DNA of 64,000 nucleotides from Justusliebigvirus alia. Position 1 is the first letter of the stretch. The number at the start of each line of letters is the position of its first letter. The notes beneath the pieces were generated by a model. That model did no database searches. It was not told the origin of the DNA and was given only the letters and a program-made list of their open reading frames with translations. The position numbers were made by a program, and so were the translations under genes. Below, one piece after another: positions 1 to 64,000 of this stretch. The stretch lies in the sequence record OZ035799.1, one strand, 5' to 3'.

Positions 1-138
1 GAATAGCTGGGCGGTCGCTAACTTTGGGCAATGGTCGAGCGTTGAGTACATCGAAGCCTACCAGGTGCCAACGATTAGCCTAACCGATCTGAATGTTGAT
101 CGCTTGTTGTGCCTGGATCAATTAAATTAAAAATAATA

Positions 139-196
139 TTGACAAGATAACTAAAATCAGTAAAATGTAATGCATAGGGCGGCAATAGTGCCGCTC
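139..196 (+). promoter_or_regulatory. sigma70-like promoter (TTGACA-N17-TAAAAT) followed by GC-rich hairpin GGGCGGCAATAGTGCCGCTC (PeSL-like cassette)
   Basis: -35/-10 hexamers with about 17-bp spacer; inverted repeat immediately downstream, about 20 nt before ATG at 218. Confidence 0.6.
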
Positions 197-217
197 CTAG
201 TGAGAGAGATTATCAAA

Positions 218-433
218 ATGACTAATATCCGCACCTTGTTAAAAAATGCAAAGCAAGTTTTATTTTCAGATGACGAATATTTTAATAAAGATATTACAGG
301 CGTGAAAAATTTAAAAGACGTGAAGGATGTTATCGGTATCCGTGGATCTTTACGTAAAGGTGACATATACGGTAACAAGGTGCAATATAAACTGTCAAAA
401 GATTATGATTTTACTTTGACATTTATTTCATAA
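218..433 (+). CDS. hypothetical protein (71 aa; start refined to internal ATG behind RBS)
   Basis: ORF track 170..433; ATG at 218 follows purine-rich RBS and the 5-prime hairpin. Confidence 0.55.
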   Translation: MTNIRTLLKNAKQVLFSDDEYFNKDITGVKNLKDVKDVIGIRGSLRKGDIYGNKVQYKLSKDYDFTLTFIS

Positions 434-478
434 AACCGCTTGCAATACTGCAAAAATAAAGTAAACTGTACTCATCAA

Positions 479-500
479 GGCGGTGGAATAGCCCACCGCC
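479..500 (+). promoter_or_regulatory. 5-prime UTR hairpin GGCGGTGG-N6-CCACCGCC
   Basis: perfect 8-bp inverted repeat upstream of ATG at 524. Confidence 0.45.
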
Positions 501-523
501 TAACAAAGAGAAGAGGAAACATC

Positions 524-694
524 ATGATCACTTTCGCTACCCGTGAAGCCGCTCGCAACGTTGCACGTAAAGTTAACGCCGCCAACCTGGGCGCTACGCT
601 TAAAGCCCCGGTAAAAGATGAATCAGGTAAATGGATCTTCCCTGGTCTGCGTCACGCTGATAAGCTGGGAACGTTAACGCTAAAAAATAAATAA
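524..694 (+). CDS. hypothetical protein (56 aa)
   Basis: internal ATG of ORF 440..694 preceded by RBS AAGAGAAGAGGAAAC and hairpin. Confidence 0.5.
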   Translation: MITFATREAARNVARKVNAANLGATLKAPVKDESGKWIFPGLRHADKLGTLTLKNK

Positions 695-701
695 AATCCG
701 C

Positions 702-760
702 TTGACAGTAGCATCATTTATAAGTAAAGTAACAACAACGGCGGGAAATGGTTTCCCGCC
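702..760 (+). promoter_or_regulatory. PeSL-like cassette: TTGACA-N17-TAAAGT promoter plus hairpin GGCGGGAAATGGTTTCCCGCC
   Basis: promoter hexamers and 9-bp inverted repeat; same hairpin recurs at 3049, 3415, 5061. Confidence 0.65.
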
Positions 761-780
761 ATCAATAAAGAGATAAGATC

Positions 781-1140
781 ATGAAATCAGTAAAAGCAAT
801 TAAAACTTACATTGTGTCGGCTATTTCTTTTGATGGTACTACAACCGAAAAAGAAAAGATCACCGAACTGATGCGCCGTTTTAACTCTGAATACTGGTAT
901 CCCGATAATCAAAAACGTTACAATTATAACGTGATCAAGGCGATAGCCTCATGGTTACAAGGTTTACCGTCAGAAATCAATATTGCTTTTGATTATAACG
1001 AGATCGATCACTTGTTAATTGAATGGAAGTACATAAAAGAAACAAGCAAAGAAACAACCGTTACCCGTGAGCGGGAAAATTATTGGTTATATATTGCAAG
1101 CATGATCGTAATCCTGGCAAAACAGCATAACGTGGCGTAA
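781..1140 (+). CDS. hypothetical protein (119 aa)
   Basis: ORF with RBS AAAGAGATAAG; downstream of PeSL cassette. Confidence 0.65.
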   Translation: MKSVKAIKTYIVSAISFDGTTTEKEKITELMRRFNSEYWYPDNQKRYNYNVIKAIASWLQGLPSEINIAFDYNEIDHLLIEWKYIKETSKETTVTRERENYWLYIASMIVILAKQHNVA

Positions 1141-1155
1141 TTAAGAGGAAGAAAC

Positions 1156-1293
1156 ATGAACGCATCACAGCAGATCGAAAAATTCAACCGCAGCAAGGCG
1201 CGTAAAGATTGGAACGAAGAGATCACCAAAAAAGGCGACAAGCGGAACAAAACAAAGAGAGATCGCAGCACAAAAAGATACTGGAACGAATAA
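1156..1293 (+). CDS. small basic hypothetical protein (45 aa)
   Basis: ORF not in track (<60 aa); RBS AAGAGGAAGAAAC; followed by terminator. Confidence 0.45.
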   Translation: MNASQQIEKFNRSKARKDWNEEITKKGDKRNKTKRDRSTKRYWNE

Positions 1294-1300
1294 CAAAAAA

Positions 1301-1324
1301 GGGCGCAATAAGCGCCCTTTTAGC
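1301..1324 (+). terminator. rho-independent terminator (GGGCGC-AATAA-GCGCCC + T-run)
   Basis: GC hairpin followed by TTTT. Confidence 0.7.
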
Positions 1325-1411
1325 TTATATAGAGGCTTGTTACCCATAGGCAATGGTAATGCCAGGATAAGCCTATAAACCACGTTAGACAGCTTTACAG
1401 GAGCTTTAAAA

Positions 1412-1594
1412 ATGAAATTAGAAGAAATAAGCAAGGCACTAGCCCAGGGGCAAAGGTTAAACGCCCGTTATCGTGATCAATATGGCTTCATAACCAGCGG
1501 CGTGATCCTGGGGATTGAAGGCAATAAGATTTTTATTGACACGTTGAAAAACGTTGTATATAGTGACAATATAATCTCAATAAAACATATATGA
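1412..1594 (+). CDS. hypothetical protein (60 aa)
   Basis: ORF with RBS ACAGGAG. Confidence 0.55.
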   Translation: MKLEEISKALAQGQRLNARYRDQYGFITSGVILGIEGNKIFIDTLKNVVYSDNIISIKHI

Positions 1595-1602
1595 GGCAAG
1601 AA

Positions 1603-2004
1603 ATGAAAAAATTATTGATCGCTGGTTTAATCTCTTTTGGCATGGTTGGAACATCTAGCGCGGCGATATCCTCCACAGTAGCAGAATTAAGCGCCGTTGA
1701 TGCAATGGAAAACGTCATGCTTATTAATAATGCGATCCCCGATGAAATCATGGAGGATTCACACATGATCGCTTATGGTGCTGTTACACAACTAACGGCA
1801 AAAATAGATAAATCTATTGTTAATGGCTTAAATGAAGATGTACCATGTGAAATTATTACCAGTGTGCTCACTACTCAAAATTTTACGCCGTGGTTAAAAA
1901 GTATTCAAAAAGTACACAGTACAGCCGCAGATCGTAGCAATGAAAAACTAGTGTCAGCACTTGCAACGTATACCCTAGCAAAATGTACCGAGATAAAAGA
2001 TTGA
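1603..2004 (+). CDS. hypothetical secreted protein with N-terminal signal peptide (MKKLLIAGLISFGMVGTSSA)
   Basis: hydrophobic N-terminus with A-x-A-like cleavage context. Confidence 0.55.
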   Translation: MKKLLIAGLISFGMVGTSSAAISSTVAELSAVDAMENVMLINNAIPDEIMEDSHMIAYGAVTQLTAKIDKSIVNGLNEDVPCEIITSVLTTQNFTPWLKSIQKVHSTAADRSNEKLVSALATYTLAKCTEIKD

Positions 2005-2027
2005 CAATATAGAAAGCACGTTATAAG
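2001..2027 (+). promoter_or_regulatory. sigma70-like promoter (TTGACA ... TATAAG)
   Basis: hexamers upstream of CDS 2052. Confidence 0.45.
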
Positions 2028-2051
2028 ATACACACAACAAAGGAGAACTAC

Positions 2052-2354
2052 ATGAACGGCATAGCTAAAACGTTTTTTCTTTTTTCTGGTGTAAATGATC
2101 CATCAATAAAAGTCGATAGTGTAAAAGAAAACAATACTATCACAGCTAAATTGTCTCAAGATGAAACAAATAACGTGCTAATCATTAATCTTAAAGAAAT
2201 AACAAAAGGTTATTACACTATTGCTTACCATGCGATCTATAATGCTGGTACTAGTGAGGAAGTGCAAACAAGCAACAACGAAAGCGCGGCGCTACCTGGT
2301 GATCTGGTGCTGGGCGTTATCAGTTTAATTGTCAATGATTTTTTTAAGGAGTAA
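2052..2354 (+). CDS. hypothetical protein (100 aa), hydrophobic N-terminus
   Basis: ORF with RBS AAAGGAGAAC. Confidence 0.6.
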   Translation: MNGIAKTFFLFSGVNDPSIKVDSVKENNTITAKLSQDETNNVLIINLKEITKGYYTIAYHAIYNAGTSEEVQTSNNESAALPGDLVLGVISLIVNDFFKE

Positions 2355-2612
2355 AACCATGCCCTATTTACATTTATTTTTCGGTATCTTATTGACAGGA
2401 TCTTTTTTCTTCTGTATGCTTGTTTCTATTGTAAACCACGTTTTAAGACATTAAGGAAACAGCATGAAAATTATTCCCGTACAGTATAGCGTAATAAATC
2501 CAGCATATGAGGAAGGAAGGAAAACAAGCATGGCTTTATGTTGTATTGCTACTATAGCCATGTTATTATATATTGTGTTTTAATAGGTTTTATAGTTGTA
2601 CGCTTTAAAGGC

Positions 2613-2641
2613 TTGACAATTTTTTGTTATGCTTTAAAATA
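2613..2641 (+). promoter_or_regulatory. sigma70-like promoter
   Basis: TTGACA-N17-AAAATA upstream of CDS 2684. Confidence 0.45.
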
Positions 2642-2683
2642 TATCTTGAAAACGGCAAAGGCCGCAAACAAAAGGGTAAAATT

Positions 2684-3007
2684 ATGAAATCTGTGATCGG
2701 TGTTTATTTGGATAACTCTGATTTTTTCTATCATCGTGCGCGTTTCCTTGATGCGATTGAAATGATAGAATCAGGCTTTAAAGAGTATCGCCTTGCACAT
2801 GATGACCTGGAAGCATTACAGGGCAATAGTGTTTTTACATTGCAAGCTAAAGCACTATGCAAAAGCCGGATCGACATTGCAAGCAAAAAGATAGAACGCG
2901 GCATGTCCTGGTTGCGCACCGCAGAAATCAACATGGGGCAATGGTACGGCGAAAACTTAGAAAATAAACACACTTTTGTAAATGTAGAAAATATTAAAGA
3001 TTATTGA
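2684..3007 (+). CDS. hypothetical protein (107 aa)
   Basis: internal ATG of ORF 2624..3007 preceded by RBS AAAGGGTAAAATT. Confidence 0.55.
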   Translation: MKSVIGVYLDNSDFFYHRARFLDAIEMIESGFKEYRLAHDDLEALQGNSVFTLQAKALCKSRIDIASKKIERGMSWLRTAEINMGQWYGENLENKHTFVNVENIKDY

Positions 3008-3070
3008 TTGACAGCACACCTGATAAGTAATATATTGTATCTCATAGAGCGGGGAAATGGTTTCCCCGCC
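3008..3070 (+). promoter_or_regulatory. PeSL-like cassette (TTGACA-N17-TATATT + hairpin GCGGGGAAATGGTTTCCCCGC)
   Basis: promoter hexamers plus inverted repeat before ATG 3090. Confidence 0.65.
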
Positions 3071-3089
3071 TTAACAGAAGAGATAAGAT

Positions 3090-3374
3090 ATGAAGATCAC
3101 AAAAGCACTTTCCAACTATGCAGCACGTCGCGGCTTATGCTTAACCGTTGAAAACTTAGGGAAAGAAGATTTTTTGTGCTTTTGGGAGCTTGAGAATGAT
3201 AATGAGTGGATCTTCTCTTATTCTATCTGCAAAGATCAAAATGGTTGCTTGTTAACATGGCGAGGTAATATCTATTTACCGGAAGAAATAAAACAAGAAT
3301 TACCAGGCACGATCATGACTGAGAAACAGCTTAAGGAAGTGATCAATTTTGTAGGGCAAAACATTAAAAAATAA
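3090..3374 (+). CDS. hypothetical protein (94 aa)
   Basis: ORF with RBS AGAAGAGATAAG. Confidence 0.6.
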   Translation: MKITKALSNYAARRGLCLTVENLGKEDFLCFWELENDNEWIFSYSICKDQNGCLLTWRGNIYLPEEIKQELPGTIMTEKQLKEVINFVGQNIKK

Positions 3375-3375
3375 T

Positions 3376-3437
3376 TTGACAGTAGGCAAACAACGTAGTA
3401 AAGTTTATCACATAGGGCGGGAAATGGTTTCCCGCTC
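3376..3437 (+). promoter_or_regulatory. PeSL-like cassette (TTGACA-N17-TAAAGT + hairpin GGGCGGGAAATGGTTTCCCGC)
   Basis: promoter hexamers plus inverted repeat. Confidence 0.65.
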
Positions 3438-3458
3438 ACAACAAAAGAGAAACAAATC

Positions 3459-3629
3459 ATGATCCCGACTATGTTTTACGTATCGCGCAAAGGTCACAAT
3501 ATTTTTTGGTCTGAAGATTTAAATGAAGCCATGACGTTTGCCCGTGATCGTGTTGCTATCGGTGGCGTTAATATTACCGTAACCGATGAAAACGGCATTG
3601 AATACTACAACGGCGACGATGAAGAGTAA
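3459..3629 (+). CDS. hypothetical protein (56 aa)
   Basis: ORF not in track; RBS AAAAGAGAAAC; directly behind PeSL cassette. Confidence 0.5.
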   Translation: MIPTMFYVSRKGHNIFWSEDLNEAMTFARDRVAIGGVNITVTDENGIEYYNGDDEE

Positions 3630-3636
3630 TTAATAA

Positions 3637-3658
3637 GGCGGGGGGAGTATTCCCCGCC
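3637..3658 (+). promoter_or_regulatory. GC-rich hairpin GGCGGGGGGA-GTAT-TCCCCGCC in 5-prime UTR
   Basis: inverted repeat 20 nt upstream of ATG 3678, no T-run. Confidence 0.5.
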
Positions 3659-3677
3659 ATCAATAAAGAGATAAATC

Positions 3678-3947
3678 ATGAAAATATCATTGGACGTTGC
3701 AATCAAGGCCATCGAATCCGGTTACACCCTGGTAAAAGATGATAAGGCTAAAATAGTGCATCATGTTAACAAGGAAACAGGCGAAAGCATGATCACATAT
3801 AAAGCCGCCTACTTTCTCCAATCAGTAGCAGATCCGCGCGTACAGCGCCAGGTCACGGCGGCTATTGCTAAAAAATTATGTGCTTTACAGGGCACAAGTT
3901 TTAACGAGATCCCGCCGTGTTTTGACTGGTCGAGCTTGAAAAAATAG
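3678..3947 (+). CDS. hypothetical protein (89 aa)
   Basis: ORF with RBS AAAGAGATAAATC. Confidence 0.6.
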   Translation: MKISLDVAIKAIESGYTLVKDDKAKIVHHVNKETGESMITYKAAYFLQSVADPRVQRQVTAAIAKKLCALQGTSFNEIPPCFDWSSLKK

Positions 3948-3948
3948 T

Positions 3949-4005
3949 TTGACAAAAATTATAAATCGGGTAGAATGTATTTCGTAGGGCGGCAATAGTG
4001 CCGCT
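3949..4005 (+). promoter_or_regulatory. PeSL-like cassette (TTGACA-N17-TAGAAT + hairpin GGGCGGCAATAGTGCCGCTC)
   Basis: same hairpin sequence as at 177-196. Confidence 0.65.
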
Positions 4006-4027
4006 CGCAACTAAAAGAGAAATCATC

Positions 4028-4222
4028 ATGGCGCTTAAAAAACTAACAAGCAATACTCGTTGGGATGAAATCGACGGGGAAGTATACATTTTCGCCCGTA
4101 AACCAGGTGATCAAAAATGGTCAAAGGCTTTTACTTGTCACCCTGCAACAATAGATCTAATAAAAAGTAAAGGTTTACGTGAAGCAGTAGCGAGAAGTTT
4201 ACTGATTCCTTGTAAAAAATAG
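4028..4222 (+). CDS. hypothetical protein (64 aa)
   Basis: internal ATG of ORF 3998..4222 behind RBS AAAAGAGAAATC. Confidence 0.5.
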   Translation: MALKKLTSNTRWDEIDGEVYIFARKPGDQKWSKAFTCHPATIDLIKSKGLREAVARSLLIPCKK

Positions 4223-4223
4223 T

Positions 4224-4285
4224 TTGACAATATGCGGTTATCTGGTAAAGTGTACCACGTAGGGCGGGGCAATAAGGCAACGCCC
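4224..4285 (+). promoter_or_regulatory. PeSL-like cassette (TTGACA-N16-TAAAGT + hairpin GGGCGGGG...CGCCC)
   Basis: promoter hexamers plus inverted repeat; followed by a 34-aa membrane-peptide ORF at about 4304. Confidence 0.55.
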
Positions 4286-4418
4286 ACTAATGAGGGTAAA
4301 ATCATGTTAGAGAAAATTTTCACGGTTGTAATAGTGGGCCTGGCGTTATCGGTTGGAGTGATTGCAACTATGGCTAACATGATCCTATCTTCCCACGGTA
4401 TTGGATAAGGTGAATCAA

Positions 4419-4634
4419 ATGATCACGAATAAGACAGGTAAAACGGAATTTTTACGCGGCTTGCAAATAGGTAAACCTGAGATCTGGCATTGCACTAAAA
4501 GACCACGTGACGAAATGAAAGATTTCACCGCTACTTTACAACGTGTTAAAATATCTATCACACAGAAAAAAGCCTTGTTAGTAGTAGAAAACGAGATCCC
4601 GCAAACCATTATTATTGTCGAGCGTACAGCATGA
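4419..4634 (+). CDS. hypothetical protein (about 71 aa)
   Basis: ORF track 4401..4634; start ambiguous (4401 or 4419). Confidence 0.5.
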   Translation: MITNKTGKTEFLRGLQIGKPEIWHCTKRPRDEMKDFTATLQRVKISITQKKALLVVENEIPQTIIIVERTA

Positions 4635-5017
4635 AAACTGAAATCATTAACGAAATGATCAACGGCTATAAAGAAGCCTTTATTTTTGCCGAACCAGCGA
4701 CGGATCACAATGGGGAATATATTGAGAATCTAGACGATTATGATTTTTCTCCTAGCGCCCTGAAACGTATTACCAGCGATGTGACCGCCTTTTGTAGTGC
4801 CAATGTTGCCGCTATCTCTGAGGCAATGAGCGACGGCGCAACAGCAAACCAGATCGGGAATGACTTACATTTCACCCGTAACGGTCACGGCGTAGGCTTT
4901 TGGGATCGCCCTGAAATATACACTACTAACACCGCCAACCGCCTAACAAATGCAGCTAAATTAATGCCATCGGTGCATGCTTACATTGGTGAAGATAATT
5001 TGATTTATATTGAATAA
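4631..5017 (+). CDS. hypothetical protein (128 aa)
   Basis: ORF, start overlaps upstream stop (ATGA coupling). Confidence 0.6.
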   Translation: MKTEIINEMINGYKEAFIFAEPATDHNGEYIENLDDYDFSPSALKRITSDVTAFCSANVAAISEAMSDGATANQIGNDLHFTRNGHGVGFWDRPEIYTTNTANRLTNAAKLMPSVHAYIGEDNLIYIE

Positions 5018-5022
5018 AAGTA

Positions 5023-5081
5023 TTGACACCGATCCCCAGTATGGTATTATTTACCACGTAGGCGGGAAATGGTTTCCCGCC
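5023..5081 (+). promoter_or_regulatory. PeSL-like cassette (TTGACA-N17-ATTATT + hairpin GGCGGGAAATGGTTTCCCGCC)
   Basis: promoter hexamers plus inverted repeat. Confidence 0.65.
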
Positions 5082-5104
5082 AGGTAATCAAAAAGGTAAA
5101 TACT

Positions 5105-5494
5105 ATGCGCAACCTGGTTTCTGTTTCTAACGTTGAAAAATTCCAATCTTTACAGGGTATCGTTAACAACGTAGCGCCTTTTTTAGTCAATGGCTTGATT
5201 GCAAAGATGAAGAATAAACATCATGCCGCATGGTCTGCTTACTGCTTTGACAATGATGAAAAAGCGGCTGAAATGATGTTAAATATGCTGTTAGACAGTG
5301 TAGAATCATCTTTACCGGAAAACATCGCAGAAGAGATCACCTATCGTTATAATATGGCGATCACTTACCAGGAGGTTGCGCAATTTAATATGATGGATGA
5401 TGACGAACAACAGGATCAGGAAATTTTCTGGGAGTATGCTGATCGCCAATCGGCTTTTGATGAAAAATTAGCGATGTATTATAATGAATATTAA
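5105..5494 (+). CDS. hypothetical protein (129 aa)
   Basis: ORF track start 5069 lies inside the hairpin; ATG at 5105 has RBS AAAAGGTAAAT. Confidence 0.6.
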   Translation: MRNLVSVSNVEKFQSLQGIVNNVAPFLVNGLIAKMKNKHHAAWSAYCFDNDEKAAEMMLNMLLDSVESSLPENIAEEITYRYNMAITYQEVAQFNMMDDDEQQDQEIFWEYADRQSAFDEKLAMYYNEY

Positions 5495-5510
5495 TACACG
5501 GTAAAAGAAA

Positions 5511-5536
5511 GGGGCGCACTAAGCGCCCTTTTTTGT
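5511..5536 (+). terminator. rho-independent terminator (GGGGCGC-ACTAA-GCGCCCC + T6)
   Basis: GC hairpin plus TTTTTT. Confidence 0.75.
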
Positions 5537-5957
5537 ATTCTTTTTTCACAATGGAAGCGACACGTAAAGAATAGGCGTAAAGGTGGCGTAAAACCATCTA
5601 AAACCGACTGTAACCGCTTAAACAAGGTAGGAATGATTAATCACCTTACCAGGATGAAAAAGCCGTTATAAAGCTATCTAGAGCGTTTAAAGCACATAGG
5701 AAATAATTTGCTTTTTATCTTGCCTTTTATTCTGCTTTTGATTATTATTATGGAACGGGCGGCACCTGGGGACAGGGGGAAGATAATCACCGGACGACCC
5801 CGCTATATATTGATAGCTAACATCTATCAAACAACAAAACATCAAAGAAATAAACTATCAAATCTTTACAATCTCATCTATTGACCGATAAATCATAGCA
5901 GTTTAATATTGTTTTTAGAGGGTAGAACATACCCAAAACGAAAACAGGAAAAAGAAA

Positions 5958-6194
5958 ATGAAAGAAGTCATGATCCTCAAAAAATCACCTATTTTACGTG
6001 GTGGCTTTATCGCTTACTCTGATGATCTGTTAATTGCAACGGTTGCAAAAATACTAAAATCAGAAGAGGATAGTAAAAACGGCGTTTATCGTATCTGTTT
6101 CACCCGTGGGAAATTGCAAGGCAAGATCGCCTATGCTTTTGATTTACAAGATGTAAATGATAAAATCTGCGCTGTTATTGATTATGCAAAATAA
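5958..6194 (+). CDS. hypothetical protein (78 aa)
   Basis: ORF with RBS ACAGGAAAAAG; promoter-like TTGACC ... TAATAT upstream. Confidence 0.6.
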   Translation: MKEVMILKKSPILRGGFIAYSDDLLIATVAKILKSEEDSKNGVYRICFTRGKLQGKIAYAFDLQDVNDKICAVIDYAK

Positions 6195-6206
6195 TTAACT
6201 TTCTTA

Positions 6207-6240
6207 TTGACACCGGATCACGCTTACATTATTATTTATC
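6207..6240 (+). promoter_or_regulatory. sigma70-like promoter (TTGACA ... ATTATT)
   Basis: hexamers upstream of CDS 6282. Confidence 0.5.
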
Positions 6241-6281
6241 ACGTAGGGCAAATCATTTTAAACGGTAAACGAGGAAACACC

Positions 6282-6665
6282 ATGAGCAATATCATCAACC
6301 TGGCAGCGACTGTAAACGGTAAAGACTTTAACGGCGCTGTAGACCGTGATCCTATGTGGTGCTTATCAGTGTTTAAAGGCGACCTGGTTGAAGTTAGAAC
6401 AACCGAAGGGTATAGCGATGATTATAAATGCGAGATCCATTTACATAACTGGTACACGGGTAAAACTTATGCGCTGAATCACGCGTTTATCGGGAAAATT
6501 GAATATCGCGAAATGATCGACGAAGAAACGGGGCAAGATTTTAGCGATTATGTTTATATTCGTTCCGAAACATTAGCCGAACGGTTGATCGAGAAAATGA
6601 AAGCAAAAAATAAAATTAATTTATCTCATTGGATTGATATAACAAACGATCCAGCTTATCAGTAA
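6282..6665 (+). CDS. hypothetical protein (127 aa)
   Basis: internal ATG of ORF 6207..6665 behind RBS ACGAGGAAAC. Confidence 0.6.
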   Translation: MSNIINLAATVNGKDFNGAVDRDPMWCLSVFKGDLVEVRTTEGYSDDYKCEIHLHNWYTGKTYALNHAFIGKIEYREMIDEETGQDFSDYVYIRSETLAERLIEKMKAKNKINLSHWIDITNDPAYQ

Positions 6666-6681
6666 ATAACATTCCATACAA

Positions 6682-6707
6682 GGGCGCAATAAGCGCCCTT
6701 TCTTTTT
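6682..6707 (+). terminator. rho-independent terminator (GGGCGC-AATAA-GCGCCC + T-run)
   Basis: same hairpin as terminator at 1301. Confidence 0.75.
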
Positions 6708-6913
6708 ACCTCAATAAAGATGATAGCTTTTACCTATCAAAAACGTTCACCGAAAAAAGTGAATAGATCGCGGTATCGAGCTAATCAAGGAGCAGATGAA
6801 CAACCATACCATGAAGATCATAAGGCGCTTACAACGTGTTTTAGACCGCTTATTTTTAATTTCTTCATGCAACTATCTGGCAAAAACAGCCTTTTTCTTG
6901 TCTTTCCTCTTAA

Positions 6914-6987
6914 ATGATAATCATTCTTATTTATAGCTGATTATTTATGCAATAAACTGCATAATGCAATAATGATAATCATTCTTA
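6914..6987. repeat. two copies of 17-bp direct repeat AATGATAATCATTCTTA, each a Fur-box-like palindrome
   Basis: exact repeat at 6914-6930 and 6971-6987; core matches E. coli Fur consensus GATAATGATAATCATTATC. Confidence 0.55.
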
Positions 6988-7346
6988 ACTTATGACCATC
7001 TAACCTATAAAATAATAAGTTATCTAACTAAATTAAAACTAATTATCTTACTTTTATTTATAACTTACTGTTACTATCTCATTGATAACCTTATATTAAA
7101 CAACAATAACTAATATAAATCATTACTAAGCTAAATATAATCTATCTAACCTTTAAAACTATAACTATAATCTATTGAATTATTGCACAAAGTAACTATT
7201 AAATCGTTAGTAACATTACTAAATAATTAATATCCTATTTATTTATGATCTAATCTTTACCTTACTATCTATTACCTAAATAATCATTTTATACCGTAAT
7301 CATTTCATACAATAATTATAACAAGAAATATAATTAGCAAGCGTAT

Positions 7347-7523
7347 CATTAGCAGCCTATGCCGGACACATAGGCGGCTAATAATAACGCAACTACACAC
7401 CCCACATAATAACCATCACCGATAGTTATTATTTGTGCTTATGTAGCTTGCAACAACTGCAAGCGCAACAATATACATGGTATATTGTATTCCCTTACAT
7501 TGTTGCGGTGCGTTATTATTAGC
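7347..7523. repeat. nested inverted repeats (outer 15-bp IR GCTAATAATAACGCA at 7377-7391 / 7509-7523; inner hairpins at 7347-7369 and 7448-7466)
   Basis: reverse-complement matches seen directly in sequence. Confidence 0.5.
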
Positions 7524-7550
7524 TAATGTTTAGAACATTGGCTATAATAT

Positions 7551-7620
7551 AAGCTATCCAATAATATAAGCTATCCAATAATAATAAGCTATACAATAAT
7601 AATAAGCTATACAATAATAA
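7551..7620. repeat. four tandem copies of a 17-18 bp unit AAGCTAT(C/A)CAATAATAAT (iteron-like)
   Basis: head-to-tail repeats seen directly. Confidence 0.7.
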
Positions 7621-7916
7621 ACATCGTGAATAATGATGCTGATGATCATAATGCGCCACCTTCCAGGGCGGCGCTATGTGAACACAAAGAAATCTTTCTT
7701 GTCAAGAAAAATATTAACACTATTGCGCAAAATTATTTATATATGAATAGATGGTTTTTCATACTATTGCCCCTATAACATACCTCATTTGTTGCAATGT
7801 ACCTTCCTATTTGTTGAGTATAGTTATAGCCTATTTGTTGAGCCTACTTTCTTAAAAGCGCAATAAAGTAGAAATATCTTGATTTTTAGTCGGTTTTATA
7901 GTACAGAAAGTATGCA

Positions 7917-7932
7917 AATGATAATCATTATC
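7917..7932. promoter_or_regulatory. Fur-box-like palindrome AATGATAATCATTATC
   Basis: 17 of 19 positions match the 19-bp Fur consensus. Confidence 0.5.
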
Positions 7933-8097
7933 AGCTATCTTCCACGGGTAGCACTATTTCACGCCAGATCATTTCATTTGGCAAGGTGTATATAGATGTT
8001 TAGACTTGCCAAGCCATTGATTTACTTAGAATTTATCTGTTTTGTTGTGAGTAGTACCTTTCTTGCTCAGAAAATAATCAAAAGTCTTATAAGTCAT

Positions 8098-8133
8098 TGA
8101 ATGATAATGCAAATGATAATTATTCTCATTGAT
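8098..8133. promoter_or_regulatory. Fur-box-like elements (GAATGATAATG / AAATGATAATTATTCTCATT)
   Basis: partial matches to Fur consensus. Confidence 0.35.
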
Positions 8134-8502
8134 ATTTGAGGGGGACGGTCGGCAGAAATCGGGGGGCGCTGAAAATCGCGTTAAGCACCTCTCGCAAGCG
8201 AGCAGTATTTTGCGGCAAGTTATTGATATTATTGACTTTACGCTTATGAAAAGGGGGTGTGTCGAAATAAATCGGGTATACCGGAAAATTTTTGTGGCAT
8301 AGATATTTATTTGTCTATATTATGTACAAAGGGGTGTGTTAAAAATATTAGGTATATATAGAATAATTGATAGGGAAATCCTATGCTAATCCCTCCATTA
8401 ATGATGTTCCTATGTTACTGTTCTTGTAATAGATGAAAAGACGCTGTATGATGTGTGGCATGAAACGTAAACTTACAACGTAAACTTATAAAGGAGTCTG
8501 AT

Positions 8503-8880
8503 ATGTGTGTTCCTCTTAGCAGTCCACTGCTGTTAGAATTTTACAAAGCATGGATGCAAGATCATTCCTCAATGCATCGTGAGAATGTTGGTTTGTGTAT
8601 TTGCCTTATGGATTATCTGGCAACCACTATGTCAAAGAAAAAACCTACGCGAGAAGATATAGAACATTTCAAAATGGTTCGCAGTAAAACGCTGGAAGAG
8701 ATGAAATTGCAATTCACGTGTGCTGGGCTATCCTCCTTCCTGCCCTTTAATGATGATCTTCTGTGTTATGAAGATGAAGGTAAGAAACATTCTTGCCATA
8801 CTAACCCAGAGAGATTGCAGTGGGTGAAAGATCGTATTGCCGATTCATGTTTGGTGTTAGGGGGTGATAATGAAAAGTAA
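8503..8880 (+). CDS. hypothetical protein, paralog family member A (125 aa)
   Basis: RBS AAAGGAG; shares motifs GLCxCLxD, FTCAGL, LPFN, RLQWVKDRI with 8870, 11162 and 12154 ORFs. Confidence 0.7.
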   Translation: MCVPLSSPLLLEFYKAWMQDHSSMHRENVGLCICLMDYLATTMSKKKPTREDIEHFKMVRSKTLEEMKLQFTCAGLSSFLPFNDDLLCYEDEGKKHSCHTNPERLQWVKDRIADSCLVLGGDNEK

Positions 8881-9238
8881 TATTCCGTTGAGTAGTGCAG
8901 CTTTAATACGATTCTATAAAGCATGGATTGCCAACCATCCGGCAATGAATCGCACAACGAGTGGCTTGTGTGGTTGTCTGGTAGATTATGTAGATGATTT
9001 TGTTGGTGAGGTAACTAGAGAAGAAGATAAAAGATGGCGTGATCGTTTGTTGGATAGTTTGAAATACGAAATGAGGAAACAATTTACATGTGCAGGACTG
9101 GACTACAATCTTCCGTTCAATGCAGATTGCATGGATTACCTTTCAGAATGTATAGACTTGGCGTGTCATACCAACACGTTACGTCTTCAATGGGTGAAAG
9201 ACAGAATCGAAGATGCAAATAATGCTTGCATTGAATAG
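8870..9238 (+). CDS. hypothetical protein, paralog family member B (122 aa)
   Basis: RBS AGGGGGTGA; tandem to member A with same motifs. Confidence 0.7.
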   Translation: MKSNIPLSSAALIRFYKAWIANHPAMNRTTSGLCGCLVDYVDDFVGEVTREEDKRWRDRLLDSLKYEMRKQFTCAGLDYNLPFNADCMDYLSECIDLACHTNTLRLQWVKDRIEDANNACIE

Positions 9239-9309
9239 AAATGCCTGTACACTGTGTTCCATAAGATATGCAATATCGCGCATAACAAAACTACTAATGA
9301 GAGGTGTAA

Positions 9310-9768
9310 ATGAAAACTGTATCTTTGTATCTTGCTAACACGGAGCGTGTACATAATCTTGTAAAAGAATGCGGTGTGAGTGTTCAATTTAACATAGGAA
9401 CGCCTTCCGTGGTGACAGGCAGCGAGATGTGTGTTATTGATTTCATCAATGAATATTTTCGTGGGAAGCCTATTGCTCGTCACTTCATTCGAGAAATGCG
9501 AGATGTACAACAGGATTATGAATTCTACCCAGAAATTTGTGAACGCTATGAAACTATTCTTAGTTCTGTAGAAGATCCAGATACCAGTGAAACAGGTGTT
9601 TCCCACTTACTGTGGATGTTGAATGAAATCCAGGATGGGTGTAATGATATGTCTGAAACCAAACGCCATCGTTGGCTAGGCTATATTCAGGGTGTTATGG
9701 TTATGAAAAACCTTATTACAGTTGATGATGAACGTAACGCTACGCGCCCCGTCTTTAATGGAGCATAA
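9310..9768 (+). CDS. hypothetical protein (152 aa)
   Basis: ORF with RBS GAGAGGTG. Confidence 0.6.
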   Translation: MKTVSLYLANTERVHNLVKECGVSVQFNIGTPSVVTGSEMCVIDFINEYFRGKPIARHFIREMRDVQQDYEFYPEICERYETILSSVEDPDTSETGVSHLLWMLNEIQDGCNDMSETKRHRWLGYIQGVMVMKNLITVDDERNATRPVFNGA

Positions 9769-9769
9769 C

Positions 9770-9985
9770 ATGAAAAGCATCCAGGTGTGTATTGAAAATA
9801 ATTGTGGTTATCTGGGATTGACACACGTTGCTTTCCCTCTTATGTTAGATGCCGATATCGCTTACAGCGGAGTTGCTTATGTGTCATTCAAGACAATGAG
9901 CCAAGTACCTGGCTGGAAGTGGGAAGTAGTTGATGTTGTTGAAGGAGAAGACTATGTTTTCCTTCCACACGAATATACTGTTTAA
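9770..9985 (+). CDS. hypothetical protein (71 aa)
   Basis: internal ATG of ORF 9722..9985 with RBS AATGGAG. Confidence 0.5.
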   Translation: MKSIQVCIENNCGYLGLTHVAFPLMLDADIAYSGVAYVSFKTMSQVPGWKWEVVDVVEGEDYVFLPHEYTV

Positions 9986-9999
9986 AAGAGGAAAAGAAG

Positions 10000-10176
10000 A
10001 TGGATAAACAAACTACTGTGTACTTAGTAACAAAGAATACCCCAGGCTGGAGCCAATGCAGCACTGTACCTTACAAAATCTGTGCAACATTAGAACTAGC
10101 ACAACGTGCAGAAGCAGAAGTGAATGCCATGCAATACAGCTATGGTGAAATCATTCCTTTTACTCTTGAACAATAA
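10000..10176 (+). CDS. hypothetical protein (58 aa)
   Basis: ORF not in track; RBS AAGAGGAAAAG. Confidence 0.5.
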   Translation: MDKQTTVYLVTKNTPGWSQCSTVPYKICATLELAQRAEAEVNAMQYSYGEIIPFTLEQ

Positions 10177-10187
10177 GGAGTTGTGTA

Positions 10188-10640
10188 ATGTTTGAAATTG
10201 GTAAAGTGTATCGTTTTAAAAACCCATCTTATATCCGTAAGTTTGCTAACGTGTCTGAGTGCAATAGCAGGATTGCTTCTTTTTTAGGTGATTCCTATTT
10301 TCGTGTATTAGATGTGGATGACTGGTATGGTGTCACTGCTTTGCAATCCTTAGCAGGAGAACAAGAAATTATCGCTCAAAATGAAGGAGACTTTCTTCAG
10401 TGTTACACGTTGCTTGCAAAAAGTGAGTTTGAGTATTTTGTAGAAGTCTTAGAGGAAGCACCAAAAAGTAAACACGAAGAGAAATACCTGCTTGTAGTGG
10501 ATGGAGTTCCGATCATGGAAACCATCTCCCGTGAGGAAGTTGAAAAAGAGGCGAAACGTTACAAACTGGATCGTACACAGAGTGTAGTTGAAGTCTATTC
10601 TCTTGTTGGTGTTGCAGATATTCATGTGAACATTGTATAA
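10188..10640 (+). CDS. hypothetical protein (150 aa)
   Basis: RBS AAGGAG. Confidence 0.65.
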   Translation: MFEIGKVYRFKNPSYIRKFANVSECNSRIASFLGDSYFRVLDVDDWYGVTALQSLAGEQEIIAQNEGDFLQCYTLLAKSEFEYFVEVLEEAPKSKHEEKYLLVVDGVPIMETISREEVEKEAKRYKLDRTQSVVEVYSLVGVADIHVNIV

Positions 10641-10643
10641 TAT

Positions 10644-10856
10644 ATGTGTAATGACAGATACATTCTTCGTGTATCTGATAAGTCTCCTATGTTTGACTGG
10701 CGGGGCTGGTGGCTACTGGCTCCGATGCAAGGTCTGACTGACGTGGAAAAGGAGGCTTATGTGTATACAAAAGAAGATATAGAAGATAACCTTTATTTGA
10801 CAGATAACATTAAGAATGGTATCTTTGAGTGTAAATTGAAAGGAGAGGAAGAATGA
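10644..10856 (+). CDS. hypothetical protein (70 aa)
   Basis: ORF, weak RBS. Confidence 0.45.
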   Translation: MCNDRYILRVSDKSPMFDWRGWWLLAPMQGLTDVEKEAYVYTKEDIEDNLYLTDNIKNGIFECKLKGEEE

Positions 10857-11152
10857 CTGTTACAGAAAAACTGCGTTGTATTGCAAAGCAAAGTGGAGAA
10901 GGCTTATGGTTTCCTATTGATGAAGTTATTCAGGACTGTTATGATCAGGCTAAGACTGGCAAATATTCCAAAGCATTTAAACCATCTGTTTTCGGTTTGG
11001 ATGACTATCCGACAAATGAACAAGCAAGGAAACGCCAAGTTGATTTGATTGATCTTGCTATGGAAGCACTACGAGAGCGTGGGCTTAGTAAGGTGTATGC
11101 TTTAAACACCAAAGAGGGTTTTGTAGATTCAGTGATCGTAGATTGGCATTAA
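10853..11152 (+). CDS. hypothetical protein (99 aa)
   Basis: RBS AAAGGAGAGG. Confidence 0.6.
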   Translation: MTVTEKLRCIAKQSGEGLWFPIDEVIQDCYDQAKTGKYSKAFKPSVFGLDDYPTNEQARKRQVDLIDLAMEALRERGLSKVYALNTKEGFVDSVIVDWH

Positions 11153-11161
11153 GGAGAAGCC

Positions 11162-11530
11162 ATGCAAGAAAATAATAAAGTGTGTAACATGAAAAGCAGC
11201 CCCTATTTGCTACAATTTTATGAGTGGTGGTTAGAACAAGAAGATACAAACTTTAGCAAAAAGCATTATGGTCTTTGCACGTGTCTTGTAGACTTCTTAT
11301 ACAATATTGCTTGGATAAAAGATGTTGAGAATGTATCAAAGCTCCAATCCTCTGTACGAGAGGAAATGAAGGAACAATTTAAGAAAGCGGGTTTGAACCA
11401 TTTACATCCGTTTAATACGGATTTCTCGCACTACTTTACGGAAACAGAGCTAGGCATTGCACACCTTAATAAAGAACGTGTACAATGGGTGATTGATCGT
11501 ATTCGTGATATGGAGGAATACAATGGTTAA
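11162..11530 (+). CDS. hypothetical protein, paralog family member C (122 aa)
   Basis: RBS TAAGGAG; family motifs GLCTCLVD, PFN, VQWVIDRI. Confidence 0.7.
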   Translation: MQENNKVCNMKSSPYLLQFYEWWLEQEDTNFSKKHYGLCTCLVDFLYNIAWIKDVENVSKLQSSVREEMKEQFKKAGLNHLHPFNTDFSHYFTETELGIAHLNKERVQWVIDRIRDMEEYNG

Positions 11531-11741
11531 GTTTAAAACTTTCTGTGCAATCACTGTTTGTCTTATTCTTGCATACGTGTTATTCTCTGGTATCGTTCGT
11601 TTAGGTGAGTATATGGCAAGAGAAGCTCGTGCAAGCGAAGCTAAAAAAGAACAGTGTATTGTGTTCAAGCATCAAAGAGATGCTGAAAAGTTTCTCGCAC
11701 TTGATTGCAATCGTTATGTATCTTATCAAATGTATGAGTAA
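11523..11741 (+). CDS. small membrane-anchored hypothetical protein (73 aa); paralog of 15605..15829
   Basis: RBS GGAGGAA; N-terminal TM helix then KEQCIVFKHQRDAEKFL motif. Confidence 0.6.
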   Translation: MVKFKTFCAITVCLILAYVLFSGIVRLGEYMAREARASEAKKEQCIVFKHQRDAEKFLALDCNRYVSYQMYE

Positions 11742-11750
11742 GGAGGGTTT

Positions 11751-11975
11751 ATGGTAAAACGTCTAGAATGGGATGCGTGTACTGCTCACGCTTGTCACTG
11801 TGATATTGTTGAAGATCCTAACGGAGAGATGGTGTATTATGAGGATTACGAAGCATTGCACAATGCTGTGATTGCTTTGCTGGATGATATTAGCTCACGC
11901 TATCCAGGACAACAATTCACGTGTCCACATATCCAACTATTAGCCGAACTTACGGAGTATCCAAGTGTTCCATAA
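11751..11975 (+). CDS. hypothetical protein (74 aa); paralog of 16511..16774
   Basis: RBS TAAGGAGGG; shared CDIV-DP-GE motif. Confidence 0.6.
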   Translation: MVKRLEWDACTAHACHCDIVEDPNGEMVYYEDYEALHNAVIALLDDISSRYPGQQFTCPHIQLLAELTEYPSVP

Positions 11976-11977
11976 TA

Positions 11978-12145
11978 TGGGTGTCCCTGAACAACTCCTC
12001 TTTATTGTAGGATTAGTAGGCTTATTGGCGGCTGGAGCTAAAGCCGCTTCTCACACGCATCACATAATGTTAAGATTTCTATTCCTGCTCCCTTCTATCC
12101 TCGTACTACTAGTCATACTGATCGATAACATTTTTCACAATTAAG
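11978..12145 (+). CDS. small hydrophobic membrane protein (55 aa)
   Basis: ORF not in track; two predicted TM stretches. Confidence 0.4.
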
Positions 12146-12153
12146 GAGAGGCT

Positions 12154-12738
12154 ATGAGTAAAATTATACCAAGCAGTTATGAATTATTGCAGTTTTATGT
12201 ATATTATATAGACTGGGTTAATAGATCGAATGTTAAAGACAATGCGATGTTTAGTAAAAACATCTGTTTAACAGAAAGTATCTTCCGTTATTGGCACACA
12301 GGCAGAAAGTGTACACACAGTGAAGCTATGCGTATTGTAGGTGAATACCTGGAGCAATTGCAAAAAGCAGAACTTCCTGTCCTTCACCCATTCAATGAAT
12401 CTAAAGAAGAATTAGAACAAGAGTGTAGAGAAGGTAAGTGCCATCTGAATGAAAAACGTATCGAATGGGTGAGGCAACGTTTAGCCGATGCAGGAAATCC
12501 TCCTAGTGACTCTGACTATACGTGGTATGATGTAGAGGGTTTAGTTCAAGGTTTTGAGGCTTGTGCTATAGATAATACCAACTTTGCCAAAGTTTTATGC
12601 GAGGCTTATGACCTGGCAGATAAAATCCGAAATCACGGATGGAAACAAGAGCATAAAGAATCATATGAACGCCTTGACAAGATTTTCAAACAGATCTATT
12701 CTAACCACAAGAAGATGTTCCAAATGGAGGATGTGTAA
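12154..12738 (+). CDS. hypothetical protein, paralog family member D with C-terminal extension (194 aa)
   Basis: RBS TAAGGAGAGG; N-terminal 120 aa carries family motifs (LQFY, HPFN, RIEWVRQRL). Confidence 0.65.
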   Translation: MSKIIPSSYELLQFYVYYIDWVNRSNVKDNAMFSKNICLTESIFRYWHTGRKCTHSEAMRIVGEYLEQLQKAELPVLHPFNESKEELEQECREGKCHLNEKRIEWVRQRLADAGNPPSDSDYTWYDVEGLVQGFEACAIDNTNFAKVLCEAYDLADKIRNHGWKQEHKESYERLDKIFKQIYSNHKKMFQMEDV

Positions 12739-12804
12739 TGAAAGAGATTATGTTTGAAGGGCATCGCATTGAATTGCTAAAACACGTTAAATAAGGAGAG
12801 TAAT

Positions 12805-13209
12805 ATGTGGTCTGTTAAAATCAAATATAATGCGCAGTATTATGGTGGAAAGCCTTACGAAGTTGTTATTTGTGACTGTATCTCTAAAGAAGTTGCACAG
12901 CTTTGTGGTGCTGGTGTTAGTGAAGCTATGAACAAAATGCATAACTCGACTGTGCGTTACCTGGATCAAGATATTCCAGAAGATGTAAATGACTATGCTT
13001 ACGAAGTTATTTACAGTGAAGGTAAGAAGCTCTCTATTGAAGATGCACTTAAAGCACTACCTGCTATGTGCAGCCCAACACCAGAAGCAGTTAAAGAGAT
13101 TTTACCAGAATCCAACCCCGATGAATATGCCTCTATGGTTGCTTCAGATATGTGGAATCTCTGTCGAGAAACTATGATTAAAAATCTTGTGGAAATGGCA
13201 CATGAGTAA
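12805..13209 (+). CDS. hypothetical protein (134 aa)
   Basis: RBS TAAGGAGAG. Confidence 0.65.
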   Translation: MWSVKIKYNAQYYGGKPYEVVICDCISKEVAQLCGAGVSEAMNKMHNSTVRYLDQDIPEDVNDYAYEVIYSEGKKLSIEDALKALPAMCSPTPEAVKEILPESNPDEYASMVASDMWNLCRETMIKNLVEMAHE

Positions 13210-13420
13210 AACGCACTTTATACATCCGTTTGATCCAAAGAACAAAGAGGTTATACACCGCCGTTGGACTGAAACGCGCATTACAAAATGTCCTGTGCCA
13301 GCAGCACAGGAATATAACAAAACATATAAAGCAGAATTTGTGGAGTACACCTTTGTGAATAACAAAGGGAAGGAGGTTTATGTTCCAGAATACTGCCTTT
13401 GGATAAAATGGGAGGAATAA
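13202..13420 (+). CDS. hypothetical protein (72 aa)
   Basis: internal ATG of ORF 13187..13420. Confidence 0.45.
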   Translation: MSKTHFIHPFDPKNKEVIHRRWTETRITKCPVPAAQEYNKTYKAEFVEYTFVNNKGKEVYVPEYCLWIKWEE

Positions 13421-13587
13421 TGCAAACATTTTTTATCGACAAGTTCAATAAAAGTATGAACACGTGGATGGCAACATTCACTATGCAATTTGCGTCATTT
13501 AAAGAAGCTCAAGAATGGTGCGATCAACACAAGGATTTTGATTTTTACTATCAAGTTAATGCAAACCTTTCTCCAGAGGAGAAATAA
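13420..13587 (+). CDS. hypothetical protein (55 aa)
   Basis: RBS GGGAGG before ATG 13420. Confidence 0.45.
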   Translation: MQTFFIDKFNKSMNTWMATFTMQFASFKEAQEWCDQHKDFDFYYQVNANLSPEEK

Positions 13588-13588
13588 T

Positions 13589-13933
13589 ATGTTAGCTGAT
13601 ATTGAAATCCTTATGTACCGACAAGGTATGATCAAAATGTGGCTAGATTCTTTTAGCAACATATACTGCACAGTACGATCAGCAGACGAGCGTAAAACGC
13701 TTATTTTATCTGCTATTGTTGATAAACAACGTTTCTTCAAAGAAATTTTGCAAACAGGCTTCTCCGATGCAGGAGTAGAGATTGCAACGCTTAGTCTTGG
13801 AGTGCTGTCTTACTTGGAATCCGTTGTTTTATATGTCTTCTCTTTAGAAGAACACTTGCAATTTGAAGCATTAAAACTTATCTTAGATGCTGCAATTGAC
13901 ATAGAACAAAATCGAATTGATTCTTTTGAATAA
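13589..13933 (+). CDS. hypothetical protein (114 aa)
   Basis: internal ATG with RBS GAGGAGAAATAA. Confidence 0.55.
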   Translation: MLADIEILMYRQGMIKMWLDSFSNIYCTVRSADERKTLILSAIVDKQRFFKEILQTGFSDAGVEIATLSLGVLSYLESVVLYVFSLEEHLQFEALKLILDAAIDIEQNRIDSFE

Positions 13934-13949
13934 AAATAAGGAGGAAACT

Positions 13950-14408
13950 ATGCAAGAGGTTAAACATTATCCACATGGTCGTAGTTTTGTAGCTGTATGG
14001 CATGTTCCTGCTCGTAATGAACTATTTTGTGCATCTTTTCATTACAAAGATGGACAATATTTCACCTATGACGAAACGATGGATGATTTTATCCCAGAGT
14101 GCGATCATGGGTATACACCAATGTTCTTTAAACGTATGAAAGCTCGTTTCTTCGTTACAGATGTTGATGGTGAACCTACTTGGCACATCGAAGAAGATTG
14201 GCAAGATTCTGTGGATATTAAAGAAGCCCCAGAATGGGCTACATTACTGGTACACGTCAAAACCCCTACTCTTGACGTTATGGCGTGGGTTAATCATGAT
14301 GATACCCATTACCAATACATAAATGGTAGCACAGAGATTTCTGGTGAGATTATTGGTCGTTGGAAGCCTACGAATCAGGTTGCTATTGTCGGGTATAAGA
14401 CAGTATAA
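13950..14408 (+). CDS. hypothetical protein (152 aa)
   Basis: RBS AAGGAGGAAAC. Confidence 0.65.
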   Translation: MQEVKHYPHGRSFVAVWHVPARNELFCASFHYKDGQYFTYDETMDDFIPECDHGYTPMFFKRMKARFFVTDVDGEPTWHIEEDWQDSVDIKEAPEWATLLVHVKTPTLDVMAWVNHDDTHYQYINGSTEISGEIIGRWKPTNQVAIVGYKTV

Positions 14409-14409
14409 T

Positions 14410-14604
14410 ATGAAAAATAGTGTAGATTGGGATGATTTATCCGATTTTGAAAAATGGTTCTTAGGTAGTGGTTGTTATGCAGATGGGGATCTCGAAAGAG
14501 ATCCTTCTGGAAACTACACTATGCCATTAACCCAAGGTTTTTATGAGTGCTGGTGCGCAGCACAAAACAACGTACTGAATAAGGAGACAACACAATGCAA
14601 TTAA
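14410..14604 (+). CDS. hypothetical protein (64 aa)
   Basis: internal ATG of ORF 14323..14604. Confidence 0.45.
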   Translation: MKNSVDWDDLSDFEKWFLGSGCYADGDLERDPSGNYTMPLTQGFYECWCAAQNNVLNKETTQCN

Positions 14605-14834
14605 ACATCGGACAACCCATTTTTGATGCAGATACTGGTCAATATGCAGTGATTGTTGCTCGTATGAGCGGTGATGACCTTATTGTTTCAGAACTACTCG
14701 GATCAGATCCACAACTGCGCGTAGTATGTGACCTATATCTTCGAGACGAAAGTGATCGCATTGCACTGAAAGAAGATGGTATGCTCTACTATACCTGGAC
14801 TAGAGATCCTGGGGTAACGGAGGTAGAGGTATAA
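14595..14834 (+). CDS. hypothetical protein (79 aa)
   Basis: RBS AAGGAGAC. Confidence 0.6.
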   Translation: MQLNIGQPIFDADTGQYAVIVARMSGDDLIVSELLGSDPQLRVVCDLYLRDESDRIALKEDGMLYYTWTRDPGVTEVEV

Positions 14835-15133
14835 TGGTAAGGAATAGGGGTTTACATAAAAGAAGACACCTTACTTACTGGCATCGTAAAGTACATGAAC
14901 CTGTATCAAAGAAAGAATGGCAGTATCTGCCTTATGGGAAGGAGCGAAGAAAGTATTTGTTAGCTCATTTAAGGGTACATGGTTCTCTTCCTGTTAACAG
15001 TAAGTGGCAATTGCAAACAGCTTATGACGAAGATATGAAATATCTGTTAAAGAGGGGCATTATTTGCCTTGTTAAGATCGGACGATGGAAATCTCGTCAA
15101 TCTTATATCGTACTTAAACAGGAGAAACGATGA
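14834..15133 (+). CDS. basic hypothetical protein (99 aa)
   Basis: RBS GGAGGTAGAGG; Arg/Lys/His-rich. Confidence 0.55.
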   Translation: MVRNRGLHKRRHLTYWHRKVHEPVSKKEWQYLPYGKERRKYLLAHLRVHGSLPVNSKWQLQTAYDEDMKYLLKRGIICLVKIGRWKSRQSYIVLKQEKR

Positions 15134-15381
15134 ATATCAAAGATGTTGTAGCATACGTAGAAGATGAAGTTAAAAACCATACAAGTTTACTGAAAGTAAT
15201 GGTTGTGGTTAAAGATGGTATTGGACAAGTAAACGTACAACATGTCTTATCTGACACTGTATATAATGTGTTTGAATGTAAAGAAACACCTCATGGAGTA
15301 CGTGTGGTTTATATTGATAACAATTTCAAAGAATGTGTGAGACATACCTTAGAAAATGAACTAAGGATCACAATCTTATGA
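15130..15381 (+). CDS. hypothetical protein (83 aa)
   Basis: RBS CAGGAGAAAC. Confidence 0.55.
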   Translation: MNIKDVVAYVEDEVKNHTSLLKVMVVVKDGIGQVNVQHVLSDTVYNVFECKETPHGVRVVYIDNNFKECVRHTLENELRITIL

Positions 15382-15551
15382 GTTATTATGTTGTACCTTA
15401 TGCCAATAAGTGGAGAGTAAGAGAAACTTGTTTTCTATTCTCCTGGTGGGCTACGTTCGGAGATGGTTGTGGGAATGATACAGGAAAGCCTGTAGAGTAC
15501 GACACAAAAGAAGAATGTGAACAGTGGATAAAATTAACACAAAGATGTTGA
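15378..15551 (+). CDS. hypothetical Trp/Cys-containing small protein (57 aa)
   Basis: ORF not in track; start coupled to upstream stop. Confidence 0.4.
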   Translation: MSYYVVPYANKWRVRETCFLFSWWATFGDGCGNDTGKPVEYDTKEECEQWIKLTQRC

Positions 15552-15576
15552 CACGATCTTAACTTCTTGTTAGTAT
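15548..15576 (+). promoter_or_regulatory. sigma70-like promoter (TTGACA-N17-TAGTAT)
   Basis: hexamers upstream of CDS 15605. Confidence 0.5.
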
Positions 15577-15604
15577 CAATGTGTACTAACGATAAGGAGG
15601 GTTT

Positions 15605-15829
15605 ATGAAGTCTGTAAACAAGTTGCAACAATTTTTGTTATCAACAGCAATCTTTTTGCTTTTGTTAATTGGTATTCTGTATGGTGCATCTAATTTGTAC
15701 AATCTACATAATGATGTAGAACAGAACAAAGAGAAGTGCATCATTCTAAAACACAATAAACAAGCAGAAGATTTCTTAAAGAATAAGTGTTACAACTACA
15801 TTGATTATGAGGAGACAAACAATGATTAA
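15605..15829 (+). CDS. small membrane-anchored hypothetical protein (74 aa); paralog of 11523..11741
   Basis: RBS TAAGGAGGG; TM helix then KEKCIILKHNKQAEDFL. Confidence 0.6.
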   Translation: MKSVNKLQQFLLSTAIFLLLLIGILYGASNLYNLHNDVEQNKEKCIILKHNKQAEDFLKNKCYNYIDYEETNND

Positions 15830-16064
15830 AGAATTAGGTATGCGAGTATACAGTGAGTGGACTCCAAGCAATGGCCCAGGAGTTGTTGCAGCTAAATGTA
15901 TCAATGGTCGTATTGAGTACCTGGAAGGGTATGAAGATAATGAAGAGTTAGTAGATTATGCTAAATCTTTTATTGAAGATGATACAGACTTTATTGTATT
16001 ATATGATACAGGAGAGTTAGAGTATGGATATGATGGAGATGGGGATATCTTTGAACTTCAATAA
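15822..16064 (+). CDS. hypothetical acidic protein (80 aa)
   Basis: internal ATG with RBS GAGGAGACAAAC. Confidence 0.5.
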   Translation: MIKELGMRVYSEWTPSNGPGVVAAKCINGRIEYLEGYEDNEELVDYAKSFIEDDTDFIVLYDTGELEYGYDGDGDIFELQ

Positions 16065-16112
16065 GAGTAGTAAGTAAGATATAAAGAGTAGTAAGTAAGA
16101 TATAAAGAGTAT
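16064..16112. repeat. tandem direct repeat, about 2.5 copies of 20-bp unit AAGAGTAGTAAGTAAGATAT
   Basis: seen directly. Confidence 0.7.
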
Positions 16113-16292
16113 ATAGTTAGTTATAGAGTTAGTAACATTACATATACTCTTTCCATGTATAACATGGAATATTCTCTACCTCGCTATCGCTCGGTATATA
16201 AGATTAGGGTAGCATGTTTTTCACGAAAAGTAAAACTGTTTATACCGATTGATAGCAGGTTTTTAATAGATTCTATCTATGAGGAGTAGAAA

Positions 16293-16511
16293 GTGTACAA
16301 ATTATATAAAGGAAAAGATAAGTTTACGGGTAATACATCTGGTTTCTATGTAACACCACGTGGTGTTGCTGTATTTGATTGGATTCCTGGTACTCCAGAT
16401 CGTGAAATGATCTCTCTTGTAAAACTGTCGGAACAAGAATATACTTATGGTGACATTACAACATTCTATTCTCGTGCAGAAAATCCAAAACTGATCGCGG
16501 AGTGGGAATAA
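16293..16511 (+). CDS. hypothetical protein (72 aa), GTG start
   Basis: RBS GAGGAGTAG before GTG. Confidence 0.5.
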   Translation: MYKLYKGKDKFTGNTSGFYVTPRGVAVFDWIPGTPDREMISLVKLSEQEYTYGDITTFYSRAENPKLIAEWE

Positions 16512-16774
16512 TGGTTACACGATATGGTTTAGAGGTGTACAGCCAAGGTGCTGCTGGTCAATGTGATATTGTACCAGATCCAGAAGGAGACTATGTTCTT
16601 CTTGCTGATTACAACAAGCTAGAAGAAAGACTTCTGGCTGTGTATGCTAAAGAGAACAAAACAATCTGTCCTTATTGCAATGGAATGGGTTGGGTGGTTG
16701 CAGATGTTGGACAAATGTATGAATGTGTACCTTGTAAAACCACAGGCTTTATTGAAAAGGATACTGACAAATGA
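16511..16774 (+). CDS. hypothetical protein with C-terminal CxxC...CxxC zinc-ribbon-like motif (87 aa); paralog of 11751..11975
   Basis: CPYCNG...CVPC; shared N-terminal motif. Confidence 0.55.
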   Translation: MVTRYGLEVYSQGAAGQCDIVPDPEGDYVLLADYNKLEERLLAVYAKENKTICPYCNGMGWVVADVGQMYECVPCKTTGFIEKDTDK

Positions 16775-17019
16775 CTGTAGCAGATAAAATGAGAGAACTG
16801 GCAGAAAACGCAGAACTTAACAAAGCAAAGGAGAGTTTACAAAACATCTACGCGTATATTGAAAGAGCAGCTAAAGATGGAGACAGAGAAGCTGCTATAT
16901 ACACGCTTTATCCAACTTTTGTAAAAGTTAGCTTGGATGCTGAAGGTTTTTCAACTTTTATTGATACAGAAACATCTCATTACGATGAAAACTTTACTCG
17001 AATAGTTATTCGATGGTAA
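16771..17019 (+). CDS. hypothetical protein (82 aa)
   Basis: ORF, translationally coupled. Confidence 0.55.
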   Translation: MTVADKMRELAENAELNKAKESLQNIYAYIERAAKDGDREAAIYTLYPTFVKVSLDAEGFSTFIDTETSHYDENFTRIVIRW

Positions 17020-17124
17020 ATTTCTGATATTTATGCGCCCTGGCTACCTGGGCGTAATAAATTCAGCTTATATTTGATCCGCGCCTTCGGCGCTTAGGCA
17101 AAGCCACGCCACACAGGAGAGTTT

Positions 17125-17535
17125 ATGTTCAAATGGTTAAAAGAGTTTCTAACATCTTTGGTAGAACCTAAGCAAGACGTTATTAAAAGCTCTATCACAG
17201 GAAAACCGCTTGTTATAGTTACAGGCGGCTTTGGTCATGGGTTTTCTCTTAAACAAACAGATATAGGTTTACAGGGATCTTTGATTAGTTTTAGAATCAC
17301 TCAATTAGGAGATAATAGACAAACAATCTTAGACCTTTTCAATGGGGAATTTGATGACTATTTATCCAAGAGTGGTAAAGAACGTCTGATCGAGCATATA
17401 AAACACCGCTATGAGCATGGTGGTTACTACTTAGATACAAAACGTAATGCACAAGGTGATCTTGACATAGTTCGTATAGCGTGGGATAATGAATTTAAAA
17501 CTAAACTTGGTAAACTTCTGGAGGAGTTATGGTAA
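17125..17535 (+). CDS. hypothetical protein (136 aa)
   Basis: RBS ACAGGAGAG. Confidence 0.6.
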   Translation: MFKWLKEFLTSLVEPKQDVIKSSITGKPLVIVTGGFGHGFSLKQTDIGLQGSLISFRITQLGDNRQTILDLFNGEFDDYLSKSGKERLIEHIKHRYEHGGYYLDTKRNAQGDLDIVRIAWDNEFKTKLGKLLEELW

Positions 17536-17711
17536 ATATTAAAACAGGTGATATTGTACGTCTTGCTAGTGAAGAAATGTTAATGACTGTAATGGTATCT
17601 ACCTACGATACTTGCGAAGTGGTGTGGTTTGATGTTAATGAACAACTACAGAAAGCTACATTTGATAAACGTATGCTTCGTAAAGTTGAAGAAGTGAAGG
17701 AGGAAGAATAA
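17529..17711 (+). CDS. hypothetical protein (60 aa)
   Basis: RBS GGAGGAG. Confidence 0.5.
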   Translation: MVNIKTGDIVRLASEEMLMTVMVSTYDTCEVVWFDVNEQLQKATFDKRMLRKVEEVKEEE

Positions 17712-17712
17712 T

Positions 17713-17925
17713 ATGACAATGTTGCTTCGTATGTTTGTGTTTCTTATGTTCTGGATTATCGTTGGTAACGGTATTGTGTTTTTGATTTTTCCTGAAGTAA
17801 TGACAGGTAATGAAAATAAGGCAGTGCCTTACATTATGCTTATCGGTTACGGTATTGGTACACTCGGATTACTGTTTGCTGACTGGTTAGTCAATACTTT
17901 GTTCTCTAAGTACAGGAACAACTAA
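17713..17925 (+). CDS. small membrane protein (70 aa, two TM helices)
   Basis: hydrophobic stretches. Confidence 0.55.
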   Translation: MTMLLRMFVFLMFWIIVGNGIVFLIFPEVMTGNENKAVPYIMLIGYGIGTLGLLFADWLVNTLFSKYRNN

Positions 17926-17926
17926 T

Positions 17927-18199
17927 ATGTCGGAAAAATTACCTAATGTTTTCTTTTGTTTTGTAGATTGTGTTACACAAGAAATTATAGTTGACGAAGA
18001 AGGTATGTTTACTTATTTTGCATCTGAAGAAGAGGCAAAACTGTCAGCTATGAAATGTATAAGCCAATTGTCAGTACCTGCTGTCAACAGGTTCGGTATT
18101 GCACAGGTGTATAAAACAGTGACAGAGTTTACACCAGATCGAAAACTAACTTTTCTTAACGTTCACTTTATTTGTAAGTTTAGTGAACTACGACATTAA
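17927..18199 (+). CDS. hypothetical protein (90 aa)
   Basis: ORF in operon context. Confidence 0.5.
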   Translation: MSEKLPNVFFCFVDCVTQEIIVDEEGMFTYFASEEEAKLSAMKCISQLSVPAVNRFGIAQVYKTVTEFTPDRKLTFLNVHFICKFSELRH

Positions 18200-18212
18200 A
18201 TCAGGAGTAAAA

Positions 18213-18812
18213 ATGAAAGAATATTGGAGTGGTGAGAAGGGCTTACTAAAGCCAGGAATGCTTTTGCGAGTGAAGAACATGTTGATCACACAAGATTACA
18301 TAATGCCTAATCCTGGAGCATTAGTAGAATTCCTTACTGCGCGAGATCAACCTGGGGTTGGTGAAATGTGGATAGTAACGTGGATATCTCTCGATGGTAA
18401 ATTGCGCGTTGCTCCTATTGACCCAAAACACCTAGAATCTCCTTACGCCAGTATTGATCCTCGGATCATAGATTTGGCTAGAGTTTATAAAGCTCGTACT
18501 GGTGTAGAATTAAATGTGGAAATTTTAAATCAATGTATTGACTTCTTACCGGAAAAAGTGCATAATGCACAACAAGAAGGTAACGGTTTAGAAGTTGTTC
18601 TTCTTAATGATGGGATGTTCTCTGGTTTGGCATCCGTAGATTTTCCAATAACATTAAGATTGTTACCTGGAGAATATGTACTGGATGAAGATACTATTGC
18701 TATATCCTCTAAAATTTTAGAACTCATTCCAGGTGCAAGGTGTGTTGGTGATACATCTTCCTTGCTGTTTACTCTGAATGAAGAAGCCATTATAGTTAAA
18801 AAGGAGAAGTAA
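18213..18812 (+). CDS. hypothetical protein (199 aa)
   Basis: internal ATG with RBS TCAGGAGTAAAA. Confidence 0.6.
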   Translation: MKEYWSGEKGLLKPGMLLRVKNMLITQDYIMPNPGALVEFLTARDQPGVGEMWIVTWISLDGKLRVAPIDPKHLESPYASIDPRIIDLARVYKARTGVELNVEILNQCIDFLPEKVHNAQQEGNGLEVVLLNDGMFSGLASVDFPITLRLLPGEYVLDEDTIAISSKILELIPGARCVGDTSSLLFTLNEEAIIVKKEK

Positions 18813-18967
18813 ATGATGACGTTTATTGTTGGTGTTGTTGTTGGTTATTTTGGTCACAAGTACCAGGATGTTATCATCGCTAAAGTTGACGAAGTAATCG
18901 AAAAATTTAAACACTAATTTTTTAAAAGGCTGTACTGCTGTGCAGCCTATCTTTCAAAGGAGAGTAA

Positions 18968-19141
18968 AATGTTCAAAGATACCAATTATAAATGTGTACA
19001 TTGTGGTAAATCTTTTGGTGATCACAAAGCTAAAACATTCAATTGTCCACGAAAAGGGCGGGGTAGCTTTAAAGGTTTTAATCCATCCCACGTTTATTCT
19101 CCCAACTACGAGAAACCAGAAGAAGAAAAATTTGTAATCTG
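18968..19141 (+). CDS. small zinc-finger-like protein (57 aa, CxxC...H...C)
   Basis: ORF not in track; RBS AAAGGAGAG. Confidence 0.5.
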
Positions 19142-19151
19142 AGGAGGCAAT

Positions 19152-19439
19152 ATGGAACTAGTGCAAGAAGTTTATGAAAAACTGAAAGAAGAGAATCTTG
19201 ATTGGCCTGAACATGCTCTTATTGTCGTCAAAGATACTAATGGTGAAATAAAATTCTCAAGTGTAAGTGAAGATGATGTTGTTTTAAGTCCTACAGGATA
19301 TTATATGAGAGGTGTTACGTGTCTATTCAACACCAAAGTGTATCCTGAAATTAAACTTAGTTACGGTGAACCTGATCATCCAGAAATCGTTACACGTAAT
19401 GAATATGAAAATTATTATTTTGCTCGTGAAAGCAAATAA
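19152..19439 (+). CDS. hypothetical protein (95 aa)
   Basis: RBS GAGGAGG. Confidence 0.6.
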   Translation: MELVQEVYEKLKEENLDWPEHALIVVKDTNGEIKFSSVSEDDVVLSPTGYYMRGVTCLFNTKVYPEIKLSYGEPDHPEIVTRNEYENYYFARESK

Positions 19440-19447
19440 GGAAAACT

Positions 19448-19771
19448 ATGCAAAAAATAAACACTGGTTCTCGTTATAAACAGAAGCAAACAAAAGCAAG
19501 GGTATCTTATGTTGACAACTCTTGTTATAATTTCAAAAATGTTAAAGAAGTTATCATTGATGAAAAAGAAGGTTTGATTCACATTTCATCTGAACGTTTG
19601 AAAGGTAGTGTTACTCTTCGTGAGAATGTATCTATACCTATGAAAGTTGTGGCTACACTCTGTGTTGATAAACCAGATGTTGTTAACTACTATGTGTTCC
19701 GTGATAGTTGTATTTCATTACATAATAAGATTTTTAAATCTTCGCACGTTAAAACAAAACACATTGTATAA
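19448..19771 (+). CDS. hypothetical protein (107 aa)
   Basis: RBS AAGGAAAAC. Confidence 0.55.
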   Translation: MQKINTGSRYKQKQTKARVSYVDNSCYNFKNVKEVIIDEKEGLIHISSERLKGSVTLRENVSIPMKVVATLCVDKPDVVNYYVFRDSCISLHNKIFKSSHVKTKHIV

Positions 19772-19779
19772 CACATAAA

Positions 19780-19800
19780 CCCGCTCCGGCGGGTTTTCTT
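19780..19800 (+). terminator. rho-independent terminator (CCCGC-TCCG-GCGGG + TTTTCTT)
   Basis: GC hairpin plus T-run. Confidence 0.7.
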
Positions 19801-19845
19801 GTATGTGTGTTTTTATTTGTCTTAGCATAAACAATAGGAGGTATT

Positions 19846-20067
19846 ATGTCTGTAGTTGTAGAAGGTAGTATTGGTTTCTTAGTAGATAACCCTCACCCTT
19901 TCGTGGTTAAGGTTCATATTCAAGAAAAGGTAAGCAACAATACGTGGTTGTGCTTGTTAGATAGTAAGATACACTCTTATACAGAGGTTTATCTTCACAC
20001 TTGGCAAATTGGTACGATAACAGCAGAGGATGAATTGATAATTGAACTATATGAACGAGATCTATAG
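19846..20067 (+). CDS. hypothetical protein (73 aa)
   Basis: RBS ATAGGAGG. Confidence 0.55.
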   Translation: MSVVVEGSIGFLVDNPHPFVVKVHIQEKVSNNTWLCLLDSKIHSYTEVYLHTWQIGTITAEDELIIELYERDL

Positions 20068-20148
20068 ATGACTTTATTAGAGAGTATTGTAGTGTTAATC
20101 ATCTTTATCGTTGTTGTCATAGGATATTTTACAGAAGACTAAAATAAA

Positions 20149-20179
20149 GCCCCTAGAAGCGATTCTAGGGGCTTTTGTT
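20149..20179. terminator. bidirectional terminator hairpin (GCCCCTAG-N7-CTAGGGGC + T-run) between convergent blocks
   Basis: 8-bp stem flanked by A-run and T-run. Confidence 0.7.
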
Positions 20180-20242
20180 TGCATTAGATAGGGAAACGTA
20201 TTACTAAAATAAAAAGTGCGTTAGAATGCGTTACAGGAGGTT

Positions 20243-20500
20243 TTAAGAATGCATAAAATCTTCTTCAGGGCAGGTTGAGAGATAAGAGATGCACGTTGGG
20301 ACAACAACAACATTATCTTTAAGGTTTGCAACCAAGCCTTTTGTAATTCCAGCCACTGCCCCGTTAATATCTGCTTGACGGATACCAAAACCTTGTTGTG
20401 CGGATAGATAACAAAATCCCTCACCTTTCTGTTGATTATTATTGAAGTAATAAACGTAGTGCATCATAAAATGGTCTTTAACGATTTGTTCTGTGGTCAT
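20243..20500 (-). CDS. hypothetical protein (85 aa)
   Basis: minus-strand ORF with RBS AGGAGAATATT. Confidence 0.55.
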   Translation of the reverse strand: MTTEQIVKDHFMMHYVYYFNNNQQKGEGFCYLSAQQGFGIRQADINGAVAGITKGLVANLKDNVVVVPTCISYLSTCPEEDFMHS

Positions 20501-20513
20501 AATATTCTCCTAT

Positions 20514-20536
20514 AAGAAAAGGGGCTTTCGCCCCTT
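20514..20536 (-). terminator. terminator hairpin GGGGCTTTCGCCCC (recurrent motif)
   Basis: identical hairpin also at 31806 and 44892. Confidence 0.6.
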
Positions 20537-20543
20537 GGTCAAG

Positions 20544-21356
20544 TTACTTAGTCAAATGATCTTCTATCATTTTTATGAAAGCAGGATTGCTAAAAGCATC
20601 TGCTGCCTTTTCTCTATAAACAAAGACTCCTCTATCTTCGTAAAGAAGAGTTTCTTCGTAATTAATTCCTGGGTTAACAACAATCATTTTTGTACCCATA
20701 CTAAGTGCAGGGAATAATTCCCAATTAAAATTGATAACTTGGTTTGAACATCCTACTACAACAACCAAATCTTGCATGGTCAAAGTATCAAACAAGTGAG
20801 CCATATCTGCATACAAAGGTGCAGCCTCACCAAAAAATACAACATTAGGCTTCACCCAATTATAATCATCTATGTTTATACTATTGTAACCAATGTCTAC
20901 CAGTGTTTTGTAATCTCCAGGATGCATACGGTAAACTACTTCAGGAAGATACCCGTGCACGTGAATAACAGAATCCCTGTCCACACCTGCTCGCTCTAGT
21001 AGATCATCAACGTTTGTTGTCAAGTTTACTACTTGGTTAGGATATTCCTTAAACCACTTTGCTATTTGAATATGTGCAGCATTAGGTTGTACATCTTTAA
21101 GCTCAACACGTCTTTTGTTATAAAATTCGTGTGTTTTGGCATACAAGTCCATACCGTTCTCGTCTACACCACCGACCACTGGAAGATCTGGTGATGTTCT
21201 CACACGATAACCTGCTTGGAAAGCTCCAATATCGCAGATCTCTTCTAAATCCCATTCTTCCCATAAGGCACGACCACTATCTGTGTCTGTTCGGAATGTT
21301 CGAATCCCACTGTCTGCACTTAAACCAGCTCCACTAACAAAAATTACTCTTCGCAT
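20544..21356 (-). CDS. Sir2-family (sirtuin-like) NAD-dependent protein lacking the zinc-ribbon module
   Basis: motifs GAGLSADSGIRTFR, QPNAAH, TTNVDDLLERAG, HVHG, VVFFGE; no CxxC pairs. Confidence 0.75.
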   Translation of the reverse strand: MRRVIFVSGAGLSADSGIRTFRTDTDSGRALWEEWDLEEICDIGAFQAGYRVRTSPDLPVVGGVDENGMDLYAKTHEFYNKRRVELKDVQPNAAHIQIAKWFKEYPNQVVNLTTNVDDLLERAGVDRDSVIHVHGYLPEVVYRMHPGDYKTLVDIGYNSINIDDYNWVKPNVVFFGEAAPLYADMAHLFDTLTMQDLVVVVGCSNQVINFNWELFPALSMGTKMIVVNPGINYEETLLYEDRGVFVYREKAADAFSNPAFIKMIEDHLTK

Positions 21357-21913
21357 TCAATATCCTCTTCGTAATCATCATCCCAAGAAGATGCATCGTA
21401 ACGCTCTTCCTCTTCGAAATCCCAATTAATTTCTACTCCAAAATCTAAAAACAATTTAACAATGTTTTCTGTAGAATAGTATTTATCATAAGCGTTAGCT
21501 AGTTCCCAATACTTGTCACTCAATTTTTTATAAGTAGGATCATTATAGTCATAATCTACTTTATAACCATAGTCATACATCTCTTGTTCAGCTTTAAGCA
21601 TAGCTTCTGGTGTAAGAAGATTAGGGAACGGACGATTTCTTTCTTTTAACTTAGAAGCGATCCAGTTTGCAACATTCACCACTTCACCATCTCGATTATC
21701 ACCTAAACAACTTGCATAATCTCCATCTTCGTAAGTGCCTAAATCCCCACTAACTTCATGTACAATAGACGAATACGATCCACACGTTTCACAATCTGAA
21801 AAAGTGTCTACTGTTGTAATATCAACAGATAAAACTGGTAAAGCCATAGCTTCTTTCACACAAGCCTCCTCATATAATAACATGTCATCAAAACCCATAT
21901 ATCCTCCAGACAA
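21344..21913 (-). CDS. acidic hypothetical protein (189 aa)
   Basis: ORF overlapping Sir2 start; D/E/Y-rich. Confidence 0.55.
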   Translation of the reverse strand: MSGGYMGFDDMLLYEEACVKEAMALPVLSVDITTVDTFSDCETCGSYSSIVHEVSGDLGTYEDGDYASCLGDNRDGEVVNVANWIASKLKERNRPFPNLLTPEAMLKAEQEMYDYGYKVDYDYNDPTYKKLSDKYWELANAYDKYYSTENIVKLFLDFGVEINWDFEEEERYDASSWDDDYEEDIECEE

Positions 21914-21953
21914 ATAAAGCCCCTGCTTGGGGGCTTTGGTTAAGTTTTACGGA

Positions 21954-22562
21954 TTATACCAGACTTTTAAGGTACTTGTCAAGGGCTTCTTGATCACCTT
22001 GACAAACATAGCAACGGAAGTCTTGAGCAGAAGGTTCTTTGTCTTCGTCCCAATCCCAATAGACAGTACCTTTATAGCGTGAACCTGGGAACTCGAAATA
22101 TGCTGTATGAGTAATATGATGTGGGCCACCCCAAAACTGTGTAAAAGTAAATTGAGGATACGCTGCTTTAACTGTATTTTCAAACCAAGTTTTACGATCT
22201 AATGCTTCGTTTATAAAATAAGCATGGCGTTCCATTTCATCCCAGTTTTTCCAAACGCATTTTTCATCCAGAGAAAAAACAAAATCTTCACTGTTGAATT
22301 CATCTGTATCTTCCAAAATATCATAATCATGTGCACTAGGTATCCACCATCCAGCTTCTAGTAGTGCTTTCACGGGTACAAAACCTTTTTCAGCATATTG
22401 ATCAAATTCTTTTACTCTACGTACAGTGCAGTATTCATCTTCACCACCAATGTCCAGTAGACAAGCACCTTTGCGTCTTGCTGCAAGACCATGTGTATCA
22501 AAAACTACAACACTACCTTCACCGTCTTCACGATCTACTTGATATGCAACTTTTTGAGTCAT
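21954..22562 (-). CDS. hypothetical protein (202 aa)
   Basis: long ORF, no motif recognised. Confidence 0.6.
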   Translation of the reverse strand: MTQKVAYQVDREDGEGSVVVFDTHGLAARRKGACLLDIGGEDEYCTVRRVKEFDQYAEKGFVPVKALLEAGWWIPSAHDYDILEDTDEFNSEDFVFSLDEKCVWKNWDEMERHAYFINEALDRKTWFENTVKAAYPQFTFTQFWGGPHHITHTAYFEFPGSRYKGTVYWDWDEDKEPSAQDFRCYVCQGDQEALDKYLKSLV

Positions 22563-22685
22563 ATTACCCCCAATGTATATGGGAAATTAACCAAAAGATA
22601 AATTCCCAAAAACACCAACCAAGAAAAGTTAATGGAATTATAAAAGCTATCAGAGCAGTCTTCCAGCCTTTCCACAATGTTTCCA

Positions 22686-23675
22686 CTATTCCTCCATACA
22701 TTTAAGAATATGTGCAATGACAGGTATAGTCCAACCGTTACCTAACATCTTATATGCTTGTGTATTACTACTCACTTTAAAGTAGTCATCTGGCACACCT
22801 TGCAAACGGCAACACTCTTTAACGGTTAACTTTCTATAATGTACGCCTTCACTCAATTTTTCAAAAGCATCTAAATATCTTCCAGGTGGAATGTAAGCTA
22901 ATAGTACGTCTTTCGGCACAGTCGTGAGGCAACGAGTTTTTTCACTGTCCTGAACTTCCAAACAATGTACCAAACGATCAGTTTTAGATGTACTACGTTT
23001 GCCATTTTCATTAATTCTACGCCCATATATTGCTGCTGGATAAAAAACCAGTTGTCTGCGACTCTTTTCAAAATACTGTTCTATATTACCACCTTTGGCA
23101 TAATTTGCATCTATGCAATAAGCCTTATCTCTGTCTACAATACTATCATCTTCAATGATATCTTGCAACACTTCATTGGTAATATCCCAGGGTTTTATTT
23201 CCCAGTTGCACCAGTATAAACGTTGTCTATTCTGTGCCGTGAAATCTGCGGAGTTAATGAATACGGGATCAACACCTAAGTAACTTGTGATCACGTTTTC
23301 CCACTCCACTTTCATCTTAACGTTTTCGAGCATGAACTTAACATTAGGGTTAAACTTTTTAATATGTTCAAGAATCTCAACATATTCGAAGAATAGCTTA
23401 GATCGCGGATCTTGAAAGTTCAAACCCTTACCAGAAGAAGAGAAGCCTTGACACGGACTACCACCTAACAAAAGATCAATTTCTCCCCACGGAATATCCC
23501 ATTCTCTCCATTTTGTAACATCGCCTAACTGAATAATATCTGGAAAATTTGCTTGGCTTTCAGCTATGGCGAATTTGTCTAATTCTGAAGCATAATATGT
23601 ATCTACTTCAATACCTGCACTTTTTAGCGCAAGCATTCCTCCTGACATACCATCAAAAAGACTTAAAACTTTCAT
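22686..23675 (-). CDS. DNA cytosine-5 methyltransferase
   Basis: motif I FDGMSGG, motif IV GSPCQGFS, motif VI ENV. Confidence 0.8.
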   Translation of the reverse strand: MKVLSLFDGMSGGMLALKSAGIEVDTYYASELDKFAIAESQANFPDIIQLGDVTKWREWDIPWGEIDLLLGGSPCQGFSSSGKGLNFQDPRSKLFFEYVEILEHIKKFNPNVKFMLENVKMKVEWENVITSYLGVDPVFINSADFTAQNRQRLYWCNWEIKPWDITNEVLQDIIEDDSIVDRDKAYCIDANYAKGGNIEQYFEKSRRQLVFYPAAIYGRRINENGKRSTSKTDRLVHCLEVQDSEKTRCLTTVPKDVLLAYIPPGRYLDAFEKLSEGVHYRKLTVKECCRLQGVPDDYFKVSSNTQAYKMLGNGWTIPVIAHILKCMEE

Positions 23676-24088
23676 TATTGCTTCTTCTCCTTAACACTAG
23701 CTGGTAATTCTGCCTTGAGGCAGAAGTTTAAACGGTAAGCCTCATTTTCATTTAAAAGTACAGATTCACACGATAACCAGAACAAGAGATCCTCAATACC
23801 AGGGCTGTTAAGCCAACAGTGCAGAAGAGAATGTTGTTCTATATCAATGTAATTTAGTAACAAGGCTTGTAAGGCGTAACTAGTTCCTGTCGTTTTTGCT
23901 TTTTCAAGGATGATATTGTGTTTACTAACAACTTTCTTCCTAAGACCAAACCATTTATTAACAACAACAGTCTCCTCTTGTAGTTGTTTTCTTATTTTCT
24001 CACATTCTTTAACTACAATCTGCATCTTATCCACTGCCGATTGAAGTTGTTCTTTTGTTGGGTTTACAAAATAATCACTATAATACAT
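23675..24088 (-). CDS. hypothetical protein (137 aa)
   Basis: ORF with RBS GAGGAG; own promoter. Confidence 0.6.
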   Translation of the reverse strand: MYYSDYFVNPTKEQLQSAVDKMQIVVKECEKIRKQLQEETVVVNKWFGLRKKVVSKHNIILEKAKTTGTSYALQALLLNYIDIEQHSLLHCWLNSPGIEDLLFWLSCESVLLNENEAYRLNFCLKAELPASVKEKKQ

Positions 24089-24114
24089 GCTAATCTCCTC
24101 TTCTGTTTTTCTGT

Positions 24115-24143
24115 AGTTTATTCGAAAAAACTGGTGTTGTCAA
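24115..24143 (-). promoter_or_regulatory. sigma70-like promoter on minus strand (TTGACA-N17-TAAACT)
   Basis: reverse-complement hexamers upstream of CDS start 24088. Confidence 0.5.
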
Positions 24144-24170
24144 CAAAAAACCCGCCGAAGCGGGTTTATA
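24144..24170 (-). terminator. rho-independent terminator (CCCGC-CGAA-GCGGG, T-run on minus strand)
   Basis: hairpin flanked by A6/T-run. Confidence 0.65.
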
Positions 24171-24428
24171 TTATTCTACAGGAACTTCTTCACCAAGAGA
24201 GACTTCTAAACGGAATGCTTTACTTTCAATACACTCACTACCTTTTAGAAAATCAAATTGCACTATAGACTGACTTAATAGGATAGATAGAATCACATCG
24301 CAATCTTCACTAGGAGCTAGATGTTTGTATTCTTCCTTCAAGGTAACATCATAAAAACATAAATCCCCTACTCCTAGTTCATCCCATCCTTCCCACGCAT
24401 CTACAAAGTTAAATTCTAAACCTTTCAT
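24171..24428 (-). CDS. hypothetical protein (85 aa)
   Basis: ORF. Confidence 0.5.
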   Translation of the reverse strand: MKGLEFNFVDAWEGWDELGVGDLCFYDVTLKEEYKHLAPSEDCDVILSILLSQSIVQFDFLKGSECIESKAFRLEVSLGEEVPVE

Positions 24429-24949
24429 ACAACCTCCTCGTAGTTGTTATTGTGTTTTACTGTCTCAACATACAATAAAGATTCCATCTGTAATACATTA
24501 CCAGAAATAATAAACCCATAGGCCATTTCAGATGTGTCTATATCATATGCCCCGTCTTCCGGTTTAGCAAAGTGTAAAACTATTTCATCTGGGTTTTCTT
24601 CATCCCATAGTTTAGAAATTTTCCGAACCAGAATGTTCGCTAAAATAGTTGACATTCGGGATAAAGCTGTATCCTCATATCTTTTAAAACCTAGCCAATA
24701 GAGGTTAAGAATTTCTACTTCTTCTTGTGTTAAGTTTTTGTCTAAAGTAATCAGATCTGTAGAGCACGGCGTTTTTGTTGAACCTACTGTTACAAAACCT
24801 GGGGTGTTATGAAAAACAATCTTAACTTTATCACGTATAAAGTTTAAACCTTGTGCCTCAACTATATATTGTATTGTAGGTACAATATCGTTTGTTACAT
24901 CAATAAAACTATCTTTAATGACGCTTATATTATTTCTGGACAAGACCAT
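24425..24949 (-). CDS. hypothetical protein (174 aa)
   Basis: ORF. Confidence 0.6.
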   Translation of the reverse strand: MVLSRNNISVIKDSFIDVTNDIVPTIQYIVEAQGLNFIRDKVKIVFHNTPGFVTVGSTKTPCSTDLITLDKNLTQEEVEILNLYWLGFKRYEDTALSRMSTILANILVRKISKLWDEENPDEIVLHFAKPEDGAYDIDTSEMAYGFIISGNVLQMESLLYVETVKHNNNYEEVV

Positions 24950-25508
24950 TCTCCTCTAAAATAGGCTTAATAAATTCGAAAATTTGTTTTTTACTTTTAC
25001 CTCGAATATTAAAACAAGGAACATTAAACTTTTTAGCCAACATCCAAGCTGTTCTTGTACCACCTAAAGGATCTCCATTTTTATCTGTATTTGCACAAGC
25101 TAAAAGAAAACAAGATGGTTTTGGATTCTCAAGATCTCTTCCAAGAACTTGGTGGATATTTCTTTGATGTAATTTTTTAGCACCTTGAGATAATCTGTCC
25201 CAAGCTGGATGCAATTCTTTTGCATATTGCAAGGTTAAAGCATAGTTTACACTATCTGGTCTATCAAGAACAATAACCTCTCCCTCTATCTCATTACCTT
25301 TAAACGAGAGCCAAGGAATGTATATTTCTTTCTTTGTATTGTTCCCACTCTCATATACCCCGCATTCAAATGCGGAATCTGCACCTTCTGCTTTACCAGA
25401 TCGCAAAATGAACCATGTAGATAACCATTTTGCAACAGATACCATAGTATCCCATTCTTCGTCTGTAATATCTCTGCTACCAACACCTGTGTAGAATAAA
25501 TCGCTCAT
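24930..25508 (-). CDS. DprA/Smf-like (SLOG-superfamily Rossmann) protein, putative
   Basis: N-terminal YTGVGSRDIT motif; start refined to MSDLFYTG with RBS AAGGAGAAAAC. Confidence 0.45.
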   Translation of the reverse strand: MSDLFYTGVGSRDITDEEWDTMVSVAKWLSTWFILRSGKAEGADSAFECGVYESGNNTKKEIYIPWLSFKGNEIEGEVIVLDRPDSVNYALTLQYAKELHPAWDRLSQGAKKLHQRNIHQVLGRDLENPKPSCFLLACANTDKNGDPLGGTRTAWMLAKKFNVPCFNIRGKSKKQIFEFIKPILEENGLVQK

Positions 25509-25518
25509 GGTTTTCTCC

Positions 25519-25839
25519 TTAACAAGTAATATTGGGAGTAACAATTGGATTAACAATTGGAGTGATAGGGTACGTAAACCAAGGGCTTCCAATTTCCCAA
25601 GGATTATAAGGTCTACGAGGATCAAATGGAGGAGTTACTTCAGGCTTTTTCCAAATCTCCGCTAGTTGTTTCTTCCATTTATCCCTTGCTGTCTCATTAT
25701 CTTCATCCAACTGTTCATCATTATCTTTTATTTCTGGTTTTGGAAATAAAAGCTCTTTGACTAACTCAACATCTTCCGTCTCAATAGTAGTTTCTTTCGT
25801 AAGTTCTCCTACTGTTTCTTTAATTGTGATTTTATACAT
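25519..25839 (-). CDS. hypothetical protein with Pro-rich C-terminus (106 aa)
   Basis: ORF. Confidence 0.5.
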   Translation of the reverse strand: MYKITIKETVGELTKETTIETEDVELVKELLFPKPEIKDNDEQLDEDNETARDKWKKQLAEIWKKPEVTPPFDPRRPYNPWEIGSPWFTYPITPIVNPIVTPNITC

Positions 25840-26585
25840 TAGTCCTCCTCTAAAGTAGAATAAAATTGTAACGTATTTGAATCATCAAAATATGCAAAGG
25901 TTAAATTACCATTGAAGCAAGATCCTGTGTCCATATATACCCTATTACTGCTAATTACAGGCTTAGGAACATAAGAATGCCCGTGAAATACATAATCTAC
26001 TCCTGAAACTCTAGGAAGAAGAATCCCTTCAAGTGCGCAATCTATCATATCACGATCCCACATTAAAGATTCTGTGAATCGAGAAACTTGCTCTTTATTC
26101 ATATTCAAACAAAATGGCAAAACTTCTGTCACTGGTAAATGTTCCAAAACTGAAGGATACCCACCGTGAATAAAGCCTAGTTTCATATTACGATAATTGA
26201 CAACAAGTACAACAGGTAAATCTTCTAGCATCAAAGCAAGAGCAGTTGCACCCTCTTCTCCACACTCGTCTAGAACTGTATGGCCTCCGTTCTGAAACCA
26301 ACATTCGTAATATCGTCTATCACCTTCTAGCAACCCTTTAATCATCATATCTTCATGATTTCCACGAATACCATAACGATTTAGCTTTCTGGTGAATTCA
26401 ACAACACAACGAAAATTCTGCTTGCCGCGATCTGTAAGATCTCCTAGAGATACAACAACATCTTGATCTCGGATACCTAAAGTATTAACACCTTTCTGGT
26501 ACAAATCAAAGCAACCATGTAAATCACCAATAATAAACAGGTCTTGATCATCTTTTACACTAATTTCTTGATATACTAACATCAA
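25839..26585 (-). CDS. Ser/Thr protein phosphatase (PPP-family metallophosphatase)
   Basis: motifs GDLHG, GDLTDRG, GNHE. Confidence 0.8.
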   Translation of the reverse strand: MMLVYQEISVKDDQDLFIIGDLHGCFDLYQKGVNTLGIRDQDVVVSLGDLTDRGKQNFRCVVEFTRKLNRYGIRGNHEDMMIKGLLEGDRRYYECWFQNGGHTVLDECGEEGATALALMLEDLPVVLVVNYRNMKLGFIHGGYPSVLEHLPVTEVLPFCLNMNKEQVSRFTESLMWDRDMIDCALEGILLPRVSGVDYVFHGHSYVPKPVISSNRVYMDTGSCFNGNLTFAYFDDSNTLQFYSTLEED

Positions 26586-26908
26586 CTCTCCTCAAAATCC
26601 ATAAGTATAAAGATATTAACTTTACCTTCTATATTATGTTCTACAACAAGATCTGCAAATTCTTTGTAGGCTTTTTCTTCTATTTGTTCAATGTGAGACG
26701 CTACATCTTTGTATATAGCGTCACCATCTACTTTAACAAGGAGGAATAGAGATCTTACTTCAATCTCTTTATTTTTACGGGGTAGAAAATCGACGGCTTC
26801 TTGTATACGCCAGCCGAGATACCCTGGAGTCCTTTGAATATCCTCCAAATGACTTTCTAAGATTTCCCTTCCTTTGTCTATTAAAGCCTGTTCTGTCGTT
26901 ATTTTCAT
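26582..26908 (-). CDS. hypothetical protein (108 aa)
   Basis: ORF. Confidence 0.55.
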   Translation of the reverse strand: MKITTEQALIDKGREILESHLEDIQRTPGYLGWRIQEAVDFLPRKNKEIEVRSLFLLVKVDGDAIYKDVASHIEQIEEKAYKEFADLVVEHNIEGKVNIFILMDFEES

Positions 26909-26918
26909 CCCCTTCTCC

Positions 26919-27491
26919 TTAATGTGTTAATGAAACTGCGTAGCTAAACACAGGTTCAGATATTACATCGGCTACAGTAATAAAAACGTCTTCGTCTTGA
27001 GTTGTTTCTACACGACATACAGTTACACCATTCACCACGAATTCAACGCAATGTGGAATATCTTCACAAACGAAGGTAGTGTAAGTAACACCCAAAGCAT
27101 CATACAAAGATTTAACAGTGTTTGCAAGTGCCGCAGTTTCTTCTTTTTCTGAGACAATGAATGCTGTAACAACAAGATTGTTTGCATAGTTTAGACTGTC
27201 CTCTATAGCCAATGATTTACAAGGTAGTAATGCAAAATATTTACCTGGTTTAATCAGACCTGCTTCCCATTGATTCAAAATTGCCTGGGATGGTTTAGTA
27301 ATATAAAACAGATTTTCACTTGGGTTATCAATATTACTTCTGGCGATACAACGTGAAGGATTATTAATATCAAATACATGATCAAAATCTACACAAACAG
27401 GTAAACTGAAAGGTGTGAATTTTTTACCTAATAATCCTATGGCTGATAATATGTTTGCTGTGCTTATCTTCCCGTTAAAAGCTAAACGCAT
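26919..27491 (-). CDS. hypothetical protein (190 aa)
   Basis: ORF. Confidence 0.6.
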   Translation of the reverse strand: MRLAFNGKISTANILSAIGLLGKKFTPFSLPVCVDFDHVFDINNPSRCIARSNIDNPSENLFYITKPSQAILNQWEAGLIKPGKYFALLPCKSLAIEDSLNYANNLVVTAFIVSEKEETAALANTVKSLYDALGVTYTTFVCEDIPHCVEFVVNGVTVCRVETTQDEDVFITVADVISEPVFSYAVSLTH

Positions 27492-27502
27492 ATTTAACTC
27501 CT

Positions 27503-27706
27503 TTAACTAGCAACCGTAACTTCCGAACTTTCTTCTTTCGTACTGTCTACGATATGCCTGGTGGCAATATACGAGACTTGCCAGTTACCATCTGGTGTAG
27601 TCTCAATAAGTACCCTATCTACTTCGAGAAAATGCAAAAATTCAACCATCGCTCGCTTCGATAGGAATTGTTTTTTAACAGTCTCCTCAAAAGATTGAAC
27701 TGCCAT
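27503..27706 (-). CDS. hypothetical protein (67 aa)
   Basis: ORF. Confidence 0.5.
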   Translation of the reverse strand: MAVQSFEETVKKQFLSKRAMVEFLHFLEVDRVLIETTPDGNWQVSYIATRHIVDSTKEESSEVTVAS

Positions 27707-27715
27707 GTTTCCTCC

Positions 27716-28378
27716 TTATTTAATATTCAATTTTGCACAAAGACGTTGTACCGCTTTGGCATCGAACAAACTCCCACGAATAGTTCTCTTTCCTGATTCA
27801 TTCAGATGCTTTGCAATCGTCATATATGGCGTTCTACAAGCTCTGTATGCAACTAAAGAATCTTTTAAAGAAAGCGCAAACTCTCTTGAGCGTTTTGCTT
27901 CTTCCGTTTTCGTATAATCTGTTCTTTTGTATTTAGGGTTTGCTGCACCAAGAAGCGTTCCCTTCGCTTTTGCTACCTTAAGGCTCTTCTTAACACGATC
28001 AGATATTGCACGAGCCTCTTCTTCTGCCAGAACTGCTAAAATATTTATTATCATATTTTCAGCGGAGGGCATAGTTGCAATCCGTACATTAATCATCTCT
28101 AACAAGGTTGCAACAGAAGCTGTGTTACGTCCAAGACGGTCAACCTTAGCAACAACAAGTGTAGCACCTGTTTCTTTGCAAAGATTAACAGCTTTTACAA
28201 GCTCTCTACGTTGCTTCCAATCGCCTTTACCAGAATAAAACTCTGCAAAGCTACCTACAATAGTATAATTTTCTTGTGAATCCAGGAAGCGTTGGATATC
28301 TGCTTCCTGTGATTCTATACCATACTGGTTGCCTTGTTGTTTCTTCTTAGAAAGTCGATGATACAGTACAAACTTCAT
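27716..28378 (-). CDS. small serine recombinase (resolvase/invertase family) with C-terminal HTH
   Basis: N-terminal YHRLSKKKQ...GIESQ and LVVAKVDRLGRN motifs. Confidence 0.75.
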   Translation of the reverse strand: MKFVLYHRLSKKKQQGNQYGIESQEADIQRFLDSQENYTIVGSFAEFYSGKGDWKQRRELVKAVNLCKETGATLVVAKVDRLGRNTASVATLLEMINVRIATMPSAENMIINILAVLAEEEARAISDRVKKSLKVAKAKGTLLGAANPKYKRTDYTKTEEAKRSREFALSLKDSLVAYRACRTPYMTIAKHLNESGKRTIRGSLFDAKAVQRLCAKLNIK

Positions 28379-28435
28379 AATACCCTCCTGTTCTGTTGCA
28401 GGAAGTATGCACTACCTTAATGTTAAAGTCAACAG

Positions 28436-28651
28436 TTAAGTAGTGGTAATATCATCCTCTTGAATAGCAGGGTCAACTTCTGCAAAGATAGCCTCTACAG
28501 GAATTTCTTCACCTGCTATTCTAGAAAGAAGCACTGAACCAATAGCTTTTGCGTGTTCTTCGGATTCCGCATAAACATTAGTTCCTGTGTCTTTTTTCTT
28601 AGTTTCGTTAAAATATACCAGATAGTAATTGTATGCCATTATTCTTCCCAA
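28436..28651 (-). CDS. hypothetical protein (71 aa)
   Basis: ORF. Confidence 0.5.
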   Translation of the reverse strand: MGRIMAYNYYLVYFNETKKKDTGTNVYAESEEHAKAIGSVLLSRIAGEEIPVEAIFAEVDPAIQEDDITTT

Positions 28652-28890
28652 TCGTTGTTACGAGCACTTTCAAGAACCTTGACAACTTCTGCATACTCTA
28701 CAGCTAAACCAGCACACACTTCAGCTTGTTTTGCAATTGCTTGTTTAAAGAACATAGCGATTGCAACACTCTGTGTTGTGTGAATGTTATCTGCTTTAGT
28801 TGATACATGAAGATCAAAATCTTCTTCATCAAAGGTGAGTTCCATAGTAACAATAAATTTCTCGGTCATAAAAATGCTCCTCTTAAACAA
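28639..28890 (-). CDS. hypothetical protein (83 aa)
   Basis: ORF. Confidence 0.5.
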   Translation of the reverse strand: MFKRSIFMTEKFIVTMELTFDEEDFDLHVSTKADNIHTTQSVAIAMFFKQAIAKQAEVCAGLAVEYAEVVKVLESARNNDWEE

Positions 28891-29392
28891 AATAGAAAGG
28901 TTGAGTTAAACCCAGCCTGTTTTTTGGGTCGTAGACGTACCAAGCATATGCTGTCTTGTCAGTACCACCTGCAACAAAAGATGGTCGTTCAGAAAGAACG
29001 ATCAAATTTGTTGGTGGATTCTGTTTATGGAATTCCCTTCGTTTAATAGACTCTAGGAACCCAAGACGCAACAAGTATATGCAAACGTCTGCTTCTTTTA
29101 AGCTCTTTTGCAAGAACTCAAGTGCAAGTCTGAATGGTGGATTTGTGATTATAATATCCGGCTTAGTATGCCATTCGTGGTTAAAATAATCCTTCCCTTC
29201 TTCTAACTCACAATATTCTGATCCTTCTGGAAAATGTTGATAAATTGCAGCAGCAGCGCCTTTACACGGTTCTGCAAAAATAAAACCTTCTTCTTTAAGG
29301 TTATTAAAATCTATTACACTAAATAATGCATTTATACATTTTTGTGGAGTAGGATAGTAATCAGTTGGTGGACGATCATACTTATTTGCCAC
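28883..29392 (-). CDS. SAM-dependent methyltransferase, probable DNA N6-adenine/N4-cytosine type
   Basis: IITNPPF catalytic motif, DYYPTP N-terminal motif. Confidence 0.55.
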   Translation of the reverse strand: MANKYDRPPTDYYPTPQKCINALFSVIDFNNLKEEGFIFAEPCKGAAAAIYQHFPEGSEYCELEEGKDYFNHEWHTKPDIIITNPPFRLALEFLQKSLKEADVCIYLLRLGFLESIKRREFHKQNPPTNLIVLSERPSFVAGGTDKTAYAWYVYDPKNRLGLTQPFYFV

Positions 29393-29810
29393 TACTTAAA
29401 ATCTCCTCTTTTGTGATTTCAGGGTCTTCTTCAAAAACCATAATATCTCTTAAGAACGTTAATTCTTCCATAGATACTGGTATTGTATCTTCTTCTGTTT
29501 TTCGTTTACATAAATCGTCAAGAAAGTTTTTAAAGTTTTCTGACAAATCATAAAATTTCAACAGTTGATAATCACAGGAGGAGATCCTATCTAGTTCTAA
29601 CATTCTTTCTAAGATATTTTCTGTGTTGCCGTACAACACACGAACTTCTCCAAAAGGGTTGACTGAATATTGTGAAGTTCTGAACCATCCCTTTTTAGAT
29701 ACAGTGTAACGCTGTTCTGCTAAACTTTCAATAAAATTTTTAGCTCTTTTACAGTTTTGTTCTAAAGAGTAGTAGGCTTTTTCTACAAAGGTTACAGGTA
29801 CTGGTAACAT
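29382..29810 (-). CDS. hypothetical protein (142 aa)
   Basis: ORF. Confidence 0.55.
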   Translation of the reverse strand: MLPVPVTFVEKAYYSLEQNCKRAKNFIESLAEQRYTVSKKGWFRTSQYSVNPFGEVRVLYGNTENILERMLELDRISSCDYQLLKFYDLSENFKNFLDDLCKRKTEEDTIPVSMEELTFLRDIMVFEEDPEITKEEILSSGK

Positions 29811-29852
29811 ATCTCCTCCTAATAACCCCCCTTGAAGGGGGTTTATACTAGA

Positions 29853-30506
29853 TTAATTATCAGAGGACACTTTATCAAGTTTTTCAGAGACTGTCAATAC
29901 TTTTTCTTGTGATTCTTTCATTTCTGCTAAAATACTTTCAGCTTCATCACTATCAGGATCACCAGTCAACAGCATACTAATTAGTTGCTCCTTGCTGAAG
30001 TTCAGAATATCTTCCGCTGTTAGCTCCAGTTGTTCTTCGATCTCTTCGATAAAAGTTTCACCGCCGGAAAAAGCATCTCGTAGTTTTGCAACTTCCATCG
30101 CTTCTTCTGGAGTTGCCCCTGCATCTAAAGCTGCTAAAGCAAAATCTGCCCCACTACCAACAGCATAATAATCTTCAGTTAAAGGATATGCTCGCGTGGG
30201 ATTATTACCCTCGTGCATATAAATTTTACCGTCTGGGTGAACAACCAATGCCACAAACTCTTCATCTTCTTTATCAGGATCTGACTGGATCACCAAACCT
30301 GGGATTGTCTCTTGTGCTGCTTGGCATTGTAAGTTTTGTTCGAACCAAGAAAAGAAAGTCAGGATAGAAGACAGACGTCCTGCACCACCAACAAGGTAAT
30401 CCCCAATTTTACGCACTTTCTTGAAATTTAAAGTGTCTACACGACTACCTACTGTTACTTTACCGTCAGACAGAATTTTGTTACGTGTTGCAATAATTGT
30501 TGTCAT
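29853..30506 (-). CDS. HslV/ClpQ-like N-terminal-nucleophile peptidase (proteasome beta-subunit fold) with acidic C-terminal extension
   Basis: starts MTTIIA (Thr2 nucleophile after Met), KKVRK, AVGSGADFALAALDAG resembling HslV GSGG region. Confidence 0.7.
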   Translation of the reverse strand: MTTIIATRNKILSDGKVTVGSRVDTLNFKKVRKIGDYLVGGAGRLSSILTFFSWFEQNLQCQAAQETIPGLVIQSDPDKEDEEFVALVVHPDGKIYMHEGNNPTRAYPLTEDYYAVGSGADFALAALDAGATPEEAMEVAKLRDAFSGGETFIEEIEEQLELTAEDILNFSKEQLISMLLTGDPDSDEAESILAEMKESQEKVLTVSEKLDKVSSDN

Positions 30507-30997
30507 TGTACTTCCTCCTGTAGTGTTTTAAGGACTGCTTTACCACCGCTTACATATTTACGGAGGTAATCAATAGCTCTTAGTGTTTCTTTATCCACAA
30601 GAATTTTATTAGTTCTTGTTAGTGGATGATTTAGTAAATCACTGCAATTTCTTACTAACATAGATTTCTTGTGAAAGATACTGCTAAGAAAAAGAAGTTT
30701 AGAATCTTCTTCATCAATCAGGAGTAATTCTGAATTAGACCCAGCTATATTTATTATACACTCAAACAAGCCTTCTTGACTATCAGATAATTCCTGGTAA
30801 TATTTAGTTAGCCAATCCTCGCCTTTTAACCAACTAAAAAACATCTGAACTTTTTGCAAAGTTGTCATGTTCTCTAAACGAAGAGATATTTCTTTTTCAA
30901 TCTTGTCAATATAAATCTGTCTAAACTCATTCGGCTTAACTAAGCCAGCTTGATAGCATTCATCAATACCATTGCGATCAATCTCAATTAGCGTCAT
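30503..30997 (-). CDS. hypothetical protein (164 aa), translationally coupled to HslV-like gene
   Basis: ORF overlapping downstream start by 4 nt. Confidence 0.6.
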   Translation of the reverse strand: MTLIEIDRNGIDECYQAGLVKPNEFRQIYIDKIEKEISLRLENMTTLQKVQMFFSWLKGEDWLTKYYQELSDSQEGLFECIINIAGSNSELLLIDEEDSKLLFLSSIFHKKSMLVRNCSDLLNHPLTRTNKILVDKETLRAIDYLRKYVSGGKAVLKTLQEEVQ

Positions 30998-31033
30998 TTA
31001 ACCTCCATAACAGGCATCCTTGCCTTGTAATTA

Positions 31034-31786
31034 TTAATATACTTCCGTAATGAACTGAGACAAACGGGAACGTTGGTTATCAGCAGTTGTCATTTCAACA
31101 TAACCAATAAAATCCACAATAGCTTCCCTTTCTCCTTCTTCATTAATAGGAACAACACGATCTAACAAATCACCTAACCCGTTAGCTCTTCGTTTAATTG
31201 CATATGTTTGATTAACATCACCCATAATGACAATACGTGTATTAAGACCTGCTCGCTCAAGGAGAAGTTTTACTGTATTTGGTGACATAAGTTGAACTTC
31301 ATCAATAAGAATAATGCTGTTATCCCACGTAGCACCTAGTGCATAGTTTGGAATATTAAGTTCAATTTTGCCACTTGCAATATCGTTTTCCAATTTATTT
31401 GCAGTCATAAACTGTTGGAAAATTCTTTTAGTTGATTCATAGTGTGCTGCTAGTTTATCAGTCTTATCTCCAGATAAGAAACCAATTTGATCATCACCTA
31501 CTTCTGTCGGGTTTTTAAGGAAAATCAACTTTCTGAAATCACCAGCTTTAAGCATTTGCAATGCTTTCCATAGTGCTGTTGTTGTTTTTCCTGTTCCTGC
31601 TGGGGCATTAACAATGGTTAAATCATTCCAAACCATGCTTCTTACAATAGCTTCTTGATTCCCAACAGGGGTAAATTCATCAAGACGGTAATCATCATTT
31701 CCTACTGCTTTAGCCGCATAACGACTGGCACGTTTGTCATCATTGGCTGCTGATTGACGACGAGCCTTTGCGGTTTTGTTTCCCAT
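31034..31786 (-). CDS. phoH: PhoH-like ATPase
   Basis: Walker A NAPAGTGKTT and PhoH-like length/architecture. Confidence 0.8.
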   Translation of the reverse strand: MGNKTAKARRQSAANDDKRASRYAAKAVGNDDYRLDEFTPVGNQEAIVRSMVWNDLTIVNAPAGTGKTTTALWKALQMLKAGDFRKLIFLKNPTEVGDDQIGFLSGDKTDKLAAHYESTKRIFQQFMTANKLENDIASGKIELNIPNYALGATWDNSIILIDEVQLMSPNTVKLLLERAGLNTRIVIMGDVNQTYAIKRRANGLGDLLDRVVPINEEGEREAIVDFIGYVEMTTADNQRSRLSQFITEVY

Positions 31787-31801
31787 GTTTGCACTCCTTA
31801 T

Positions 31802-31824
31802 AAAAGGGGCTTTCGCCCCTTTGT
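31802..31824 (-). terminator. terminator hairpin GGGGCTTTCGCCCC
   Basis: recurrent hairpin with flanking A/T runs. Confidence 0.6.
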
Positions 31825-32325
31825 TTAGTTATAAGCGTCTAATGTTCCAGTTTTAAGTACCTGAATTACACGCTCTGCGCGATTAGGCGTTTGGCGATAC
31901 CATTTACTTTTACGTAAATTTATAGAGGCTTGAGTATAATATGAATTACTCACTAAAGTCAAGCTATTTTTGAAAGATTCTGCACCTTTCAACCCCATTT
32001 GAAATACCATATTAATAATAGCCATTTTACGATTAGGACTTACTTTATCGTAAATAGGAGATAGTATGGTACTTGAATGGATTTGTTGTATCGCTTTCTT
32101 TACATCACTCTCAAAGATTTTTCTAACTTCCGCTTCAGTAATAACTCCATTGGTTTTTCTACCTACTAAGTTATCAAGAATGCGTATAGCTTCTGCTTTA
32201 TCTTTGCGTTTTGTCAGAAGGTGTCCAATACCAACTGTCCAATACCCTTCGGTATCAGGATATACAGTTAGCTTTAGTCCTTCATCAAAACGTAACATAT
32301 CAAACACATCAACTACTTTAGCCAT
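31825..32325 (-). CDS. T4 e-type lysozyme (endolysin)
   Basis: close match to T4 lysozyme along its length (DEGLKLTVYPDTEGYWTVGIGHLLTK, NMVFQMG, WYRQTPNRAERVI). Confidence 0.9.
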   Translation of the reverse strand: MAKVVDVFDMLRFDEGLKLTVYPDTEGYWTVGIGHLLTKRKDKAEAIRILDNLVGRKTNGVITEAEVRKIFESDVKKAIQQIHSSTILSPIYDKVSPNRKMAIINMVFQMGLKGAESFKNSLTLVSNSYYTQASINLRKSKWYRQTPNRAERVIQVLKTGTLDAYN

Positions 32326-32337
32326 GTTTTCCTTATA

Positions 32338-32481
32338 TCAGTCGCCCTCCCCATGATCTAGCTCTTGAAACAGTAGGTGTTCAGGAGACATTTCACGTTT
32401 AGGCTTCGTCTTTTTAGTTTGGGACTTAAGCTCTGTTGCCAAAGCACGAGAAAAGATCTTACGTTTCTGTTTACCTTTCAT
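32338..32481 (-). CDS. small basic hypothetical protein (47 aa)
   Basis: ORF not in track. Confidence 0.35.
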   Translation of the reverse strand: MKGKQKRKIFSRALATELKSQTKKTKPKREMSPEHLLFQELDHGEGD

Positions 32482-32485
32482 ATTG

Positions 32486-32752
32486 TTACTCCGCAATCTG
32501 AGCCATGAATTCACGTAGTTCAGAAAAACCTCCTACGTGGGTTAGCTGTTCACCATCTTCCACAAAAATCTGAGGAAATGTGCGTGGTAGAACACCTGTT
32601 TTCTCTAAAACCAGATTCTGAATCTGATCTAAAGAATAGTCTTCATCTAAGGTAAGATATTTAAAATCCTGTTCACGCTGTTCTAGTAGAATCTTAGCGT
32701 TAGTGCAGAAAGGACAATTTGGTTTACCGTAGATAATAAAATTCATTTTCAC
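32486..32752 (-). CDS. glutaredoxin-like protein (NrdH/Grx-type)
   Basis: CPFC active-site motif in IYGKPNCPFC. Confidence 0.75.
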   Translation of the reverse strand: MKMNFIIYGKPNCPFCTNAKILLEQREQDFKYLTLDEDYSLDQIQNLVLEKTGVLPRTFPQIFVEDGEQLTHVGGFSELREFMAQIAE

Positions 32753-33579
32753 TCCTTGTTTAAAAGTATAGTTAAAGTTCTTACAATACCGCTATCAACA
32801 CTTCGCGGATTTAAAGTAGGATCTGTTTTTAAATAAGATGTTGCTGGTCTGACTGCTTTGGAATTATAGGTTGAAGCAGATACAGGATTAACTGTAACAG
32901 ATAAATCTATAACAAGAAATATCTTTCGTGCAAAATCATACCAAGAAATATAATCTGCACCTGCATAGTGTACAATTTTACTATTTACACCATCTTTTAC
33001 AAGTTTAAAAATTGTTTCTGCAAGATCAGGTGCATAAGTAGGACATGACAAATGATCACATACTACATTAAATTCTTTTTGACCACCGTTGTAGCGTTCC
33101 AACATAGTTTTCAAAAAGTTATGTCCAAATTCACTATAAACAGAAGCTGTTCTGATAATAAGTGCTGTAGGACAAACTGTTTGTACTAAAGTTTCACCTA
33201 ATTGTTTACTGTAACCGTAGGTGTTCAAGGGGTTTGTTTTACTATCTTCTGTGCCAGCAACACGCCCATCAAAAACATAGTCTGTTGAAATATGTACAAA
33301 CTGTATCAGTAAATCATTACATGCTTTGGCAATGTTTGTTGCACCGTATGCATTAACATTTATACAGGTGTTAACATCTTCTTCAGCTTTATCTACTGCC
33401 GTGTAAGCCGCACAATTCACAACAACATCAGGCACATGCTGTACAAGACTATTCATAACATCTTTAAAGTTGGTAATGTCTACATCACTTGCTTCAATCA
33501 AAATAACATCTTCGGGCGCAACTTTTGCCAAAGACTGTCCTAATTGACCTTTTGAACCAAAGATTAAAAATTTTGTCAA
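32749..33579 (-). CDS. rmlD: dTDP-4-dehydrorhamnose reductase
   Basis: Rossmann N-terminus FGSKGQLG and RmlD-like length; operon with rmlBAC. Confidence 0.75.
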   Translation of the reverse strand: MTKFLIFGSKGQLGQSLAKVAPEDVILIEASDVDITNFKDVMNSLVQHVPDVVVNCAAYTAVDKAEEDVNTCINVNAYGATNIAKACNDLLIQFVHISTDYVFDGRVAGTEDSKTNPLNTYGYSKQLGETLVQTVCPTALIIRTASVYSEFGHNFLKTMLERYNGGQKEFNVVCDHLSCPTYAPDLAETIFKLVKDGVNSKIVHYAGADYISWYDFARKIFLVIDLSVTVNPVSASTYNSKAVRPATSYLKTDPTLNPRSVDSGIVRTLTILLNKE

Positions 33580-34130
33580 AATATGATCTCCTTTAGTGTT
33601 TTGGCTTGCTGATCTTTTTGTGACAAGATAGGTTTAAAATTAATATCATTAAAGATTAAATCAAAACCCCAATCAATATTGATATCTGGATCATTCCACG
33701 CAAGACTACATTCTGAAGTCGGATCGTAATATTCTGTACATTTATATTCAAAATCAGCAATGTCACTAATCACAACAAAGCCATGAGCGAAACCAGGAGG
33801 AATCCAAAATTGTGTTTTATTCTTTTCAGATAAGAGAACACCTACCCATTCTCCAAATGTTGGACTACCAACCCTAATATCTACAGCAACATCATAAACT
33901 TCACCACGAACACAACGTACTAACTTCCCTTGTGGGTTTTTCTTTTGAAAATGAAGCCCACGTAGAACTCCTCGAATAGAACGTGAATGGTTATCTTGGA
34001 CAAAGTTTTGTTTACCTATGTATTGATCATATAAAGCCTGATTAAAACTTTCTAAGAAAAAACCACGTTCATCTCCGTAAACGTCAGGTTGAATGATCAA
34101 CAAATCTTCGATTTTTGTTGCTTGAATCAT
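33576..34130 (-). CDS. rmlC: dTDP-4-dehydrorhamnose 3,5-epimerase
   Basis: motifs RGFFLESF, FVQDNHS, GVLRGLHFQ. Confidence 0.85.
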   Translation of the reverse strand: MIQATKIEDLLIIQPDVYGDERGFFLESFNQALYDQYIGKQNFVQDNHSRSIRGVLRGLHFQKKNPQGKLVRCVRGEVYDVAVDIRVGSPTFGEWVGVLLSEKNKTQFWIPPGFAHGFVVISDIADFEYKCTEYYDPTSECSLAWNDPDINIDWGFDLIFNDINFKPILSQKDQQAKTLKEIIF

Positions 34131-34142
34131 TTAATCTCCCCT

Positions 34143-35012
34143 TTATTTTAATTTAAGTAAATACTTGCCGTAGTCTGTTTTACTTAAAACCTCTCCAGAA
34201 CTTTTTACGGAATCTAAAGTAATCCATTCATTTTTAAAAGCAATCTCTTCCAGGCATGCAACCTTCATACCTTGTTGCTTTTCTATTGCATGAACAAATT
34301 GAGATGCTTCCATAAGACTTTCATGTGTCCCTGTATCCAGCCAAGTGAAACCTCTTCCTAGTTTACAGACACGTAAAGCCTTTTCTTTCCAGTACATCTC
34401 ATTTATATCTGTAATCTCTAACTCCCCTCTAGCAGAAGGTTTAACGCTTTTAGCTTTCTGTATAACAGAATTATCGTAAAAGTACAAGCCTGTGATTGCA
34501 TAGTTGCTTTTTGGTGCTTTTGGTTTTTCTTCAATACTCACCACTGTACCTTCAGAATCAAACTCAACAACACCAAATCTTTCAGGATCATTTACGTGAT
34601 ACCCAAAAATATTAGCTCCACCATTCTTCTCAATATGTTCTTTAGCAGAATCTAAAATGCTACCAAAACTCTGACCAAAGAATAAATTATCACCTAGCAC
34701 AAGTGCTACAGAATCTTCACCAATAAAGTTCTCACCAATAATAAATGCTTCTGCTAAACCTTTTGGGCTGTTCTGTACTGCATACTGTAGGGAAATACCA
34801 AAAGAAGAACCATCACCTAGGAGATTTACAAAATTAATTTGATCTTCTGGTGTTGTAATTATTAGTATTTCCCTAATTCCAGAAAGCATTAGGACAGAGA
34901 GTGGATAATAAATCATAGGCTTATCGTAAATTGGTAATAGTTGTTTACTAACCCCTTTAGTAACTGGGTAAAGTCTTGTTCCACTACCACCTGCTAAGAT
35001 AATACCTTTCAT
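34143..35012 (-). CDS. rmlA: glucose-1-phosphate thymidylyltransferase
   Basis: N-terminus [39 protein letters not shown] nearly identical to bacterial RmlA. Confidence 0.9.
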
Positions 35013-35020
35013 ACTCCTCC

Positions 35021-36010
35021 TTAAACTTTATTTTCCCACCACTCTTTGTTATCTACATACCAATCAATGGTTGAATAAAGTTTTTCTTCAAATGTGCCTT
35101 TAGCTTTCCACCCTAATTCCTTTTCAATCTTATAAGGATTCACTTCATATCTTAAATCATGCCCAGGTCTATCTGTAACCATTTCAATGAGGCTACAAGC
35201 ATCTGTTTCAGATGGATACACCGCATCCATATAATCACAAATCATATAGATTACATCAATATTAGTTCTAGGGTTTCTGCTCCCAATATTATATGTTTCT
35301 CCAGATTTGCCTTTAGTTACTACTAGGTGTAATGCTTCTGCGTGATCGTCAACGTATAACCAGTCTCTTACTTGAAGACCATTGCCATAAACAGGGATTG
35401 GTTTATGCATCAAGATATTTGTTATCGTTTTAGGTATTAGTTTTTCTGGATGATGATACGCTCCAAAATTATTTGAACAATTTGTTATAACTGTCGGAAT
35501 ACCATAAGTACGATGCCACGCTCTTACCAAATGATCGCTTGCAGCTTTAGATGCAGCATATGGACTACTTGGTTTATAAGGATTCTGTTCTGTAAACGGA
35601 TAATCCCCTTCTTCCATATCACCATACACTTCATCTGTTGAAATATGATGAAACATTTTAAGATTTGATTTATCTCCCATTAAACGAACAGCTTCTAGAA
35701 GATTAAATGTTCCAACAATATTTGAATTTATAAAAACACTCGGTGATGCTATTGAATTATCTACGTGACTTTCTGCTGCAAGATGCATTATATAATCTGG
35801 GTTAACATCTGCCACAATCTTAGCAGTTAACTGAGCATTTGTCAAGTCAACACGACAAAACTTTACATTAGGTGTTTCTGATAAATTTCTAGGGTCTGAA
35901 GCGTAACCCCATTTATCTATAACGTAAATATCATTCTTAGTATTTTTAGCCAGGAAACGAACTACCGCACTTCCAATAAAACCTAAACCACCTGTTACTA
36001 AGTATTTCAT
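35021..36010 (-). CDS. rmlB: dTDP-glucose 4,6-dehydratase
   Basis: [15 protein letters not shown] Rossmann and C-terminal RPGHDLRY...WYVDNKEWW motifs. Confidence 0.9.
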
Positions 36011-36204
36011 TTAGTCTCCTTCCAATTATTCCCTTCAGTAAAAATAATACCTTCATAAAACAACCATCTGGAACCTTTTTCAACAGGAACAGGAAGCTCT
36101 TCTTCAGTAAAGTTATAAACCTCTCTAGCATCTTCTAAAAGTGACGCAAATGTTTTTGGACTTACTGTTACGCGAGGAGCATTGATCAGTTGATCTAGCA
36201 TCAT
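36007..36204 (-). CDS. hypothetical protein (65 aa)
   Basis: start refined to internal ATG with RBS AAGGAGGA. Confidence 0.45.
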   Translation of the reverse strand: MMLDQLINAPRVTVSPKTFASLLEDAREVYNFTEEELPVPVEKGSRWLFYEGIIFTEGNNWKETK

Positions 36205-36217
36205 TCTACTATCCTCC

Positions 36218-36544
36218 TTACCAAACGTGTTGAGAAATAATAGTTTCCGTTTCAATGTTATATTTTTCAAGAAGTTGTGCGTAGGCTTCTTTTGCATTCT
36301 TATTTAGTTGCTCAAGATCTACAGCTACACTTCCTTCGCCACCTTCTAAATAAATCCCATATATGCAATAAGATGCATCAGCGTCATAGAAAGGTGAGAT
36401 ACGGCTTAAATCAAGACCTTCTTGTAAGAACCAATTAAAATCTCCATCAAATTCTTCTTCAATTCTAGGATCTTCTCCTACAGCCTCTTCCCATTTATTA
36501 AAAGGTGCACCCTGTAACATACGCCATTCAGTGGCAACTCCCAT
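36218..36544 (-). CDS. hypothetical acidic protein (108 aa)
   Basis: ORF. Confidence 0.55.
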   Translation of the reverse strand: MGVATEWRMLQGAPFNKWEEAVGEDPRIEEEFDGDFNWFLQEGLDLSRISPFYDADASYCIYGIYLEGGEGSVAVDLEQLNKNAKEAYAQLLEKYNIETETIISQHVW

Positions 36545-36680
36545 TATCTTCCTCCTCTTCTTTTTCTTCCGTGTGAACGAAGCCTAAACCGTTACAATTC
36601 CAACACGGAATAAATTGTTCCATACTAACAATAAAATTCCCAGTACCACCGCAGATAGGACAAATACTTACATCGTCCAT
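36528..36680 (-). CDS. small zinc-ribbon protein (50 aa; CPICGG...CWNC)
   Basis: ORF not in track. Confidence 0.45.
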   Translation of the reverse strand: MDDVSICPICGGTGNFIVSMEQFIPCWNCNGLGFVHTEEKEEEEDNGSCH

Positions 36681-36682
36681 TA

Positions 36683-36889
36683 TTAAAGCTCCTCAATCTT
36701 TTCTAACATCTGTTTTAACTCATTCTCTGTTAATAGAATTTCTGTGATACCATCATAAGTTTCTACCATCAGAGTAAAACATTTCTCTCCATCTGAACAT
36801 ATAAAAGCACCACCTTCATCTTCTGTTAAGTCAGAATTAATATCTACATCAACAAAATCAATCATCTTTTTCTCCTTTGATAATTTCAA
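36683..36889 (-). CDS. hypothetical protein (68 aa)
   Basis: ORF. Confidence 0.5.
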   Translation of the reverse strand: MKLSKEKKMIDFVDVDINSDLTEDEGGAFICSDGEKCFTLMVETYDGITEILLTENELKQMLEKIEEL

Positions 36890-37076
36890 ACTTGGCTACA
36901 CCATTAACTATAATATGACCGCAAGACATAACTCCTAGCCAATGATCACCATTCTTTTTTAAACGTTTGCCGTAAACATCACAGAAACCATTCTGTAATT
37001 CGGAAGCCTCATAAGAGGCTCCCTTTTCGAAAACGTCTTTGAAGTCAGAAATTAATCCAACACAAAGTAGTTTCAT
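36858..37076 (-). CDS. hypothetical protein (72 aa)
   Basis: ORF. Confidence 0.45.
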   Translation of the reverse strand: MKLLCVGLISDFKDVFEKGASYEASELQNGFCDVYGKRLKKNGDHWLGVMSCGHIIVNGVAKFEIIKGEKDD

Positions 37077-38161
37077 TAGAAGTCTAACTCCTCGTCATCA
37101 CTTACATCTTTATTTGCTGAATTCAGTTTGTAAGCTGTAATTTGGATCTCCTGTGCTGCTGCTTGAATTTGATCTGGATTTAACCAAACATCCATCCAAG
37201 GCAGTGGACTTTTCTTCGGTGCACGGAATTTGTGTTTCATTTTCAGTCTGCGATAGATAGGCGCAGCATTGAAGTAAACCCAAAGTTTGAACAACTCTGC
37301 GTTACCACCAACGATAATCCTTCCTTCACTAAACAGATAGTCACACCAATCTTCCTCTTGTCCAACTACCGTGTCAAGAATTTCTGTCAGAACGTCGATA
37401 TTATCTTCGTATACTTTTCTCCAGACAGGATCTTTCAGCAGTGCATCAATAATAGCATAATCCATTTTAACGTGCAATAGTTCATCCAACATAATTTTTT
37501 GAATGAGTTTAGCTGCACCTACAAACAGTTGCTGCTCTGCTAAGGCAAATGTTGCAGCAAAAGATGATATGAATTGAATGCCTTCCAGACCGATAAGTGC
37601 AATCATTCCTTTCAGAATCAGTAGACGAAGATTATCATCCTTCTCAATCAGACCTAGAGCATATTTATGTCCTGCCTCTGCCAGATCACTCATTATCTCT
37701 TCAACTATACCCATCCTCTGGAAGATTCTTTCATTCTCCATGATCTGATCGATAACTTCATTTGGATTAGGGATACACTGACGAATAATTTCAGAATATG
37801 TCAAAGCGTGTAAAACTTCCATCTCTGATTGCTTCATCATCATTGCACATGCTTCGTTGTTGCTTAAAAATGGTGCAAACAAAGTGATGATTGATTTAGC
37901 AAGTGAATCATTTTCCCATTGGAAAGATAGGTTTTTGATCATAACATCATAGTTGCTTTTAGAACAAGCTACGAAATCTTTTCGTGTCTGATCTAAGTTT
38001 ACTTCGTTTTCATCCCAATCTTGCTGTTTTTGTAGTTTGTACAGACGATGCATTTCTGGGTATGTTACATTAATAGAATCAAAAATACCTAACTGTTCTC
38101 CCAAAAATACAGGGTAGAAACCTTCTTTGTAAGTGTCGTTGTATAAGTTAATTGCTGCCAT
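37076..38161 (-). CDS. nrdB: ribonucleotide reductase class Ia beta subunit
   Basis: ferritin-like R2 size and motifs; adjacent to nrdA. Confidence 0.85.
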   Translation of the reverse strand: MAAINLYNDTYKEGFYPVFLGEQLGIFDSINVTYPEMHRLYKLQKQQDWDENEVNLDQTRKDFVACSKSNYDVMIKNLSFQWENDSLAKSIITLFAPFLSNNEACAMMMKQSEMEVLHALTYSEIIRQCIPNPNEVIDQIMENERIFQRMGIVEEIMSDLAEAGHKYALGLIEKDDNLRLLILKGMIALIGLEGIQFISSFAATFALAEQQLFVGAAKLIQKIMLDELLHVKMDYAIIDALLKDPVWRKVYEDNIDVLTEILDTVVGQEEDWCDYLFSEGRIIVGGNAELFKLWVYFNAAPIYRRLKMKHKFRAPKKSPLPWMDVWLNPDQIQAAAQEIQITAYKLNSANKDVSDDEELDF

Positions 38162-38483
38162 TTAAATCCTCCACAATATCACACATTGCTTTTATTGTAT
38201 CAATGTGTTCTCTCTCCATACCATCCTCTAGGTAAGCCTTCTCTAATGCGTCCCATACACTCTTTGTGAGTAGTATAGTAACCTCTCCCTCATACCTTGC
38301 TCTGGTTAAAGCATACCAGGTAGCTATGGGATCATTGGAAGCCCATATTTCAACACTGGAAAATTGAAAACCTGCAATATAATGACAACACCAATCGAAT
38401 GTAAAATCTTTACTATCTACCAGTGTATAATTTCCCCAGCGTCTTTGTGGTGTTGCCCCAGGTAATACAACTAATGTAGGCAT
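38148..38483 (-). CDS. hypothetical protein between nrdA and nrdB (111 aa)
   Basis: start refined to MPTLVV with RBS AAGGAGGA. Confidence 0.45.
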   Translation of the reverse strand: MPTLVVLPGATPQRRWGNYTLVDSKDFTFDWCCHYIAGFQFSSVEIWASNDPIATWYALTRARYEGEVTILLTKSVWDALEKAYLEDGMEREHIDTIKAMCDIVEDLNGSN

Positions 38484-38493
38484 ATTCCTCCTT

Positions 38494-38516
38494 AAGAAAG
38501 GGGGACAAAGCCCCCT
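38494..38516 (-). terminator. hairpin GGGGG-ACAAAG-CCCCC with T-run on minus strand
   Basis: seen directly. Confidence 0.5.
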
Positions 38517-38523
38517 AGTTTCA

Positions 38524-40785
38524 TTACATCTTACAAGCCTCACAACCGGATTCTTCATCCTCTTGAGCGAGTGAGGTTGCCGATTTTGTTCTGCTATTTA
38601 GATAGTACAAAGATTTACCACCAAGTTTTGCAAACTGAAGAATATATTGCATTTCTGATTTAATGGATAAACGACCACCTTCCATCTTAGAATAGTCAAT
38701 CCACTTATCACATGATGCACCTTGATCTAAGAATTTAGTCAACAGTCCATATGCTTCAGCCATATCTTTATCTGGTGTATCCCAAGCCGATTGGTAAATA
38801 TCTTTTAGTTTATCGTAGTCTGGCACAATAAACAGAACATTACCCTTTTGGCTTTGTTTATAAACTATAGTATCACGTACAGGATACACAGAGTTAGTCG
38901 TATTACTTACAAGACTACTGGACTCATTTGGAGCAATAGCTGCTAATACGCTATTTCGGATACCACCTTGTGCAATGATATCTTGTCGTAAACCTTCCCA
39001 ATCCATTTTAAGTTTAAAATTGCCAATATCGTCTACAGCTTTAGCGTAGGTGTCAATAGGCAACCATCCTTCAGGCCATTTGGTTTTATGCATCCATTCT
39101 GCATTACCTTTCTCTTTTGCCAAACGAAGAGAAGCTCTTGCTAACCAATAATAATGTCTTTCTGCTAATTCGTGAATTAGTTTTTTGCCGTAAGGATCTG
39201 AATAAGTAACAAAATTACTTGCCAGATAATGTGCAAGGTTTGTAATACCTACACCGATAGACCTACGTGCTTTAGCAGTGATTTCGTTATGTTTAAACGG
39301 ATACTGCATTGTTTCAATAACATTATCAATAGTTAGAACGGTATAATATGCAACATCTTCATATTCTTCTGGTGTAACACGACCAGCTACAATAGAAGAC
39401 AGGAAGCATAATGCCAATTCTTGATCTTCTGTATTCTCACCCGTGAAAAGATCAGTCATATTGTGAAATGCTTTCGTAGGTAAGAAAATTTCTTGGCACA
39501 AGTTTGACTGATAAATAACATCCTTAAACGGAGTATGTTTATTAACATTGTCAGCAAAGAACATATAAATACGTCCTGTCTCTGCTCTTTGTGTAATAAT
39601 TTCTGCCAGAAGATCTCGTGCTTTTACAAACTTCTTCTTAATTCGTTTGCGACTAACTTTTTCATATACTTCTTCAAACTCTTCCTCGCTTTTATAAAGC
39701 GCCTCATAGAGTTCTGGTGCTTCGTCATAACTGACTAGCATCCAATCTTTACCTTTTGCTGCACGACGCAGGAAAGCATTGTTTACTACGATAGAGTAAT
39801 CAAGTTTATCTACTCGTTTTTCACTAACCGTAGTTGGGTTTTTCAAACGTACCAGATCTTCAAAGTCAGGCTCTAATATTGTGAACGTTACTGTTGCACT
39901 TCCACCACGACTTGCTTGTTTTGATGCTCCAACACTTGTTTCCATCCACTTCAGATATGGTAAAAGACCACCGTGAACGATACGGTTGTTCTTAACACCT
40001 TGTCCTGTAGCACGGGTTTGGAGGTTAACACCAATACCTGCATTATTCAAGGTATATTCATGAGCAAGATAGTTAGCAATTGCTAAAGATTCTGCTGTAT
40101 CATCTGCTCTAAACAGACAACAAGAAGCACTACCTTTAATCTTAGTACGCAAAGTTGTTAAATAAGGCGATGGTAAATTAATCTTAAGATCACTTACGTA
40201 GGTATATAGACGTTTAATGTCTTCTACTCTGCGATCTTTTGGTTGAATTTCCATTACCTTCATTGCTACACCAATGAATAAAAACTGTGGTGATTCAAAA
40301 ACAACATCATTGATCGCATCTTTCACAAGATACTTATCAACCATCTGGCGCAGTACGGAATAACCATAAGTTAGGTTTTTATCGTGATTGACAATTTTAC
40401 CAATCTCAATAATTTCTTCTTCTGTATAATCCATTTTTCCCCAATAGCCTTTACTTACAGACATATTGTAGAAATCCAGGAGGGAGGGGATATTGTGATA
40501 TCCCCCATGAGCCTGTTTATAAATCATACCAAGAAGTAACCGACCTGCCATATCACTATATGCCTGATCTTTCTTATCAATACATGCTGCTATCATAGCT
40601 TTATGTAAATCACGAGTAGGCACACCGTCGTAACAACGTTTAACAGCTTCAAGTTCAATTTCAGACCAATTTAATTTACCAGCAGCAAACTCTGACCATT
40701 TACGAAGTTTTTCTGGATTAAATTCTTCTTTCTTGCCGTTTGTTTTTGTTACATAACGGATAGATTTGCTTAGATACTGAGTCAC
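38524..40785 (-). CDS. nrdA: ribonucleotide reductase class Ia alpha subunit
   Basis: 753 aa, N-terminal ATP-cone and catalytic-core motifs. Confidence 0.9.
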   Translation of the reverse strand: MTQYLSKSIRYVTKTNGKKEEFNPEKLRKWSEFAAGKLNWSEIELEAVKRCYDGVPTRDLHKAMIAACIDKKDQAYSDMAGRLLLGMIYKQAHGGYHNIPSLLDFYNMSVSKGYWGKMDYTEEEIIEIGKIVNHDKNLTYGYSVLRQMVDKYLVKDAINDVVFESPQFLFIGVAMKVMEIQPKDRRVEDIKRLYTYVSDLKINLPSPYLTTLRTKIKGSASCCLFRADDTAESLAIANYLAHEYTLNNAGIGVNLQTRATGQGVKNNRIVHGGLLPYLKWMETSVGASKQASRGGSATVTFTILEPDFEDLVRLKNPTTVSEKRVDKLDYSIVVNNAFLRRAAKGKDWMLVSYDEAPELYEALYKSEEEFEEVYEKVSRKRIKKKFVKARDLLAEIITQRAETGRIYMFFADNVNKHTPFKDVIYQSNLCQEIFLPTKAFHNMTDLFTGENTEDQELALCFLSSIVAGRVTPEEYEDVAYYTVLTIDNVIETMQYPFKHNEITAKARRSIGVGITNLAHYLASNFVTYSDPYGKKLIHELAERHYYWLARASLRLAKEKGNAEWMHKTKWPEGWLPIDTYAKAVDDIGNFKLKMDWEGLRQDIIAQGGIRNSVLAAIAPNESSSLVSNTTNSVYPVRDTIVYKQSQKGNVLFIVPDYDKLKDIYQSAWDTPDKDMAEAYGLLTKFLDQGASCDKWIDYSKMEGGRLSIKSEMQYILQFAKLGGKSLYYLNSRTKSATSLAQEDEESGCEACKM

Positions 40786-40796
40786 TTCCTCTCCTA

Positions 40797-41057
40797 TTAA
40801 TTGTGCATGTTTAGAACATCTACATCATAACCGCCACGCATCTCATTATATAAGCCATTTGCGTATAGAAAACCTTCAAAATGATCTATACCTTCAAAAC
40901 CTTTTGCCTTTGCTTTGCGGTCTGCTTCTTGTCTTTTTGGGGATAATCTTTTAGATGTATCAAGGATAACTGTTACATTGCAACCTAATGTTTCATCAAA
41001 ATAGACTTCAATTTCACAGCCTTCATATTTATTACTTTCTGTCATTTGGCCTCTCAA
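40797..41057 (-). CDS. hypothetical protein (86 aa)
   Basis: ORF. Confidence 0.5.
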   Translation of the reverse strand: MRGQMTESNKYEGCEIEVYFDETLGCNVTVILDTSKRLSPKRQEADRKAKAKGFEGIDHFEGFLYANGLYNEMRGGYDVDVLNMHN

Positions 41058-41468
41058 TTAGAATTCAGAATCATCATCTCGTGATGGATCATGTTCATTT
41101 CCGAAGTCTTCCATTTTGATATGAGAGCTACCCCAACCTGTAAAATCTTCTTCTCCAAAGTGCAAAATATCTACACCTTGATAGATTCGCTTATATTTAT
41201 AGTCTTGTCGAACTGGGAAAGTATACAATGTAGTATTTGCAAACACCACACGTCGATTGTTGTTACTACGAATATTAACACCACGTTCTACTGTATAATG
41301 TCCATCGGTAGACATACCAAGCATTACTAATGCTGCTCGCAATGTAGTGTTATGATACTCGTGAGGAATTTTTCCTCCGTGCTTTTTAGCCATTTCTTTC
41401 CAGATCGGTGTAGCCTTAATGGTAGACATACTTACGGTCGCCCAAATGGTTGTATTAATTAGTGACAT
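41058..41468 (-). CDS. hypothetical protein (136 aa)
   Basis: ORF. Confidence 0.55.
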   Translation of the reverse strand: MSLINTTIWATVSMSTIKATPIWKEMAKKHGGKIPHEYHNTTLRAALVMLGMSTDGHYTVERGVNIRSNNNRRVVFANTTLYTFPVRQDYKYKRIYQGVDILHFGEEDFTGWGSSHIKMEDFGNEHDPSRDDDSEF

Positions 41469-41565
41469 AAATTCTCCTTCTCTCTTTTAAGGAGAGCATA
41501 GCTCTCCTAACGTTAGCCTATACTACACGAATCTCAATTAAAAGTCAACTATAATTTTAAGTTGA

Positions 41566-42537
41566 TCACCATTTTGTATGGTTAGTCAAAAGTTGACGAT
41601 GTTGAATCCAACCGCAGAAGTTTCCACTCCACAAACGATGTTTACGATCCATATGTGTAATACCTTCTTCCCAAGAAGTAGGGAACGGAGGAATATTAAT
41701 ACCACCTTTCTGTTGTTTTAATCCTGACAAATCCATTTCTTTCATTGGCGTTGCCTGGTGTTCAAACGGAGATGCATGTACCTTTTGTCCAGACAGCAAA
41801 CGAGAATAGATATCCAATGCTTTATCTTTAGTATCATTCAACTTACGATAACTTACCTGAGCGCAACAAGAAGCTGAAATAGCTTTTGCTTCCTCTTCTG
41901 TCAACATTTTCTCGTTGGAGAAGGTTTCACCCAAGAAATAACGGATCATACCAGTTTCTGGATCTCGATCACGATTAACGTAAGGTGTATGCCATTCCCC
42001 TGGGAAAAGAAGATATGGTTCAGAAGATTCATACAGTTTTTTAATTTCTTTAGCAAGAGCCTCAATAGTAGGATCTGCATCAGCATCTACACGCAACCAC
42101 AAGAAGTTTTCTAGCTCTGTAGTGGTTACTACAGTCTTCATACGCTGGAATGGTTCTAGTAGGCGGTTTGCAACCTGTTTATGATAACCAGCAAGGGCAA
42201 ACTCTTCTGCAAAACGTGCAGCACTTAGTGCAGCCAAGTCCCACCATTCTTTTGCAGTGTAACCTGCATCAATCAGGGCATCGTGATCTGTGCCTTTATC
42301 TTGCATACCTGGTTGGTTAGCACCAAAACGATAAGGACGTGCTGGAGATTGCCGTACCATTTCAATTAGAGTTTTAACAGGGATAGCTCGACTTGATGCG
42401 GCATTACGAGAAAACAAACGATGCGTCATCAATTCAGAGTGAATGATTCGAGGATATTCAAGTTCAAAGGTAACAATATCCTTACCTTCAGATGTTTGAG
42501 AGTGTGCAATAATTTTTGCTGAAATAGAGTTTGTCAT
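41566..42537 (-). CDS. thyX: FAD-dependent thymidylate synthase ThyX-like
   Basis: ThyX-like signature HR-x7-SSR in ELMTHRLFSRNAASSRAIP. Confidence 0.6.
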   Translation of the reverse strand: MTNSISAKIIAHSQTSEGKDIVTFELEYPRIIHSELMTHRLFSRNAASSRAIPVKTLIEMVRQSPARPYRFGANQPGMQDKGTDHDALIDAGYTAKEWWDLAALSAARFAEEFALAGYHKQVANRLLEPFQRMKTVVTTTELENFLWLRVDADADPTIEALAKEIKKLYESSEPYLLFPGEWHTPYVNRDRDPETGMIRYFLGETFSNEKMLTEEEAKAISASCCAQVSYRKLNDTKDKALDIYSRLLSGQKVHASPFEHQATPMKEMDLSGLKQQKGGINIPPFPTSWEEGITHMDRKHRLWSGNFCGWIQHRQLLTNHTKW

Positions 42538-42546
42538 TATTTCTCC

Positions 42547-43137
42547 TTAAGGTAGTAAAATACTTTCAATTTCTTCCCACTGATTATCTAAACCAGTGAT
42601 AATTACATTAGGAAGTTTCTTTAACTCTTCCAAGTATGGATCTTCGTAAATAGTGTTGAAATATATTTTCAACGTTTCATCTGGAAATAGGACAAGATTT
42701 TCAGCCCTATCGTCAATAGTTACGTCGCAAGGTAATAAGTATTTTTCTTTTGTTGCGAAAAAGCCATTACCAGATGTTCTACTAAAGTCCACTTTATCTA
42801 AAGATCGTGTTACGTGTCTATATTTAGAACTAAGGTGTCCACCCTTAGTGTGGCTTGCTATAGATATATTAGCTCCATTTGCAATTATACGATGAACAAC
42901 ATCTGTACTATTAGGTACTACTCCCATAGTATCATATAGATGTTGGTTATCCCAAAAAGAGTAAGGATCTACACCAAATTGCTTTTTAAAATCAGGAAAA
43001 TATTTCGTAATATCATAATGCACAGTCTTTTGTGTCTTATCAAACTTGATATTAGATCTACTTACCGCATTTAACCAACTCAACCATTCTATATCGGCAG
43101 GAGCTATTACTAAATCCCAATCACATACTAGACGCAT
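42547..43137 (-). CDS. HAD-family 5-prime(3-prime)-deoxyribonucleotidase-like phosphatase
   Basis: N-terminal DxDxV motif (CDWDLV); start refined to MRLVCDWDLV with RBS AGGAGAAAAA. Confidence 0.5.
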   Translation of the reverse strand: MRLVCDWDLVIAPADIEWLSWLNAVSRSNIKFDKTQKTVHYDITKYFPDFKKQFGVDPYSFWDNQHLYDTMGVVPNSTDVVHRIIANGANISIASHTKGGHLSSKYRHVTRSLDKVDFSRTSGNGFFATKEKYLLPCDVTIDDRAENLVLFPDETLKIYFNTIYEDPYLEELKKLPNVIITGLDNQWEEIESILLP

Positions 43138-43684
43138 TTTTTCTCCTGTTATAACATTTTCTACACATTGTTTCGTAAATGTCTTCTCCTCCAATAACAA
43201 TCTGTTCTTTAGAGTCGATAAGTCTAGCATTGAAAATAGCTTTTCTTCCACATTTACAAATGCTTTTCAATTCTGTAATTGAATCTGCTATGGCTAATAA
43301 CCGTTCAGAACCTTCGAACAATTCTGTAGCAAAATCTGTTTTAAGCCCATAACAGAATACAGGAATATCGTAATTATCTACCACATCTCCAAGAATGTCA
43401 ACCATATCTTTAGTTAGGAATTGTGATTCGTCCACAAATACTGCATCTACTGGATTTTCTTTAAGTTGTGTATAAATTTCCAGCATATCTTCTTTTGTTT
43501 TAACTGGTTTTGCTTCCTCTTTAATACCTATCCTAGAAGCAATAGCACAACCAGATCTGGTATCTAAAGCTGAAGTTAAAAGAAGAACTTTCATATTTCT
43601 TTCTTTATAGTTCCAAGCTGTTTGTAGCAGATGTGTGCTTTTACCACTGTTCATCGGACTATATCGGAAATAAAGTTTAGCCAT
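43121..43684 (-). CDS. tdk: thymidine kinase
   Basis: P-loop YSPMNSGKST and C-terminal zinc-binding cysteines. Confidence 0.85.
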   Translation of the reverse strand: MAKLYFRYSPMNSGKSTHLLQTAWNYKERNMKVLLLTSALDTRSGCAIASRIGIKEEAKPVKTKEDMLEIYTQLKENPVDAVFVDESQFLTKDMVDILGDVVDNYDIPVFCYGLKTDFATELFEGSERLLAIADSITELKSICKCGRKAIFNARLIDSKEQIVIGGEDIYETMCRKCYNRRKNASSM

Positions 43685-43729
43685 ATTTTCTCCTCTAACG
43701 CTCCCATTTGTGGGAGCGATAATACTTTA

Positions 43730-44305
43730 TTATTTCTCTTCGTCAAGAAGAATTTTTACTATTTGTTTTCTTCGCTTACTTACTGTACTTTCTGGTGAAA
43801 TTCCGCGCTTCGTTAGCCAATTTTTATCCTTTTTAGACTGGCATAAAGCTATCGCTTCCTTCTCCGCTTTTGCTTCCCTGAATGTCATATCGTGCTTGTC
43901 AGCGTAAGCCAGGATAGCGTTACACTGCTTACAAACTACACGCAGGTCGTCTTCTGTTACGTACAATAGGCGTAAAACAAAACTTGGGATATCTTCATAA
44001 CAGGTTAATGTACCTGCTGCATTAATATGGTCTACTTGAAAGTCTTTCATACCTCCTGTATGTCCACACAATTCACATTTACAATTCCAAACCTGTTTCG
44101 GTTTGCCTGTTTTCTTATCTAAAACTATATTTCCATCTTTATCCAACCTATCAGCTTTAAATCGTACAGATTGGATCTTTTTTATCTTATTCGGGTGTCT
44201 CACCCATGCCTTCCTTAAGCAACCCCTTAAATATGTATAAAAGGCTGCTTGAGTTTTCCAAGGTGTTCCATCTCCCCAAATAACTTTAGGTTCTTTATTT
44301 TCCAA
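43730..44305 (-). CDS. endonuclease VII-like / HNH (His-Me finger) nuclease, putative
   Basis: CELCG...QVDH...CKQCN pattern resembling T4 EndoVII. Confidence 0.45.
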   Translation of the reverse strand: MENKEPKVIWGDGTPWKTQAAFYTYLRGCLRKAWVRHPNKIKKIQSVRFKADRLDKDGNIVLDKKTGKPKQVWNCKCELCGHTGGMKDFQVDHINAAGTLTCYEDIPSFVLRLLYVTEDDLRVVCKQCNAILAYADKHDMTFREAKAEKEAIALCQSKKDKNWLTKRGISPESTVSKRRKQIVKILLDEEK

Positions 44306-44489
44306 TAGTGCTCACCTTTTTAGCTACATAATCTCCTGGTGGAATGTTATATTTAAAGAAAAGCATACGGTCTAAACCAGCTTTACACATGTTTTCTGGG
44401 ATTGTGATTGTATATAGGAGTTTATCTCCACGCTTATTGTATATTTTATATACTTCACCCTCTCCGTATTGTTTACCATGAGAAGTCAT
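44295..44489 (-). CDS. hypothetical protein (64 aa)
   Basis: ORF. Confidence 0.45.
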   Translation of the reverse strand: MTSHGKQYGEGEVYKIYNKRGDKLLYTITIPENMCKAGLDRMLFFKYNIPPGDYVAKKVSTIGK

Positions 44490-44874
44490 CTACACTCTCC
44501 TTCAATGTTTCAATAGCACCTGCTGCTTCAATATACTTACCTTTGTACATTGCTTTTAAAGCCTTACGAACAAGATCATCGTCTGTGTATAAATCAATTA
44601 ACTGATTAGCTAACTCAATTTTTACAGGATTTTTTAAGTTAGGGTAGGCTTCATACAACATATTGTAATACTTATCACTTAATTCTTTTTCAATATGAAT
44701 AACGTGAATCGCTTTGTTTAGGTTGATCACACGATCACCTTTGTTTCGACAAGCATACTTAGCTAACTTAGTGAAACAAGGAGTTGCACCAATTAGATAT
44801 GCAAGTTCCAAAGGTTGCATACGCATACGTTTGTAGTGATCACCATCAATTTGAATATCCAGTGCTGTAGTCAT
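44473..44874 (-). CDS. hypothetical protein (133 aa)
   Basis: ORF. Confidence 0.55.
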   Translation of the reverse strand: MTTALDIQIDGDHYKRMRMQPLELAYLIGATPCFTKLAKYACRNKGDRVINLNKAIHVIHIEKELSDKYYNMLYEAYPNLKNPVKIELANQLIDLYTDDDLVRKALKAMYKGKYIEAAGAIETLKESVDDFSW

Positions 44875-44883
44875 AAATCCTCC

Positions 44884-44911
44884 AAAAATAAAGGGGCTTT
44901 CGCCCCTTTTT
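44884..44911 (-). terminator. terminator hairpin GGGGCTTTCGCCCC flanked by A-run/T-run
   Basis: third copy of the same hairpin. Confidence 0.65.
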
Positions 44912-44913
44912 TA

Positions 44914-45876
44914 TTAAATTCCAATAACAGTGTTTACACGCTTCTCTTTGCTACGCAAATTAACACGTCCACGAGACAGGCTATTACATGATGTGCATCT
45001 TAGCACTTGGAATGTACTAACCGCTGTTGTGTAAACCTTACCAGGAACAACTTCAAGGTGCTCTTTACCGCAACGAGGACAACGAAGTTTTTCATCGTCA
45101 TAGAATGCAGATACGTTAGGATGTTGTGGAATCCATGCACGAAGTTTGATGTAAAGATCTCGAAGAGAAACAACATCACCATCATTGTATGTTTGCATAC
45201 GGAAGAAGGCATGTCTATCTCCTTCACAACATGCTTTCCACAAAGGAAAACCTTCATTATCAAGTTTAAAGTTTTCTGTATCAAAATACAAACACATTTC
45301 TTTAAGCGCATTAGAAGGTAGTGCAAACTGCTTCTTAGCTGCCTTGAGTGTATCAATTACAACATAATGTGATGGTGGCTCCATACCGTGAAAAGCAAAA
45401 CGTTGGTTAATATAAGCCTTATCAAACTTAATACCGTTGTGCGCGATCACAATATCGGCATCGTCAAGCAAGTGCCAGAGATCTTGACATAATTCCCAAT
45501 CATCTGTATGATCTATGTCAAACAAGGGGTAATTGCTAAGGTTCTTACCTTCTACTTCCCCTGTTTCTAAATCAGAAGATGAATAGGAAAGCAAGTAACC
45601 TCGACGAATAACTTGTTCAGGTGCAATAAAGGCTTTGAAACGTGAGAAGCTATACACAATCTCCGGTGCTGTCTCTACGTCAATAATTTTAATTACTGGC
45701 CCACCTTTATCTTGCGGAGCACCTCGATGTGGTGAATTTACACGAGCTAAGTAATCATTTACTGTGCTCTTCTTAGTAGAACTTCCCAACACCTCTTGTG
45801 CAATCTTACGCGAAGAATAACCTTGTGCTTTCATAGATACAATCAAGGCTTTCTGTTCGTCTGTTAATTTACTCAA
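44914..45876 (-). CDS. DEDD-family 3-prime-5-prime exonuclease (DexA-like) with N-terminal HTH-like region
   Basis: Exo motifs IIDVETA, HNGIKFD, YNDGD. Confidence 0.65.
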   Translation of the reverse strand: MSKLTDEQKALIVSMKAQGYSSRKIAQEVLGSSTKKSTVNDYLARVNSPHRGAPQDKGGPVIKIIDVETAPEIVYSFSRFKAFIAPEQVIRRGYLLSYSSSDLETGEVEGKNLSNYPLFDIDHTDDWELCQDLWHLLDDADIVIAHNGIKFDKAYINQRFAFHGMEPPSHYVVIDTLKAAKKQFALPSNALKEMCLYFDTENFKLDNEGFPLWKACCEGDRHAFFRMQTYNDGDVVSLRDLYIKLRAWIPQHPNVSAFYDDEKLRCPRCGKEHLEVVPGKVYTTAVSTFQVLRCTSCNSLSRGRVNLRSKEKRVNTVIGI

Positions 45877-46907
45877 TGTTCCTCCTGCTCTGAAATATAT
45901 GCTTGTAGCATACTTTCAAAAGTTGTTTCATCATTCGCCCAACGTTTCATATATACCAACTGAAAAATTGTCTCTATCCATTCATCAGTTGTCATTTCTA
46001 CTTCTTCACCATCCCAAGAAGTAAATTTAACGCCATCTGGGAACCATTCGTAATACTGATCTTTAACTGTCTGAAAAAGTTCAGCCTGTGTTTTACATTT
46101 GGAAATAAGATTAAAGCAAGTAATATCTCCAAACTTAACATCGAAATCTTGGTAAGGTCGAATACTATCTGTCTTATCGCCCATTAGCATTTGATAGGCT
46201 AACCAGTAACTACCCCAGCCCTTAATTTCTTTTTTCTTACCTTTTTCTACGATCCAGATATCACCGATAGATTCATCAATCAGAATAATACAAGGATTTT
46301 TATAAACACCATCCTCTTTATAAAAGTTAAAGAGTAAACTTGGTGTGTGCAAGCTATCTTTGTCGATAGACGCTACAATATGAGAAAACTTACCAGTTTC
46401 CTTGTAGGCTTTATACCCTGCATATCCATAGATTTCTAAAGCATCATCTGCCTCAATACCAGTAACAACGTCACCGTTATGTTTTTCAACTAGATAATCT
46501 TTAGTATCTGATAAATGGATTGGTCTTAAATCTGATCGTTCTGATTTATATTCTTTTGGCATTTTGAAAGAATGCCGGAAGGTTTTTCCTACCCCGATGA
46601 CACCGCAATACTTTTGAAGTTTTAGGTGATCCATCATCTGGGTTATTTTTGTCTTTGCAGCTTGAAACGTAAAAGAAATATTATCTGGGACTATTTGAAC
46701 ATCTTTTATTTCAAAATCTTCTCTAGAGAACAACTTCTTACCAGCAGCTTCGCGTTGCGCGTTAAGTGCTCCTAACCATCCTCCAATATTTTTTGAAGAT
46801 TTACCCCAAAAATCTGTTCTTGTTTCAAACTCTTTTACATTACCGGAAGCCTTGTGTACAGCGTGGATTTTTCTTTGTTCTAAAGCTGAAGATGCTTGGA
46901 ACGCCAC
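45873..46907 (-). CDS. FEN-family 5-prime-3-prime exonuclease / RNase H
   Basis: motifs IEADDALEIY, IDKDSL, MLMGDKTDSIRP resembling T4 RNase H. Confidence 0.65.
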   Translation of the reverse strand: MAFQASSALEQRKIHAVHKASGNVKEFETRTDFWGKSSKNIGGWLGALNAQREAAGKKLFSREDFEIKDVQIVPDNISFTFQAAKTKITQMMDHLKLQKYCGVIGVGKTFRHSFKMPKEYKSERSDLRPIHLSDTKDYLVEKHNGDVVTGIEADDALEIYGYAGYKAYKETGKFSHIVASIDKDSLHTPSLLFNFYKEDGVYKNPCIILIDESIGDIWIVEKGKKKEIKGWGSYWLAYQMLMGDKTDSIRPYQDFDVKFGDITCFNLISKCKTQAELFQTVKDQYYEWFPDGVKFTSWDGEEVEMTTDEWIETIFQLVYMKRWANDETTFESMLQAYISEQEEH

Positions 46908-46999
46908 TTGATCGTAGTCTATTGCAAGAATTGTGTTCTCGTCAACATATTTGTGCAGGTCTTCCGGTTGGATTAAAATGTAACCGCTAATATTACCTC

Positions 47000-47212
47000 C
47001 TATTCATCATCTGAACTCTCTGTTGAGAATGTTCGTGTGTAGGGACACTGACGACTTGCAGAAACCTCTATAACCTTGTCGTACATACCGTTAGAGTAAA
47101 AACAGTATTTTGTACTTCCAGAAACTTGTTCTCCAGAATTAATTAAAGTTATTTGACCAGCATAAGAATAAGAACTGATTACTAAAAGTAAACCGACAAG
47201 AAGTTTTTTCAT
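47000..47212 (-). CDS. small secreted protein with signal peptide (70 aa)
   Basis: MKKLLVGLLLVISSYSYA signal-like N-terminus, two Cys. Confidence 0.5.
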   Translation of the reverse strand: MKKLLVGLLLVISSYSYAGQITLINSGEQVSGSTKYCFYSNGMYDKVIEVSASRQCPYTRTFSTESSDDE

Positions 47213-47287
47213 TGGTGTGTCTCCTTAAAAGCCCACCTAACTAAGTAGGTAGGCATATTAACACATATTAAATTAGTAAGTCAAGTA

Positions 47288-48172
47288 TTATTTTTGAATA
47301 GTTGACTTAATAAGGTCTTGCATAATACCACGGATTTCATTAAAGCACAGAAGGACAGATGCTTCAAAAGATCCTTCTTCATCGTTAAAGTATTTAGGGA
47401 ATTTAATACCACTCAACTTAAATTCTTTATCAACAATAAAGTTAACGAAACCGTCATATTCCAGGCCAATGGCAACAACGTGCTTACCATCTTCCATAAG
47501 TTCTACTGCACGAGATTCATAAAGGGATTCTTTACTCCATACAACCACACCTTCAGAATCTTCAAGTTTAATATAATTACCAAGGGTCAGTCGTTCAGCC
47601 TCATGTTCTTCTAAGATGGTATCAAAACCTTTAATAATGGCTTCTTCGTGTACACTAAACGGCAGGACTGGGAAAGTACCCAACACCTCACGAAGAAACA
47701 CAGCAATATCTTCACTAATTTTCTTAGTACCATTAAGAACGTAGGTAATACTGTTTTCAGTGTCTACAACAACATAGTTATAGAAATCATCTGCCTCTGT
47801 TTCTGGGAGCAGAGAAAACACGATATCAGCCTCAATTGCTTTTTTACTTTCTTTGTCCAAGAAGAATTCTTTAGTAGGATTTGCAGCAATAAACTCTTGT
47901 TCCATCTCTTGGAGTTTTTCATTAAGAATGCGTTTAACTTTTTTCTTGTTAACTTTTTTAACAGATTGCCCTACTTTAATAACCTCTAAACCAGAGAACA
48001 CTTTTACATAGGAACCATCATCTTCAAAACGAACAAGACCAATGGTATGTGCTTGTTGACCCTGTGCCACAACAAAATCCAGCGGTTTGTCTGTTACTGT
48101 GTTCAGTGCGGAAATAGACAGACCATCACCAGAAATCAGGGTTACGCAAGATTTGAAATTTTTAGCAAACAT
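47288..48172 (-). CDS. RdgC-like recombination-associated protein
   Basis: about 300 aa; GTFPVLPFSV resembles RdgC GSLPVVPLSM. Confidence 0.55.
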   Translation of the reverse strand: MFAKNFKSCVTLISGDGLSISALNTVTDKPLDFVVAQGQQAHTIGLVRFEDDGSYVKVFSGLEVIKVGQSVKKVNKKKVKRILNEKLQEMEQEFIAANPTKEFFLDKESKKAIEADIVFSLLPETEADDFYNYVVVDTENSITYVLNGTKKISEDIAVFLREVLGTFPVLPFSVHEEAIIKGFDTILEEHEAERLTLGNYIKLEDSEGVVVWSKESLYESRAVELMEDGKHVVAIGLEYDGFVNFIVDKEFKLSGIKFPKYFNDEEGSFEASVLLCFNEIRGIMQDLIKSTIQK

Positions 48173-48182
48173 AGTTTTCTCC

Positions 48183-48461
48183 TCAAATAATAACTACAAA
48201 ATATTTTACACCATCATATTCGACAATATGATCAGGATATTTAAATCCTTTATAAGATTTACCAAACAGACTAACAGCCTCATTAGCTTTGTTTTGCGGA
48301 TTACTCAGCCACTGTTCTTCTGTGTAAAACTTAAACTCTGTTCTCTTACCTTCTTTTTCTAAACCAACAATTTCCTGTGTGATATCTTCAATACCTGCAT
48401 TCTTCAAGGATTTAATTACCTGACGCAAACCGTGTTTAAAGATATCTTCTGCTGTTAACAT
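48183..48461 (-). CDS. hypothetical protein (92 aa)
   Basis: ORF. Confidence 0.5.
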   Translation of the reverse strand: MLTAEDIFKHGLRQVIKSLKNAGIEDITQEIVGLEKEGKRTEFKFYTEEQWLSNPQNKANEAVSLFGKSYKGFKYPDHIVEYDGVKYFVVII

Positions 48462-48497
48462 AATACCTCCAATAAGCCCCCGAAGGGGCTTTATTTC

Positions 48498-49220
48498 TTA
48501 AGCAATGATTGCTGCGATATTAGGTTTAACAAAGGTAGATGGTTTCATAATTTTACCTTTGTCATCAAAGAATACGTACACCTTTTGAACTTCGTTATAT
48601 ACAGCATGTACCCCAGTATAAGAACCTTCTGCACGATCTTTGCTTCGCATCTCGATAGCATCGCACTCTTTTTCAAGAGCTTCAATAATATCCTTAGTTT
48701 CCCAAATAGCCAGGAGTTGCTTCTTGGTAGGATACTTGGACTCATTGCTATTCAACACTTCACGCATAACCTTCTTCTCGTTATAAACAGAACGCACCAA
48801 AGTATCTCGTGCCATACGGGTAAGTGTAAGAGACATTAAGGCAAATTGCAAGTCATTTTCTACCATTTTATCAAATTCAATGATAACATCGTAAATGTTC
48901 TCTGCCAGAACATCTCCTGTCGGCATTTCCAGAGCTTTATCAACACCTTCTTTACCAAAGAACATAAATGCCAGATAGGATGCTACCACAAAAATATCTG
49001 CTGCTGCATCAAGCAATTCAACGTGATCATTTTCCTGTGCTGCTGCTTGAAACTCTTTAAGTTCTTCTCGTACAAAAGAAAGTTGAGCTTCAAACATCTC
49101 TTGAGTAAATTCTGGAGTTACTCCACCACGTGCCTTAGCATTCCAGGCAACAATTTGATCGGCAGCTTTGATAAAGAAGCTATTGTCCACTTTTACTTGT
49201 TTGAAAAAATTCTCGATCAT
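48498..49220 (-). CDS. MazG-like all-alpha nucleoside-triphosphate pyrophosphohydrolase, putative
   Basis: EELKEF...ELLDAAADIFVV pattern. Confidence 0.4.
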   Translation of the reverse strand: MIENFFKQVKVDNSFFIKAADQIVAWNAKARGGVTPEFTQEMFEAQLSFVREELKEFQAAAQENDHVELLDAAADIFVVASYLAFMFFGKEGVDKALEMPTGDVLAENIYDVIIEFDKMVENDLQFALMSLTLTRMARDTLVRSVYNEKKVMREVLNSNESKYPTKKQLLAIWETKDIIEALEKECDAIEMRSKDRAEGSYTGVHAVYNEVQKVYVFFDDKGKIMKPSTFVKPNIAAIIA

Positions 49221-49229
49221 TGTTTCTCC

Positions 49230-49409
49230 TTATTTAAAATATTGTTCTAACAAAACACTAATGCGAACTACCGATTCGCCCATATACGCCCCAGCACAGA
49301 GGAAAACAACAAATCTACAAAAATTGCAGTACCATTTGTCCACTGGAAACGAGGCTAACATTATAATTGCAATAGCAATTAACATCATAAGAACTGTTAC
49401 TAATACCAT
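49230..49409 (-). CDS. small membrane protein (59 aa)
   Basis: start refined to MVLVTVL with RBS AAGAGG. Confidence 0.45.
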   Translation of the reverse strand: MVLVTVLMMLIAIAIIMLASFPVDKWYCNFCRFVVFLCAGAYMGESVVRISVLLEQYFK

Positions 49410-49417
49410 ATTACCTC

Positions 49418-50533
49418 TTACTCTGCTGGTTCCCAAGTACCTGGAATCATCTTACGTACACGTACCCCAACAGGCTTGGTAGGAATACCTTCGTCTGAAA
49501 ATTCTTCGTACTCTATTTCAACAAATTGACCAATAAGTGTCAAAGCATTTTCTTCTTTACGATAGTTAATGGTTTCATCTGAATCCTTACGCATCAGGAA
49601 TTCGACTACTTTACCATTTTCCATCTCGCCTGTCAATACCCCGTCACCATTTTTATCACGCTTTGCACTTACCACTTTAACTTCAAGCGTCTGACGTGGT
49701 TTACGTTTAATAACATCATAAGAACGTTTATCGAATTCGTAAACACCTTTTGCGTTACGATACACCACACCTTCCGCTTTCTCACGTAGAGCTTTTGCAT
49801 AGAAAGCATCAAACTGTTCTTGGTTTTCAATGTACTCTGTATGTACTACACAAATAAGTTCATCTAAACCTTTATCTTCAACAACTTCTTTTAGAGCAGC
49901 CAAAACTTGAACCCTCTTCTCAAATGGTACAGATGCCACAGGAACATCATATACATAGTATTTAAGAAGCGGTGTGTTAGCATTATGCTTTTTCCACGCA
50001 CTATTAATTTGTTGAAGGCTAAGGATACCTAAACCAGCAAAAACTTCACCGTCAAGAGGATGACCAACTACTTCTTTAATGAAGGTTGGAATTTCTTCCC
50101 AGTGAGGTGGAAGTTTATATACCTCCCCAGCTTTAGATAAACATTCACCTTGCATGTTAATCATTGAACGTAGACCATTCAATTTATATTGTGCATAACC
50201 AGGGAACAAAACACGATCAGCATAATCTTTATAATCCTGACATTTCATGGGTGTGGAAGGAACATGGTTTTCAGCTTCCTCTTTTGTTTTATAGTACCCA
50301 TTCTTAAGTTGCTTTGTCCATTTGGCAAGAGCTTCTATTTCAGCTTGTTCTTCTGCTGTTGTTTCATTTGAGCGACCAATATTTTTAGGTTCTGCCATAT
50401 AAGATTTGCTAGTGATCTTTCCACCTAATTGACCATGAGCAACAGTTACAACACTACCTTCGGTATAGACTGACCACTGTCTAATTTTACCTGTAGAAGT
50501 TTTACCATATAATGTAGGATTAGTTTGTTTCAT
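49418..50533 (-). CDS. ATP-dependent DNA ligase (nucleotidyltransferase with KxNG motif)
   Basis: motif I YKLNGLR; start refined to MKQTNP with RBS GGAGGT. Confidence 0.6.
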   Translation of the reverse strand: MKQTNPTLYGKTSTGKIRQWSVYTEGSVVTVAHGQLGGKITSKSYMAEPKNIGRSNETTAEEQAEIEALAKWTKQLKNGYYKTKEEAENHVPSTPMKCQDYKDYADRVLFPGYAQYKLNGLRSMINMQGECLSKAGEVYKLPPHWEEIPTFIKEVVGHPLDGEVFAGLGILSLQQINSAWKKHNANTPLLKYYVYDVPVASVPFEKRVQVLAALKEVVEDKGLDELICVVHTEYIENQEQFDAFYAKALREKAEGVVYRNAKGVYEFDKRSYDVIKRKPRQTLEVKVVSAKRDKNGDGVLTGEMENGKVVEFLMRKDSDETINYRKEENALTLIGQFVEIEYEEFSDEGIPTKPVGVRVRKMIPGTWEPAE

Positions 50534-50723
50534 CTTTAACCTCCAGTTGCGAAAGAACCCATTTAGCAATTTCAATTTCACCGTGTAGTCTGCCTAGTTC
50601 ATAGGCATCATCAATATTACCACCAGTGTAATCATCCACCATAAAGTAAGGATCTTCACTACTGTTAGGCGCGTTTGCAATTCTCGTTAGTTCTTCAATA
50701 AATGTCATAGTTAACCTTACCAA
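50520..50723 (-). CDS. hypothetical protein (67 aa)
   Basis: ORF. Confidence 0.45.
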   Translation of the reverse strand: MVRLTMTFIEELTRIANAPNSSEDPYFMVDDYTGGNIDDAYELGRLHGEIEIAKWVLSQLEVKDETN

Positions 50724-50941
50724 TTATACACAAGAGTTTGAATTTCTTCCATCAAGTCTTCAAGATCTGTATCAACATATTCAGAAGATGTTGCCATAAA
50801 GTATGTAATCATTGTGAACCCTTCAGAAGAAAGGGCATCAAGAATATCATTAAACATATCTTCCATTTCAGTATTCTCACCAAACGAGAATAACATTTGT
50901 TGATCTTCGCTTACACCTTTAACATAGATAGCTGTGCTCAT
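50717..50941 (-). CDS. hypothetical acidic protein (74 aa)
   Basis: ORF. Confidence 0.45.
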   Translation of the reverse strand: MSTAIYVKGVSEDQQMLFSFGENTEMEDMFNDILDALSSEGFTMITYFMATSSEYVDTDLEDLMEEIQTLVYNW

Positions 50942-50944
50942 ATA

Positions 50945-51265
50945 TTAATCCTTAAGACGTTCATTTAAATCTGCAATAACATCACCTAAATCTTCACATT
51001 CTAGGGTTAACTCTGAAACTTGTCCACTCAAATAACAAACTTCTTCATTTAGATCTGAAATAATGTTTTCTAATGAATCTACTTGGTCATCATATGAACG
51101 TTTTGTTTCTTCAAGTTCTTCCGTAAGATCATTAATCAAATGCAGCAAAGATAAGATATAGCCGTCTCCTGTCTCGTTCCTCCACTCACTTCCGTAGCGA
51201 TAAATAATAATTTCACCATTATCGACTACTGTAAAATACTTACCTTCACCAGAATAAATTTCCAT
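50945..51265 (-). CDS. coiled-coil hypothetical protein (106 aa)
   Basis: heptad-like LxxE repeats. Confidence 0.5.
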   Translation of the reverse strand: MEIYSGEGKYFTVVDNGEIIIYRYGSEWRNETGDGYILSLLHLINDLTEELEETKRSYDDQVDSLENIISDLNEEVCYLSGQVSELTLECEDLGDVIADLNERLKD

Positions 51266-51274
51266 ACACTCTCC

Positions 51275-51679
51275 TTATTGTAGCTTAAGTGAACTGCGAA
51301 GACGTTTTTCTTGCTGATCACGAATATGTTGTGGAACCTCATGAATTGAGTCGTTACCGTGCCTATTTTCAACTACTAAAGAGATAACTTGATAACCAAA
51401 CTCTTCAGCAAGAGTTAAATAAGGTTTAAGTTCTTTCTCTGTGGTTGAAGTGTTAGAGACAATAATCTTTTTAATATTAGATGCCATAGCATCACGAACA
51501 ATACTCTGACACCATGCGTGTGCTTTACCTACATTCTCTGGCTTCCAATCGTAAACACCACTTTCTGTGTAATGATATTGATCTGCCTCACAGATAGGCC
51601 AATAACCTTCAGAAATAATTTCTGCTACTGTAGATTTACCTGCACCTGAAACACCACGTAAGATGATAAGTTGTTTCAT
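51275..51679 (-). CDS. P-loop kinase, polynucleotide 5-prime-kinase-like
   Basis: Walker A GVSGAGKST at N-terminus. Confidence 0.55.
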   Translation of the reverse strand: MKQLIILRGVSGAGKSTVAEIISEGYWPICEADQYHYTESGVYDWKPENVGKAHAWCQSIVRDAMASNIKKIIVSNTSTTEKELKPYLTLAEEFGYQVISLVVENRHGNDSIHEVPQHIRDQQEKRLRSSLKLQ

Positions 51680-52612
51680 TTAGCCTCCAAAGAAGTTTTC
51701 TATTTCTTTACGTCTCTCTTGTGGGTCGAGAGCAGCCCATTGAGCCTTCGTAAATTTATTTCGAAGCCATTCTAGCAAAGTATAATATTCTTCGTCAACA
51801 ATTTGTTTAGCATTGTTTGGGTTGTCCCAAATCATATCCCACTTCTTATTGCCACCACGCATAAGGAATTTCTTAGCAAGATAGTATGGTGACTTAATCT
51901 TTAACAGTAAGTTAAACGGATAGTTTGTTTCACGAACAACAAACCCTTCGTGTTTACAATGTTTAGACATTTCAACAACATCTGAAAATTTAATCATCGG
52001 ATAAACTTCAGGACGTTTAAACTTTGTAATAGATGCAATCCCATCAAGAACACCTTCAGGTAACATGAAACTTGTCCCATCAAGATTTTGAATTCTTGCT
52101 CCAATTAAGTATGCGCCTGGTTCTTCTTCGACAATATGTGGATCAGAAGGATCACAGATTTCAAAAAGAAAAGTTGCTTTTGCACTTTCTGTCCACTTAA
52201 TGAAATACTCTATGTCGTCACACTCGGAAACAATACGGTTCTTTGCCATAATTGCGAAATCTGATTCTAGGCTCCCTGTTGTTGATACAACAAGTTTCCC
52301 TTTGTACACACCTACAGATGCCATAAAACCGTTTACTTTACGGACAGCATCTACAATTTCGTCTGCTGGAAGATCTGTACCATTTTCAAAACGATTAAAG
52401 ATTTTAGTAAAAGGCCAAATAACAACATTGTCTTCTGAGTCAACAACCAACCCACGACAATCTAGAAGTCGTTTGTCAACGTTCCACAAATTATCCCAGA
52501 ATACATTATTTTTGTATTTAAGCACAGCAAGACCAGCATACTCTCCAGATTTAACTTCTTTTTTATGCACTAAACCTTTTGCAATCAGGTCATCACAATT
52601 GAACTTAGCCAC
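51680..52612 (-). CDS. RNA ligase-like nucleotidyltransferase (putative tRNA repair ligase)
   Basis: KxNG motif (RKVNGF); between kinase and phosphoesterase genes. Confidence 0.5.
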   Translation of the reverse strand: MAKFNCDDLIAKGLVHKKEVKSGEYAGLAVLKYKNNVFWDNLWNVDKRLLDCRGLVVDSEDNVVIWPFTKIFNRFENGTDLPADEIVDAVRKVNGFMASVGVYKGKLVVSTTGSLESDFAIMAKNRIVSECDDIEYFIKWTESAKATFLFEICDPSDPHIVEEEPGAYLIGARIQNLDGTSFMLPEGVLDGIASITKFKRPEVYPMIKFSDVVEMSKHCKHEGFVVRETNYPFNLLLKIKSPYYLAKKFLMRGGNKKWDMIWDNPNNAKQIVDEEYYTLLEWLRNKFTKAQWAALDPQERRKEIENFFGG

Positions 52613-52613
52613 C

Positions 52614-53165
52614 TTAATCTCCTTTGATTATCTTATGATGATCTACAACAATAATATCACGCTTATCCATAATAGAGATGATTTCGTCAAAATGCAAGAT
52701 TTTCCCGTGTGCATCCCAACCAACATCCAACATTTTCCCATACAAATGATCAGGGAATGATCCGTGAGAGTGTCCGTGTAGCATGATTGATCCATGCCCT
52801 TGTTTATTCCATGCAGCCATAGGGTAATGGCTTAAGACGAAGAACAGCTTCTGATATTTCACTTCGTCATAATACACAACTTCTCCATACTCTGCAAGCA
52901 CTTTTCTGTGTTTACTATAATCATGGTTCCCAACACAGTAAGTAATATCCCCTTGGAGACGGGAAGCAATCTTACGGGTATCTTCTTCAGTCCCGAAACA
53001 GAAGTCCCCAAGATGGTACATCTTTACTCCTGGTGTTGTGGCACATTTATTCCATGCTTCGATCAGTGCTTCTGTCATATGCTCCATATCTTCCCACGGG
53101 CGATATTCAGGAGCAAACTCTCGGATACGTTTGTGCATAAAATGCAAATCACTTGTAATAAACAT
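52614..53165 (-). CDS. calcineurin-like metallophosphoesterase
   Basis: motifs SDLHF, GDFCFG, GNHDY. Confidence 0.7.
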   Translation of the reverse strand: MFITSDLHFMHKRIREFAPEYRPWEDMEHMTEALIEAWNKCATTPGVKMYHLGDFCFGTEEDTRKIASRLQGDITYCVGNHDYSKHRKVLAEYGEVVYYDEVKYQKLFFVLSHYPMAAWNKQGHGSIMLHGHSHGSFPDHLYGKMLDVGWDAHGKILHFDEIISIMDKRDIIVVDHHKIIKGD

Positions 53166-53527
53166 TAGTATAATCCCTCGCTGAATAGTTCACTGTTGTG
53201 ACCATTTCTTTCGTAGTTAATTTGTTTGGCGTTATCTGCAATGATATAAGCATCTTTGCGACTCCACCAGTTATAATACTGATCAATAAACCCTTGATTA
53301 TCAGGTAAGCAAAACAGTTTATCAATCAATCCTGCATCTTTTAAAACATTAAGTTGTGCAGATAGTACAGGATTTGCATGCCTAACACAAGGAATAATTA
53401 ACTCTTCGCCATTATTGAGAATATACTTATTCGCAGCGCAGACTATAACACGTTGAGCATAGTGATCCTCACCAATCCAAGTAAGAGGTTGGTAACAAAT
53501 ATCATGTTGATTAGTAGCGCACATCAA
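53165..53527 (-). CDS. hypothetical protein (120 aa)
   Basis: ORF. Confidence 0.5.
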   Translation of the reverse strand: MMCATNQHDICYQPLTWIGEDHYAQRVIVCAANKYILNNGEELIIPCVRHANPVLSAQLNVLKDAGLIDKLFCLPDNQGFIDQYYNWWSRKDAYIIADNAKQINYERNGHNSELFSEGLY

Positions 53528-53673
53528 TTTTCTCCGTACTCTTTTAATCTATCAGCGAAAAAACTGTAATCAGGAAGTAAAAGATCATTACTCATATCGT
53601 TACAGTTTTCTTCCTCTTTATAGATAAAACGCCCTTCATCCTCTTCTTGCTCTGACCAAACTGAATAATGCAT
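53524..53673 (-). CDS. small acidic hypothetical protein (49 aa)
   Basis: ORF not in track. Confidence 0.35.
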   Translation of the reverse strand: MHYSVWSEQEEDEGRFIYKEEENCNDMSNDLLLPDYSFFADRLKEYGEN

Positions 53674-53682
53674 AATACCTAC

Positions 53683-54057
53683 TTAATAGTTAACACGTTT
53701 AATTTCAACACCATAGGATGAAATAAAATTTTCCTTAGCTAACATATATTTACTAGCAGCAGAAGGATTTGATGTATGAACATAGATAGTTTTAAGAGCA
53801 TCCCATTCACCTGCGTACAACATACATTCTACGTCTAAGAACGCATGATATCCTTCTTGATCTTCTCCAAGATCATTATCGAAGTGTATCTCTGAGATAT
53901 TATTGAAATTATCTTCATCTGAAACAAAAGATGACCAATCCCCAAAAGATTTTAACCAAATGGCATCCTCATAACCATAATCTTTAGGATCTCTTAAATC
54001 GTCTAACCAAAGAATTTTAGCCACTATCAACCCCCTTCCTGTTTCTCTTCTTTCCAA
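53683..54057 (-). CDS. hypothetical protein (124 aa)
   Basis: ORF. Confidence 0.5.
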   Translation of the reverse strand: MERRETGRGLIVAKILWLDDLRDPKDYGYEDAIWLKSFGDWSSFVSDEDNFNNISEIHFDNDLGEDQEGYHAFLDVECMLYAGEWDALKTIYVHTSNPSAASKYMLAKENFISSYGVEIKRVNY

Positions 54058-54218
54058 GTTTTACCTTTATCTACCAATTGCTTAGAAACAGCAAATCTTT
54101 CTCCATTGACATAAAACAGATAAAGAATAAAGGATTTTCCTATAGTTACAGTATCTACTACTTCTACACGCTTTACACCTTGCATGTATTTGGCTTTACC
54201 TGAATAAATAAGGAACAT
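54027..54218 (-). CDS. hypothetical protein (63 aa)
   Basis: ORF. Confidence 0.4.
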   Translation of the reverse strand: MFLIYSGKAKYMQGVKRVEVVDTVTIGKSFILYLFYVNGERFAVSKQLVDKGKTWKEEKQEGG

Positions 54219-54496
54219 TATTTATTCCTTTTGTTGTTGATCACATCTAAAGCTGTGTAAGGTTTGTTTGTACCGCTGTATTCAAGAATAATTGGTGCAT
54301 GTTCATAGACAAACTCAAAAGTACCATACACAGAATCTGCAACTGAAATAAGCATTTCAGTGTCTTCATCGTTCTTAATTAATGAAAACCTTGCCCCTGG
54401 TTTATTGAGCACTTCATATTTCTTACCTGCTGTCAGCAAACCTGAATACCATTCATTTTGCACAACAGACAAACACTTCAGATAGGTTTTTCTCAT
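54218..54496 (-). CDS. hypothetical protein (92 aa)
   Basis: ORF. Confidence 0.5.
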   Translation of the reverse strand: MRKTYLKCLSVVQNEWYSGLLTAGKKYEVLNKPGARFSLIKNDEDTEMLISVADSVYGTFEFVYEHAPIILEYSGTNKPYTALDVINNKRNK

Positions 54497-54834
54497 TTCT
54501 TTTTGCTCCTTCTTTTAGGCTTCTCGTATAAACCTAACACAGCAGACTCTTTTGCACAGATAGGAACTGACTTCATTCCTCGTTTTTTGGCTTCTGGTAG
54601 ATTCAAAACCCACCAGCCAAACCAATACAATTCATCTTCTGTGAAAGGATCTGCCATAGGATCTGCATCACGTTCTTCAAATCTAGCAAGAGCTTCTTCT
54701 ATCTTCTCTATTGGAGTATCAAAGACAAAAGCCTCTGTGTCAAATTTTTGTTTCTTAGGAGAGGCTTTTGCCGCCCCATCTTTAGATGCGCGCTTTGTTA
54801 CGGATCGCTTCTTCGGTGTTTTCGCCATCAACAA
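54493..54834 (-). CDS. lysine-rich basic protein (113 aa), possible nucleic-acid binding
   Basis: KKR-rich N- and C-termini. Confidence 0.5.
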   Translation of the reverse strand: MLMAKTPKKRSVTKRASKDGAAKASPKKQKFDTEAFVFDTPIEKIEEALARFEERDADPMADPFTEDELYWFGWWVLNLPEAKKRGMKSVPICAKESAVLGLYEKPKRRSKKK

Positions 54835-55021
54835 CCTCCATACGGTGTAAGAAATCTTGCTGGAATCGCCAATACTGTTGACCAGTCCTTACATCTTCGT
54901 AGATCACAACAGGATCAAATACTTTAGATACACCCGCTGGTTTAGGAAAGCCAACTACACGATATAAACCACCTTTGCTAATACAAGAATATGTTACATC
55001 AGTTAAAATTTCTTTTTTCAT
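54782..55021 (-). CDS. hypothetical protein (79 aa)
   Basis: ORF, overlaps neighbour by about 50 nt. Confidence 0.4.
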   Translation of the reverse strand: MKKEILTDVTYSCISKGGLYRVVGFPKPAGVSKVFDPVVIYEDVRTGQQYWRFQQDFLHRMEVVDGENTEEAIRNKARI

Positions 55022-55215
55022 TTTTTAATAAACTCCAAAACAGGTACGTGATCAGCAGTCAAAGTTACACAATTGTAACTTACCTTTTCAACTTCAGAGA
55101 ATGCTTCAACCCAAAGCAAGAAATTCTCTTTAGCTTCTTCATAATTCAATGTTGACTTAACAACATGGAACTCACCAAGAATTACTCTATAGATTGTTTG
55201 CATAGTTTGATTCAT
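55018..55215 (-). CDS. hypothetical protein (65 aa)
   Basis: ORF. Confidence 0.45.
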   Translation of the reverse strand: MNQTMQTIYRVILGEFHVVKSTLNYEEAKENFLLWVEAFSEVEKVSYNCVTLTADHVPVLEFIKK

Positions 55216-55281
55216 TTCTTTTTCCTTTGTTTAAAATGTGTTAAACAATCGCAAATGCTTGTGACGCACTTTGTGATCCCA

Positions 55282-55650
55282 CTAATTAACGTCAGCACTA
55301 TGATTGTTGAGAGTATAGGATACTCCATCGCCCAAGTCAACATGAATCTCAACTCCTAACTGTCTTTCTAATGGTAAACGTTTTGAGAATTGATAATTAC
55401 AAAGTTTACAATCTAAGTCAAGCAACTCATGTTTGCTTAAACCTGGGATGATAACTTTGCTTCCCACTGTCCACTCAATACCTTCAAAGTTATCTCTTCT
55501 TTTCAAAATGTCAAGTAAGAAGATGATTTGTTGCCATTCCGTAGACAAGTCTTCTTCGTAGAACGCAGAACAAAAAGTTTTATCATCGTAGAAAGCATAC
55601 ATTATGCCTCCATCTACTGTTTCACTTCTAACGTAACGTGTGACCCTCAT
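55282..55650 (-). CDS. hypothetical protein (122 aa), first gene of minus-strand block
   Basis: ORF with RBS GGAGGGAATA. Confidence 0.55.
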   Translation of the reverse strand: MRVTRYVRSETVDGGIMYAFYDDKTFCSAFYEEDLSTEWQQIIFLLDILKRRDNFEGIEWTVGSKVIIPGLSKHELLDLDCKLCNYQFSKRLPLERQLGVEIHVDLGDGVSYTLNNHSADVN

Positions 55651-55671
55651 TATTCCCTCCTGTACGGCTCT

Positions 55672-55732
55672 GTAACGAGTTAATAGCCTTTAAGATATGC
55701 AATCACCTTACCTCACAGTAAAACTCGTTACA
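55672..55732. repeat. 10-bp inverted repeat GTAACGAGTT / AACTCGTTAC separated by about 40 bp in divergent promoter region
   Basis: seen directly. Confidence 0.5.
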
Positions 55733-56003
55733 ATCGTTTTTAGGAGGTTTAGGTTGTACTTAAAAATAATCCAAAAAGGTGTTGACAAACGCAAAAAAGT
55801 ATGCTACCCTAACCCCCGAAAAACGCCGAGCGCAGCGAGGGGGTGTTATCTAATCTTGTGATACATGATCTAACAGACAACTGAGTAGTCTACATATAGC
55901 ACTATGTTATGTCTATAATACTAACATACATGCTCTATACTAACAATAGATTCTTTATTAATTTTATTATTAATTAAATAATAAATTAAATAATAAATAT
56001 CTA

Positions 56004-63696: not shown

Positions 63697-63931
63697 GCAG
63701 TGTAAAGCTGTAGCAACACAACAAATAAAAGCCCCTGATTCTGTTAGTATGGAGAAACCATCTACCCCTGTTTTATATACTCCCAATCAAATAAAGAAAG
63801 GGGTTACAAGATCAGAGGTAGTTGATAATCAAACTTTAAACAACGCTTTGTGGGAAAAAGATAGGATAAAACTTATCAGTTTACAAAACTATATTAAAAC
63901 ATTACAAAGTGAAGGAATAATTTCTAATTAG
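63602..63931 (+). CDS. o-spanin (Rz1-like outer-membrane lipoprotein), overlapping i-spanin 3-prime end in another frame
   Basis: signal peptide plus lipobox LMMTGC. Confidence 0.65.
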   Translation: MRKHLLALCLVLALMMTGCASSTTASQPLLIEQCKAVATQQIKAPDSVSMEKPSTPVLYTPNQIKKGVTRSEVVDNQTLNNALWEKDRIKLISLQNYIKTLQSEGIISN

Positions 63932-63939
63932 GAGGAGAT

Positions 63940-64000
63940 GTGGCAAGGAAACCTGTCAAACAATCTTTTGAAAATGTAGATATTGAAGTTAAAGCCCAAC
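63940..64000 (+). CDS. partial CDS (5-prime end only), possible GTG start
   Basis: RBS AGGAGGAG; ORF runs off window end. Confidence 0.3.
   Translation, partial: MARKPVKQSFENVDIEVKAQ

Follow-up and report, generated by a model that had tools for sequence, protein, structure and literature searches.

What arrangement stands behind the row of small genes that opens this stretch of phage DNA, and where are those genes gained and lost? The stretch analysed (hereafter the window; 64,000 nucleotides) belongs to a phi92-like E. coli myovirus, matching Justusliebigvirus alia at 100% identity over positions 1-7000, and in its first 6 kb most of the small genes lie behind modules made of a promoter, a hairpin, a ribosome-binding site (RBS) and an ATG. 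Twelve near-consensus sigma-70 promoters are found on the + strand between positions 139 and 6300, eight of them followed, 9-12 nt past the -10 element, by a stable GC hairpin (ΔG about -14 to -19); the remaining modules include two weak hairpins, one half hairpin and one promoter-less hairpin (Table 1). The first-pass annotation had listed at least eight such modules in 6 kb, and each could be located, eight with a stable hairpin. It had also counted two copies of GGGCGGCAATAGTGCCGCTC, both of which are exact, and four of GGCGGGAAATGGTTTCCCGCC, but the latter resolve into two exact copies, one with a single mismatch and one register-shifted variant. Its view that each cassette serves a single gene holds for some modules, but M3, M4 and M10 drive two to three genes each.

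The array extends beyond the window, the start of which truncates it, since seven further modules occupy ~3.3 kb upstream in the 97%-identical phage alia. In this virulent phi92-like phage the whole hyperplastic "ORFan array" measures ~9.5 kb and adjoins the genome terminus, and the region described here forms its downstream two-thirds. Cassettes of ~85 nt are repeated along it, and every array product tested is either a member of a functionally uncharacterized phage family or lacks a PHROG match.

Table 1. Promoter-hairpin modules and intrinsic terminators of the array, in window coordinates (ΔG, folding energy; z, folding z-score).
Feature	Span	Strand	Promoter	Hairpin	ATG	Gene(s)	Remarks
M1	139..220	+	-35 TTGACA 139-144; -10 TAAAAT 161-166	177-196, GGGCGGCAATAGTGCCGCTC; ΔG -16, z -3.8	218	218-433 (71 aa)	GAGAGAG RBS
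M2	440..526	+	-35 TTGCAA 440-445; -10 TAAACT 462-467	478-501, AGGCGGTGG..CCACCGCCT; ΔG -18.7, z -4.8	524	524-694 (56 aa)	-35 is TTGACA in the nieznany ortholog
M3	702..783	+	-35 702-707; -10 TAAAGT 725-730	740-760, GGCGGGAAATGGTTTCCCGCC; covariance model 38.3 bits	781	781-1140, 1156-1293	two genes behind one module
T1	1297..1321	+		AAAAGGGCGC-aataa-GCGCCCTTTT			canonical terminator-like; sequence family unlike module hairpins
M4	2001..2054	+	TTGACA-17-TAAGAT	none	2052	2052-2354, 2359-2454, 2464-2583	strong SD AAGGAG; three genes behind one module
M5	2613..2686	+	TTGACA-16-TAAAAT	2653-2664, weak, 4 bp; ΔG -6, z -1.3, not significant	2684	2684-3007	
M6	3008..3092	+	-35 3008; -10 TATATT 3031-3036	3049-3069, GCGGGGAAATGGTTTCCCCGC	3090	3090-3374	-35 abuts stop codon TGA (3005-3007) of upstream gene
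M7	3376..3461	+	-35 3376; -10 TAAAGT 3399-3404	3415-3437, GGGCGGGAAATGGTTTCCCGCTC	3459	3459-3629	left edge of mobile two-gene cassette
M8	3637..3680	+	none	3637-3658, GGCGGGGGGAGTATTCCCCGCC; covariance model 25.7 bits	3678	3678-3947	M3-like leader/RBS
M9	3949..4030	+	-35 3949; -10 TAGAAT 3971-3976	3987-4006, GGGCGGCAATAGTGCCGCTC	4028	4028-4222	gene presence/absence varies among relatives
M10	4224..4306	+	-35 4224; -10 TAAAGT 4246-4251	4262-4285, GGGCGGGGCAATAAGGCAACGCCC, interrupted; ΔG -17.2	4304	4304-4408, 4419-4634, 4631-5017	three genes behind one module
M11	5023..5107	+	-35 5023; -10 TATTAT 5045-5050	5061-5081, GGCGGGAAATGGTTTCCCGCC	5105	5105-5494	
T2	5506..5534	+		GGGGCGC-actaa-GCGCCCC + T run			canonical intrinsic terminator
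M12	5881..5960	+	TTGACC-17-TAATAT	5920-5934, GGGTA-gaaca-TACCC, 5 bp; ΔG -7.1, z -4.3	5958	5958-6194	gene swapped for another in Paula and phi92
M13	6207..6284	+	TTGACA-17-TATTAT	6243-6249, remnant, GTAGGGC only	6282	6282-6665	gene matches Pfam Phage_30_8
T3	6680..6700	+		AAGGGCGC-aataa-GCGCCCTT + TCTTTTT			canonical intrinsic terminator; closes array

The hairpins share a common geometry and sequence core. They measure 18-24 nt overall, with stems of 6-10 bp and loops of 3-6 nt, a conserved GGCGG/CCGCC base and a loop-proximal AAT(A/G)G that is near-invariant across copies; the stem core begins 10-12 nt past the -10 element in 31 of 38 distinct promoter-proximal hairpins (14 loci). Between hairpin and ATG lies an A-rich, unstructured leader of 18-23 nt with a GAG-type RBS, and the leaders fold as a single hairpin (ΔG -14.5 to -18.7, z -2.5 to -4.8) that leaves the RBS unpaired. 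When a module is defined strictly, as a -35 element with at most one mismatch plus a Watson-Crick stem of at least 6 bp, six are found on the + strand of positions 1-6300 against a mean of 0.003 and a maximum of one in 300 dinucleotide shuffles, and two on both strands together of the other 57.7 kb. Furthermore, a covariance model of the element (R1) finds matches with E<0.01 only within the array when ~145 kb of genome is searched on both strands.

In the hairpin alignment 98.5% of cells are paired, five of nine pairs have changed on both sides, and the covariation score of 0.436 compares with 0.20 in shuffles (0 of 500) and at most 0.17 in slid controls. An unbiased count of stem oppositions yields 14 G.T and 12 A.C, so the hairpin is equally good on both strands; selection could accordingly act on a DNA palindrome as well as on RNA, this strand symmetry giving preference to neither, and quasi-palindrome correction by template switching could yield "compensatory" changes without selection.

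The modules are also the places where the array is rearranged. The presence/absence comparison of cassette boundaries proposed by the first-pass annotation gave a positive result: among 13 relatives, the junctions of gene gains, losses and replacements fall inside modules, and some constitute chimeric modules, in which the promoter comes from one module and the hairpin top, RBS and gene come from a second. The commonest crossover sites are GTAGGGCGG, which covers the predicted start site and the 5' arm or base of the hairpin, and a stop-codon/-35 block, AAAAAATAGTTTGACAA. In phi92 the M7 promoter is followed by the M9 hairpin top, RBS and gene, and window positions 5081-6228 are replaced up to the -10 element of M13; in KKP3954 the M9 promoter is joined to the M10 hairpin, in PaulScherrer the crossover lies in the stop/-35 block, and in phAPEC8 hairpin 8 directly abuts hairpin 10. 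W22 carries an inserted unit, consisting of a hairpin top, an RBS, a 52-aa gene and a new promoter, between two copies of TAGGGCGG. Judged by comparison with ESCO8, where the M13 promoter is followed by a full hairpin and an extra gene before the TAGGGC remnant, the window M13 is evidently a deletion product. Overall, 38 of 62 homology-block ends lie within modules, which cover ~15% of the region, an enrichment to be expected in part, since a gene-sized indel is viable only if it ends in intergenic DNA, about half of which consists of modules. The exchange reaches further: the hairpin-bounded two-gene cassette at 3406-4004 recurs in Vequintavirus NHEP1 with 98.5% identity, the divergence of two Vequintaviruses sets in exactly at TTGACA, and the M8 hairpin forms a recombination boundary in many of 112 matching records.

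Such an architecture had been likened by the first-pass annotation to the promoter-early stem-loops (PeSLs) of T4-like phages (Arbiol et al. 2010, PMC2839356; Comeau et al. 2014, PMC4122927), and the likeness holds for architecture and shuffling but not for the molecular role of the stem-loop, which lies here 9-12 nt past the -10 element and lacks a U tract. Most published PeSL stem-loops are found either ahead of the promoter or in the region of the -35 and -10 elements, between or overlapping them, and termination of transcription by PeSL stem-loops has been demonstrated (PMC2839356, PMC4122927). Both elements are ~85-100 nt composites of an A/T-rich stop-codon tract, a sigma-70 promoter, a stem-loop, a Shine-Dalgarno (SD) sequence and a start codon. 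Each is concentrated in a hyperplastic region made up of small ORFans, and in each the junctions of indels or replacements between close relatives lie inside modules, some of them in the stem-loop itself or directly beside it. The present array, in contrast, belongs to Stephanstirmvirinae and Vequintavirinae rather than to T4-like phages, places the stem-loop always in the predicted transcribed leader, combines hairpins devoid of a terminator signature with separate canonical terminators, and has a GGCGG/CCGCC stem base where PeSL stems are polyG/polyC or A3G3/C3T3. A further parallel is the host-takeover module in the terminal redundancy of Bacillus phage SPO1, where 24 small genes form ~12 units with strong early promoters. 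The two share dense, strong early promoters for host RNA polymerase, each serving one to few small genes of mostly unknown function near a terminus; SPO1 is unrelated in host and phage lineage, and we know of no description there of a repeated leader hairpin or of cassette shuffling at promoters.

What, then, does the hairpin do? The conserved base and near-invariant AAT(A/G)G, a position just downstream of the -10 that is typical of operators, wobble pairs without strand asymmetry, as fits recognition of double-stranded DNA, and confinement to one co-regulated gene array would all suit a binding site for a phage regulator. As a DNA operator (+3 to +25) it would allow joint shut-off of all array promoters after the early phase, and as an RNA hairpin tag it would let a protein co-regulate translation or decay of ~20 early mRNAs. 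We consider such a role unlikely, as arm length and half-site spacing both vary, which suits a rigid dimeric DNA binder poorly, the upper stem varies by paired substitutions, the homologous modules of Vequintavirus hold unrelated short GC hairpins in the same position (e.g., GGGGGCAAGCCCC, GGGGCAAAAGTGCCC), and no candidate regulator was identified.

A slightly lower probability attaches to the hairpin being a terminator or attenuator that blocks or weakens transcription running in from the cassette before it, leaving each gene mainly on its own promoter. The precedent is a PeSL stem-loop of RB49/phi1 that cut lacZ expression as much as rrnB T1 (PMC2839356), and the stems here are likewise GC-rich and very stable, with promoter-less hairpin 8 placed between two genes and the Paula annotators' terminator calls pointing the same way, though on the minus strand. 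Like intrinsic (Rho-independent) terminators, the module hairpins are GC-rich and intergenic; unlike them, they follow a promoter and not a gene, a position in which they would abort the cassette's own transcript too, and have no U tract on the + strand, their tails reading ATCAATAA, ACAACAAA and GCAACTAA. None passes a + strand terminator scan, whereas T2 and T3 do, T1 being of the same family (GGGCGC-loop-GCGCCC plus a T run), and a fixed distance from the -10 would be needless for a terminator, given that PeSL stem-loops occupy five positions (PMC2839356). Units would therefore end at the three separate GGGCGC-type intrinsic terminators, and the module hairpin is probably not the terminator of its unit. 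In the databases, two records label the elements terminators or "phage promoters".

Equally improbable in our estimate is a hairpin with no role in expression, either a selfish or neutral REP- or MITE-like palindrome or one kept only to promote recombination, where hairpin-stalled replication would lead to template switching between short direct repeats. Crossovers do recur at the hairpin base and at promoter-less hairpin 8, neither strand gives the better structure, other phage promoters work without it, and it is restricted to the hyperplastic region. However, its spacing to the -10 and the ATG is tight even where the intervening sequences differ, the orthologous M3 modules of the window, nieznany and KKP3954 retain the hairpin although the downstream gene is only ~75% identical, and crossovers also fall in the -35 block, so that the hairpin is not the sole recombination site. 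In integrons, too, single-gene cassettes stand in a row with an imperfect palindrome, the attC hairpin, between one and the next, and gain and loss of cassettes take place at these palindromes, but integron cassettes are promoterless and recombined site-specifically by IntI at folded single-stranded attC. Those of the array each carry their own promoter, lack an associated integrase and cross over at various points of the module (hairpin base, -35 block), which fits short-homology recombination. Finally, chance co-occurrence in AT-rich DNA, where promoter-like matches are indeed common (41 found against 29.5 expected), is refuted by the six strict modules, by the exact recurrence of 20-21 nt hairpins against 0.00 expected and by the conservation of modules across many phages.

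We favor, with moderate confidence, the reading that, outside the T4 lineage, the modules serve as PeSL-type cassettes for expression and shuffling and have their stem-loop placed in the 5' leader as a hairpin. Each cassette begins with an A-rich tract holding the upstream stop codon and a near-consensus sigma-70 promoter, continues with a ~10 nt spacer and the GC-rich hairpin of 8-10 bp on its GGCGG/CCGCC base, and ends with a ~20 nt unstructured A-rich leader, a weak GAG-type Shine-Dalgarno and the ATG of a small gene to which no function is assigned. The promoters would be served by unmodified host RNA polymerase and the cassettes would thus presumably be early, a timing that, like the transcript 5' ends, we infer from promoter geometry. 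The hairpin would then be the first structured element of each mRNA, ~2-5 nt from its predicted 5' end, and most likely shields that end from RppH and 5'-end-dependent RNase E, jointly with the adjacent downstream ribosome. A 5'-terminal stem-loop of this kind stabilizes mRNA in the gene 10 leader of phage T7. A stable near-5' hairpin with an accessible RBS, which denies entry to RppH and to 5'-end-dependent RNase E, is likewise found in the 5' mRNA stabilizers of E. coli (ompA 5' UTR hairpin, papA; PMC3997798). RppH and RNase E of that host require a single-stranded 5' end, which is why 5' secondary structure stabilizes its mRNAs (PMC3997798 and refs 92-95 therein). The known cases differ in having been shown by half-life measurements, where the protective role suggested here is derived from promoter geometry, and the array differs in repeating one hairpin family on ~15-20 neighboring units, in which it doubles as a recombination site.

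Against the leader-hairpin reading, the M8 hairpin is conserved without a promoter and the promoters of M4 and M13 are without a hairpin. Other consensus promoters, in the same genome and in a Vequintavirus, have strong SDs and no hairpin, and the host-transcribed mRNAs of the phage therefore do not, as a rule, depend on a 5' hairpin. Within the array, the repeated nature of the module makes it a portable homology: crossovers inside modules delete, insert and replace genes, and the hairpin would insulate the RBS of a newly acquired gene from upstream sequence. Comparison of the genomes shows that such cassettes move between Justusliebigvirus, Phapecoctavirus and Vequintavirus, that is, across phage subfamilies.

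Twelve near-consensus sigma-70 promoters line the plus strand of the array from 139 to 6235 (-35 TTGACA, perfect in 10 of them, 16-18 nt spacer, -10 TAnnnT), with a stable GC-rich hairpin behind eight of them, namely M1, M2, M3, M6, M7, M9, M10 and M11 in a series of modules, M1 to M13, laid out as promoter, hairpin, RBS and ATG. Only a 4-5 bp hairpin is found at M5 and M12 and none at M4, M13 retains nothing beyond GTAGGGC, the first hairpin bases, and at M8 a ninth strong hairpin precedes a leader and RBS of the usual kind but lacks a promoter. The spacing is tight, with 9-12 nt from the -10 to the hairpin and 18-23 nt from the hairpin to the ATG, an RBS of the AAGAGA type lying between the latter two; the upstream gene's stop codon falls 0-13 nt before the -35, and the preceding 20 nt are A-rich, as in AAAAAATAGTTTGACA at M9 and M10. 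Strict composite modules number six on the plus strand of nucleotides 1-6300, against a mean of 0.003 in 300 dinucleotide shuffles, and two on both strands combined in the remaining 57.7 kb, and the expectation for the exact 20-21-mer hairpin repeats is 0.00. Reading by eye and a script scan thus bear out the recurrent promoter-hairpin-RBS modules of the first-pass annotation, which had described at least eight cassettes, each before one small early gene; its hairpin counts were slightly generous, as GGCGGGAAATGGTTTCCCGCC occurs in two exact copies and two variants, but the recurrence itself is real. Two minus-strand pairings of promoter and hairpin outside the array were also recorded: one has TTGACT-17-TAGTAT and, 11 nt on, a hairpin that is unrelated (AGGAGAGC-tat-GCTCTCCT), with RBS and ATG after it, and the other combines TTGACA-18-TATAAT with a terminator-like hairpin (AAAGCCCC-caagca-GGGGCTTT) and ATTTG just before the RBS, a hairpin that may be an attenuator.

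Nucleotides 1-7000 of the window are 100% identical to OZ035770.1 (Justusliebigvirus alia) and match, at 95-97% identity, ~50 phi92-like myoviruses of E. coli (subfamily Stephanstirmvirinae). The array is truncated by the window start, alia carrying seven further modules in the 3.3 kb upstream, and it adjoins the physical genome end, since its phi92 counterparts, gp225-gp248, end ~1.1 kb short of the right terminal repeat, which measures 343 bp; judging from such mapping, that end probably lies inside the window. All genes of the region are on the plus strand and 'hypothetical' in the annotated relative, phage alia, and Pfam and PHROGs searches with ten array proteins revealed no apparent function and one domain, Phage_30_8, on the last gene. 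A 71-aa ORF is named 'phosphoribosylpyrophosphate synthetase' in several records, yet it has no Pfam match and belongs to a PHROG of unknown function, and its naming is almost certainly an annotation mistake copied from record to record. Phages named 'Campylobacter phage' (A150, A145 and A110a; MG065639, MG065645, MG065689 and others; host Campylobacter jejuni; ~146 kb) share 95% identity with this E. coli phi92-like phage across the entire 7 kb, and the host label may be wrong or the sample contaminated.

Coordinates of the array and of associated features (window positions unless a related record is named)
Feature	Position	Strand
Array	139-6300	+
ORF named as a synthetase	218-433	+
Hairpin passing the minus-strand terminator scan	740-760	-
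Terminator T1	1297-1321	
Segment shared with NHEP1	3406-4004	
Segment absent from phi92	3453-3984	
M8 hairpin, also passing the minus-strand scan	3637-3658	+
Segment absent from phAPEC8	3666-4259	
Segment shared with second Vequintavirus	3941-4632	
Gene 9 (gene of M9)	4028-4222	+
Segment replaced in phi92	5081-6228	
Terminator T2	5506-5534	
Conserved non-coding block	5736-5885	
Similar block, phAPEC8 record L007	4330-4477	
Similar sequence, Vequintavirus record L003	~4110-4138	
Terminator T3	6680-6700	
AT-rich non-coding stretch	6701-8480	
TGATAATCATTCT, two copies	6915, 6973	
TGATAATCATTCT, two variants	7919, 8114	
Tandem units	7545-7620	
343-bp direct terminal repeat, by mapping onto the phi92 record	~7776-8118	
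AATGATAATCATTATC	7917-7932	
Leader with terminator-like hairpin	~21982-21900	-
Leader with unrelated hairpin	~41548-41470	-
'Putative promoter' copies, phAPEC8 record L007	556-575, 937-956, 1787-1806, 3202-3221	
Inverted repeats, alia record L002	7750-7850	
First array promoter, alia record L002	~8502	
GC-rich leader, alia record L002	8500-8660	

Beyond the last terminator lies a 1.8 kb AT-rich, non-coding stretch with Fur-box-like sequences. The TGATAATCATTCT motif has four matches there, variants included, against 0.19 expected, AATGATAATCATTATC agrees at 16/19 nt with the E. coli Fur consensus, and the same motif family recurs as inverted repeats in alia, in the other non-coding region, which precedes the array. 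The window also contains a unit of 17-18 nt, AATAATA(A)TAAGCTATNC, repeated four times in tandem. The alia array opens with a promoter, TTGACG-17-TAGTAT, followed by a GC-rich, apparently non-coding leader of ~130 nt and then a small ORF, and this leader may be a structured RNA heading the array.

Gene content in the region is variable among 13 relatives, against which we compared window positions 1-7000 by blastn, scoring homology-block ends by position. Modules make up ~15% of the region and contain 38 of the 62 block ends, which are distributed over promoters (16), hairpins (11), leaders (7), the interval between -10 and hairpin (3) and the position just upstream of a promoter (1). Since an indel has to end between genes to be viable, this enrichment says less than the sequences of the junctions do. 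The phi92 genome lacks a segment of the window and joins the M7 promoter, up to ATAGGGCGG, to the top of the M9 hairpin with its RBS and gene (alignment A1). Gene 9 is missing from KKP3954, where the M9 promoter is fused to the M10 hairpin within GTAGGGCGG, and from PaulScherrer, where the crossover lies in AAAAAATAGTTTGACAA, and PD114 presents a third, different solution. Conversely, W22 carries an insertion at M10, flanked by two copies of TAGGGCGG, that brings in the top of a hairpin with an RBS, a gene for 52 aa and a new promoter. In ESCO8 the M13 promoter is followed by a full hairpin, a gp247-like gene and then a TAGGGC remnant, and in phi92 a window segment is replaced up to the M13 -10, two arrangements from which we read the hairpin-less M13 of the window as a deletion product.

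In phAPEC8 a further segment is absent and hairpin 8 abuts hairpin 10 (alignment A2). The promoter-less hairpin 8 is likewise a boundary, as matches to window 3440-3950 end or begin there: both genes are found in 63 of the 112 matching records, many Phapecoctavirus genomes contain only the portion up to hairpin 8 (query end 203-226) and others only that from 229 onward. Furthermore, the segment from just past the M7 -10 to hairpin 9 is 98.5% identical in Vequintavirus NHEP1, a phage of another subfamily in which the flanks are unrelated to the window, and a second Vequintavirus shares an overlapping segment at 91% identity, a TTGACA marking the exact point where these two Vequintaviruses part. 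Compared across genomes, these junctions show the repeated module to be the joining place of cassettes, at several positions within it, as short-homology recombination between repeats predicts; the same joining behavior has been reported for the promoter-early stem-loops (PeSLs) of T4-like phages (PMC2839356, PMC4122927). Chimeric modules occur in phi92, KKP3954, PaulScherrer, W22, ESCO8 and phAPEC8, and the two Vequintaviruses part at the -35, so that the shuffling proposed in the first-pass annotation appears quite likely from the aligned genomes.

PeSLs are the closest known kind of element, and six of their features are present here (a promoter, an A/T tract with a stop codon, a stem-loop, an SD and ATG at the 3' end, a hyperplastic ORFan context and chimeric junctions); PeSLs are further characterized by a stem-loop that terminates or attenuates transcription from upstream and by excision as encapsidated mini-circles. 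A stem-loop downstream of the -10 represents one of five published PeSL subclasses, and not the common one (PMC2839356), whereas in the array this position, in the transcribed leader, is invariable. The array further differs in that its stem-loops bear no terminator signature and its terminators are separate elements, in a conserved GGCGG/CCGCC stem base, and in lineage, PeSLs having been described only for T4-like phages and the array belonging to Justusliebigvirus (Stephanstirmvirinae). Our literature search found no description of PeSLs outside T4-like phages, and for phi92-, phAPEC8- and rV5-like phages, in a search whose range ended short of the phi92 genome paper, it found no such elements or transcript maps; the rV5 paper gives only promoters and terminators. 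The likeness to PeSL cassettes holds, strengthened by the junctions and qualified as to the role of the hairpin. The array embodies no new principle; it extends the modular shuffling of cassettes, cleanly and at good resolution, to a further phage lineage and across subfamilies.

The predicted leaders, taken from 7 nt past the -10 to the ATG, fold into one hairpin with the RBS unpaired, at free energies of -14.5 to -18.7 kcal/mol and z-scores of -2.5 to -4.8; eight hairpins are strong (dG about -14 to -19) and two weak. As the MAFFT alignment of all hairpin variants (A3) was not structure-consistent, a gapless 9-3-9 seed of eleven copies (A4) and Infernal realignment were used to derive a covariance model, R1. 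Over ~145 kb of genome, each strand searched, R1 matches with E<0.01 are confined to the array, the best elsewhere reaching 15.8 bits (E=0.17). In the R1 alignment of 30 distinct sequences from 14 loci, itself fitted to the model, 98.5% of cells are paired, both sides change in five of the nine pairs, and covariation scores 0.436, compared with 0.20 for shuffles (0/500) and no more than 0.17 with the 3' partners slid. Because of that fitting we also counted without the model, on 38 distinct hairpins anchored by their promoters; the stem core begins 10-12 nt past the -10 in 31 of them and G.T oppositions (14) are not in excess over A.C (12), so that the many G.U pairs of the model-fitted alignment are a model-scoring artifact. 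Across these sequence variants, pairing is clearly maintained, in a manner compatible with upkeep at the RNA and DNA levels alike, template-switch 'correction' of quasi-palindromes being a nonselective route to paired changes. Rfam covariance models gave no relevant match in window 1-9000 at E<=1, only chance-level ones. The exact 21-mer occurs in just two IMG/VR contigs, which indicates a narrowly distributed element, and among the IMG/VR matches listed for a loose gapped module pattern each contig had a single, probably chance occurrence.

Host RNA polymerase would use the array promoters early in infection, and transcripts would start 6-9 nt past the -10, which, given the 9-12 nt gap, would place the hairpin 2-5 nt from the 5' end; with that assumed offset, the ~2-5 unpaired nt compare with ~0-4 for a 5'-terminal stabilizer. 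A 5' hairpin is known to protect E. coli mRNAs, as both RppH and RNase E require the 5' end to be single-stranded (PMC3997798), and what remains of the short leader would be covered by the ribosome site directly downstream. On the other hand, consensus promoters elsewhere in the genome and in a Vequintavirus have short leaders with strong SDs and no hairpin, so that a general need of the phage's sigma-70 promoters for a 5' hairpin can be rejected; the hairpin belongs to the ORFan array alone, with its weak SDs (GAG), and both observations limit the case for a protector. We therefore regard the predicted mRNA-protecting role as tentative, with the odds leaning slightly against it.

On a bolder reading, the GGCGG-stem hairpin would be the central site of a system dedicated to cassette exchange and common to at least two virulent coliphage subfamilies (Stephanstirmvirinae and Vequintavirinae), an integron-like 'ORFan array' in which the folded hairpin would direct recombination to GTAGGGCGG and could act as single-stranded DNA in replication or through a phage protein recognizing it. 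If so, a captured gene would come already equipped with promoter and RBS and with a 5' end that protects its mRNA; we consider such a dedicated system improbable. Integron attC cassettes are promoterless and are recombined at one defined site by an adjacent integrase, whereas each array cassette has its own promoter and the crossovers fall now in the hairpin base, now in the -35 block; no integrase annotation was found in the flanking 31 kb.

A terminator or attenuator role of the stem-loop is opposed by the plus strand itself. Intrinsic terminators have a U tract right after the hairpin on the transcribed strand; no module hairpin is followed by one, and a plus-strand terminator scan detects none of them, two passing it on the gene-free minus strand only. 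The array instead has three canonical terminators of another family (GGGCGC-loop-GCGCCC and a T run), which split it into multi-promoter units, and by these signatures the module hairpins are probably not terminators. The Paula record labels the leader hairpins minus-strand terminators, a reading we reject as the array has no minus-strand genes and a T-rich tail on that side follows only two of the nine hairpins; the phAPEC8 record labels GTAGGGCGGCAATGGTGCCG a 'putative promoter determined with PHIRE' because the 20-mer is repeated. Both labels are probably wrong, misreadings of one repeated palindrome, a practical consequence for database annotations of these hairpins as minus-strand terminators or 'phage promoters'. 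Downstream of T2, a conserved non-coding block (GAACGGGCGGCACCTGGGGACAGGGGGAAGATAATCACCGG...) shares 88% identity with its phAPEC8 counterpart, and in Vequintaviruses a terminator is likewise followed by a similar sequence; the block has no Rfam match and might represent a small RNA or a promoter of a type other than sigma-70. RNase III sites can be dismissed, as stems of 8-10 bp are too short for that enzyme, and so can lambda-type nut/boxB sites, since there is no boxA and no GNRA-like pentaloop and one-gene units need no antitermination.

Large virulent phages are rich in small early genes whose function is unknown, and it is here that roles in host takeover and anti-defense are usually sought; the mechanism behind the fast turnover of this repertoire is understood only in part. 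With its constant position at the predicted mRNA 5' end, the hairpin provides a directly testable hypothesis on the survival of early phage messages, and promoter, 5' hairpin and RBS together form a compact natural part for phage engineering. The PeSL idea has so far been based on three pairs of T4-like phages, and the same logic is now seen in an unrelated myovirus lineage. With junctions resolved to within 8-17 nt and a nearly identical cassette shared across subfamilies, we propose that repeated promoter/hairpin modules may be a common currency for gene flow among co-infecting coliphages.

Follow-up and report, generated by a model that had tools for sequence, protein, structure and literature searches.

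Fur boxes in host and phage DNA

In Escherichia coli, footprinted Fur sites have been described as 19-mers that overlap at a 6-bp offset, and in 83% of the Fur clusters there is overlap with a sigma-70 promoter (Chen et al., 2007, PMC2189734). As textbook elements, Fur boxes serve as operators at iron-gene promoters, and these include a few phage-borne ones that regulate the cargo of temperate phages. One of these lies upstream of the prophage cargo gene stx1. Host Fur likewise reads phage DNA at the boxes of sitABCD in lambdoid coliphages (PMC6969025), which are promoter operators of iron-related cargo in temperate phages, whereas the sites described here belong to the structural non-coding DNA of a virulent phage.

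Phage lambda has a single strong Fur box in its 48.5 kb, located 34–52 bp from the right end. It stands just left of GGGTCCT, which we take to be cosQ. The 15-bp core of the lambda box, TGATAATCATTATCA, is identical in a site of the Qin prophage and in site 3 of the phage described below. The Qin ‘nohA’ site, the copy of this core for which binding to Fur has been published, scores 22.3 bits, is gel-shifted by 150 nM Fur in vitro and has been recovered by in vivo Fur selection. In the Fur literature, the lambda/Qin-type site is treated as a promoter element of nohA, and a link of the nohA Fur site to cosQ or to packaging is absent from the searchable papers. A site for a host DNA-binding protein with an architectural role in the packaging and terminus region of a phage is provided by the IHF site I1 in lambda cosB. 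Both the protein and its motif are different from those considered here; IHF does not sense metabolism, and no IHF-like role of Fur is known.

The ‘injection stop signal’ of phage T5, Repeat Region 3, with its DRC/DRE repeats and the palindromes palE to palJ, contains the same boxes in an array (Davison, bioRxiv 10.1101/866236), and Fur is not mentioned in that account of the T5 repeats. By our scoring, the injection-stop region at about 9550–9715 of the left terminal repeat comprises four distinct boxes (9552, 9587, 9656 and 9691/9697), and about six related repeats can be recognized by eye; a perfect 7-1-7 box is also present 233–247 from the left end. The T5 array lies between convergent transcription units, 500–670 bp inside the terminal repeat, and no protein gene is found downstream. 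Full-text searches, in which subscription journals are largely uncovered, returned no paper that connects Fur boxes with phi92-like phages, the T5 iss, terminal repeats or cosQ.

Four Fur boxes in a non-coding region of Justusliebigvirus alia

The DNA analyzed here (the window) is the last 64 kb of the 148-kb genome of Justusliebigvirus alia, a phi92-like virulent myovirus. It includes an ORF-free stretch of 1.8 kb that carries four Fur-type palindromes (AATGATAATnATTnTCATT). The original prediction had described this region as free of ORFs, which holds for practical purposes: no ORF longer than 65 aa is present, and three curated relatives have no CDS there. The region is also carried by PaulScherrer and JohannJBalmer, two Justusliebigvirus phages of the BASEL collection. 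Sites were scored against the 19-bp palindromic Fur box AATGATAATnATTATCATT, the classical 19-bp consensus GATAATGATAATCATTATC, the 7-1-7 inverted repeat TGATAATnATTATCA and the 9-1-9 palindrome. These published consensus forms were used in place of a Fur weight matrix, and the scores were compared directly with those of the Qin site and of the ent/fep operators of E. coli.

All four predicted sites are present at the coordinates originally given, except that the first occupies 6913–6929 rather than 6914–6930. Box 1 (AATGATAATCATTCTTATT, 6913–6931) has two mismatches to the 19-bp palindrome, and box 2 (AATGATAATCATTCTTAAC, 6971–6989), the weakest of the four, has four, with 3/19 against the classical consensus at 6968–6986. 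Box 3 (7911–7935) consists of two 19-mers, starting at 7911 and 7917, that overlap at a 6-bp offset; the 19-mer at 7917–7935 has two mismatches, 17 of 19 positions agree with the classical consensus at 7914–7932, and the 7-1-7 repeat TGATAATCATTATCA is perfect at 7919–7933. Box 4 (8100–8133) is a composite, GATAAT-GCAAAT-GATAAT-t-ATTCTC-ATTGAT, whose main 19-mer (8112–8130) has one mismatch (in 18); it includes an extra GATAAT hexamer at 8103–8108, and its overlapping 19-mers, starting at 8106 and 8112, again show the 6-bp offset.

The 19-bp palindrome, the 7-1-7 core and, in sites 3 and 4, the 6-bp-offset pairs are shared with the E. coli Fur boxes (PMC2189734). The consensus match of the alia sites equals or exceeds that of the ent/fep operators, in which the best boxes of the fepA-fes, fepD-entS and fepB-entC control regions have 3–4 mismatches by the same measure. 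Moreover, the positions at which the phage consensus AATGA(T/G)AATCATT(C/A)TCATT is variable coincide exactly with the Ns of AATGANAATNATTNTCATT, the Fur consensus published for Vibrionaceae. The predicted resemblance to the Fur consensus is real, in that the sites are clustered boxes of operator quality, and judged by their sequence they are very likely bound by Fur. A search of the alia genome for a phage-encoded Fur (tblastn with E. coli Fur) returned nothing better than E = 2.7. Unlike the E. coli boxes, those of alia are not upstream of iron genes, are not demonstrably placed over promoters, and occur in the terminal repeat of a virulent phage.

The surrounding region, in which GC content ranges from 26 to 35%, contains many additional repeats. 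The last gene before it, a homologue of phi92 gp248 (6282–6665, plus strand), was taken from the ORF list and corresponds to a homologous 384-nt CDS in arall, Paula, PATM and phi92. Its transcription unit is closed by an intrinsic terminator (6680–6709, plus strand), which was found by a terminator scan (8-bp stem with 6 GC pairs, T-run), is annotated as such in Paula, PATM and phAPEC8, and is kept in the alignment with Phapecoctavirus. Boxes 1 and 2 are placed just after this terminator and enclose an inverted repeat read from the sequence, TTATGCA-N6-TGCATAA (6945–6964), in which 85% of the columns are invariant across two genera. The following block (6990–7330) is very AT-rich (about 26% GC in the composition profile), is made up in part of reiterated ATCTAAC/CTAAC-type words (repeat families D5 and D15), and is poorly conserved, with 35% invariant columns. 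Nested inverted repeats (I10 and I21; 7340–7530), including a perfect 15-nt pair at 7377–7391 and 7509–7523, come next; in a hairpin at about 7346–7372, the stem GCCTATG/CATAGGC is replaced by CGCTATG/CATAGCG in Phapecoctavirus through compensatory changes.

Four tandem repeats of 17–18 bp, ATAAGCTATmCAATAATAA (D1; 7549–7620, plus strand), have a strain-variable copy number, with fewer copies in phi92 and an annotated repeat_region in the homologous non-coding region of arall. A weak Fur-like stretch without conservation is found at 7632–7650. A repeat search revealed two copies of CCTATTTGTTGAG (D9; 7806–7849, plus strand, starting at 7806 and 7830) and, further downstream, two copies of AAAGGGGTGTG (D12; 8251–8338, plus strand). 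The second copy of CCTATTTGTTGAG adjoins the left boundary of the terminal repeat, as placed by alignment with phi92, and these repeats are a candidate packaging-cleavage signal. A third copy of AAAGGGGTGTG is located outside the window in a second Fur-box region, and three of the five genome-wide matches with at most one mismatch fall within the two Fur-box regions. The first gene after the non-coding region (8503–8880, plus strand, from the ORF list, with a homologous CDS in Paula and PATM) encodes a small early-region hypothetical protein. All genes 3′ of the region are on the plus strand, and none of them has an iron-related annotation in the three curated relatives. Neither Fur-box region matches a tRNA or an Rfam family. 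Both contain AT-rich blocks and repeats, as might a replication origin with its iterons and AT-rich unwinding element; no initiator or origin was identified, and with nearly all genes on one strand, GC skew gives no information on this point.

Location in the direct terminal repeat

The segment at 7841–8183 is the homologue of the 343-bp direct terminal repeat (DTR) of phi92, because both annotated copies, DTR-L (1–343) and DTR-R (148270–148612), align to it at near identity. A DTR of 342 bp is present in phage BME3. In the permuted alia assembly, the homologue occurs once and corresponds to the concatemer junction, its terminal status being assigned by homology to phi92. Boxes 3 and 4 are both inside it, at the concatemer junction: the centre of box 3 is about 85 bp inside the left boundary, and box 4 ends 50 bp before the right one. 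Virion DNA would therefore carry both sites at each end, flanking the concatemer junction. The original prediction had not placed these boxes in a DTR.

The best sigma-70-like site in the DTR, TTGGCA-17-TAGACT (7978–8006, plus strand; TTGACA in phi92), was found by a promoter scan with 9/12 matches and is of uncertain status. Its -35 element is kept in Phapecoctavirus, whereas its -10 element is not.

Exclusion of chance

Chance occurrence in AT-rich DNA, which had been named as the main alternative, is rejected by null models for the window, the genome and the local composition. In the 64-kb window, the classical 19-mer with at most three mismatches is matched three times (two loci; 0.06 expected), and AATGATAATCATT with at most one mismatch is matched seven times on both strands (four loci; 0.54 expected), always within 6913–8124. 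The local null was a first-order Markov model of the AT-rich region 6670–8500 (31.7% GC) with 5000 simulations. It predicts 0.002 sites with at most two mismatches, against three observed, and 0.18 with at most four, against seven observed; the observed counts were reached in 0/5000 simulations. In the whole 148-kb genome, seven sites with at most three mismatches are found where 0.42 are expected, and all seven are within two non-coding regions that make up less than 1% of the genome. A similar density of matches throughout the genome, by which the original prediction was to be judged, is clearly not the case. A general phage promoter motif was also considered and rejected; the motif is confined to the two non-coding regions of the 148 kb, and promoter-like sites are not enriched.

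A second array and conservation across genera

The second array, which comprises five boxes (genome 80150–80350), is located 4.2 kb before the window and about 12 kb upstream of the DTR, between convergent transcription units and with no protein gene downstream. Two to five of its boxes, of which the last is always perfect, are kept in Phapecoctavirus, Seunavirus, Certrevirus and Mydovirus; the last three, genera of Vequintavirinae, are represented by phages of Salmonella, Pectobacterium and Klebsiella. The boxes in these arrays are 17–45 bp apart, and the phage arrays are therefore not host-like, since boxes in host operators overlap at offsets of 3 or 6 bp. The second array is followed by a conserved sigma-70 promoter and by some compensatory base pairs. 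A structured small RNA at this position is not supported by its fold, which is no more stable than those of shuffled sequences (z = +0.65).

Boxes 1, 3 and 4 are kept at homologous positions in Phapecoctavirus, with some substitutions toward the consensus and one indel of a single hexamer. When the alia non-coding region is aligned with Phapecoctavirus, 46% of the columns are invariant as background, compared with 79% in box 1, 63% in box 2 and 79% in box 3. In phAPEC8, box 1 reads TGATAACCATTATCA, which differs at three positions and is still a good box. The 19-mer of box 4 is identical in phAPEC8, ukendt and ZCKP1 once the 6-bp (one-hexamer) indel is allowed. The sites nevertheless tolerate damage, because box 3 of phage Paula carries AACGATAAT and box 2 is degenerate in Phapecoctavirus.

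The same motif in unrelated phages

The T5 array resembles that of alia in belonging to a large non-coding part of the terminal repeat that follows a terminator and lies between convergent units. Palindromes of the T5-like form AATGAnAAT-n-ATTnTCATT are found in alia as boxes 3 and 4 of the DTR and, elsewhere, as the five-box array. In addition, the flanking words ATGCAAATGATAAT and GAATACGAATGATAAT are common to alia or phAPEC8 and T5, and the second array of alia matches T5 9608–9709 in blastn. The terminal repeat of T5, however, measures 10.2 kb, and T5 also differs from alia in its DnaA boxes, its nine DRD repeats and the nick beside the array. No DnaA box (TTWTNCACA) is present in either non-coding region of alia, which rules out paired DnaA boxes of the T5 type around a 52-bp spacer (IRD′spacerIRC′). 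Two-step injection is known only from T5-like phages. By tblastx, alia has no homologue of any T5 terminal-repeat gene, and only phosphatase, tRNA, endolysin and NrdB are shared with T5 1–50 kb; a shared pre-early DNA-binding protein was sought in the same comparison, and none was found.

Lambda differs from alia in its cos architecture and single box, in contrast with the DTR architecture and several boxes of alia. Among 120 loci with a perfect box in IMG/VR, 20 are within 300 bp of a contig end, where 6.2 are expected, an enrichment that could result from repeat-induced assembly breaks. One environmental contig (L065) carries a textbook promoter, TTGACA-17-TAAAAT, followed by a box. Of the contigs with the densest arrays, one (L035) had no match and another (L066) only a terminase neighbour.

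The recurrence of the same motif in unrelated phages points to a shared host factor. Its geometry varies, from 34–52 bp from the end in lambda to 50–95 bp from the DTR boundaries in alia and 500–670 bp inside the repeat in T5, and 12 kb separate the second array of alia from the terminus. No single mechanism based on the terminus can account for all of these sites.

A possible role of Fur at genome ends

The explanation that we favour, with a probability of about 0.5, is that the palindromes are selectively maintained, high-affinity sites for host Fur in cis-acting non-coding DNA and act at genome ends or at the boundaries of transcription units. It draws on the quality, clustering and conservation of the sites, on their location in the terminal repeat, and on the parallels in T5 and lambda. 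Near-perfect Fur sites in or beside the terminal repeat of alia and near the ends of T5 and lambda suggest that phages may place Fur on their own DNA ends. We put forward this role in cis as an unproven proposal. We infer that the sites are occupied by Fur in vivo and that occupancy has a functional consequence. To our knowledge, no growth defect of lambda or T5 has been reported in fur mutants, an absence of evidence that is set against this explanation.

In an iron-replete cell, metallated Fur dimers would bind to the phage boxes and, at the overlapping sites with a 6-bp offset, would extend into short filaments. Bound Fur would then serve as a DNA block or as an architectural mark at genome ends and transcription-unit boundaries, and not as a classic promoter operator. 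It may provide a pause site for the packaging motor 50–80 bp before the terminal cut, with a parallel in the lambda box just upstream of cosQ. Alternatively, the leading few hundred base pairs of the entering DNA may receive a protein cap or handle. Both versions are geometrically plausible, and either would couple a step at the genome end to the iron status of the host.

Alternative explanations

A role at promoters is unlikely, although it has some foundation. The boxes would overlap early promoters, so that early transcription of the terminal region would be repressed by iron and released at scarcity; with anti-repression, the response would be reversed. Hexamers of the -10-like form GATAAT are part of Fur boxes, and the large majority of E. 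coli Fur clusters (83%) overlap sigma-70 promoters (PMC2189734). Nevertheless, sigma-70-like sites are not enriched in the non-coding region (14, compared with 13.9 in shuffled sequences), and the alignment of alia with Phapecoctavirus shows no -35/-10 pair that is both conserved and positioned over a box. A candidate promoter, TTGGCA-17-TAGACT, does lie between boxes 3 and 4, and TTGCAT-18-GATAAT can, in our reading, be recognized over box 4 in phAPEC8, but the 6-bp indel at box 4 breaks candidate promoters. In favour of promoter control, the downstream genes are all on the plus strand, and a textbook promoter precedes the box in contig L065. However, the downstream genes have no iron-related annotation, boxes 1 and 2 are about 1.5 kb upstream of the next gene, and neither the second array of alia nor the T5 array is followed by a protein gene. 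Iron control of adjacent promoters, as originally proposed, is thus not supported in that form. Some transcriptional effect through a putative weak promoter at 7978–8006, directed toward box 4, is possible.

The original prediction also suggested that the boxes might titrate Fur, and this is improbable as their whole purpose. About 9–11 strong sites per replicating genome copy would act as a sponge for cellular Fur without any function in cis, and de-repression of host iron uptake and RyhB would feed the iron-dependent ribonucleotide reductase of the phage. The numbers allow it, since at least nine strong sites are present per genome. Multicopy Fur boxes de-repress the Fur regulon, as in the FURTA assay. 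Fur amounts to about 5,000–10,000 monomers per cell, and a few hundred genome copies would therefore matter. The boxes of the arrays are separate and non-overlapping, as expected for maximal capture of dimers, and an NrdB homologue is encoded at 37133–38110 of the window. A sponge would not, however, need conserved positions, yet boxes 1, 3 and 4 are positionally kept across genera; the single box of lambda is too few for titration; and host genes would first have to be de-repressed and their proteins made, which takes long compared with a lytic cycle. The same arrays occur in T5, where host DNA is broken down during the pre-early phase. De-repression of host genes would therefore be futile in T5, so that titration, while numerically possible, would be pointless there.

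It is improbable that the motif is a lookalike of the Fur box recognized by a phage-encoded protein, such as a terminase small subunit, a replication initiator or an early repressor. The boxes do stand beside elements of the packaging or replication type (iteron-like 62-bp repeats, tandem repeats, nested hairpins and the repeats at the DTR boundary), and the spacing of the arrays is unlike that of host operators. However, the consensus is constant over Stephanstirmvirinae, Vequintavirinae, T5-like phages and lambda, which have almost no proteins in common, whereas a co-evolving pair of protein and site would be expected to drift. The flanks ATGCAAATGATAAT and GAATACGAATGATAAT shared with T5 could reflect a wider recognition sequence; within the palindrome, on the other hand, variation falls exactly where the Fur box is degenerate, and the identical lambda/Qin sequence is demonstrably bound by Fur. 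Nor does the motif occur elsewhere in the genome, other promoter regions included.

Finally, the idea that the boxes are functionless, having arisen by chance or as neutral by-products of non-coding DNA that is AT-rich and prone to repeats, is effectively refuted: the region is indeed AT-rich (26–35% GC) and rich in other repeats, and the Fur-like stretch at 7632–7650 is weak and unconserved, but the simulated counts never reach those observed, the genome-wide nulls agree, the boxes are conserved above background across genera, and the motif recurs independently in unrelated phages.

Implications for phage biology

The operator-grade boxes described here differ from the known ones in being located in structural non-coding DNA of virulent phages, within a terminal repeat, at the boundaries of transcription units and in dense arrays; they are conserved across two phage subfamilies. 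A broader reading, which we put forward only tentatively, is that strong Fur boxes near physical ends are a general cis element of tailed enterobacterial phages, in which Fur would serve an iron-gated transaction at the genome end. Candidate transactions would be the termination of packaging, the arrest or handling of the entering DNA end, and the insulation of the concatemer junction. Equally speculative is the view that such a general end element has gone unrecognised, with the lambda box by cosQ, the left end and injection-stop region of T5, and the terminal repeat of the phi92 group as its examples. If this general reading were true, it would offer the first molecular handle on the injection-stop repeats of T5.

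If Fur binds at these sites, a host metabolic sensor would be wired into the genome-end biology of phages, and the role of the T5 iss palindromes, a puzzle for decades, would be open to direct testing. Therapy cocktails include phages of the phi92-, rV5- and T5-like groups, which meet iron limitation in the gut and in infected tissue; with Fur bound to the phage DNA, iron may be a hidden variable in the efficiency of these phages.

Fur-Box-Like Palindromes of the Window

All four Fur-box-like sites of the original prediction are present in the window, at 6913-6931, 6971-6989, 7917-7935 and 8112-8130, and its sole coordinate error concerns the first of them, the predicted stretch of which actually occupies 6913-6929. 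When boxes are scored by mismatches to published forms of the Fur consensus, rather than with a Fur weight matrix, three matches (two loci) to the classical consensus with at most three mismatches occur in 64 kb, against 0.06 expected, and AATGATAATCATT with at most one mismatch occurs at four loci, all within 6913-8124, against 0.54 expected. Relative to the palindromic AATGATAATnATTATCATT, sites 1 to 4 have two, four, two and one mismatches, respectively, and a perfect 7-1-7 box, TGATAATCATTATCA, lies inside site 3. In each of sites 3 and 4, two 19-mers overlap at a 6-bp offset, an arrangement found in all E. coli Fur sites footprinted by Chen et al. (PMC2189734).

Chance occurrence in AT-rich DNA, which had been regarded as the main alternative, is ruled out by a null of local composition. 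A first-order Markov model, trained on just this 1.83-kb region (31.7% GC), predicts 0.002 sites with at most two mismatches and 0.18 with at most four, whereas three and seven, respectively, were observed; neither count was reached in any of 5000 simulations.

Genome-Wide Distribution and a Second Array

The window is the final 64 kb of the 148,442-bp record OZ035770.1 of Justusliebigvirus alia, a virulent, phi92-like Stephanstirmvirinae myovirus: window 6600-8500 equals OZ035770.1 91042-92942 at 100% identity, and the overlap with the rest of the genome is exact. In a scan of the window and the other 84 kb, seven sites with at most three mismatches were found against 0.42 expected, and all seven fall in two non-coding regions, as do 8 of the 11 7-1-7 matches with at most two mismatches. 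The similar density across the genome that the original prediction had counted against itself is thus not seen.

The second of these regions, 4.2 kb before the window start, is denser than the window cluster, with five boxes (TGATAATCATTTTCA, TGAGAATCATTATCA, TGATAATCATTCTCA, TGAGAATCATTAGCA and TGAGAATTTTTCTCA) in about 112 bp at genome positions 80,199-80,310 (OZ035770.1; 30199-30310 of L010, an extracted alia segment). In phi92, the region corresponds to the 815 bp that separate the 3′ ends of the convergent genes gp223 and gp224, and in alia the array likewise lies in an ORF-free gap between their convergent homologues.

Several other elements lie nearby. Directly upstream of the array (L010 29975-30185) are three iteron-like direct repeats, each about 62 bp long (…TTATTTAAAGTTTTT…GAAAATGAAAAGTTCAA…), which could mark an origin of replication or a further array of protein-binding sites. 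Another segment (L010 30320-30580), with about 84% identity between phages of distant genera, carries a conserved minus-strand sigma-70 promoter, TTGACA-17-TATACT, directed toward the array, and a few compensatory pairs; its fold is no stabler than that of shuffles (z = +0.65), it has no Rfam or tRNA match, and it may be an RNA, an origin element or a small ORF. The motif AAAGGGGTGTG occurs at window 8251-8261 and 8328-8338 and at L010 29786; with at most one mismatch, it has five matches genome-wide, three of which, including both exact copies, are in the two Fur-box regions.

Conservation of the Boxes

Window 6600-8500 is matched at 80% query coverage or more in 47 related genomes, and all four sites are kept in close relatives, with occasional point changes. 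Four records labeled "Campylobacter phage" (MG065639, MG065656, MG065645 and MG065689) are about 96% identical to the alia region and are probably mislabeled or contaminant Justusliebigvirus genomes. In comparison with Phapecoctavirus (phAPEC8, ukendt and ZCKP1), invariant columns make up just 46% of the non-coding alignment, versus 79% of box 1 and 79% of box 3, and the box 4 19-mer is identical, given an indel of one hexamer. Box 2 is degenerate in Phapecoctavirus, where conservation is also lacking for a fifth, weak Fur-like stretch (7632).

The second array is more telling. Homologous loci, picked via flanking similarity and not via the motif, were obtained from a Phapecoctavirus and from phages of three Vequintavirinae genera (Seunavirus, Certrevirus and Mydovirus) that infect Salmonella, Pectobacterium and Klebsiella. 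These loci have two to four boxes each, differing in number and spacing, and every array is closed by a perfect AATGATAAT(C/T)ATTCTCATT. Such turnover of boxes with a fixed consensus is the signature of selection for binding a constant factor.

Probable Identity of the Binding Factor

The phage consensus, AATGA(T/G)AATCATT(C/A)TCATT, fits the 19-bp Fur palindrome, and its variable positions coincide exactly with the Ns of the Vibrionaceae consensus published as AATGANAATNATTNTCATT. Because the E. coli K-12 control regions fepA-fes, fepD-entS and fepB-entC offer, at best, boxes with three to four mismatches on the same measure, the phage boxes are, judged by sequence, at least of operator grade. 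In the Qin prophage, a 22.3-bit Fur site that lies 233 bp upstream of nohA gave a shift at 150 nM Fur and had been obtained in an in vivo selection for Fur sites (Chen et al., PMC2189734). This site, located at 2092-2110 of the K-12 Qin locus L139 (reverse complement GATGATAATCATTATCACT), has a 15-bp core in common with alia box 3. No Fur homologue encoded by alia was found, and it is very likely that Fur binds the phage boxes.

The Probable Terminal Repeat and Neighboring Elements

The ORF-free stretch of the window is bordered upstream by the homologue of gp248, the last gene of phi92 (homologue at 6282-6665), and its terminator (6680-6700), and downstream by early-region genes from 8503. 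The first two of these (8503-8880 and 8864-9238) have, by eye, similar DNA at their ORF starts and appear to be tandem paralogues. Both copies of the 343-bp direct terminal repeat annotated in phi92 align to window 7841-8183, which by this homology is probably the alia terminal repeat; that of the BME3 phage is 342 bp. Because of this alignment, boxes 3 and 4 are placed inside the terminal repeat, with box 3 centered about 85 bp in from its left boundary and composite box 4 ending 50 bp from its right boundary, and they would be carried at both ends of virion DNA.

Boxes 1 and 2, about 210-290 bp past the gp248 terminator, have a conserved palindrome between them. Between the box pairs 1/2 and 3/4 are an AT-rich block, nested inverted repeats, tandem repeats and CCTATTTGTTGAG repeats. 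The inverted repeats (7340-7530) include a perfect 15-nt pair (7377-7391/7509-7523), and a hairpin stem among them reads GCCTATG/CATAGGC in alia but CGCTATG/CATAGCG in Phapecoctavirus, a compensatory change that implies a selected DNA or RNA structure. The four tandem 17-18-bp repeats, ATAAGCTATmCAATAATAA (7549-7620), vary in copy number among close relatives and are fewer in phi92. CCTATTTGTTGAG has two clear copies, at 7806 and 7830, the last of which adjoins the terminal repeat at its left boundary (7841), and is a candidate recognition sequence for the terminase cut; a weaker third copy starts at about 7785 (CTCATTTGTTGCA; repeat zone 7784-7849).

Similar Boxes in Unrelated Phages

With the second array as query, blastn retrieved the annotated injection stop signal of T5, where an array of the same boxes (e.g., AATGAGAATCATTATCATT) occupies about 9550-9715 (NC_005859; locus L011) and shares flanking words with alia and phAPEC8. 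This array follows a terminator in the left terminal repeat; the units on its two sides are convergent, and its neighbors include DnaA boxes and a nick. The repeats of the array are listed as DRC, DRE and palE-J, with a function described as impossible to guess and with no mention of Fur (Davison, bioRxiv 10.1101/866236); by their sequence, the unexplained injection-stop palindromes are Fur-box arrays. T5 has a further perfect 7-1-7 box in the 3′ part of dmp (locus L138), at 233-247 bp from its left end, which enters the cell first. A binder encoded by both phages is unlikely, because tblastx of T5 1-50 kb against alia gave no homologue of any T5 terminal-repeat gene.

The Qin site sits in a lambda-type cos region and has the same sequence as the only strong Fur box of lambda (NC_001416, 48,502 bp), at 48,450-48,468 (551-569 of the lambda locus L140). 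The lambda box is 34-52 bp from the right cohesive end, just left of GGGTCCT, the cosQ sequence; the right end is packaged last and ejected first.

An IMG/VR scan for perfect boxes gave at least 120 loci, and many contigs among those listed have 5-12 boxes packed densely into 400 bp. Such arrays occur in the environmental viral contigs L035, L012/L036, L066, L071 and L096, which are of unknown type, with several at contig ends, and L066 starts with (GAGAAT)n hexamer repeats running into a box. A box lies within 300 bp of a contig end in 20 of the 120 loci listed, against 6.2 expected, an excess to which repeat-induced assembly breaks could contribute. The terminus pattern across phages is based on three well-studied phages and this confounded metagenomic statistic.

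In full-text literature, in which subscription journals are poorly covered, Fur boxes of phages were found only as operators of prophage cargo genes (PMC6969025), and no link was found between Fur and phi92-like phages, the T5 injection stop signal, terminal repeats or cosQ, or between the lambda/Qin site and packaging.

Possible Roles of the Boxes

A cis-acting role of the boxes is favored, and the full explanation along these lines has a probability of about one half. Titration of Fur by the boxes, which the original prediction had also proposed, is possible in numbers, with at least nine sites per genome, and alia, like T5, encodes a homologue of NrdB, the small subunit of the iron-dependent class Ia ribonucleotide reductase (window 37133-38110), through which the iron supply of the host matters directly to the phage; however, a pure sponge fits poorly with the positional conservation of the boxes, with the early destruction of host DNA by T5 and with the single box of lambda. 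Host iron control of adjacent promoters is not supported, since promoter-like sites are at background level in the region, no box-overlapping promoter is conserved, and downstream of two of the three arrays examined there is no protein gene.

In the cis-acting explanation, holo-Fur on the boxes would act at genome ends and at the boundaries between units, where it would form a block or an architectural mark. Because box 4 lies upstream of the terminal cut (by 50-80 bp), like the lambda box just upstream of cosQ, it may cause the packaging motor to pause before cleavage. Alternatively, the boxes may load Fur onto the first DNA entering the cell.

Follow-up and report, generated by a model that had tools for sequence, protein, structure and literature searches.

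The longest gene-free stretch in the window analysed here, i.e. 64,000 nt of sequence record OZ035799.1 from Justusliebigvirus alia, is probably the genome terminus, or concatemer junction, of a phage whose packaged DNA is of unit length and ends in short direct terminal repeats (DTRs), in the manner of T7. The phage is a Justusliebigvirus, a phi92-like myovirus, and the stretch (positions 6918-8502, 1585 nt) is the longest gap in its window without an open reading frame (ORF) of at least 60 aa, the runner-up being 437 nt long. A sequence-only reading of the same DNA had left three possibilities for this stretch, namely a replication origin, a packaging site or a non-coding RNA (ncRNA) locus. 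The packaging site is supported by the ends mapped in phi92, which fall at 7841 and 8183, and by boundaries that are conserved in three lineages; either an origin or a transcript could exist alongside the packaging signals.

The DTR itself is already known from phi92, a phage reportedly studied by Schwarzer et al. in 2012 (J Virol 86:10384). The repeat annotated there (features PHI92_DTR-L and DTR-R of GenBank FR775895.2) has a homologous counterpart in the window, with the gp248 homologue on one side and the first genes on the other in both phages, and we therefore take the region to be the genome terminus. Only one copy of the repeat is present because the assembly was permuted and collapsed, and the boundaries for the window phage were accordingly taken over from relatives, with a DTR identity of 98%. 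Exact duplications at the record ends were found in phi92 (343 bp), Schickermooser (329 bp) and Klebsiella phage phi1_175008 (343 bp), both boundaries of the latter two being homologous to those of phi92, and in six collapsed assemblies in which both boundaries could be located the boundary motifs predict a DTR of 329-344 bp. Among the loci of Justusliebigvirus, Phapecoctavirus, the Klebsiella-phage lineages and metagenome contigs, the left boundary could be located in 15 and always reads TGTTG^AGC, and the right boundary could be located in 14 and reads CGCGTTA^AGCA without exception. By homology, the terminase of the window phage is predicted to cut at ...TGTTG^AGCC (7840/7841) and ...CGCGTTA^AGCAC (8183/8184), so that one putative junction, GTTR^AGC, is found at both. 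This short motif alone is not rare within the window, and its weight comes only from its conservation at both boundaries. The third of the ATTTGTTG repeats stops at the left cut (...CCTATTTGTTG^AGCC), and Phapecoctavirus and the Klebsiella phages carry in the same place one to three modules that consist of GGGGCGAA, a small GC hairpin and ATGTTG^AGCAC, in this order.

The ends of deposited records fall at the same positions or next to them: the VEcB record ends at the window equivalent of 7840, and the BME3 record starts at the equivalent of 8182 and ends at that of 7841. For BME3 only the record ends were used, because its annotated DTR feature (146957-147298) maps to 7914-8255, 73 nt off, and because the record is internally redundant. 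A DTR of 342 bp has been reported for BME3 from PhageTerm (PMC12210895), DTRs have been stated for the Stephanstirmvirinae generally (PMC12695924), and PhageTerm 'T7-type' packaging has been reported for KPP-1, a member of the Vequintavirinae (PMC9862379); for both BME3 and KPP-1, virion DNA reportedly gave peaks of read starts at the two boundaries and about twofold coverage of the repeat. The phi92 annotation is limited to the repeat and takes in none of the hairpin cluster, cut motif, Fur-like boxes and GT boxes (Table 1), and the elements that flank the DTR, including the hairpin cluster, appear to be undescribed.

Table 1. Features in and around the gene-free stretch, in window coordinates
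Feature	Position	Strand	Remarks
Intrinsic terminator ending the upstream gene block (Phi92_gp248 homologue)	6680-6700	+	terminator scan
Conserved non-coding block, ending in ATCGCGGTATCGAGCTAATCAA	6720-6790	.	common to the window and phAPEC8
Two Fur-box-like palindromes	6913-6929, 6971-6987	.	6968-6986 matches at 16/19
A/T-rich, G-poor tract	6940-7340	+	80% A+T, G 4.5%, GC skew ~-0.4
ATTAGC motifs	7333, 7348, 7377(-), 7518, 7522(-)
Conserved hairpin cluster, 186 nt, five helices	7344-7529	.	fold z-scores and covariation
Helix H0	7355-7375
Outer stem, 15 bp	7377-7391 / 7509-7523		encloses H1, H2 and H3
Helix H1	7393-7446		C-rich loop ACACACCCC at 7395-7403
Helix H2, near-invariant palindrome	7446-7464
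Helix H3	7464-7507
18-bp tandem repeat ATAATAATAAGCTATACA (earlier called 'iterons')	7544-7620	+	4.4 copies, 96% matches
GC-rich hairpin (7653-7674), then palindrome TGTGAACACA (7677-7686)	7653-7686	.
Three ATTTGTTG repeats	7786-7843	+	starts at 7787, 7808 and 7832
DTR, single collapsed copy, 343 bp	7841-8183	.	phi92 DTR annotation, 335/343, gap-free
Fur-box-like palindrome 1 in the DTR	7914-7932	.	17/19 to GATAATGATAATCATTATC
IHF core consensus match AATCAATGGCTTG in conserved block TGCCAAnCCATTGAT	8010-8022	-
Conserved block TAAGTCATTGAAT - Fur-like box 2 (8112-8128) - CATTGATATTTGAG	8089-8141	+	promoter-like look
Right cut site CGCGTTA^AGCAC (by homology)	8177-8188	+	predicted cut 8183/8184
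GT boxes, each with GGGGTGTGT	8250-8280, 8328-8358	+

If the stretch is the packaging terminus, the sequence to the left of the DTR would be the mature right end and would act as double- or single-stranded DNA, in which the hairpin cluster, the ATTAGC/ATAAGC repeats and the cut-site-like modules may together form a recognition platform for the terminase. By analogy with the proposal for T7, the cluster might also be the hairpin device through which the single DTR copy of the junction is duplicated. The DTR and the GT boxes would form the mature left end, presumably the first to enter the cell if the analogy holds, with putative host-factor sites (Fur-like and IHF-like) and promoter-like boxes serving the genes from 8503. 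The junction of T7 and T3 is said, in work by Chung, Nardone and Hinkle (1990) and by Fujisawa and Morita (1997), to contain pacB, a pause site and, to the left of the DTR, an inverted repeat at which a hairpin intermediate forms. Those phages and the present one have in common short exact DTRs, a right-end side of the junction that bears cis-elements and an inverted repeat, and a left end from which the early genes are read inward; however, there is no sequence similarity, and the hairpin cluster, for which a packaging role is proposed here by analogy, is far larger, with five helices in 186 nt. We know of no single-subunit phage RNA polymerase in phi92-like phages, and an ATCTGTT at 8035-8041, which we take to be the T7 class II pause motif, was set aside as not conserved in other lineages. 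A further likeness is with the cos and pac sites of lambda and P1, where the cut is flanked by short, repeated sites for the small terminase subunit, as it would be here by the candidate sites. Lambda cosB has the IHF site I1, and P1 pac also has IHF; the IHF core match at 8010-8022 stands in a conserved block and is one of two in the region, but the evidence for an IHF site is weak because the motif count over the whole window equals the chance expectation.

The cluster occurs once in the window. Its outer 15-nt inverted repeat lies exactly where the sequence-only reading had put it and is 100% complementary. Both hairpins described as nested within these arms are present too, but the one given as 7347-7369 is H0, which precedes the left outer arm and is not nested, and the one given as 7448-7466 is H2, whose true place is 7446-7464. 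Folding, which had been suggested as a check for 7340-7530, gave z-scores for the cluster of -5.8 on the plus strand and -7.0 on the minus strand. Pairing is kept in 98.7% of cells, and compensatory changes are seen in 14 of the 48 pairs; none of 500 shuffles matched this, and slid controls gave 1-5 pairs. Of 948 pair cells, 931 are Watson-Crick, 5 are G.T and 11 are A.C. The base pairing of the cluster is under selection. Pairing that is almost purely Watson-Crick would suit a need for each of the two DNA strands to pair, although the AT-rich stems could be an alternative cause of the scarcity of wobble pairs. A covariance model located the cluster in every Stephanstirmvirinae locus searched and also in rV5, and pattern scans of IMG/VR and of metagenomes returned 4 and 7 loci, respectively, from close relatives only. 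The distance from H2 to the DTR is not constant, ranging from 245 to 530 nt.

The occurrence in rV5, whose sequence cannot be aligned with that of the window by BLAST, extends the arrangement to another subfamily. The rV5 genome has a 2.6-kb 'non-coding' box that was left unexplained, and its origin was sought by skew analysis only (Kropinski et al. 2013, PMC3606486). With respect to early genes that are homologous in the two phages, this box is placed as the gap of the window is, and it contains a homologue of the cluster (38 bits, E ~5e-7) with a perfect 18-bp outer inverted repeat, followed, in the same order as in the window, by repeats and then by a DTR with Fur-like boxes. Unlike the window, rV5 has a 67-nt insert in place of H2, its DTR, as judged from record break points, is 459 bp long and starts ~300 nt after the cluster, and the GTTR^AGC motif was not found there. 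The same length, 459 bp, has been published for the repeat of the Vequintavirus Gotham (PMC7471380).

The direct repeats and the A/T-rich tract on the left side bear on the proposal of a replication origin, which could coexist with a terminus but which we regard as rather unlikely. The ATTAGC sites and the 18-bp array would then bind a phage initiator, the cluster would extrude or provide a single-strand initiation signal, and the tract at 6940-7340 would unwind. The composition of that tract would suit an AT-rich unwinding element, and the region as a whole, earlier described as AT-rich, contains 69% A+T. The four tandem repeats of 17-18 bp that had been noticed at 7551-7620 were recovered at 7544-7620 with a period of 18 and adjoin the tract, which recalls the 17-19 bp direct repeats beside AT-rich tracts that we associate with iteron origins (lambda ori, theta plasmids). 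Furthermore, ATTAGC copies gather at the hairpins, where a span of 195 nt has 5 of the window's 30, two subfamilies share the hairpin element, which is conserved, and multi-hairpin DNA signals exist in single-strand initiation sites of the G4 type. Such support is generic, however, and the repeats are unstable: among phages ~95% identical the copy number varies from 4.4 in the window through ~2 in phi92, inny and Paula to ~1.4 in L010, and in other lineages the unit is swapped for unrelated repeats, with spaced ATTAGC-type repeats replacing the array, and GT(A/G)AACAG repeats at its place in rV5. Also unlike iteron origins, the region has no adjacent recognisable initiator gene and no DnaA box, all 17 TTWTNCACA matches of the window lying outside 6900-8500. 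The shifts in GC skew track local composition, and the flanking genes are all on the same strand. The cluster, in turn, keeps a fixed side of the DTR and stays close to it in both subfamilies, so that a packaging role accounts for it more directly than an origin does. The tract at 6940-7340, which has an A/C-rich, G-poor equivalent in phAPEC8, might serve for spacing or unwinding, or might be rut-like. To the right of the array, the TGTG..CACA palindrome that follows the GC-rich hairpin is kept in phi92 and phAPEC8.

The covariation could also be that of an RNA. In this proposal, which we consider quite improbable, 7344-7529 is transcribed from one strand as a cloverleaf-like RNA of ~190 nt, and its C-rich loop, which reads ACACACCCC should the RNA have the plus-strand sequence, pairs with GGGGUGUGU boxes that lie in the first gene's leader. 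Besides the compensatory changes and the fold z-scores on both strands, it would explain that the 9-nt loop at 7395-7403 is the exact complement of GGGGTGTGT in both GT boxes, and that loop and box co-change between lineages; the 9-mer has only these three copies in the window, which flank the DTR on both sides in opposite orientation. A TATAAT hexamer (7329-7334) lies directly upstream of the cluster, but it is lost in phAPEC8. The strong covariation speaks for the earlier ncRNA suggestion. Against it, an Rfam 15 scan of 6000-9500 gave no match at E up to 1, no conserved -35/-10 pair or intrinsic terminator was found on either strand, and the few wobble cells show no strand preference (5 on the plus strand and 11 on the minus strand, of 948). 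In only 3 of 9 genomes were the energies of loop-GT-box duplexes better than those obtained after shuffling of the targets, and a single DNA-binding protein whose sites are inverted would account for the shared 9-mer equally well.

Two GT boxes had been noticed to the right of the DTR, and two exist, the second at 8328 as reported, while the first starts at 8250 and not at 8242. The second continues into a conserved GGTATATAT..TAATTGATAGG, and the boxes probably regulate the first gene, whose start is at 8503. A Chi-like role of the G/T-rich 9-mer was rejected, its orientation being wrong for the polarity of RecBCD. A more speculative idea, to which we give little credence, is that the hairpin cluster and the GT boxes, joined by the co-varying inverted 9-mer, form one device that spans the junction. 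In virion DNA the two partners would be a genome length apart, one at each end, and only in circular or concatemeric replicative DNA would they be adjacent, so that their pairing, or a protein synapsis between them, could sense the formation of a junction. This might be coupled to the duplication of the DTR, to packaging or to a switch in early-gene expression, and host Fur, if bound at the putative sites within the DTR, could add an iron-dependent control. Such a device, if real, would be a conserved cis-acting mechanism of the Stephanstirmvirinae and Vequintavirinae with no described counterpart.

The Fur-like palindromes that the sequence-only reading had pointed out were found again, the 17-mer pattern having 4 sites in the region and a single one in the rest of the window, where chance would give 0.7. 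The 19-bp consensus of E. coli Fur, GATAATGATAATCATTATC, is matched at 17 of 19 positions at 7914-7932 and at 16 of 19 at 6968-6986, where 0.06 such sites are expected in the window. Two of the four palindromes of Fur-box quality sit within the DTR, and we know of no precedent for sites of this quality in a packaging region. The place of the box at 7914-7932 is kept in the DTRs of Phapecoctavirus and Klebsiella phages, and phAPEC8 has a box equivalent to the pair at 6913-6987 in the same relative place. Around the second box of the DTR, the block at 8089-8141 shows no consistent sigma-70 spacing across lineages. A sigma-70 scan returned 18 promoter-like sites versus 16.9 expected, along with one terminator (6680-6700). 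Promoters picked by eye (TCTTGATTT; TTGGCA-17-TAGACT at 7978-8006; TTGAAT ... TGATATTTG; the GT boxes) are not claimed, because their -35/-10 spacing differs from lineage to lineage.

Therapy cocktails and the BASEL collection make wide use of phi92-like and rV5-like phages, and many of their GenBank records are opened at an arbitrary point and carry spurious small genes across the gap. The true ends (7841 and 8183, by homology) and the predicted cut motif should allow correct orientation and annotation of these genomes, and should aid engineered or rebooted ones. To our knowledge, end processing in short-DTR phages has been worked out for T7 and T3 only, and a hairpin cluster shared by two subfamilies, together with operators of Fur quality in the DTR, offers concrete targets for the study of end recognition, cutting and duplication.

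The stretch had been claimed to be free of ORFs, and indeed none of at least 60 aa overlaps 6918-8502; such an ORF is, however, also absent from 44% of shuffles of the region, so that its lack is unremarkable at this composition. The non-coding status is therefore based on the small ORFs, which are broken in close relatives: those tested in 6937-8502 have a stop or frameshift in at least one relative ~92-96% identical there, except for a 31-aa minus-strand ORF at 7305-7400, inside the hairpin cluster, which remains open only because the sequence of the cluster is conserved. It is thus hardly credible that the region encodes several small proteins, as the 8-10 'hypothetical proteins' of some GenBank records would have it (small genes annotated automatically in VivaForever, Antha and J-01), and the curated records of phi92, Paula, inny and phAPEC8 annotate no genes here, although a 46-aa ORF at 6796-6936, which lies at the left edge and is missing from phAPEC8, is preceded by a good Shine-Dalgarno sequence and remains unbroken in four close relatives. 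A 65-aa ORF that overlaps the conserved block at 6720-6790 has a stop codon in phi92.

The neighbouring genes all encode small hypothetical proteins. The upstream protein is gp30.8-like, and a tblastn search with it for distant syntenic loci was uninformative because such proteins are widespread in T4-like phages. A tRNA/tmRNA scan of the window placed tRNA genes at 59.5-62.1 kb only, and the hairpin at 6680-6700 carries a terminator annotation in phages Paula and phAPEC8.

The stretch between window positions 6918 and 8502 appears, from comparison with related phages, to be the genome terminus, with the direct terminal repeat (DTR) and its boundaries located inside it. Window 6700-8700 is 100% identical to another 'Justusliebigvirus alia' record (OZ035770.1), and shares 92-96% identity with about 40 phi92-like coliphages. 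In annotated relatives, the left neighbour of the gap is a homologue of Phi92_gp248, the final gene of the phi92 record, and the genes to its right match the initial genes of phi92 and phAPEC8, which indicates that the phi92 record was opened within this gap. The phi92 record carries an annotated 343-bp DTR at either end, which aligns without gaps to window 7841-8183 (335/343). As this repeat and its conserved boundaries map inside the gap, the packaging site, one of the functions that the sequence-only reading had proposed, is the option favoured here.

DTRs of 329 bp in Schickermooser (Phapecoctavirus) and 343 bp in the Klebsiella phage phi1_175008 were reconstructed from the record ends, both with boundaries homologous to the phi92 ones. 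All the loci examined, which come from Justusliebigvirus, Phapecoctavirus, Klebsiella phages and metagenome contigs, have ...TGTTG^AGC (^, cut) at the left boundary, with a T/C-rich run and TTAAA after it, and ...GAAAAT(T)CGCGTTA^AGCA at the right boundary; thus, both cuts share one GTTR^AGC context. In the six collapsed assemblies in which both motifs were located, the distance between them is 329-344 bp. The VEcB record ends at window-equivalent 7840, and the BME3 record has its start at 8182 and its end at 7841. The short cut motif by itself is not rare in the window, and its weight rests on its conservation at both boundaries. Three ATTTGTTG repeats precede the left cut in the window; Phapecoctavirus and Klebsiella phages have, ahead of it, one to three modules in tandem, each built as 'GGGGCGAA - small GC hairpin - ATGTTG^AGCAC'. 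A 342-bp DTR has been determined for BME3 by PhageTerm (PMC12210895), and DTRs have been stated for the Stephanstirmvirinae (PMC12695924). The BME3 record (PP239276.1) duplicates ~0.8 kb of this region, and its ends fit the phi92 boundaries; its 'DTR-L' feature (146957-147298, i.e. 1058-1399 of the stretch L030 taken from it) lies 73 nt off the record end.

The tandem repeats noticed earlier are indeed present, as an 18-bp array of 4.4 copies (7544-7620), which contains ATAAGC and stands where other lineages have ATTAGC-type sites. Such an array might belong to a replication origin, which could coexist with a terminus function; however, the repeat number is unstable (~1.4 to 4.4 copies across near-identical phages) and DnaA boxes are absent, so that we consider an origin possible but doubtful. 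Positions 7653-7686 hold a GC-rich hairpin, GCGCCACC..GGCGGCGC, and after it the palindrome TGTGAACACA; phi92 and phAPEC8 both retain a TGTG..CACA palindrome.

On the left of the array lies a single-copy hairpin cluster (7344-7529), which folds far better than its shuffles (z = -5.8 and -7.0 for + and - strand RNA, and -6.6 for DNA). The 15-nt inverted repeat described from the sequence is confirmed as perfect and forms its outer stem, and the hairpin placed at 7347-7369 exists, its true site being 7355-7375, outside the outer arms. Among 20 distinct sequences, 98.7% of the pair cells hold standard pairs and 14 of the 48 pairs show two-sided changes, values reached by none of 500 shuffles, while slid controls gave 1-5 pairs; base pairing in the cluster is therefore under selection. 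The 948 pair cells comprise 931 Watson-Crick, 5 G.T and 11 A.C pairs (A.C being a wobble on the opposite strand), i.e. wobble pairs are nearly absent and there is no strand preference. We incline to a structure formed at the DNA level, where each strand has to pair; as AT-rich stems leave little room for wobble, this is an inference short of proof. A structured non-coding RNA would also fit such a fold; the cluster has no Rfam match and no conserved promoter or terminator, and we hold this reading to be rather improbable. ATTAGC motifs gather round the cluster (5 of the 30 window copies inside 195 nt), and phAPEC8 and the Klebsiella phages have more ATTAGC-type sites after it.

Features of the terminus region and of its rV5 counterpart (window coordinates unless stated otherwise)
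Feature	Position	Strand	Description
H0	7355-7375		hairpin of the cluster fold
Outer stem	7377-7391 / 7509-7523		15 bp, AT-rich; encloses H1, H2 and H3
H1, H3	7393-7446; 7464-7507		hairpins within outer stem
H2	7446-7464		near-invariant palindrome GCTTGCAAnnAnTGCAAGC, within outer stem
GGGGTGTGT copy	7395-7403	-	unpaired C-rich stretch of H1
GGGGTGTGT copies	8254-8262; 8331-8339	+	in GT boxes
Fur-operator-quality palindromes	6913-6929; 6968-6986; 7914-7932; 8112-8128		up to 17/19 vs E. coli consensus
Conserved block			TCTTGATTT; inside DTR
Fur-like box 1	7914-7932		inside DTR; 17/19 to Fur consensus in window
Conserved block			TGCCAAnCCATTGAT; inside DTR; contains weak IHF core match
Conserved block			TAAGTCATTGAAT - Fur-like box 2 - TGATATTTG; inside DTR, before right cut
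GT boxes and GGTATATAT..TAATTGATAGG	8250-8280; 8328-8358 (boxes)		beyond DTR, ahead of first gene at 8503
rV5 'non-coding' box	L028 4015-6618 (NC_011041.1 104014-106617)
rV5 homologue of hairpin cluster	L028 5736-5952	-	covariance model

Both GT boxes reported earlier were found, the first beginning at 8250 and not at about 8242. The 64 kb contain exactly three copies of the 9-mer GGGGTGTGT, with 0.12 expected, and from the strands of these copies the H1 loop exactly complements both boxes. This complementarity follows the lineage variants (ACACCCCA / TGGGGTGT; ACACCCCC / GGGGGTGT; CCACCCC / GGGGTGG), and only 3 genomes of 9 have significant duplex energies. The loop and the boxes lie at opposite ends of the virion DNA, and a protein with inverted sites flanking the DTR would explain the shared 9-mer as well as strand pairing would.

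The same organization is seen in rV5 (Vequintavirinae), where a 2.6-kb 'non-coding' box was left unexplained by its authors (PMC3606486). The cluster covariance model has a single match in this box (38 bits, E = 5e-7, 88 kb searched), in the orientation predicted by synteny, with a perfect 18-bp outer inverted repeat and a DNA fold z of -8.1. Vequintavirus records break at two sites in the box, 459 bp apart, the length of the published terminal repeat of Gotham (PMC7471380); judged from these break points, the box holds a 459-bp DTR. For the related phage KPP-1, PhageTerm gave a DTR of 514 bp and packaging of the T7 type (PMC9862379). In rV5 the cluster is followed by GT(A/G)AACAG repeat arrays and, ~300 nt on, by the DTR with Fur-like boxes, an order identical to that in the window. 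GenBank MG0656xx 'Campylobacter phage' records (A150, A145, C3, A147 and others) are ~95% identical here to phi92- or rV5-like coliphages, and their Campylobacter jejuni host labels are probably wrong.

The Fur-like palindromes reported in the gap region were recovered; within the window, those of operator quality occur in this region only, two of the four inside the DTR, and equivalents are retained in the DTRs of Phapecoctavirus and Klebsiella phages and in the rV5 DTR region. No sigma-70 spacing kept across lineages could be fitted to the conserved blocks obtained by cross-lineage alignment, and no promoter was therefore assigned.

By analogy with T7/T3, concatemers would carry a single DTR per junction, and the terminase would recognise the right-end-side signals (the hairpin cluster, ATTAGC sites and cut-site modules) and cut or nick at GTTR^AGC on either side, with synthesis duplicating the DTR. 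Should the parallel with T7 apply, the left end would be the first to enter the cell, and its DTR and GT-box region would control the first genes. The flanking elements themselves are conserved.

The phi92 record already annotates the DTR, so for a close relative the core of this answer is known biology. In the literature searched, which excluded the original phi92 paper, we found no description of the conserved cut motif, of the hairpin cluster with covarying pairs that rV5-like phages also carry, or of the Fur-quality boxes within the DTR.

As noted earlier, no ORF of at least 60 aa overlaps 6918-8502, and no other gap of this kind in the window is as long (1585 nt vs 437 nt for the runner-up); 44% of shuffles of the same composition likewise lack a long ORF, so this lack is not improbable. 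The case for non-coding status is made more strongly by the small ORFs tested in 6937-8502, each of which is broken by stops or frameshifts in close relatives, except one of 31 aa inside the conserved hairpin cluster; these interruptions contradict the idea that the gap encodes small proteins, which we regard as hardly credible, and curated records of relatives have no annotated gene in the gap. At the left edge, a 46-aa ORF (6796-6936), with AAGGAG 6 nt ahead of its ATG, terminates within the first Fur-like box; four close relatives keep it intact, though with several amino-acid changes, it is missing from phAPEC8, and it is no more than a candidate gene. A non-coding block directly past the terminator (6720-6790) is kept between genera, its ATCGCGGTATCGAGCTAATCAA being identical in phAPEC8; a 65-aa ORF overlapping it has a stop codon in phi92. 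G makes up only 4.5% of the + strand in the 400-nt tract at 6940-7340; a similar A/C-rich, G-poor tract occupies the equivalent position in phAPEC8, and the tract might serve as a rut-like or an unwinding element. Fifteen tRNA genes are clustered on the + strand towards the far end of the window (59517-62140).

Follow-up and report, generated by a model that had tools for sequence, protein, structure and literature searches.

Four paralogous small proteins of Justusliebigvirus alia belong to a large phage family with a predicted six-helix domain

We find that Justusliebigvirus alia, a phi92-like myovirus infecting E. coli, carries four plus-strand genes of one protein family in the 64,000-nucleotide stretch that we analysed (the 64-kb window; sequence record OZ035799.1). 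They share a domain of ~105 aa that belongs to PHROGs 2510, 27059 and 6418, all of unknown function. We are close to certain that the four open reading frames are genuine genes that look expressed, and that they are old paralogs within a large phage family. As for its role, we put forward tentatively that the domain may be a dispensable early module for binding host or defence targets.

Paralog 1 (8503..8880, 125 aa) is the first gene past a long ORF-poor region, and it shares its final 11 nt with the beginning of paralog 2 (8870..9238), which is apparently translationally coupled to it. Paralog 2 has 122 aa when counted from its ATG, with an alternative GTG start at 8864. Paralog 3 (11162..11530, 122 aa) is the equivalent of Phi92_gp006 (PATM annotation), and paralog 4 (12154..12738, 194 aa) that of Phi92_gp010. 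The preliminary description had proposed a four-member family whose last member carries an extra C-terminal domain of about 70 aa, and both points hold. Paralog 4 consists of a family domain (residues 1-115, 12154..12498) followed by an extension (12499..12738) of ~78 residues (12499-12735) and the stop codon. Pairwise BLASTP identities are 47% for paralogs 1 and 2 (E 2e-33), 41% for 1 and 3 (E 1e-26), 37% for 2 and 3 (E 2e-20), and 30-37% for paralog 4 against the other three (E 1e-8 to 1e-10). Because every pair is significant (E 1e-8 to 1e-33), the similarity reflects homology, not common composition. All four match the family HMM (E 9e-32, 2e-30, 7e-35 and 3e-31 for paralogs 1 to 4, the last through its N-terminal domain) and phrog_2510 (E 7e-22, 4e-24, 1e-25 and 5e-17); paralog 4 also matches phrog_27059 over its full length (E 1e-139). 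A six-frame translation of the window, searched with a four-copy HMM and a broader family HMM, yielded no fifth copy, the next match having E > 0.6.

Strong Shine-Dalgarno sequences lie 6-8 nt 5' of all four starts (AAGGAG for paralogs 1, 3 and 4; GGGGGTGA for paralog 2). Together with the significant BLASTP and HMM E-values, dN/dS ratios well below 1, thousands of homologs and a confident fold prediction, they refute the alternative of spurious ORFs whose similarity is compositional or due to a DNA repeat. We found no point in favour of that alternative and regard its probability as negligible.

At E<=1e-3, an exhaustive HMM search returned 1500 clusters (50% identity), and 653 of these had E<=1e-10. 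Family members occur at 476 places in 205 phage records and in one of 72,556 plasmids; the family is essentially restricted to phages. A related-locus search with a single family protein gave only two close loci. The three PHROGs are automatic clusters without name, function, structure or domain definition, and their profiles are 194-231 positions long, so the ~105-aa domain is mixed in them with fused extensions. Searches of Pfam, NCBIfam, PADLOC and PDB sequences returned no match for the domain, and no PDB chain had E < 0.2 against the family profile. We found nothing useful in the literature on the PHROG ids. The absence of a recognised function noted at the outset thus stands: the PHROG matches are function-less, and the GenBank orthologs are all annotated as hypothetical protein. 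Tandem two- or three-domain proteins account for 17 of the best 150 representatives. The only fusion partners seen are tandem copies, DUF551 and unannotated mosaic modules; a search for enzymatic partners found no enzymatic Pfam or NCBIfam domain.

The domain also occurs inside larger proteins. It is an internal module of EaA, Ead and 'ead/Ea22-like' mosaic proteins of P22-like and lambdoid (pro)phages (P0149, P0141, P0128, P0131 and P0109), and it is present just upstream of int in Lederbergvirus GE_vB_TR. The window proteins have this one module in common with the mosaics but are stand-alone domains, or a domain with a helical tail, in a virulent myovirus. They lack both the N-terminal EaA module ('MTTITRE..LARIALASL') and the C-terminal 'WNACRAAML' module, and we did not class them as EaA/Ead-type mosaics, which are distinguished by a multi-module architecture and Pro/Ala linkers. 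DUF551 (PF04448), fused to the family domain in P0097 and Escherichia phage Av-05, comes from the same pool of mosaic modules; it is a separate domain and occurs in none of the four window proteins. We excluded SEN22 EaA as a carrier, since its tblastn match came from the common N-terminal module. The slot that the family domain fills in other EaA proteins holds a different module in SEN22 EaA, a segment that we take to be DUF550/MazG-like. EaA/Ead/Ea22-like genes are early-expressed and non-essential, with an unknown biochemical function; the statement on expression comes from the Ea22 literature (PMC10834534, PMC7093339). Lambda Ea22 itself is early and accessory, belongs to an uncharacterised region and is thought to act via an unknown host partner; it combines a coiled coil with a mixed alpha-beta C-terminal domain (PMC10834534). 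We ruled out homology to it, as the family model is all-alpha and no PDB chain reaches E < 0.2.

Structure prediction points to a compact six-helix bundle without a detectable relative among solved structures. The AF2 model of paralog 3 is all-alpha with six helices (pLDDT 85.4, pTM 0.79), and pLDDT is 92-97 across the family domain of paralog 4. A search of the PDB with the six-helix model gave no convincing neighbour; the best match, the helical Legionella effector MavE (6PIR), superposed over 81 residues and was not convincing. Structural matches in BFVD were all uncharacterised phage proteins. The paralog 4 extension is predicted to form three helices (127-140, 142-161 and 165-189) at low to moderate pLDDT (47-77). 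It has only weak PHROG matches, with no function assigned there, no paralog elsewhere in the window by BLASTP and no fold match in the PDB.

Across the family, the core signature reads L-x2-FY-x2-W, GLC-x-N/C-L, E-M-x2-QF-x2-AGL, PFN, Y-x2-E and H-x-N-x2-R-x2-WV, and it is complete in paralogs 1 to 3. Paralog 4 retains FY..W, PFN, HLN..R..WV and Q..AEL, with CLT where the others have GLC, and we count it as carrying the signature. The motif string originally read from the sequence survives in part: SSxLLxFY, PFN, HxN and R(L/V/I)(Q/E)WV are present in all four copies, but GLCxCL is found in three (paralog 4 has NICLTE) and FTCAGL in only two, the others having FKKAGL and LQKAEL. The linkers are indeed divergent, the segment between helices 3 and 4 being the variable, indel-rich part; alignment columns for residues 50-59 are filled in just 12-85 of 121 family representatives. 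The conserved positions are for the most part core residues, aromatic or aliphatic (L16, F19, Y20, W23, L38, L42, M69, F73, L78, F84, Y91, W109 and V110); the others are residues at helix ends or in loops (S13, G37, N85 and N103), a near-invariant Cys and a few polar residues (E68, Q72, E94 and R106).

The same alignment does not bear out the suggestion of conserved Cys/His motifs and a possible zinc-binding fold. Only Cys39 is conserved family-wide (120/121 representatives; it is absent from paralog 4). His101 is found in 91/121 (75%), with Tyr or Phe otherwise. The other cysteine positions are lineage-specific: Cys100 in 68/121 (56%), Cys95 in 20/121, Cys41 in 13/121 and Cys74 in fewer than 5, the CxC and FTCAGL cysteines reaching at most 11%. 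We therefore excluded a zinc finger as a family feature, as the three to four conserved Cys/His ligands it requires are not present in the 121 representatives. A lineage-specific metal site could exist in paralogs 1 and 2, which are Cys-rich.

These residues bear on an alternative that we consider unlikely, namely that the proteins are small enzymes or small-molecule- or metal-binding proteins in which Cys39, His101, Asn103, Glu68, Gln72 and Arg106 form an active site or ligand pocket, with modification of a host protein or trapping of a signalling molecule as possible activities. In its favour, the near-invariant Cys39 follows an invariant Gly-Leu and sits in the first turn at the N-terminus of helix 3; conservation is at least 90% at many polar positions; cysteine content averages 2.8% across the family, with seven cysteines in each of the two adjacent copies, paralogs 1 and 2; and the presumed DUF550/MazG-like segment occupies the EaA module slot in SEN22. 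The numerous conserved polar residues could mark a ligand pocket or active site. We note that the conserved polar set (Y20, C39, N41, E68, Q72, N85, Y91, E94, H101, N103 and R106) is large for a pure scaffold.

An early role of the four genes, as first suggested, or an accessory one is plausible from genomic position. They are the first genes after a terminator-like site at 6680-6700, heading a plus-strand block, and directly upstream of paralog 1 lies a non-family, AT-rich, ORF-poor region of ~1.8 kb (6701..8502, GC 0.33) that is presumed to be regulatory. This region holds an array of four 18-bp repeats and three matches to the Fur-box consensus against 0.06 expected; we found nothing useful in the literature on phage Fur boxes. 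Its layout is also present in phAPEC8 and phiWec179. Relatives of the family occupy comparable places elsewhere: the left end of the genome in Rhizobium Autographiviridae (a T7-like early region) and, in an N4-like contig, the interval between homologs of N4 gp1/gp2 and the RNA polymerase gene. A relative adjoins the DNA ligase gene of a contig that carries T4-type gene families. The family is also present in T1-like phages, in Akiravirus and in the int-adjacent region of a P22-like phage. Gene neighbours in six phage lineages are nearly all unannotated. A promoter scan showed no enrichment over shuffled sequence, and a literature search found no transcriptome or proteome of the phi92-like group. 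The proteins might instead be transcription regulators containing an HTH-like DNA-binding unit, or binders of host RNA polymerase or sigma factor, that drive the early-to-middle switch of a phage without its own RNA polymerase; we give this quite a small chance.

The four genes were also described as fast-diverging, which the ortholog comparisons contradict. Ortholog dN/dS is ~0.06-0.3, the same as in neighbouring genes, indicating purifying selection: 0.20 for paralog 1, 0-0.19 for paralog 2, 0.10-0.18 for paralog 4 and, with few substitutions behind the figure, 0.06-0.65 for paralog 3. Paralog 2, the most widely conserved copy, is 91% identical in amino acids to phAPEC8 gp019 and 98% to a phiWec179 copy, across two genera. 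The paralogs themselves are old, given their mutual identities of just 30-47%. Copy number is what varies. The first locus holds zero, one (a chimera), two or three copies across related phages: the reference phage alia is without paralogs 1 and 2, JohannJBalmer has a single chimeric copy with its junction inside the common RLQWVKDRI coding segment, and phiWec179 has three copies in tandem; phAPEC8 has seven copies within 20 kb. Two copies are thus dispensable, as the natural deletions in relatives indicate, and the genes appear to be accessory. Change would come from copies being gained, lost and recombined by lineages, not from rapid evolution of the copies.

Virulent phages have a general class of multi-copy early accessory genes that serve host takeover or counter-defence. 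The four genes resemble this class in position, small size, dispensability, copy-number turnover and confinement to phages, but none of its characterised members is related to them in sequence or fold. As a binding module, the domain would be a scaffold without enzymatic activity, produced as soon as infection begins, that attaches to host proteins. Its specificity would come from the surface and from the helix 3-4 segment, which is variable; each paralog would then address a different host factor or component of an abortive-infection-type defence. The proteins would probably form homo- or hetero-oligomers, the overlapping pair of paralogs 1 and 2 corresponding, in unfused form, to the two- and three-domain fusions found in nature, and the fold would need no zinc site. 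The tandem multi-domain proteins and the gene overlap are themselves a hint of oligomers. Consistent with a binding module are the mostly acidic character of the family (median pI 5.3, with 83/121 representatives below pI 6) and its position in early or hyperplastic regions of unrelated phage types; against it stand the large set of conserved polar residues, the 25/121 representatives that are basic and the unenriched promoter scan.

Small size, acidity and early placement would also fit anti-restriction proteins or DNA mimics of the Ocr/ArdA type, which we think very improbable here. The proteins carry just a slight negative charge (-3 to -6), and the PDB matches include no likeness to known anti-restriction folds, whether of Ocr, ArdA or KlcA type; nor did any PADLOC profile of known anti-phage defence families match. 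The single match among plasmids also led us to discard an association with plasmid leading (anti-defence) regions. Moreover, phi92-like phages proved exceptionally sensitive to restriction-modification systems in the BASEL study (PMC8594841), which, with the near absence from plasmids, makes an anti-restriction role unlikely. A bolder version of the binding module, which we hold possible but doubtful, is a previously undescribed fold across very diverse Proteobacteria phages that serves as an immediate-early module to neutralise either a host sensor that is conserved or a component of abortive-infection-type immunity. The copy sets and tandem fusions would then be specificity arrays, likened to anti-CRISPR or anti-defence islands. 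Alternatively, the near-invariant Cys could be the hallmark of a small all-alpha enzyme, or of a ligand trap, of a new type. The phage types concerned are myo-, sipho- and podoviruses, jumbo phages and temperate lambdoids.

In practice, the four genes are further 'hypothetical' early genes, with identical sequences already in GenBank. Among uncharacterised phage genes, the family is nevertheless a target of above-average promise, for five reasons: (i) it comprises ~1500 clusters (50% identity); (ii) it is nearly exclusive to phages; (iii) it holds an early or accessory position in unrelated phage types; (iv) its fold is confidently predicted and has no structural or curated sequence relative; and (v) natural variants with zero, one, two or three copies exist in BASEL and related collections and could be compared directly on defence-system panels. 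Defining the domain also accounts for one module of the poorly understood EaA/Ead mosaics of P22-like and lambdoid prophages.

Several weak matches were set aside. Crl (sigma-S-binding, PF07417 / NF008217) recurred in HMM searches, but hhalign gave it a probability of 2.6% and fold comparison was also against it. A lone 12-bit match to TenA/thiaminase II came without fold support and is attributed to chance, and stray matches to ParB-like, ATG11, DREPP and Cas12d profiles fell far below cut-offs. Pfam did not reproduce DUF551 in the window gene at 12805-13209; in JLBYU50, genes adjoining paralog 4 carry the labels 'DUF551' and 'ead/Ea22-like'.

We confirmed all four open reading frames of the family at the positions given in the preliminary description; they span 8503-8880, 8870-9238, 11162-11530 and 12154-12738, all on the + strand, and are named here by their first nucleotide. 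A good Shine-Dalgarno sequence precedes every one of the four start codons, and the 8870 ATG sits 11 nt within the 3' end of the 8503 gene. Six-frame translation searched with an HMM from the four copies, and with another from 121 diverse relatives, yielded exactly four family genes in the window. The similarity reflects homology and not composition only, as BLASTP was significant for each pair (E 1e-8 to 1e-33) and a multiple alignment (MAFFT) of the copies has 24 invariant columns, at 32-48% identity to the first copy. The shared motif string first described was correct overall, except that one copy lacks GLCxCL and only two have FTCAGL. The 12154 copy does carry an extra C-terminal part, which amounts to ~78 residues beyond the domain (residues 1-115 of 194 aa). 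That these genes are real, and that they are old paralogs within a large all-alpha domain family restricted to phages, is firmly established. Window positions 8000-13000 are 100% identical to Justusliebigvirus alia OZ035770.1, and many phi92-like myoviruses of E. coli (Stephanstirmvirinae) share 95-98% identity with them. Genes of this region are each labelled "hypothetical protein" in annotated relatives, with Phi92_gp006 and Phi92_gp010 the counterparts of the 11162 and 12154 copies.

An exhaustive HMMER search with a 26-sequence profile recovered 1500 representative clusters (50% identity) at E<=1e-3 and 653 at E<=1e-10; word-indexed protein searches returned only 20-41 clusters apiece. Most family members are stand-alone proteins of 95-125 aa, and 17 of the best 150 representatives are tandem two- or three-domain proteins. 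Hosts span the alpha-, beta- and gamma-Proteobacteria (Escherichia, Salmonella, Klebsiella, Erwinia, Pectobacterium, Yersinia, Pseudomonas, Rhizobium, Achromobacter, Burkholderia and Delftia). A consensus query matched 205 phage records at 476 places and only 1 of 72,556 plasmids. This near-absence from plasmids speaks against an anti-restriction role for the family, as does the BASEL study, in which these phi92-like phages were exceptionally sensitive to RM (PMC8594841); we therefore consider such a role unlikely.

No function had been recognised for the family at the outset, and this was borne out: the PHROG matches (phrog_2510, phrog_6418 and phrog_27059) are all of unknown function, and Pfam, NCBIfam, PADLOC and a profile search of all PDB sequences gave no match above noise. 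AlphaFold2, run on the family alignment, predicted a six-helix model for the 11162 copy (pLDDT 85.4, pTM 0.79); in the 12154 copy the predicted domain has pLDDT 92-97, and the C-terminal extension three predicted helices (pLDDT 47-77). Foldseek against 350,542 PDB chains returned no fold neighbour at E<2, and all significant fold matches in a viral model library were uncharacterised phage proteins that are themselves family members. The lack of a functional annotation or structural relative is as firmly established as the family itself. Among catalogued entities, the PHROG clusters and the mosaic EaA/Ead proteins come closest, and neither has an assigned biochemical function. We rejected kinship with lambda Ea22, to which neither sequence nor fold searches gave a link and whose C-terminal domain is mixed alpha-beta, in contrast to the all-alpha domain of the window. 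A similarity to Crl was also tested and rejected.

Conservation was examined across 121 representatives, with residues numbered as in the 11162 protein. Y20, P83, F84 and R106 are invariant, and L16, F19, W23, G37, L38, C39, E68, Q72, F73, L78, N103, W109 and V110 are conserved in >=90%. The suggestion of a conserved zinc motif found no support, because position 100 is Cys in 68 representatives, position 101 is His in 91 (the remainder mainly Tyr or Phe), the second Cys of CxC is present in 13 and the Cys of FTCAGL in fewer than 5, which leaves no conserved three- or four-ligand site. The C39 position of the 12154 copy is Thr. The 8503 and 8870 copies contain 7 Cys each, a richness that is lineage-specific. 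The model places the conserved polar residues S13, G37, N85 and N103 at helix ends, where they would fit structural capping roles. An enzyme or ligand-binding protein, which we judge improbable, would agree with the near invariance of C39 and the number of conserved polar residues, and C39, E68, Q72, H101 and R106 might line a pocket. The divergent linker of the preliminary description proved to be the helix 3-helix 4 connection, the hypervariable, indel-rich part of the domain. We tentatively propose that the family is a non-catalytic binding module, in which the conserved residues would form the scaffold and the variable helix 3-4 segment and surface would set a separate host or defence target for each paralog. 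The tandem fusions and the overlap of the 8503 and 8870 genes suggest that the module may work as an oligomer. The family is a good experimental target, and at present it stands among many uncharacterised phage early-gene families.

Identity among the paralogs is only 30-47%, and the family had been described as fast-diverging. This was wrong: against orthologs of related phages, dN/dS (Nei-Gojobori) is 0.06-0.3, the same range as in three neighbouring control genes, with a value of 0.65 in one comparison resting on 8 substitutions. Copy number is what varies. At the first locus, phiWec179 has three tandem copies; this genome, EmilieFrey and PATM have two; JohannJBalmer has one chimera, with an 8503 body and an 8870 tail joined within the RLQWVKDRI coding segment; and the reference phage alia NC_052655 has none. 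The corresponding deletions span 8833-9187 (JohannJBalmer) and 8479-9209 (reference alia) in window coordinates. The chimera was formed by recombination between adjacent paralogs in their shared RLQWVKDRI segment. The reference alia genome lacks the 8503 and 8870 genes and retains a shortened form of the gene that follows them (9310-9768); the RefSeq genome of the species therefore departs at this locus from OZ035770.1, the record matching the window. All these phages, with their 0-3 first-locus copies, grow on E. coli K-12; on that host the 8503 and 8870 genes are therefore dispensable. Such natural deletions, together with the acidic composition of the family, count against a DNA-binding or RNA-polymerase-binding regulator, for which weak fold matches can be cited and which we likewise judge improbable. 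phAPEC8 carries seven family genes within its first 20 kb and phiWec179 at least seven. This pattern amounts to birth-and-death turnover, in which the domain itself stays stable instead of diverging fast in sequence.

In the sister genus Phapecoctavirus the 8870 copy alone has a near counterpart (91-98% protein identity), the best partners of the 8503, 11162 and 12154 copies being <=47% identical. At the DNA level, 8870-9238 is 93-97% identical between Justusliebigvirus and two Phapecoctavirus loci (L010, 7356-7724; L011, 12738-13106). The next gene, 9310-9768, gives a partial match to phiWec179 at only about 72% identity, a contrast that suggests either recent inter-genus exchange of the 8870 gene or unusually strong constraint on it.

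In the window, 1.8 kb of AT-rich DNA poor in ORFs comes after a terminator-like hairpin (6680-6700); the two overlapping family genes then begin a block of + strand genes extending to about 20 kb. phAPEC8 and phiWec179 share this layout. The position at the head of the block and the natural loss of copies uphold the probable early, accessory role, early expression being a prediction. The family's placement in regions that are early or accessory by position, and its partial dispensability, are firmly established. In Rhizobium Autographiviridae the family occupies the far left end, where genes 002 and 003 contain three domains; in N4-like phages of Erwinia and Achromobacter it is close to the left end, and in an N4-like contig it lies between the RNA polymerase gene and homologs of N4 gp1/gp2. 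A member adjoins a DNA ligase gene in a contig with T4-type gene families, and T1-like phages and Akiravirus have members surrounded by small genes that lack annotation. Mosaic EaA/Ead-type proteins of P22-like and lambdoid elements, encoded next to int, contain the domain as an internal module, and in one lineage it is fused to DUF551.

None of the genes that lie between the paralogs in the window has a known function. The product of 10188-10640 (150 aa) has a weak PHROG match to T4 goF, "mRNA metabolism modulator" (E 3e-6), an annotation carried by the relative Eryne, and stronger matches to PHROGs of unknown function. The 687-bp gene Phi92_gp011, directly 3' of the 194-aa paralog in most relatives (phi92, EmilieFrey, PATM, JLBYU50), is absent from the window at 12738-12805; JLBYU50 labels its counterpart "putative ead/Ea22-like family protein". 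The DUF551 label in JLBYU50 for the ortholog of 12805-13209 was not reproduced by Pfam. In the early region of the N4-like metagenomic contig L017, a gene at 522-1046, on the opposite strand and ~4 kb from the family member, has Phage_gp49_66 and Sequestin Pfam matches, a family of anti-CBASS cyclic-nucleotide sponges.

The region upstream of the first family gene contains four copies of the Fur-box-like AATGATAATCATTMTYA (6913-6929, 6971-6987, 7917-7933 and 8112-8128), which closely resembles the Fur-box consensus of E. coli, GATAATGATAATCATTATC. Consensus matches with <=3 mismatches number 3 in the window, against 0.06 expected. Related Justusliebigvirus genomes have the core AATGATAATNATT in the equivalent upstream region, and in phAPEC8 and phiWec179 it precedes the first family gene by 360-390 bp. 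We found nothing in the literature on Fur-box-like sites in phages; the early region of this virulent phage may be under iron/Fur control, or may titrate Fur. Four head-to-tail 17-18-bp repeats of ATAAGCTATMCAATAATAA occupy 7549-7620 in the ORF-poor region, with a degenerate fifth copy at 7000-7018, and resemble iterons or an array of promoter/operator sites. Window positions 6000-13000 gave no Rfam match. Elsewhere, 15 tRNA genes cluster at 59517-62140 (+ strand), and the sign of the GC skew flips near 20 kb and 56 kb, marking changes in transcription direction. Five GenBank records are titled "Campylobacter phage", with C. jejuni given as the host; MG065639, MG065645, MG065656 and MG065689 match the full length of this E. 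coli phage region at 97% identity, and the Campylobacter host assignment of these records looks doubtful.
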